Source: Candidatus Sumerlaeia bacterium (GTDB lineage: Bacteria; Sumerlaeota; Sumerlaeia; SLMS01). Taken from it: a stretch of 18,562 nt of DNA. A program made the position numbers and the translations under genes. Under the pieces are notes generated by a model. That model worked only from the letters and a program-made list of their open reading frames with translations, was not told the origin of the DNA and made no database searches. Of this stretch, positions 1 through 18,562 are shown piece by piece. The stretch's first letter is position 1. Each line of letters opens with the position of its first letter. The DNA lies in NCBI GenBank assembly GCA_038208905.1, contig JBBQYG010000070.1, forward strand, positions 1 through 18,562, in the 5' to 3' direction.

Positions 1-135
1 GGCGACGGCGGCAAAGCCCTTCGCCAGAAACAGGCGCGCCGCCGCCGTGACGATGGCTTCGCGGGTGGCGGCGGGATTCCGGCGGCGGCGAAAATCGGCA
101 AGGGAACGCTTGGCGGCGGGAGCGGGGGTGGGCAT
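1..135 (-). CDS. TetR/AcrR-family transcriptional regulator, N-terminal part (runs off the left edge; not in the supplied ORF track)
   Basis: Manual translation from ATG at 135: MPTPAPAAKRSLADFRRRRNPAATREAIVTAAARLFLAKGFAAVA. The stretch 'TREAIVTAAARLFLAKGF' matches TetR helix 1 (TRxxIlxAAxxLFxxxGF). GGAG lies 9 nt upstream of the ATG. Confidence 0.88.
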   Translation of the reverse strand, partial: MPTPAPAAKRSLADFRRRRNPAATREAIVTAAARLFLAKGFAAVA

Positions 136-189
136 CGGGAGCGGCTCCAGAGCATGAATTAGTACGATCTTCTTCGGAACCTCCACAGA

Positions 190-207
190 GTCGACCGATC
201 AGTCAAC
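190..207. promoter_or_regulatory. Imperfect palindrome, putative TetR-type operator overlapping a -35-like TTGACT on the minus strand
   Basis: GTCGACCGATCAGTCAAC matches its reverse complement at 14/18 positions. It lies 55 nt upstream of the TetR start in the divergent intergenic region. Confidence 0.5.
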
Positions 208-379
208 AGGAAACGCAAGAAATTGAGAAAAGCTGGGGGGAACTGGGCCCGGATCGCCACGATACCGCCATGCCGACCTAATCTCCCATCTCCGGCAATT
301 CTGGTTGGCGGGGGGGGCGATACGGTCCACCGTACCACGCTGACTTTTCCCACTTTGCGTTCATTCCTGGAGGCTCCCC

Positions 380-1603
380 ATGCTCACCACACCCAACCGC
401 CGCATCGGCGACGTCCTCCGCCAGTGCGGCATGGTTACGGAGGAGCAGTTGGATCAGGCCCACGCCCTCGCGTCGCGCGAGGGCGTCCGCATCGGCGAGG
501 CGTTGGTCCTTATGGGTGTGCTCGACCGCGACCGGCTGACTTGGGCGCTGGGGGTCCAGTTCGATCTCTCCTATGTGGATCTGGACATGGAGATGATCGA
601 TTGGGCTTTCGTGCGGCGCTTTCGCCTCGCGCGTCTTCGCGAACTGCGGTTGCTGCCGATGTCCTTTGCGGGCGGGGTGGTGCATGCGGTGGTGGCCGAT
701 CCCACGCGCGCGCAGCTCGACGTGGTGGCGGAGGAGCTTTTCCCCGGACGCGAACTCGTGGTCCAGCTCGCAGAGGAGGGCGAAATCCTAGCCATGCTCG
801 ACGAGGCCAAGCGTCAGGAACAGACCCCGCGCGACGCATTTGCCCCGATGCCCGGAACCGACGACGCGGCCGCTTGGCTGGCCGCGTGTATAGACACGCT
901 GGGCGGGGGAGACGCCCGCAATTCCCTCGTGGTTCTTCAGCAGGATCCCTATCGTCAGGATCGATTTCGCGTCGTGCGGCCCGCCATCGATCCTCCCGCC
1001 GCGCCCATCGGCGAGGCGCTGATTGGCGCAATCATCGAATTGATCCCTTCGCGATTCACCGAGGAGTTCCCAATCCCAGGCGGCTTCGCCGGACTTTGCC
1101 CGGAGATGCTCGACGAAGAGGGCGGAATCCAGCGCGGAGCCGTCCGCGTCACCTCGCTGCACGGTACGGCGGGGCGGACGATCATAATCGAGCGGGTCCC
1201 CGACGCGCCCCGCGAGGCAAGAGCGATGCTTGGCGTCGTCCTGCGCACGGCGGACACGGTCCGCTCAAAGGCATCGCTGGCCCGGCTGCGCGGGGTATTC
1301 TTCGAGGCGCACTCGGATTTTCTTCTGTGCCGCGGGGCTCGTCAGTTTTCCTCTCCGGATCCAGCGCTGCGTGCTGCGATTTGCCGCCGCGTTGCGCGCG
1401 CCCTCGCCGCGCCGTGGATTGTGTGGGAGGCGCTGACGCCCGCCGAGGCCGATCTCGCGCCGCTGGGCATCGTGGATCGACTCGTGGTTGTCCGGCATGA
1501 TCCCCATGCCGCCGGGGACTTGCTGGAACCACACGGCGAATGCCCCGCCGCCACGCTGGATGAACTTGCGGCAGCGCTCGGGGAGGACTCCCATGTACGT
1601 TGA
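380..1603 (+). CDS. MshEN (GspE/PilB N-terminal) domain protein with a degenerate PilB-like ATPase region, 407 aa
   Basis: Tandem MshEN motifs RIGDVLRQCGMVTEEQLDQAHALA-SREGV-RIGEALVLMGVLDRDRLTWALGVQ, followed by GspE_N-like 'LLP...VVADP'. No GxxGxGKT/S motif. SD GGAGG at 369-373. The stop overlaps the pilT start. Confidence 0.85.
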   Translation: MLTTPNRRIGDVLRQCGMVTEEQLDQAHALASREGVRIGEALVLMGVLDRDRLTWALGVQFDLSYVDLDMEMIDWAFVRRFRLARLRELRLLPMSFAGGVVHAVVADPTRAQLDVVAEELFPGRELVVQLAEEGEILAMLDEAKRQEQTPRDAFAPMPGTDDAAAWLAACIDTLGGGDARNSLVVLQQDPYRQDRFRVVRPAIDPPAAPIGEALIGAIIELIPSRFTEEFPIPGGFAGLCPEMLDEEGGIQRGAVRVTSLHGTAGRTIIIERVPDAPREARAMLGVVLRTADTVRSKASLARLRGVFFEAHSDFLLCRGARQFSSPDPALRAAICRRVARALAAPWIVWEALTPAEADLAPLGIVDRLVVVRHDPHAAGDLLEPHGECPAATLDELAAALGEDSHVR

Positions 1604-2906
1604 TCCCTTCAAGTCCAACGTCATCGACCTTCCAGAGGAGAAGGACCTCGCGTCGATCCTCCTGCGCGCCGTGGAGCTCGGCGTCTCTGATATACATCTA
1701 TCCGCTGGCGACCCGCCGATGTTTCGCCTGCACGGGTCCATCACGCCAACGAACATGGAGAAGCTCGACCGCGAGTCGCTGCACAACATGCTCTATGACT
1801 TGCTCGACGATTATCAGCGCAAAACCCTGGAGCGGGACAAGGAGCTCGACTTCGCGCTACAATTCGGCAAGCTCGCCCGCTTCCGCGTGAACTGCTTCTA
1901 CAACCAGCGCGGAGAAGGCGCCGTCTTCCGGGTGATTCCCTCCGTCATCAAGAGCTTCGACGAGCTGGGCCTTCCTCCGATTCTCAAGACCATCGCCGAA
2001 AAGCCGCGCGGCATGGTGCTCGTCACGGGACCCACGGGCTCCGGCAAGACGACGACGCTGGCCACGATGGTGGACTACGTGAACAACACGCGCGAGGACC
2101 ACATCCTCACCATCGAGGACCCCATCGAGTTCGTCCACCAGCACAAGAAGTGCATCGTGAACCAGCGTGAGGTCGGCCCCAATACCAAGAGCTTCTCCAA
2201 CGCGCTGCGCGCCGCGCTCCGCGAAGACCCCGACGTGATTCTGGTGGGCGAGATGCGCGACCTCGAAACGATCCAGCTCGCCCTCACCGCGGCGGAAACC
2301 GGCCACCTCGTCTTCGGCACCTTGCACACGCAGTCCGCGCCCAAGACCTGCGACCGCATCATCGACGTGTTTCCGCCCCAGCAGCAGGGTCTCGTGCGGG
2401 CTATGTTCGCAGAGTCGTTTCAGGCGATTGTCTGCCAGGCGCTCCTCAAGAAGGCATCGGGGAAGGGCCGCGTCGCCGCGCTGGAGATCATGCTCGGCAC
2501 CGCGGCCACGAGATCGCTGATCCGCGAGGCCAAGACCCACCAGCTTCCCACGATCATCCAGACCAGCCAGAAGCACGGGATGCAGTCGCTCGACCAGAAC
2601 TTGAGGGACTTGCTCATGCGCGGCATCATCACCAAGAAGGACGCCATGACCAAGGCCAACAACCCCGAGTACATCGTCCGCAACGCCGAGGGCGATCTGG
2701 AGGAGAAGGCGGGAGTCCAACAGGCCGCGCCATTCAACCCCAATCGCCAGCGGGTCTCCACGGCGATGCCCACGATGCCGTGGGCGCCGCCCTCCGCCGC
2801 CGTGCCAAATGCGCCGGGTCCGCCGCCGCCTGCTGTTCCCGACTCCTCCGCATCGTCAACGTCGGTGCCCAAGCCGTCGTCATTCCCTTTCCTCCACAAG
2901 AAATAA
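1593..2906 (+). CDS. pilT: Type IV pilus retraction ATPase PilT, 437 aa
   Basis: SDIHL, Walker A GPTGSGKTTT, Asp box TIEDPIEF, LREDPDVILVGEMRD, His box GHLVFGTLH, AIRNLIRE-like ATRSLIRE. Start placed at ATG 1593 (SD GGAGG 1582-1586) rather than 1488. Confidence 0.95.
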   Translation: MYVDPFKSNVIDLPEEKDLASILLRAVELGVSDIHLSAGDPPMFRLHGSITPTNMEKLDRESLHNMLYDLLDDYQRKTLERDKELDFALQFGKLARFRVNCFYNQRGEGAVFRVIPSVIKSFDELGLPPILKTIAEKPRGMVLVTGPTGSGKTTTLATMVDYVNNTREDHILTIEDPIEFVHQHKKCIVNQREVGPNTKSFSNALRAALREDPDVILVGEMRDLETIQLALTAAETGHLVFGTLHTQSAPKTCDRIIDVFPPQQQGLVRAMFAESFQAIVCQALLKKASGKGRVAALEIMLGTAATRSLIREAKTHQLPTIIQTSQKHGMQSLDQNLRDLLMRGIITKKDAMTKANNPEYIVRNAEGDLEEKAGVQQAAPFNPNRQRVSTAMPTMPWAPPSAAVPNAPGPPPPAVPDSSASSTSVPKPSSFPFLHKK

Positions 2907-2924
2907 CCCGGGAGCCCCACCGCA

Positions 2925-4016
2925 ATGTCCCAAGCCCACAAGCCTCCCGTCCCCCTGCGCGACATGTTGCAGGCCATGATCACCCAGGATGCGTCCGACC
3001 TCTACCTCGCGGCAAAGGCGAAGCCCAAGTTCTCCCTTCAGGGAAACTTTGTGGACGCGGCGGAGGCGGAACTGACGGAGGAAGACACGTCATCCTATGC
3101 GCAGGAGCTAATGTCGCCCGACCAGAAGGAGGAGTTCCGCCGGGAGATGGAAGTGAACCTCGCCTTCGCCACCGGCGAGGAAGGGCGATTCCGCGTCAAT
3201 ATCTTCACCCAGCGCGGCTCCGTCGCGATCGTCATCCGCCGCATCAAGGTGACGATCCCAAAGCTGGAGGAACTCGGCCTGCCGCCGCTTCTCGGCGAAC
3301 TCATCATGCAGGACCGCGGACTCCTTCTGATGACGGGCGCCACGGGCTCGGGCAAGTCCACCACGCTGGCCGCGATGATCGACTACCGCAACGAACGACT
3401 GGGCGGCCACATCGTCACCATCGAGGACCCCATCGAGTTCGTCCACCCCAACAAGGTGGCCCTCGTCAACCAGCGCGAGGTCGGCATCGACACCAAGTCG
3501 TTCCACATCGCCCTCAAGAACACGCTGCGCCAGGCGCCCAAGATCATCTACATTGGCGAGATTCGCGACACCGACACGATGACCTTTGCGCTTCACGCCA
3601 GCGAGACCGGCCATCTGGTGCTGGGCACCCTCCACAGCAACAACGCCAACCAGACTCTGGAGCGCATCATGAACTTCTTCCCCCACGAGTACCATCCGCA
3701 GTTGCTGCTTCAGCTTTCGCTGAACCTGCGCGCTGTGCTCAGCCAGCGGCTCCTGCGCAAGATCGGCGGCGGGCGCGCCCCCGCGCTGGAGATCCTCCTC
3801 AACACGCCGTATATCGCCGAGCTCATCACCAAGGGCGACATCCAGGCCATCAAGGCCACCATGATGGCGTCAAAGGCGGAGGGCCTTCAGACCTTCGACC
3901 AGGACATCCACCGCCTGTGGAAGGCCAAGGTCGTGACCGAAGAAGAGGCGTTCCGATCCGCAGACAGCGCCAACAACCTGCGCCTGCGAATGCGCGGGAT
4001 CGGCATGGGGGATTGA
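2925..4016 (+). CDS. pilU: PilT/PilU-family retraction ATPase, PilU-like, 363 aa
   Basis: GATGSGKSTT, TIEDPIEF, LRQAPKIIYIGEIRD, GHLVLGTLHSNNANQTLERIMNFFP (the ANQxxxRIxNFFP pattern is PilU-typical). No AIRNLIRE motif. It follows pilT after an 18-nt gap, with GGAG upstream. Confidence 0.88.
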   Translation: MSQAHKPPVPLRDMLQAMITQDASDLYLAAKAKPKFSLQGNFVDAAEAELTEEDTSSYAQELMSPDQKEEFRREMEVNLAFATGEEGRFRVNIFTQRGSVAIVIRRIKVTIPKLEELGLPPLLGELIMQDRGLLLMTGATGSGKSTTLAAMIDYRNERLGGHIVTIEDPIEFVHPNKVALVNQREVGIDTKSFHIALKNTLRQAPKIIYIGEIRDTDTMTFALHASETGHLVLGTLHSNNANQTLERIMNFFPHEYHPQLLLQLSLNLRAVLSQRLLRKIGGGRAPALEILLNTPYIAELITKGDIQAIKATMMASKAEGLQTFDQDIHRLWKAKVVTEEEAFRSADSANNLRLRMRGIGMGD

Positions 4017-4029
4017 GTCGTTGTCGCCG

Positions 4030-4634
4030 CTATTGCGGCGGCGGCGTTTCGCGCGATCCCGTCAGGAAGTGCATCGAGGACTGGCCCACGGACTCGTAGA
4101 AGCTGCCGGAGCGGTCGCGGAATATCTCAAATGGCTCATTCGGCGACGCGATGAACGGCCTCAGCACCCATGCGAGCTGTGTTCCCACAAACGCATACAG
4201 GATCAGCCACGCAACACGCAGGTAGATCGGCGTGCTGGCACCGCGTCGTCTGGAGATACGGCTGAGCATCGACATGAGGAAGTCCAGGCTGCTGGCCCCC
4301 GCATAGACGAAGAAGACCACGTGGAGCAGCTTGATGAAGTGATAGCTCGTCGTCGTCAGCGAGAAGAAGAACGCCACCGTCGCGAGGCTGGCGATCAGCG
4401 TGGAGTCCATCGCCACCGCGCCCAGCATCGCGCAGCCCTACTGTAGAAATGACAGACGAGCGCCGGAGAAGGCGTTGGACACATAGATCGGCGGAAAGAC
4501 GATCACGAGCGTGAGGAGAAACAGCAGCGGCACCTTCCCCGCCGTGATCGGGATCAGGGCCAGCATCTGCCAAGTCTTGCCGGAAGCGCCTAGGCAACGG
4601 AGGACAGAACTGATTTGAGTGATTCACCAGCCAT
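4030..4634 (-). pseudogene. Disrupted integral membrane protein gene (family with KxPLLFLLTL...P..Y and WLILYAFVGxQLxWxLRPF motifs)
   Basis: The 4030..4428 ORF continues upstream in the same frame through a TAG at 4438-4440 into hydrophobic, protein-like sequence (LGASGKTWQMLALIPITAGKVPLLFLLTLVIVFPPIYVSNAFSGARLSFLQ*GCAML). An ATG at 4634 preceded by AAGGAGG opens only a 14-codon ORF in another frame. Confidence 0.7.
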
Positions 4635-4711
4635 CCCTTTCGATCCCCTCCTTCCAGCCGACTTGTTGACACGGGAAAGGATCGCCCGCACAGGAAACGT
4701 CCCCGCTTGGG

Positions 4712-5680
4712 CTACTTGCTGGCCGTCTTTCCTGACCGAAAGAAGAACACTTCGAACGGGAATTTGTAGTCTGGCACGGCGGGATCGAAAGGCTGCATCA
4801 GCGCGCGCAATTCCGCCATCGGGAGTTCAAGGAGCCGCGCGCGGTCGCGCTCGATCAATGCGCCCACGGCGGGCGTCAGCAGGTAGGGCTCAAAGCCCAG
4901 CGCAGCAGTCTCCTTGATGGCACGGTGGATGTCTTCGCGGTCCAGCACCATCGGGTGGAACTCGACAAAGAGATTCGCGACGCGGCCGGAGGCGATGGTC
5001 TGCGAGAGACCCTTGAGCACTTCCAGTTCGTGCCCCTCCACGTCGATCTTGATCAAGCGAATCGCGTCGAGGCCACGCGCCGCGAGGTCGCCGTCCAGCG
5101 GTACCGCCTGCACGATGTGATCGCCAGTGTCGGAAATGCGCGCCCATCCGGAGTTGGGTGCGTTGCCGGGGATGGATAGGCGCAGTTCCGCGTGGACCGA
5201 GGATGCAGCCACCGGACGGATGGTCCAATTGCCGTGCTTGCCGTGGAGCCGCGTGCCCTCAAGATCGAGCAAGTTGGCGGGATTGATTTCATAGAGCACC
5301 GAGGGAACCCGGCCACCCGTCGCCGCCGAGGCAACCACCGCGAAGTATCCCTTGTTGGCGCCCACATCGACAAAGGCGCCCGCGCCCTCGTTGACGGCGG
5401 CCGCGACAACGGCGGTTACCTCCGGCTCGAACGCCTCCCACAGGAAAATGCCCATCGAGATTCCCGTGTCGGCGTATTCGATCGCGAACGGCTCCTTCCG
5501 GAAGTTTCCCAGAAAGTGGGCGGGGGATCCGACAAGCCGATGCGCCATCCCAAACAGGAAGTGCCGCCCCCGGGGGAGCAACCTCACGACGCGCGCCGTC
5601 ACGCGGAGTAGGGCTCCCCGCCACCCCGCGACGATTGAGGAAGTGTCGATAGCTGCCGGGCTGCCTGCTTCGCTGTTCAT
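4712..5680 (-). CDS. FkbM-family SAM-dependent methyltransferase
   Basis: FVDVGANKGYFA (motif I), YEINP, LIKIDVEGHELEVLKG, LFVEFHP. The exact start codon is uncertain. Confidence 0.9.
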   Translation of the reverse strand: MNSEAGSPAAIDTSSIVAGWRGALLRVTARVVRLLPRGRHFLFGMAHRLVGSPAHFLGNFRKEPFAIEYADTGISMGIFLWEAFEPEVTAVVAAAVNEGAGAFVDVGANKGYFAVVASAATGGRVPSVLYEINPANLLDLEGTRLHGKHGNWTIRPVAASSVHAELRLSIPGNAPNSGWARISDTGDHIVQAVPLDGDLAARGLDAIRLIKIDVEGHELEVLKGLSQTIASGRVANLFVEFHPMVLDREDIHRAIKETAALGFEPYLLTPAVGALIERDRARLLELPMAELRALMQPFDPAVPDYKFPFEVFFFRSGKTASK

Positions 5681-5828
5681 CCCTTGCCTCCATTGGCCCG
5701 GGCATCCAAGGCCACGGCGATATAGCGGTCAACCAAGGATTCCCGGCGCTCAACAATCTCCTTTCCCACGCGTTGGAGTCGGATTTTCACTCGCGCTCAC
5801 GTTCGGAAAGGCGGAAGGAACTGCAATC

Positions 5829-6593
5829 ATGGGCGATACCCTGAGGGCGCGCGTTCGGCGTCGCGAGAAGATATTCGGAAGCTGGCTCAACCTTGGTTCC
5901 AGCATCACGGCGGAGATCGCCGCACATGCGGGCTTCGATTGGCTGCTGTTGGACGGCGAGCATGGCTTCAGCGACTACAACACGCTGCTGCACCAGTTGC
6001 AGGCCATCGGCGGCAGTCCCACCGCGCCCATCGTGCGCCTGCCCTGGAATGATCAGGCCTTCATGAAACGAGTGCTCGATCTGGGACCCGCCGGCATCAT
6101 GATCCCCATGGTGAACACGGCCGTCGAGGCCGAGGCGGCGGCGCGAGCCTTCCTCTATCCGCCCGATGGCACACGCGGGCTGGCAAAGCTAACGCGCTCC
6201 AGCGGCTACCTCGCTAACTTCCCCAGCTATTTCGCCACCGAATCCCGCGACTTGATCCTGATTTGCCAGATCGAAACGCCCGAGGCTGTCGCCAACATCG
6301 ACGCCATCGCAGCGGTCGAGCGCGTGGACGTGCTGTTTGTGGGGCCGACGGATCTCTCGGTGAATCTGGGGTTACTGGACAAGACAGAGGATCCGCGATT
6401 TCAGGACGCCCTGCGCAAGGTCGTCGATGCCGCCAAGAGCCACGGCAAGGCCGCGGGTGTCCTCACAACTTCCTCCGAAATCGCTCGCGACTACCTGAAC
6501 CTCGGCTTCACGTTCGTGGCCACCTCGTCGGACATGCTGGTGGCGACGCTCGGAATGCGCGCCGTGGCGAAGGAACTCAACGCGCTCCGCTGA
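5829..6593 (+). CDS. HpcH/HpaI-family class II aldolase (GarL/RhmA-like), 254 aa
   Basis: GFDWLLLDGEHG, IVRLPWN, LDLGPAGIMIPMV, YPPDGTRG, QIET, FVGPTDLS. Start placed at ATG 5829 (AAGGA at 5815-5819); the upstream extension to 5352 overlaps the methyltransferase antisense. Substrate cannot be determined from sequence. Confidence 0.92.
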   Translation: MGDTLRARVRRREKIFGSWLNLGSSITAEIAAHAGFDWLLLDGEHGFSDYNTLLHQLQAIGGSPTAPIVRLPWNDQAFMKRVLDLGPAGIMIPMVNTAVEAEAAARAFLYPPDGTRGLAKLTRSSGYLANFPSYFATESRDLILICQIETPEAVANIDAIAAVERVDVLFVGPTDLSVNLGLLDKTEDPRFQDALRKVVDAAKSHGKAAGVLTTSSEIARDYLNLGFTFVATSSDMLVATLGMRAVAKELNALR

Positions 6594-8027
6594 TCACAGC
6601 CGCCCCGGCACATAATCCCGATGCGCGTGAGGCCGTGGATACAGGCGCTCCATCTCTCCCGCCGCGAGGCGCTTCTGATACTCGCGCCACGTGATCTTGG
6701 GCATGTCGGTGCGGACTTCCTCGACCATCTCGATACAGTGGGAGACAGGGCAAACCAGGCTGCACAGGTTGCAACCCACGCACGTCTCCTCGTTCACCTT
6801 ATAGACATTCACTGTACCGCCGCCGAGGCCGGGAAGCGTGCGGACGCCTCCACTCTCCTCGAACTTCTTGCGCGAGCCATTCTCCAGCGTGGCCCCGTGG
6901 ACGGCGATAAACTCCGAGATCGGAGTTGGGAAGATGTCGATCGACTGGTGGGCGCCGTCCTCGCAGGCGATATAGCACAGGCCGCAGTGGATGCACTTAT
7001 CCTCGTCGATGCGCGCGATCACCTGATAGCTCATGTCCAGATCGTTCCAGTTTCCGATGCGCTGGACGCTGGCGCCGATGAAGTCGTCCAGCGAGGTGAA
7101 GCCCTTCTCGATCATCCACGTCTCCAGGCCGGAGAGCATCGTCTCCACAACGCGAAAGCCATAGTGCATCGCCGCCGTGCACACTTGGACGCTGCTGGAG
7201 CCTAGGAGCATGAACTCGACGCCGTCCTGCCATTGCTGAACACCGCCGATGCCGGATATCGGGATGGCGATCTCTGGATCGGCGGCGATGGACTGGACCA
7301 TGTTGAGCGCGATCGGCTTCACCGCCGGGCCGCAATAGCCGCCGTGGGATCCCCGCCCGTTGACGTGGGGGCGCGGATTGAAAGTGTCGAGATCGACGCC
7401 CACGATCGAGTTGATCGTGTTGATGAGCGACAGCCCGTCGGCGCCACCTCGCTTCGCAGCGCGACCCACGGGGCGAACGTCGGTGATGTTGGGCGTTAGC
7501 TTCACCAGAACCGGAGTCCGCGCCACTTCCTTCACCCACGTTGTGATCATCTCCGCATACTCGGGAACCTGCCCGACGGCGGAACCCATCCCGCGCTCGC
7601 TCATGCCGTGGGGACAGCCGAAGTTGAGCTCCAGGCCGTCGGAGCCAGCGTCCTCCGCGCGCTTCACGATGTCGTGCCACGCCTCGCGATTGCTCTCCAC
7701 CATCAGCGACGCGATCACCGCGTGCTTGGGAAACAGGCGCTTCACCTCGGTGATTTCGCGGAGGTTGTCCTCCAGCGGCCGATCGGTGATGAGTTCGATA
7801 TTGTTGAAGCCGATCATCTTGCGCCCGTCGTGATCGAGGGCTCCATAGCGCGACGACACGTTGACAATGGGGTCATGGGTGAGAGTCTTCCACACCGCCC
7901 CGCCCCAGCCCGCCTCGAAGGCGCGGCAGATCTGATAGCCCGTGTTGGTGGGCGGGCCACTGGCGAGCCAGAATGGATTCGGCGACTTGATCCCGCCAGT
8001 ATTGGAGGAAAGGTCGGGGCTCTTCAT
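6594..8027 (-). CDS. preA: Dihydropyrimidine dehydrogenase, FMN/Fe-S subunit
   Basis: NPFWLASGPPT, catalytic loop LELNFGCPHGMSERGMGSAVGQ, KLTPN, HGGYCGPAVKPIAL, and two ferredoxin motifs CIHCGLCYIAC and CVGCNLCSLVCP. Overlaps preT by 4 nt (ATGA). Confidence 0.95.
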   Translation of the reverse strand: MKSPDLSSNTGGIKSPNPFWLASGPPTNTGYQICRAFEAGWGGAVWKTLTHDPIVNVSSRYGALDHDGRKMIGFNNIELITDRPLEDNLREITEVKRLFPKHAVIASLMVESNREAWHDIVKRAEDAGSDGLELNFGCPHGMSERGMGSAVGQVPEYAEMITTWVKEVARTPVLVKLTPNITDVRPVGRAAKRGGADGLSLINTINSIVGVDLDTFNPRPHVNGRGSHGGYCGPAVKPIALNMVQSIAADPEIAIPISGIGGVQQWQDGVEFMLLGSSSVQVCTAAMHYGFRVVETMLSGLETWMIEKGFTSLDDFIGASVQRIGNWNDLDMSYQVIARIDEDKCIHCGLCYIACEDGAHQSIDIFPTPISEFIAVHGATLENGSRKKFEESGGVRTLPGLGGGTVNVYKVNEETCVGCNLCSLVCPVSHCIEMVEEVRTDMPKITWREYQKRLAAGEMERLYPRPHAHRDYVPGRL

Positions 8028-9373
8028 CGGGTTGATCCTTTTGCGGAGAGGTACTCGTCGATCGAGCGTGCCGCCAACTTGCCGTCTTGCACGGCGTTAA
8101 CGATTTCCTTCCCCTTGTGGGTGCAGTCACCGCCGGCAAATAGACCGGGCCGCGTGGTGGAGAACGTCTCGCGGTCAATCGCGACTCCAGCGGGGCCAAA
8201 CTTCACACCCTCGATGCTGGAAAGCAGTTCCGCGACGGGAGACTGCCCAAGGGCCTTGATCGCCATGTCGCAGGGAATCTCGAACTCGCTCCCCGCAATT
8301 GCTTCCAGCGTTGCCAGTCGGCCATTTCCCTCGGCGAGATGCGTGCGGACGAACCGCACCGCCGAGAGCCTGCCATCCGTTTCGACGAAGGAGACCGGCT
8401 GCGCGAACCACTCGAAGCGCACTCCATCGACCTTCCCGAGTTCGTACTCGTAGCTATACGCCGACTTCTCGCGCTCGGAACGTCTATACGCGATCGTCAC
8501 CTCCTCCGCGCCGAGCCGAACCGCCGCGGTCGAGGCGTCGATGGCGGTATTCCCGCAACCAATCACCACCACTTGCCTGCCCACCGGGCACCGATCCAGC
8601 GGCTTGCGGTGCATCTCGTAGATGAACTCCAGCGCCTCCCACACGCCGGGGATGTCCTCGCCCGGCAGGTCGAGCCGCTGCGTCTCGCCCAGGCCGATGG
8701 CAATGAACACCGCGTCATGGTCCGCGACCAGCTTCTTGAGCGACGCCGAATCCACGGGCGAGTTCAGGCGGAGATCGATCCCCATGTCCAGGATCGGCTC
8801 GATCTCCTGCAGGGAAAACTCTCGCGTAATCTTGTAGGCCGCGATGCCGAGCGTGTTGAGTCCGCCGGGAACATCCCGCGCCTCGAGCACGGTGACGGCG
8901 TGGCCGAGGCGACGAAGCTCGTGGGCACAGGATAGCCCAGCGGGGCCGCTCCCCACGATGGCAACGCGCTTGCCGCTGTCGGCGCCCGGCTCAAAGAAGC
9001 GCAGGTCGCGCTCCGCCGCATAGTCCGTGGCGTAGCGCTGCAGGCGCCCGATCTCGATGGGGGCGCCAGATCTAGCGCGATCGACGCAGGCGCCCTCGCA
9101 GAGCACCTCTGTCGGGCAGGCCCGGGCACAGGACCCGCCGAAGATGTTCTCCTCGAAGATCGTCTTGGCGGCGGCGCGCGGGTTGTCGTGAAGGATCTCC
9201 CGGATGAAGCGCGGCACGTCGATCCCCGTGGGGCACGCCCGCGTACATGGCGCGTCATAGCAGAACAGGCAGCCCGACGCCTCCACCACCGCCTCGTCAC
9301 GTGTATAGACGGGATGCAGGTCGGCGAAATTCGCCGCCAACTCCCCCGGCGCCAGCCTAGTCGTCTCAGTCAT
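8024..9373 (-). CDS. preT: Dihydropyrimidine dehydrogenase, FAD/NAD(P)H/Fe-S subunit (GltD-like)
   Basis: CLFCYDAPCTRACPTGID, CARACPTEVLCEGAC, VGSGPAGL, IGCGNTAID, FAGGD. Coupled to preA, with GAGGAG upstream. Confidence 0.92.
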   Translation of the reverse strand: MTETTRLAPGELAANFADLHPVYTRDEAVVEASGCLFCYDAPCTRACPTGIDVPRFIREILHDNPRAAAKTIFEENIFGGSCARACPTEVLCEGACVDRARSGAPIEIGRLQRYATDYAAERDLRFFEPGADSGKRVAIVGSGPAGLSCAHELRRLGHAVTVLEARDVPGGLNTLGIAAYKITREFSLQEIEPILDMGIDLRLNSPVDSASLKKLVADHDAVFIAIGLGETQRLDLPGEDIPGVWEALEFIYEMHRKPLDRCPVGRQVVVIGCGNTAIDASTAAVRLGAEEVTIAYRRSEREKSAYSYEYELGKVDGVRFEWFAQPVSFVETDGRLSAVRFVRTHLAEGNGRLATLEAIAGSEFEIPCDMAIKALGQSPVAELLSSIEGVKFGPAGVAIDRETFSTTRPGLFAGGDCTHKGKEIVNAVQDGKLAARSIDEYLSAKGSTR

Positions 9374-9428
9374 CCGATCTCTCCTCGATTCGCACTGTCC
9401 TCAGCACGCCATTCACTATTCCCTTCTT

Positions 9429-10904
9429 TCAGCTCATCCAGTTCGAGCGATTGCGCTCGCTCCACTTGGTCGTGATCTTCTTGGACTTCGTCCAGAAGTC
9501 GAAGCTTCCGTGCCCGGTCAGGTCGCCCTCGCCATAGGAGCTGTCGTTCCAGCCGCCAAAGGGGAACGGCTCGCGCGGAACGGGAACGCCGATGTTGATG
9601 CCGATCATTCCGGCGGAGGCGCGCTCCGCGAAGTGCGTCGCCACTTCTCCCGAGGATGTATAGATCGCCGCCGCATTGCCATAGGGGTTTGCGTTCTCGA
9701 TGGCGATGGCCTCCTCCAGCGTCTTGCAGCGGATGATCGTCAGCGTCGGGCCGAAGATTTCCTCGCAGGCGACCGCGTGTTCCGGCTTCGCGTGGTCAAA
9801 CACGGTTGGCCCGATGTAGTTGCCGCCCGCGGGCGCGTCGTCGGCGATACCCTTGCGCCCGTCAACGACCAGCGTGGCGCCGTCGCTCGTGCAGCGTTCG
9901 ATGTAGCCCGCGATTCGGTCGCGCGCCCCGGGGCTGATGACGGACCCGATGTCGCGACCGGCCTTCATCGCGCGGAACTTCTCCTTGATCTTGTCAAGAA
10001 TCGCGTCCACATCGCCCACGGCGATGAGTACCGAGGCCGCCATGCAGCGCTGACCCGCGCAGCCCGTTGCGGACGCCACCACGTTGGCGGCGGTCATTTC
10101 GGGGTCCGCGTCGGGAACAACGACGAGGTGGTTCTTCGCGCCGCCGAGCGCCTTTACGCGCTTTCCGTGGGCACTGCCGCGCTCATACACCAGCTTGGCG
10201 ACCTTCGTGGAACCCACGAAGCCAATGGCCGAAATCGACGGATGGTCGCAGATCGCCTCCACAATCTCGCGGTCCCCGTTCACCACGGAAAAGAGCCCTG
10301 GAGGAAGCCCCGCCTGCTCGAACAGGCGCGCGAGTTCCACGGCGGAGAGCGGTGTCTGCTCCGATGGCTTGAGGATCACGGCATTGCCGCTCGCCAGCGC
10401 CACCGGTAGCATCCACAGCGGCACCATCAGCGGAAAATTGAAGGGCGTGATCGCCGCCACAACACCAAGGGGATAACGCAGCATCTTGCATTCGACACCG
10501 CGGCTGACCTCCATCACCGGCCCCGCCGCGATCTGTGGCAGGCTGGTCGCGAACTCCACGCACTCGATCGCGCGGAGCAATTCGCCGCGCGCCTCGCCAG
10601 TGGTCTTGCCGTTCTCGCGGGTGATCAGCGCCGTTAGGTCGTCGGCGTTCTCCTCCATGATTGCCTTCAGGCGGAACATCACCTGAACGCGGTCCTTGAG
10701 TGCCAGGTGGCCCCATTCCTTCTGCGCCTTCACCCCGCGCGCGACCGCCGCGTCCAGATCGGCGGAGTTGGAGAGTGGAACATGGCCCAGCACCTCACCC
10801 GTCGATGGATCGGTAACCGACAAGCGGCGGCGGGAGGTGCTTTCGACCTCCTCCGCGCCGATCATGTTGGGGATCATCTTTTCTGTGGCTGCCTGTATAG
10901 ACAT
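9429..10904 (-). CDS. mmsA: CoA-acylating (methyl)malonate-semialdehyde dehydrogenase
   Basis: ITPFNFP, LKPSEQ, FVGST, GGAKNH, catalytic GQRCMA, EEIFGP, GINIGVPVP. Fits the pathway context. Confidence 0.92.
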   Translation of the reverse strand: MSIQAATEKMIPNMIGAEEVESTSRRRLSVTDPSTGEVLGHVPLSNSADLDAAVARGVKAQKEWGHLALKDRVQVMFRLKAIMEENADDLTALITRENGKTTGEARGELLRAIECVEFATSLPQIAAGPVMEVSRGVECKMLRYPLGVVAAITPFNFPLMVPLWMLPVALASGNAVILKPSEQTPLSAVELARLFEQAGLPPGLFSVVNGDREIVEAICDHPSISAIGFVGSTKVAKLVYERGSAHGKRVKALGGAKNHLVVVPDADPEMTAANVVASATGCAGQRCMAASVLIAVGDVDAILDKIKEKFRAMKAGRDIGSVISPGARDRIAGYIERCTSDGATLVVDGRKGIADDAPAGGNYIGPTVFDHAKPEHAVACEEIFGPTLTIIRCKTLEEAIAIENANPYGNAAAIYTSSGEVATHFAERASAGMIGINIGVPVPREPFPFGGWNDSSYGEGDLTGHGSFDFWTKSKKITTKWSERNRSNWMS

Positions 10905-10913
10905 GTGCGTCTC

Positions 10914-12329
10914 CTATCCTTTCGGTCCGGCGGTCTTGCGGGAGAGCCACTGTCCGCGGCCCTGCTTGCCCACCACCTTGTAGTCGTCCACAATCACCTC
11001 TCCGCGAGAGATCGTGGTGCGGGCGAATCCGGCCAGTTCCATTCCCTCGAACGGATTCCAGTCGGCATTGGTTTCCATTTTCTTCGGATCCACCTTGGTC
11101 TTGTTCCTGGGGTGGATGATCGCCAGGTCCGCGTCGAAGCCCTTCATGATGTGACCCTTCCGCCCTCCCAGCCCCATGATGCGCGCGGGATTGGAGCAAA
11201 GCTTCTGGACCATCTGCTCCAGCGTGATCTGCTTCTTGAGGACGCCCGTTGTATAGACAACGGGGAGCAGCGTCTCCAGTCCCGGCAGACCCATGGGAAT
11301 CTTGGTCCAGTCGCCCTTCCACATTGCCTTCTGCTTGCGGGTGAAGGTGCAGGTGTCGGTGGAGACCACTGAAACCTCGCCTCCGCGAAGGCCTTTCCAG
11401 AGACGCGAAATGTCTGGCTTCTTCTTCAACTGGGGGCAGCAGGCATACAGGTGGCCGTCGGGCTGCGCGAAAACCGAATCGTCGAGCACCAGATACTGGG
11501 CACAGGTTTCCGCGATGATCGGCACGCCGCGGCTCTGCGCGTCGCGGACGATTTCGGTTCCCTCCGCCGTGGACATGTGGACGATGTAGAGGTTGCCCCC
11601 CGTGACTTCGCACCACTTGGCCGCGCGCTGGATCGCCTCCGCCTCGATAAAGTTGGGCCGCGTGATCGCGTGCAGCACCGCCTTGTGCTTCTTCATCAGC
11701 GCCGGCGTGTGGTGGCGCGCGATCAACTCGTCCAAAACACGGGCGCTCTCCGCATGGACGAGCAGCATCGTGTCGTGCTCGCGCATTTGCTCGAGCGTGG
11801 AGAACAGTGCGCGGTCGTCGCTCTGCCAGCCTTCGCTCTCATAGATCATGAATTCCTTGAACGTGGAAAATCCGCGCTCCACCATGCCCGCAATCTGATC
11901 CTTGTGGGTGTCCCAGCCGGTGATGCAAATGTGGAACGTATAGTCGATGAGGGCCTTACCCTCGGCTTTCCTATGCCAGTTGTCGGCGGCCTGGGAAAGA
12001 GACTCGTACTTGCCGTCCTTCTTCTTGAAGGGAATTGCGAAGTCGATCAACGTGGTTACGCCGCCGCGGGCCGCCGCGCGAGTCCCGCTTACGTAGTCGT
12101 CCGACGACACCGTCCCGCAGAATGGCAACTCCAGGTGGACGTGAACATCCAGAACGCCGGGGATCACGATGTGCCCCTTTGCATCGACGACCTTCTTCGC
12201 CTCGGCGACGAGGGAGAGGCCCGGCTGCACCGCGGCGATCTTCTCGCCCCGGATTCCAATGTCGGCGCGGACGATCCCGCCGGGGGTCACCACATCGCCG
12301 TTCTTCACGATCATGTCGAAAGTTGCCAT
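10914..12329 (-). CDS. hydA: Dihydropyrimidinase (D-hydantoinase), 471 aa
   Basis: PGVLDVHVHL metal motif, GGVTT, FK (carbamylated Lys position), VHAE, YIVHMS, AETCAQYL, STD, G.DAD. Start placed at ATG 12329 (GGAG upstream) rather than 12443. Confidence 0.93.
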   Translation of the reverse strand: MATFDMIVKNGDVVTPGGIVRADIGIRGEKIAAVQPGLSLVAEAKKVVDAKGHIVIPGVLDVHVHLELPFCGTVSSDDYVSGTRAAARGGVTTLIDFAIPFKKKDGKYESLSQAADNWHRKAEGKALIDYTFHICITGWDTHKDQIAGMVERGFSTFKEFMIYESEGWQSDDRALFSTLEQMREHDTMLLVHAESARVLDELIARHHTPALMKKHKAVLHAITRPNFIEAEAIQRAAKWCEVTGGNLYIVHMSTAEGTEIVRDAQSRGVPIIAETCAQYLVLDDSVFAQPDGHLYACCPQLKKKPDISRLWKGLRGGEVSVVSTDTCTFTRKQKAMWKGDWTKIPMGLPGLETLLPVVYTTGVLKKQITLEQMVQKLCSNPARIMGLGGRKGHIMKGFDADLAIIHPRNKTKVDPKKMETNADWNPFEGMELAGFARTTISRGEVIVDDYKVVGKQGRGQWLSRKTAGPKG

Positions 12330-12342
12330 GCAAGTTCTCCGG

Positions 12343-13698
12343 TTAGTTGATGTCCGAAAGGACCTGGTCCATCGCGGCCAGGGTAAATTCCACGTCGGCC
12401 TTCGTGACGCAAAGGGGAGGCTTGATGCGAAGCACGTTTCCAAAGAGGCCGCCCTTGCCGACCAGAATCCCGTGCTCCTTGAGACCCTCGTGCAGCGCCG
12501 CCGTCTGTTCCCGGCCGGGCTCCTTGGTTGTGCGATCCTTCACCAACTCCATCCCCAGCATCAATCCCATGCCGCGGACGTCCCCGATGACCTGGTGCTT
12601 CTTCTGGAGCTTCTCCATGCCCTGCTTGAACTGGGCGCCAACAACGCGCGCGTTCTGCTGCAGTCCATCTTCCTCGATCACTTCGAGCACGGCAAGACCC
12701 GCCGCAGTGCTGACCGGATTTCCGCCGAAGGTGTTCACGTGGAGGCGCTGGCGCAGCGTCTCGGCGATCTCCTTGCGCGTGACCACGGCGGCGATGGGCG
12801 CGCCGTTGCCAAGGCTCTTGGCCATCGTCACGATGTCGGGGAGCACGTCGAAATTCTGGAATCCCCAATAGTGCTCGCCCGTGCGGCCGAATCCGGTCTG
12901 AACTTCGTCGGCAATGCACAGACCGCCTTTCTCGCGAATCGCCTCGTAGGCCAGCTTTAGATACTCCTTCGAACCGTAGGTCGTTCCGCCAACGCCTTGA
13001 ATCGGCTCCGCGATGAAGGCGGCAACCTTCCCCGGCGTGGAATAGAGGAGTGCCTCCTTCATCTCGTCCACGCTCTTGCGCGCGATCTCCGATGGAGTGC
13101 CGGAGTAGAGGCTCCGATACGGATCGGGGTTCGCCACGTGATGGATCTGATCCGTCGGCGCGGCGGTGTACTTCCAAGTGTGATGCGAGGTCAGCGCAAA
13201 CGTGATTCCCGACGCGCCGTGATAGCAATTGCGCAGCGCGATCACGTCGCGATTCCCCGTGAACAACCGCGCCATCAGAATCGCAAGGTCGTTGGCCTCG
13301 CTCCCGCTGTTGGTGAAGTAGGCAACCTCCAGCCCCGCCGGGAGCTTGGAAGCCAGCTTCTTGGCCAGCTCCGTCACGTTGGGATTCATATAGATCGTGG
13401 TCGTGTGCTGCAGGCGGCCCACCTGATCCTGAACGCGCTTGGCAATCTTGGGATGGCAGTGGCCGCATGAGACGCTGACGATTCCCGCGAAGAGGTCCAG
13501 ATAGCGGCGCCCCGTCTCGTCGAAGAGGTACTGCATGTGCCCGTCCACCAGCAGCAGCGGGTTCTTGTAGTAGGTGATCAGCCCCGGACTCAGGTAGCGC
13601 TGGCGGTCGGCGAGGACCTGCTCGCGCGACGGCCCCATATAGGGCTGTGGGGTAAAGGAACACGGGGGCATCTGGGACGAAGCGGTTGCTGCGGACAT
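12343..13698 (-). CDS. Class III PLP aminotransferase, AGXT2/PYD4-like; probable beta-alanine/beta-aminoisobutyrate:pyruvate aminotransferase
   Basis: YLDLFAGIVSVSCGHCHP, TNSGSEAND, YHG, AEPIQGVGG, ADEVQTGFGRTG, DIVTMAKSLGNG (PLP Lys), NTFGGNP. The substrate is inferred from operon context. Confidence 0.88.
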   Translation of the reverse strand: MSAATASSQMPPCSFTPQPYMGPSREQVLADRQRYLSPGLITYYKNPLLLVDGHMQYLFDETGRRYLDLFAGIVSVSCGHCHPKIAKRVQDQVGRLQHTTTIYMNPNVTELAKKLASKLPAGLEVAYFTNSGSEANDLAILMARLFTGNRDVIALRNCYHGASGITFALTSHHTWKYTAAPTDQIHHVANPDPYRSLYSGTPSEIARKSVDEMKEALLYSTPGKVAAFIAEPIQGVGGTTYGSKEYLKLAYEAIREKGGLCIADEVQTGFGRTGEHYWGFQNFDVLPDIVTMAKSLGNGAPIAAVVTRKEIAETLRQRLHVNTFGGNPVSTAAGLAVLEVIEEDGLQQNARVVGAQFKQGMEKLQKKHQVIGDVRGMGLMLGMELVKDRTTKEPGREQTAALHEGLKEHGILVGKGGLFGNVLRIKPPLCVTKADVEFTLAAMDQVLSDIN

Positions 13699-13702
13699 GA
13701 GG

Positions 13703-15244
13703 TCATTCCCTTTCGATGATGGGATCGGCGAATTGTGGCGAGTTACCGGAAGCAGGGCTGGGCACCGGCGGAAAGATGACGTTCAATGCCTGGTAGACTG
13801 CCCCCGCGACGACAAGGCCCACAAACCAGGCGTATGTGTAGACGGCTTCGAAGAACGGATGGGCGTCGAAGCGCAGCGTGCCCGTCGCGTCCGCGCCCAG
13901 CGCCTTTTCCGCGAAGCCCGGCACGTTGGGGATGATACCAAGCGCCAGCGCCGCGAGCGCGCGAGGATTGAAGCCGCCGAGGTAGCGATATCGCCCTTCC
14001 CGCCGGTAAAGATCCTCCACGTTCAACTCCGTTCGACGGATCGCATAGTAGTCTACCAGCATGATGCCGGCGATGCTCCCCAGCAGTGCGCTGTATCCGA
14101 TCAGCCATGTGAAGATGTAACCGCCAAGATCGGAAACCAGCCGCCAGGGCATGATCAGGATACCAATCACGCCCGCGATCAACCCGCCCGTGCGAAAGCT
14201 GATCAGGCTGGGGCTCAGGCTGGAGAAGTCGTTGGCGGGGGAGACGATATTCGCCGCGATGTTGGTGGAAAGCGTGGCCACCGAAAGCGCGAACAGCGCC
14301 ACGATTGTCACGATCGCATTGTCAAACTTGGAAAGCAGTACCACCGGGTCCCAGATGGCCTCGCCGAAAATGACTACTGTGGCGCAGGTGACCGCGATGC
14401 CAATGAAACTGAAGAGCGCCATGGTCGTGGGAAGGCCGATCAACTGGCCCAGGGCCTGATCTCTCTGGCTCCGCGCATAGCGTGTGAAGTCGGGAATATT
14501 CAGCGAGAGCGTCGCCCAGAAGCCCACCATCGCCGTCAGGTTGGGCCAGAACACCGCCCAGAAATTGAACCCGCCGGATTGCGCGCCACGGACTTGGGCG
14601 ATGACCGATGGCTCGAAGATATTCCCGAAGCCCCCTGCCTTATTGGCGGCCCAGAACAGCAGCACCAGTCCCGCGATGATGAGAAACGGCGCGGCGAGGT
14701 TTTCCATCCACTTGATCGAGTCGATCCCCGCAACGATGATCGCCATGTTGATCGCCCAGAACAGAAGGAAGCACGAGGCCTGCCCCAGCGTCAGCCCCAG
14801 CAGGCTCCCCGATCCGACAGCGGCGGCCTCGAAGCCAAACATCACCGCGAAGAGCGTATAGATCGCCGCGCCGCCAATCCACGTCTGGATGCCGAACCAT
14901 CCGCAGGCCACCATCGCCCGCATCAGCGCCGGAATGTTGGAGCCATACACTCCAAACGACGCGCGCAGCAGCACCGGAAACGGGATGCCGTGCTTCGTCC
15001 CCGCGTGGGCGTTCAGCACCATTGGAATCAGAACAACCAGATTCGCCAGGCCGATCGTCAACAGCGCCTGGCCCACCGTCATCCCCTGGGTGATCAGCCC
15101 CGACGCCAGCATATACGTGGGAATGCAGACTGCCATCCCCACCCACAGGGCGGCGAAATTCCACAGCGTCCACGTGCGCGCGGATTGGTCCACCGGCGCC
15201 AAGTCCTCGTTGTACAGCAGGATGTCGTGTCGCTCGGAACTCAT
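13703..15244 (-). CDS. NCS1-family nucleobase:cation symporter (probably uracil/dihydropyrimidine/hydantoin)
   Basis: NEDLAP, WVGMAVCIPTY, HGIPFPVLLRASFG, WFGIQTWIGG, WATLSLNIPDFTRYA, NIAANIVSPANDF, and many hydrophobic helices. Confidence 0.93.
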   Translation of the reverse strand: MSSERHDILLYNEDLAPVDQSARTWTLWNFAALWVGMAVCIPTYMLASGLITQGMTVGQALLTIGLANLVVLIPMVLNAHAGTKHGIPFPVLLRASFGVYGSNIPALMRAMVACGWFGIQTWIGGAAIYTLFAVMFGFEAAAVGSGSLLGLTLGQASCFLLFWAINMAIIVAGIDSIKWMENLAAPFLIIAGLVLLFWAANKAGGFGNIFEPSVIAQVRGAQSGGFNFWAVFWPNLTAMVGFWATLSLNIPDFTRYARSQRDQALGQLIGLPTTMALFSFIGIAVTCATVVIFGEAIWDPVVLLSKFDNAIVTIVALFALSVATLSTNIAANIVSPANDFSSLSPSLISFRTGGLIAGVIGILIMPWRLVSDLGGYIFTWLIGYSALLGSIAGIMLVDYYAIRRTELNVEDLYRREGRYRYLGGFNPRALAALALGIIPNVPGFAEKALGADATGTLRFDAHPFFEAVYTYAWFVGLVVAGAVYQALNVIFPPVPSPASGNSPQFADPIIERE

Positions 15245-15248
15245 TGGA

Positions 15249-16115
15249 TCAGGGCTTCACCAGCACGTCGTAAGTTTCCGGCCTGCGGTCGCGATAGAAT
15301 TGCCAGACGTTGCGCACTTCCCGGATCAGGTCGAAGTCGAGGTCCGCCACAACCACATCGTCCTTGTCGCGGCAAGCTTCCGCAAGCACCTGTCCGCGCG
15401 GGTTTGCGAAGTACGAAGTGCCATAGAACTCGCCCATGTTCCACGGCGCCTCGATGCCGGGGCGGTTGATCGCCCCCACAAAGTAGATGTTGTTCGCGGC
15501 CGCGGCGGGCTGCTCCAGCTTCCACAGGTACTCGCTCAGTCCCGCAACCGTTGCCGAGGGATTGAACACCAGCTCCGCGCCGTTAAGGCCGAAGGCGCGC
15601 CAACCCTCGGGAAAGTGGCGGTCGTAGCAGATATACACGCCGATGCGGCCAACCTTCGTCTCGAACACCGGATAGCCCAGATTCCCCGGCTTGAAGTAGA
15701 ACTTCTCCCAGAAACCCGGCTCGCAATGGGGGATGTGGATCTTACGCATCTTGCCGAGGTATGTCCCGTCGGCGTCGATGACCGGCGCGGTGTTGTAGTA
15801 CACCCCGGTCATGTCTTCCTCGTAGATCGGCACCACGAGGACCATCTTGAGCTTCTTTGCCAGCTCCTGGAATATCTTCGTCGTCGGGCCGTCCGGCACG
15901 CGCTCGGTCAGGTCATACCACTTCTTGTTATGCTCGGCGCAGAAGTAGGGACCGTAGAAGATTTCCTGCAGGCAGGCAACTTGGGCGCCCTGGTCGGCGG
16001 CGGCCTTTACCTGCTCGACAGCCTTCTCGACCATAGCCTTCTTGATTATCCCAACATTCGTGGAGTCTGTGCAAAGCTTCGTTTGGATTACGGCTGCGCG
16101 GACGACTCGGCTCAT
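15249..16115 (-). CDS. Nitrilase-superfamily carbon-nitrogen hydrolase, probable beta-ureidopropionase (N-carbamoyl-beta-alanine amidohydrolase)
   Basis: Glu-Lys-Cys triad in LQEIF, RKIHIP and ICYDRHFPE, plus FWEKFYFKPGNLGYPVF. First gene of the pyrimidine operon. Confidence 0.87.
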   Translation of the reverse strand: MSRVVRAAVIQTKLCTDSTNVGIIKKAMVEKAVEQVKAAADQGAQVACLQEIFYGPYFCAEHNKKWYDLTERVPDGPTTKIFQELAKKLKMVLVVPIYEEDMTGVYYNTAPVIDADGTYLGKMRKIHIPHCEPGFWEKFYFKPGNLGYPVFETKVGRIGVYICYDRHFPEGWRAFGLNGAELVFNPSATVAGLSEYLWKLEQPAAAANNIYFVGAINRPGIEAPWNMGEFYGTSYFANPRGQVLAEACRDKDDVVVADLDFDLIREVRNVWQFYRDRRPETYDVLVKP

Positions 16116-16275
16116 TTCCCGGTCTCGCTTGAGGTGGTATTTATCCCGGCTTCAACCTATTAGAAGGGGACGCCCGCGCCTAAGCGGTCAACCGTTTTCG
16201 ACCGGGCAAGCGGTTCAGGCATCGCGGGGACACGTCGGTTGACTCGACCGCGTCGGCGCCGCTAGCTCCCGCGTC

Positions 16276-16713
16276 ATGCAATTGCTTCTGCCACTCCTGC
16301 TGCTCGGCGCCCTCGCCTGGATGATATGGTATCTCGGCGGCGGAAGCTTTGGCCGCGCGCAGACCCAAGCGTGGATCGACCACCTCCGCGCCATGCCGCG
16401 TCTATACGTCTTCCTCGACCGGAACCACGGCAAGTTCCGGGCGGCGATGCATTATGTGGAGTTCGGGGGGCTGTTCCTCGCGCTCTATTGGCTTCAGGAC
16501 GCGGCCATCGGCGGGGGAGAGTTCGCGTTCCGCGGGCTCCCTTCGGCAATAATCGCCGCAGCCTGCGCCGTGGCGGCGCTCCTCGACGAGATGCACCAGC
16601 TCAAAAGCGGCACGCGCCAGTTCCGCCGTGTCGATTTCCTCCACTCGTGCTGCGGCATCGCCATCGCCATGGCGCTTGTCTTCCTCCAGTCCGTGGCGCG
16701 GGAAATCGAATAG
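16276..16713 (+). CDS. VanZ-like membrane protein
   Basis: HYVEFGGL and LDEMHQ...R.....D....G patterns with several hydrophobic segments. Confidence 0.75.
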   Translation: MQLLLPLLLLGALAWMIWYLGGGSFGRAQTQAWIDHLRAMPRLYVFLDRNHGKFRAAMHYVEFGGLFLALYWLQDAAIGGGEFAFRGLPSAIIAAACAVAALLDEMHQLKSGTRQFRRVDFLHSCCGIAIAMALVFLQSVAREIE

Positions 16714-16798
16714 GCGCGCGGCGGGCGGTTTTCCCTCGCCTTCCCGGATTCGGATTCCCACGATCAGTTGCAGACAGAAAACCGGAGAGACCCAAGCC

Positions 16799-17542
16799 GT
16801 GTTCCAGCGACCCACTTCGGTCACCGTGATGTCCGTTCTTGGAGTAATCTACGGGTCGTTCGCACTGCTTTGCTGCTCGCTGTCGCTGCTCGACGTCCTG
16901 CTTACGGGAATGGTGGCCGCGTCGAGTAGCGACGGCTTCATGGGCCGGGTGGTTGGGGCTCAGGAGGCGATTATCGCGGGCAACCCCCTCGTGCGCGCGC
17001 TACTTGCCATCTACAATCTCGGCGCCTTGGGGCTCGGCGCGTTTCTCATCGCCAGTTGCGTCGGATGCTTCATGATGAAACCGTGGGGGCGGGCGGGGAT
17101 GCTAGTATTCGCGGTGCTATCGATGCTGAATTCGGTGTTCGGAAACGTCGTCCACGCGATATACATTCAGCCCGCGGTGACGCAGGAACTGGCGACTCTG
17201 TGGTCTGTGACGCTTCCACCGGGGTCACTCGTCCTCGGTATCATTGCCGGTGTACTCTGCAACGTGATCTTCCTTTCTATCTACCCCATCGCCATTCTTG
17301 TGGTCTTCAACCGAAAGCTGGTCAGCGCGGCCTTCGCCGCGGGTGGATATCTGGTTCCACCCCCGCCACAGGCACCCTATCCCTACGCGACCGAACCACT
17401 CTACGGCTTTCCGCCCCCAGAGATCGCCGCTCCCCAGTATCCGGGCGGTTACCCGCCGCCCCAGCCTCCTGGCGGCTATGCCCCTCCTCCCGGCAGCTAT
17501 CCGCCTCCGCCGTCCGACCCGTCCGATTATCATCGCCAGTAG
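16799..17542 (+). CDS. Hypothetical membrane protein (~4 TM) with a Pro/Tyr/Gly-rich C-terminal tail, ~247 aa
   Basis: GTG at 16799 with GGAG at 16784-16787 gives MFQRPTSVTVMSVLGVIYG. Four hydrophobic stretches are followed by PGGYPPP-type repeats. The longer start at 16628 overlaps the VanZ gene and is not favoured. Confidence 0.72.
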   Translation: MFQRPTSVTVMSVLGVIYGSFALLCCSLSLLDVLLTGMVAASSSDGFMGRVVGAQEAIIAGNPLVRALLAIYNLGALGLGAFLIASCVGCFMMKPWGRAGMLVFAVLSMLNSVFGNVVHAIYIQPAVTQELATLWSVTLPPGSLVLGIIAGVLCNVIFLSIYPIAILVVFNRKLVSAAFAAGGYLVPPPPQAPYPYATEPLYGFPPPEIAAPQYPGGYPPPQPPGGYAPPPGSYPPPPSDPSDYHRQ

Positions 17543-17625
17543 GCTGTTTGCCCTTGCCGAAGAAGCCGTTCGCGCCACACTGACCCATTGAGCCGCACAA
17601 ATCCAACCCCGTACAGGTACCGCCG

Positions 17626-17964
17626 ATGCTGAAGCCCAAGGAGCGGGAGGAACTGCGACGCTTGATCGTCGAGCAGATCGCCAACATGGAAGAAAGTATC
17701 CGTAGCCTTCAGGAAATCATGGTCCCCGTCTCCCCCGATGCCGCCATCGGGCGCATCAGCCGCATGGACTCCCTCGTGAATCAGGGCACCGCCGAGCTTG
17801 CACTGAACGACGCCCAGAAGCGCATCGGTCGCCTCCGCGACAAGCTCACCAAAATCGACGATCCAGATTTCGGCAAGTGCGCTGGCTGCGGGGAATGGAT
17901 CCCCATCGACCGCCTCCGCGCCGCCCCCGACAAGGGCGTGTGCATGGCGTGCATGAAAAAATAG
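17626..17964 (+). CDS. TraR/DksA-family C4 zinc-finger protein
   Basis: Coiled-coil N-terminus, IGRISRMDS, then FGKCAGCGEWIPIDRLRAAPDKGVCMAC (CxxC-x17-CxxC). Confidence 0.88.
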   Translation: MLKPKEREELRRLIVEQIANMEESIRSLQEIMVPVSPDAAIGRISRMDSLVNQGTAELALNDAQKRIGRLRDKLTKIDDPDFGKCAGCGEWIPIDRLRAAPDKGVCMACMKK

Positions 17965-18150
17965 GGATGAGGGATGAACGATAGGGATGAGGGCTGAGGG
18001 ATGAACCTGTACCACCTATCCAATTGGCCGGGTGGGGTGTGGCCTCTCAGTTGATCGGCCCAAGGTTCCATAGGTCCTATACTTCCCATCAGTCCAACAA
18101 GCGCCACCGCCCCTGAATCCTTTGCCGTTCATCCCTTATCCATCATCCCT
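17961..18150. repeat. Intergenic element: heptamer (AGGGATG) tandem repeats forming a 24-bp inverted repeat around degenerate 9-mer repeats
   Basis: Left arm 17983-18006 AGGGATGAGGGCTGAGGGATGAAC versus the reverse complement of 18127-18150, AGGGATGATGGATAAGGGATGAAC (21/24 identical). Extra heptamers at 17963-17976, and 9-mers at 18059-18103. Confidence 0.8.
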
Positions 18151-18158
18151 GTCTCTTG

Positions 18159-18560
18159 TTATCCAATAATAATCCTGTCACCCACCCTCTGAATTCCCGT
18201 CTCGCGTTGTTCCGCCGCGGGTCCGTCGGGTGAAGCGAAGGGGAGCGTGATTTCAAACTCGGAGCCCTCGCCCGGGCGGCTGCGCGCGCGGATAGTGCCC
18301 CCCATGTTGCGGGCCAGACCATAGCTCACCGATAGCCCCAGCCCCGACCCCTTGCCGTCCTTCTTCGTTGTGAAGAATGGGTTGAAGATCTTGCCGAGCA
18401 CTTCCTCCGGGATGCCATGCCCCGTGTCGCGAACCGTGATGACCAGTTTCCCGCCGCGGGCATGATCCAGCCGCGACGAGATGACGATGCTGCCCCCGGC
18501 CTCCGTCGCATCGTAGGCATTGCGCAGCAGGTTGATGACGATCTGGCGCAGATAGTCGGA
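18159..18560 (-). CDS. Sensor histidine kinase, C-terminal HATPase_c domain (partial; runs off the right edge)
   Basis: Manual translation: [15 protein letters not shown] (N box), VRDTGHGIP (G1), IFNPFFTTK (F), [10 protein letters not shown] (G2), [12 protein letters not shown] at 18159-18161. Confidence 0.93.
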
Positions 18561-18562
18561 AC

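What the first reader, a model, noticed from the sequence alone, without database searches (positions are those of the whole stretch)
380..1603. Intact gene for a catalytically dead PilB-like protein heading a pilT-pilU operon
Seen: after the MshEN region the protein stays colinear with a PilB/GspE ATPase, but each motif is degenerate. Matches to the family consensus are: DPYRQDRFRV for EPxxxxxRVR; VRVTSLHGTAGRTIIIER for xRVSTLPTxxGExxVxR; GVVLRTADTVRSKASL where Walker A (GxxLVTGPTGSGKTTTL) should be; FEAHSDFLLCRGARQ for the Asp box (TxEDPVEYxLxGxxQ); ALAAPWIVWEALTPAEADLA for Walker B (QDPDIIMVGEIRDxETAxIA); and RLVVVRH for the His box, after which it soon ends. The ORF is unbroken, has a GGAGG SD and overlaps the pilT start by 11 nt. 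Known: PilB drives extension and PilT/PilU drive retraction. Inference: this is a pseudo-ATPase kept as an adaptor, brake or competitor at the pilus platform and co-expressed with the retraction motors. I do not know of a described example, but have not searched.
Basis: partly seen in the sequence, partly recalled or inferred. Interest (0 to 1): 0.75.

Follow-up and report, generated by a model that had tools for sequence, protein, structure and literature searches.

The report
Dead PilB partner of PilT motor
This uncultured bacterium keeps a folded but ATP-dead copy of the pilus-extension motor PilB directly in front of its pilus-retraction motor genes, an old, conserved pairing that probably lends the retraction motor a signal-sensing or docking head.

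Summary
Confirmed. ORF 380-1603 is intact, overlaps pilT by 11 nt and encodes a PilB-derived pseudo-ATPase: MshEN head (Z 18.4 to MshE), PilB/GspE N2 domain (Z 9.3) and a shrunken RecA-like core with no P-loop, His box or zinc site. It is not a dying copy. 21 of 75 genomes of the phylum (Ca. Sumerlaeota by record titles) carry it, 19 of the 20 unfused copies directly before pilT; 0 of 80 relatives have a Walker A; the genome holds four intact pilB genes. Related dead 'PilB' proteins occur in Geobacteraceae and a Nitrospirae-labelled phylum, and their partners form one PilT branch. The head is conserved, the dead half evolves about 6-8 times faster, and one lineage fused the head straight onto PilT. 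Best reading (0.5): an accessory that supplies PilT with a c-di-GMP-sensing or docking N-domain. Binding is untested; one motif glutamine is lost and this PilT also occurs without the gene. No paper found in nine searches describes it. This scan noted the same kind earlier on other DNA (Geobacter type, Eisenbacteria).

The parts
369..373 (+). GGAGG ribosome-binding site, 6 nt before the start
   Evidence: sequence
380..1603 (+). gene for the PilB-derived pseudo-ATPase, 407 aa
380..823 (+). MshEN / N1 domain, residues 1-148
   Evidence: Pfam PF05157 E 1.7e-8; Z 18.4, rmsd 1.7 over 139 residues to MshE 5htl
401..559 (+). tandem c-di-GMP-type motifs, residues 8-60; motif II complete, motif I lacks its final Gln and here has His for one Leu
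   Evidence: NF053729 38.2 bits, cut-off 38; residue counts
848..1207 (+). N2 domain of the PilB/GspE type, residues 157-276
   Evidence: Z 9.2-9.3, rmsd 3.6-3.7 over 100-106 residues to 8dze, 4ksr, 1p9w
1223..1579 (+). shrunken RecA-like core, residues 282-400; no zinc site, no C-terminal subdomain
   Evidence: profile alignment; fold searches weak on their own, Z 7.4 to PilT, best Foldseek E 4.7e-3 to PilF
1232..1279 (+). Walker A remnant, residues 285-300; P-loop collapsed to two residues between strand and helix
1301..1345 (+). Asp-box remnant, residues 308-322
1406..1432 (+). Walker B remnant, residues 343-351; an acidic residue is kept at the strand end
1582..1586 (+). GGAGG ribosome-binding site of pilT, inside the end of the gene
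   Evidence: sequence
1593..2906 (+). pilT, intact motifs, proline-rich tail
   Evidence: TIGR01420 486 bits, cut-off 319; sequence
2925..4016 (+). pilU-like second retraction ATPase
   Evidence: TIGR01420 420 bits; falls outside the PilT branch

Best explanation
The gene descends from the pilB of an old pilB-pilT pair. It lost ATP binding but was kept as a non-catalytic accessory of one PilT subfamily. Shown by computation: the three-domain PilB fold, loss of the P-loop, long-term conservation, coupling to pilT. Inferred: the protein is made in step with PilT and gives it, in trans, the N-terminal MshEN domain that retraction motors normally lack. The head binds c-di-GMP (probably, perhaps weakly) and/or docks on the inner-membrane pilus platform, and the dead half tethers it to PilT, so that recruitment or activity of this retraction motor is gated.
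For: Directly upstream of pilT in 19 of 20 unfused copies, one of them split over two contig ends; stop-to-start distance -11 to +5 nt in 14 of 16 computed. In G041 the head is fused to the same PilT and nests inside the family tree; L094 has a head-only gene coupled to pilT. Five Walker-less relatives from a second phylum all precede pilT. All 22 partner PilTs tested fall in one branch, 99/96. Head residues: G39 and Q60 86 of 86, R/K37 and D107 85 of 86. Four GGDEF genes, PilM, PilC and secretin genes in the genome. PMC5013675 (passages): changing Gln32 shifts affinity at most fivefold. PMC11656802 (section 6): the N1 domain distinguishes extension from retraction ATPases.
Against: Motif-I Gln is present in 0 of 86 close relatives and R8 in only 34 of 86; this copy also has His for Leu at 28. 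The dead half is poorly conserved (dN 0.65 and 0.45 against 0.08 for the head) while the partner PilT stays 63-76% identical across unfused partners of the class, which is odd for a tight interface. The same PilT occurs without the gene in at least 8 genomes, and G012 has the gene without this PilT. Intact pilB also often precedes pilT (L253), so gene order may partly be inherited. PMC5065972 (passages) could not show co-transcription of GSU0435 and pilT3, and PilT3 worked alone in P. aeruginosa.
Confidence: 0.5

Rival explanations
1. Brake on extension: the dead PilB occupies the PilB docking site on the platform, or enters and poisons PilB rings, so that co-expressed PilT/PilU win. It need not touch PilT.
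For: Keeps all three PilB domains; four intact PilBs are there to compete with; G012 keeps it without the cognate PilT. N1 of GspE binds GspL (PDB titles 4pht, 2bh1).
Against: The head was fused onto PilT in G041; ring-forming surfaces are barely conserved; the gene was not next to an intact pilB or pilC in the 15 regions listed (pilC judged by eye from ORF starts only).
Confidence: 0.22
2. Only the MshEN head matters; the dead half is a folded vestige or spacer on its way out, and the head acts alone as a docking handle or c-di-GMP sink.
For: Series of losses: 550-580 aa with zinc site, 400-470 aa here, about 355 aa in L250-L252, head-only in L094, head-PilT fusion. Only 4 of 120 N2 and 2 of 119 core positions reach 50% conservation.
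Against: The half stays in frame, without stops, in all 19 genome copies translated although only 16-51% identical by domain, and models at pLDDT 92. dN is below the saturated dS in the closest pair.
Confidence: 0.2
3. It still binds nucleotide or Mg through a rebuilt site and has slow activity.
For: An acid is kept at the Walker B strand end in 75 of 80, and Asp-box E and Q in about half.
Against: No GxxxxGK[ST] in 0 of 80 or 0 of 120 Geobacteraceae-type relatives; the loop is two residues long in the model.
Confidence: 0.05
4. A decaying pilB pseudogene.
For: GC3 of the C-terminal half is lower than that of pilT (0.73 against 0.87).
Against: Open frames of like length across 21 genomes and about 80 clusters at 50% identity; strongly conserved head.
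Confidence: 0.03

Closest known systems
MshEN-bearing extension ATPases PilB / MshE / PilF / GspE (V. cholerae MshE 5HTL, T. thermophilus PilF, Geobacter PilB)
   Same: Domain order N1 (MshEN), N2, RecA-like core; fold of each; tandem c-di-GMP-type motif.
   Different: No Walker A, Walker B motif, His box or zinc site; core cut to about 120 residues; TIGR02538 score 30 against a cut-off of 676; motif-I Gln lost.
G. sulfurreducens GSU0435 ('mshE') upstream of pilT3 (PMC5065972, PMC8557921; passages)
   Same: A divergent PilB-like gene (26% identical to PilB) directly before a pilT, conserved in three Geobacter species per the paper. A 549-aa Geobacteraceae family with no Walker A in 120 of 120 groups with this family.
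   Different: The papers treat it as a putative ATPase. The Geobacteraceae family keeps both CxxC pairs; this protein has lost them. I could not retrieve the GSU0435 sequence, so its membership is inferred.
SulA and other catalytically dead RecA-fold adaptors
   Same: A minimal RecA core without a P-loop; Z 7.2 to SulA.
   Different: Tied with unrelated folds; different ancestry and partner. An analogy only; SulA's role is recalled.
PilZ/FimX cofactors of PilB (PMC11656802, passages)
   Same: Non-catalytic or degenerate accessory proteins that link c-di-GMP to a pilus motor.
   Different: Unrelated folds; they act on the extension motor.

Membership tests
PilB/GspE extension ATPases | N-terminal MshEN (N1) domain | tested here: met
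PilB/GspE extension ATPases | N2 domain after N1 | tested here: met
   Z 9.2-9.3 to three extension ATPases; profile alignment
PilB/GspE extension ATPases | RecA-like core of the secretion-ATPase type | tested here: inconclusive
   Fold search alone ties PilT and EpsE with unrelated rows at Z 7.1-7.7; profile alignment and the bridging relative P0030 (Pfam T2SSE over cut-off) support it
PilB/GspE extension ATPases | Walker A GxxxxGK[ST] | tested here: not met
   0 of 80; loop collapsed in the model
PilB/GspE extension ATPases | Walker B motif DPDxxxxGE | tested here: not met
   absent from P0001-P0077; a single acid survives at the strand end
PilB/GspE extension ATPases | Asp box and His box | tested here: not met
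   Asp box partly kept (E309 37 of 80); His 5 of 80
PilB/GspE extension ATPases | Tetracysteine zinc site | tested here: not met
   none in this protein; any CxxC after residue 150 in 4 of 80
PilB/GspE extension ATPases | ATP hydrolysis and hexamer formation | not testable with these tools
   needs purified protein
MshEN c-di-GMP receptors | Two 24-residue motifs five residues apart | tested here: met
   NF053729 just over cut-off; hydrophobic and Gly positions kept
MshEN c-di-GMP receptors | Gln at the end of each motif | tested here: not met
   motif II 86 of 86, motif I 0 of 86; single-Gln mutants still bind in PMC5013675 and PMC11731258 (passages)
MshEN c-di-GMP receptors | Asp108-equivalent in the C-terminal subdomain | tested here: met
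   D107 in 85 of 86
MshEN c-di-GMP receptors | Measured c-di-GMP binding | not testable with these tools
   needs a binding assay
GSU0435/PilT3-type pair | Orthology to GSU0435 itself | tested here: inconclusive
   sequence not retrieved; Geobacteraceae-named relatives group with the family
PilT/PilU retraction ATPases (the two downstream genes) | TIGR01420 over cut-off with intact Walker A and B | tested here: met

The most novel reading that the evidence does not exclude
An old, multi-phylum family of PilB pseudo-ATPases acts as a detachable N1 domain for one PilT subfamily and puts pilus retraction under direct c-di-GMP control; many genes annotated as pilB or mshE before pilT, GSU0435 among them, are such regulators and not motors.
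Probability: 0.35. Interest if true: 0.8.

Novelty: new variant of a known kind. Interest (0 to 1): 0.62.

Why it matters
How retraction motors are recruited and switched is far less understood than control of PilB, and the N1 domain is held to mark extension motors only (PMC11656802). A dead PilB that travels with, and once fused to, a PilT subfamily points to a way of regulating retraction. It also bears on annotation: PMC8557921 lists GSU0435 among candidates that could replace PilB, which a Walker-less protein could not do. If GSU0435 belongs here, the idea can be tested in a genetically tractable laboratory strain.

Tried and rejected
Sequence libraries do not see the C-terminal half, nor does its profile find PilB or PilT among the genome's ORFs. 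The C-terminal core folded alone (pLDDT 71) gave no Foldseek match at E<=0.001 and no Z>=8. A published GSU0435 primer matched 79 metagenome stretches; none held a second primer or the gene. dN/dS: synonymous sites are saturated in all 8 pairs, so only dN by domain is used. Promoter and terminator scans were at chance level. No RNA holder was listed. Complex prediction with PilT was not available, and the cluster look-up for names could not be made, so binding and the taxa of most distant relatives stay open. The Atlas gave two unnamed MshEN clusters at 0.90, commonest Gemmatimonadota, a lead only. Look-up of earlier notes by sequence found nothing. L094's Nitrospirae label is doubtful: it scores 2e-56 where 200 genomes of that phylum reach at best 1e-33. 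Rejected: pseudogene; unrelated C-terminal fold; obligatory PilT subunit (PilT occurs without it).

Full report
Observation. The ORF at 380-1603 is unbroken (407 aa), has GGAGG at 369-373 and overlaps the pilT start at 1593 by 11 nt; a pilU-like gene follows at 2925-4016. Both downstream genes pass TIGR01420 with intact motifs. An open frame on the other strand starts at 135 and runs off the window (no Pfam match in 45 aa), so the gene appears to head its operon. Libraries recognise only the first 150 residues, as MshEN.

The C-terminal half is PilB-derived. A profile of residues 150-407 from 29 relatives aligns to a 13-sequence PilB alignment over about 260 columns (score 41.2, E 1.4e-4, probability 53%) and to PilT (36.0). 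Reversed profiles score about 12, and 40 block shuffles at most 18.4. The same profile finds no single PilB or PilT among 18,524 ORFs of the genome, which shows how far it has drifted. A bridging relative, P0030, passes Pfam T2SSE at residues 203-420 and matches TIGR02538 over residues 11-407. The model (93 sequences, 13 of them distant bridging ones; pLDDT 92.3) has GspE and PilB as best Foldseek hits (E 2-3e-9, low TM-scores). By domain: MshEN Z 18.4 to MshE; residues 157-276 Z 9.2-9.3 to three extension ATPases. The last domain, folded alone (pLDDT 71), is RecA-like but only ties PilT (7.4), SulA (7.2) and EpsE (7.1) with unrelated folds.

It is dead as an ATPase by sequence. None of 80 close relatives has GxxxxGK[ST], 4 of 80 have any CxxC, and the His is rare. 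In the model the Walker A strand (285-290) runs into the helix (293-303) with two residues between. Remnants survive: an acid at the Walker B strand end in 75 of 80, Asp-box E in 37 and Q in 48 of 80. Motif names and consensus are recalled and were checked against the genome's own PilBs.

It is not a dying copy. The genome has four MshEN-PilB genes with intact motifs, ten PilT/PilU-like genes, PilM, PilC, secretin and four GGDEF genes. A family profile hits 21 of 75 genomes of the phylum at E<=1e-30; about 15 of these were represented in the profile, 6 were new. Two of the contigs are titled Ca. Sumerlaeota. All 19 complete copies translated are open. A search of 1.84 billion representatives lists about 80 full-length clusters of this kind among its best 150.

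It travels with pilT. Of the 21, one (G041) is a fusion, 18 lie directly before pilT, one (G052) does so across two contig ends, and one (G012) stands alone. Stop-to-start distances are -11 to +5 nt in 14 of the 16 computed (18 tried). pilU follows in 11 of the 15 regions listed. The cognate PilT was found in 29 of 75 genomes: 20 with the gene, 9 without. In 8 of the 9 the upstream DNA is unrelated, and one is cut by a contig end. On a 43-row tree, all 22 PilTs with a dead gene upstream, the fusion and 8 lone copies fall in one branch (99/96) that also holds two long-branched paralogues; the lone copies form one nested group (91/91), which fits a single loss (G006, G017, G023 and the first G011 copy not included). 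So the protein is an accessory, not an obligatory subunit. Against over-reading the synteny: intact pilB also precedes pilT (L253).

The family is wider than this phylum. Weaker hits include Walker-less PilB-like proteins of 450-590 aa. One leads to a Geobacteraceae/Desulfuromonadales family annotated 'PilB', with no Walker A in the 120 listed of 517 and both CxxC pairs in all 120. Among 201 genomes of a Nitrospirae-labelled phylum, 15 of the 19 best new loci were intact PilB and 4 were Walker-less. These 4 and a fifth fetched later all lie directly before pilT. Four of 123 dead proteins end in a peptide compatible with overlapping a PilT-type start, against 4 of 3,749 control ORFs. On a quick tree of the MshEN domain alone, 36 dead proteins and the fusion separate from 31 intact PilBs (SH-aLRT 91, not conclusive). 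I thinned the set and left out two rows: the genome's second dead PilB on contig C4, which fell among intact ones, and P0144, which keeps a Walker A but not the Walker B Glu and fell among dead ones. Rows were picked by a family profile, which biases toward grouping.

The head is the conserved part. In the closest genome pair dN is 0.08 for MshEN, 0.65 for N2 and 0.45 for the core; synonymous sites are saturated. In 86 close relatives G39 and Q60 are invariant, R/K37 and D107 are in 85, but the motif-I Gln is in none (Ala, Ser or Gly), against 30 of 38 distant dead proteins and 19 of 25 intact ones. PMC5013675 (passages) reports that changing Arg9, Asp12 or Gln32 of MshE shifts affinity at most fivefold, while hydrophobic changes cost over tenfold. 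PMC11731258 (passages) reports that single Gln mutants of PilF GSPII-B still bind at 460-950 nM, but GSPII-A, which lacks the motif-I Gln and has a poor motif II, does not bind. Binding is therefore plausible but unproven, and weakest in this copy (His28). The family shows a series of losses ending in a head-only gene before pilT (L094) and a head-PilT fusion nested inside the family. Some distant members carry a receiver domain in front (P0050, P0139).

Mechanism. Most likely (0.5) the protein supplies this PilT with an N1 domain in trans, for c-di-GMP sensing and/or platform docking, with the dead half as tether. Rivals are a brake on PilB (0.22), a head acting alone with a vestigial tail (0.2), residual nucleotide binding (0.05) and decay (0.03). 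No physical interaction was tested.

Literature. Nine full-text searches found no description of a catalytically dead PilB paired with PilT; subscription papers are mostly outside the library, and I opened no supplements (those of PMC5013675 list MshEN proteins and may bear on this). The closest case is GSU0435 ('mshE') before pilT3 in Geobacter (PMC5065972, abstract and passages; PMC8557921, passages), treated as a putative ATPase, 26% identical to PilB. That paper found co-transcription unlikely, PilT3 active alone in P. aeruginosa, and PilT4 the main motor. I could not fetch GSU0435. PMC11656802 was read in passages and section 6. I reached the Geobacter link before looking at earlier notes; notes e1-2419015 and e1-933581 report the same kind on other DNA, and three others report MshEN-PilT fusions with eroded motifs. 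These are unchecked notes, not independent support.

Verdict. Real, conserved and apparently undescribed in print: a new variant of the PilB/MshE kind that fails membership as an ATPase. Interest 0.62.

Noticed in passing
G000:C4:6246-7856 (L222): A second Walker-less PilB-like gene with MshEN and both CxxC pairs, overlapping a RadC-family gene; it groups with intact PilBs on a long branch, so probably a separate origin.
   Followed up: partly
G041:C5 (L041:1492-3285): MshEN of this family fused directly to the cognate PilT, with intact motifs.
   Followed up: partly
G000:C80:6360-8474: Another pilT followed by a 234-aa gene with an MshEN domain and a hydrophobic, probably membrane-bound tail.
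   Followed up: no
L056:4500-4960 (G006): The cognate pilT has one in-frame stop about 50 codons in; assembly error or recent loss.
   Followed up: partly
window 2700-2906: This PilT subfamily carries a long proline-rich C-terminal tail that often ends in a Phe-Pro-Phe-like motif followed by basic residues.
   Followed up: no
window 6594-16115 (-): Seven-gene cluster that looks like reductive pyrimidine breakdown: CN hydrolase, nucleobase permease, class III aminotransferase, amidohydrolase, aldehyde dehydrogenase and two dihydropyrimidine-dehydrogenase-type subunits. Ordinary.
   Followed up: partly
P0050, P0136, P0139: Distant dead-PilB relatives with an N-terminal response-regulator receiver domain.
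   Followed up: no
G000:C201:1846-4482: GspE-like ATPase with intact motifs behind a long unrelated N-terminal region with a hydrophobic stretch and cysteine pairs.
   Followed up: no
L259:2136-4079 (G207): A pilB split over three frames; pseudogene or assembly error.
   Followed up: no
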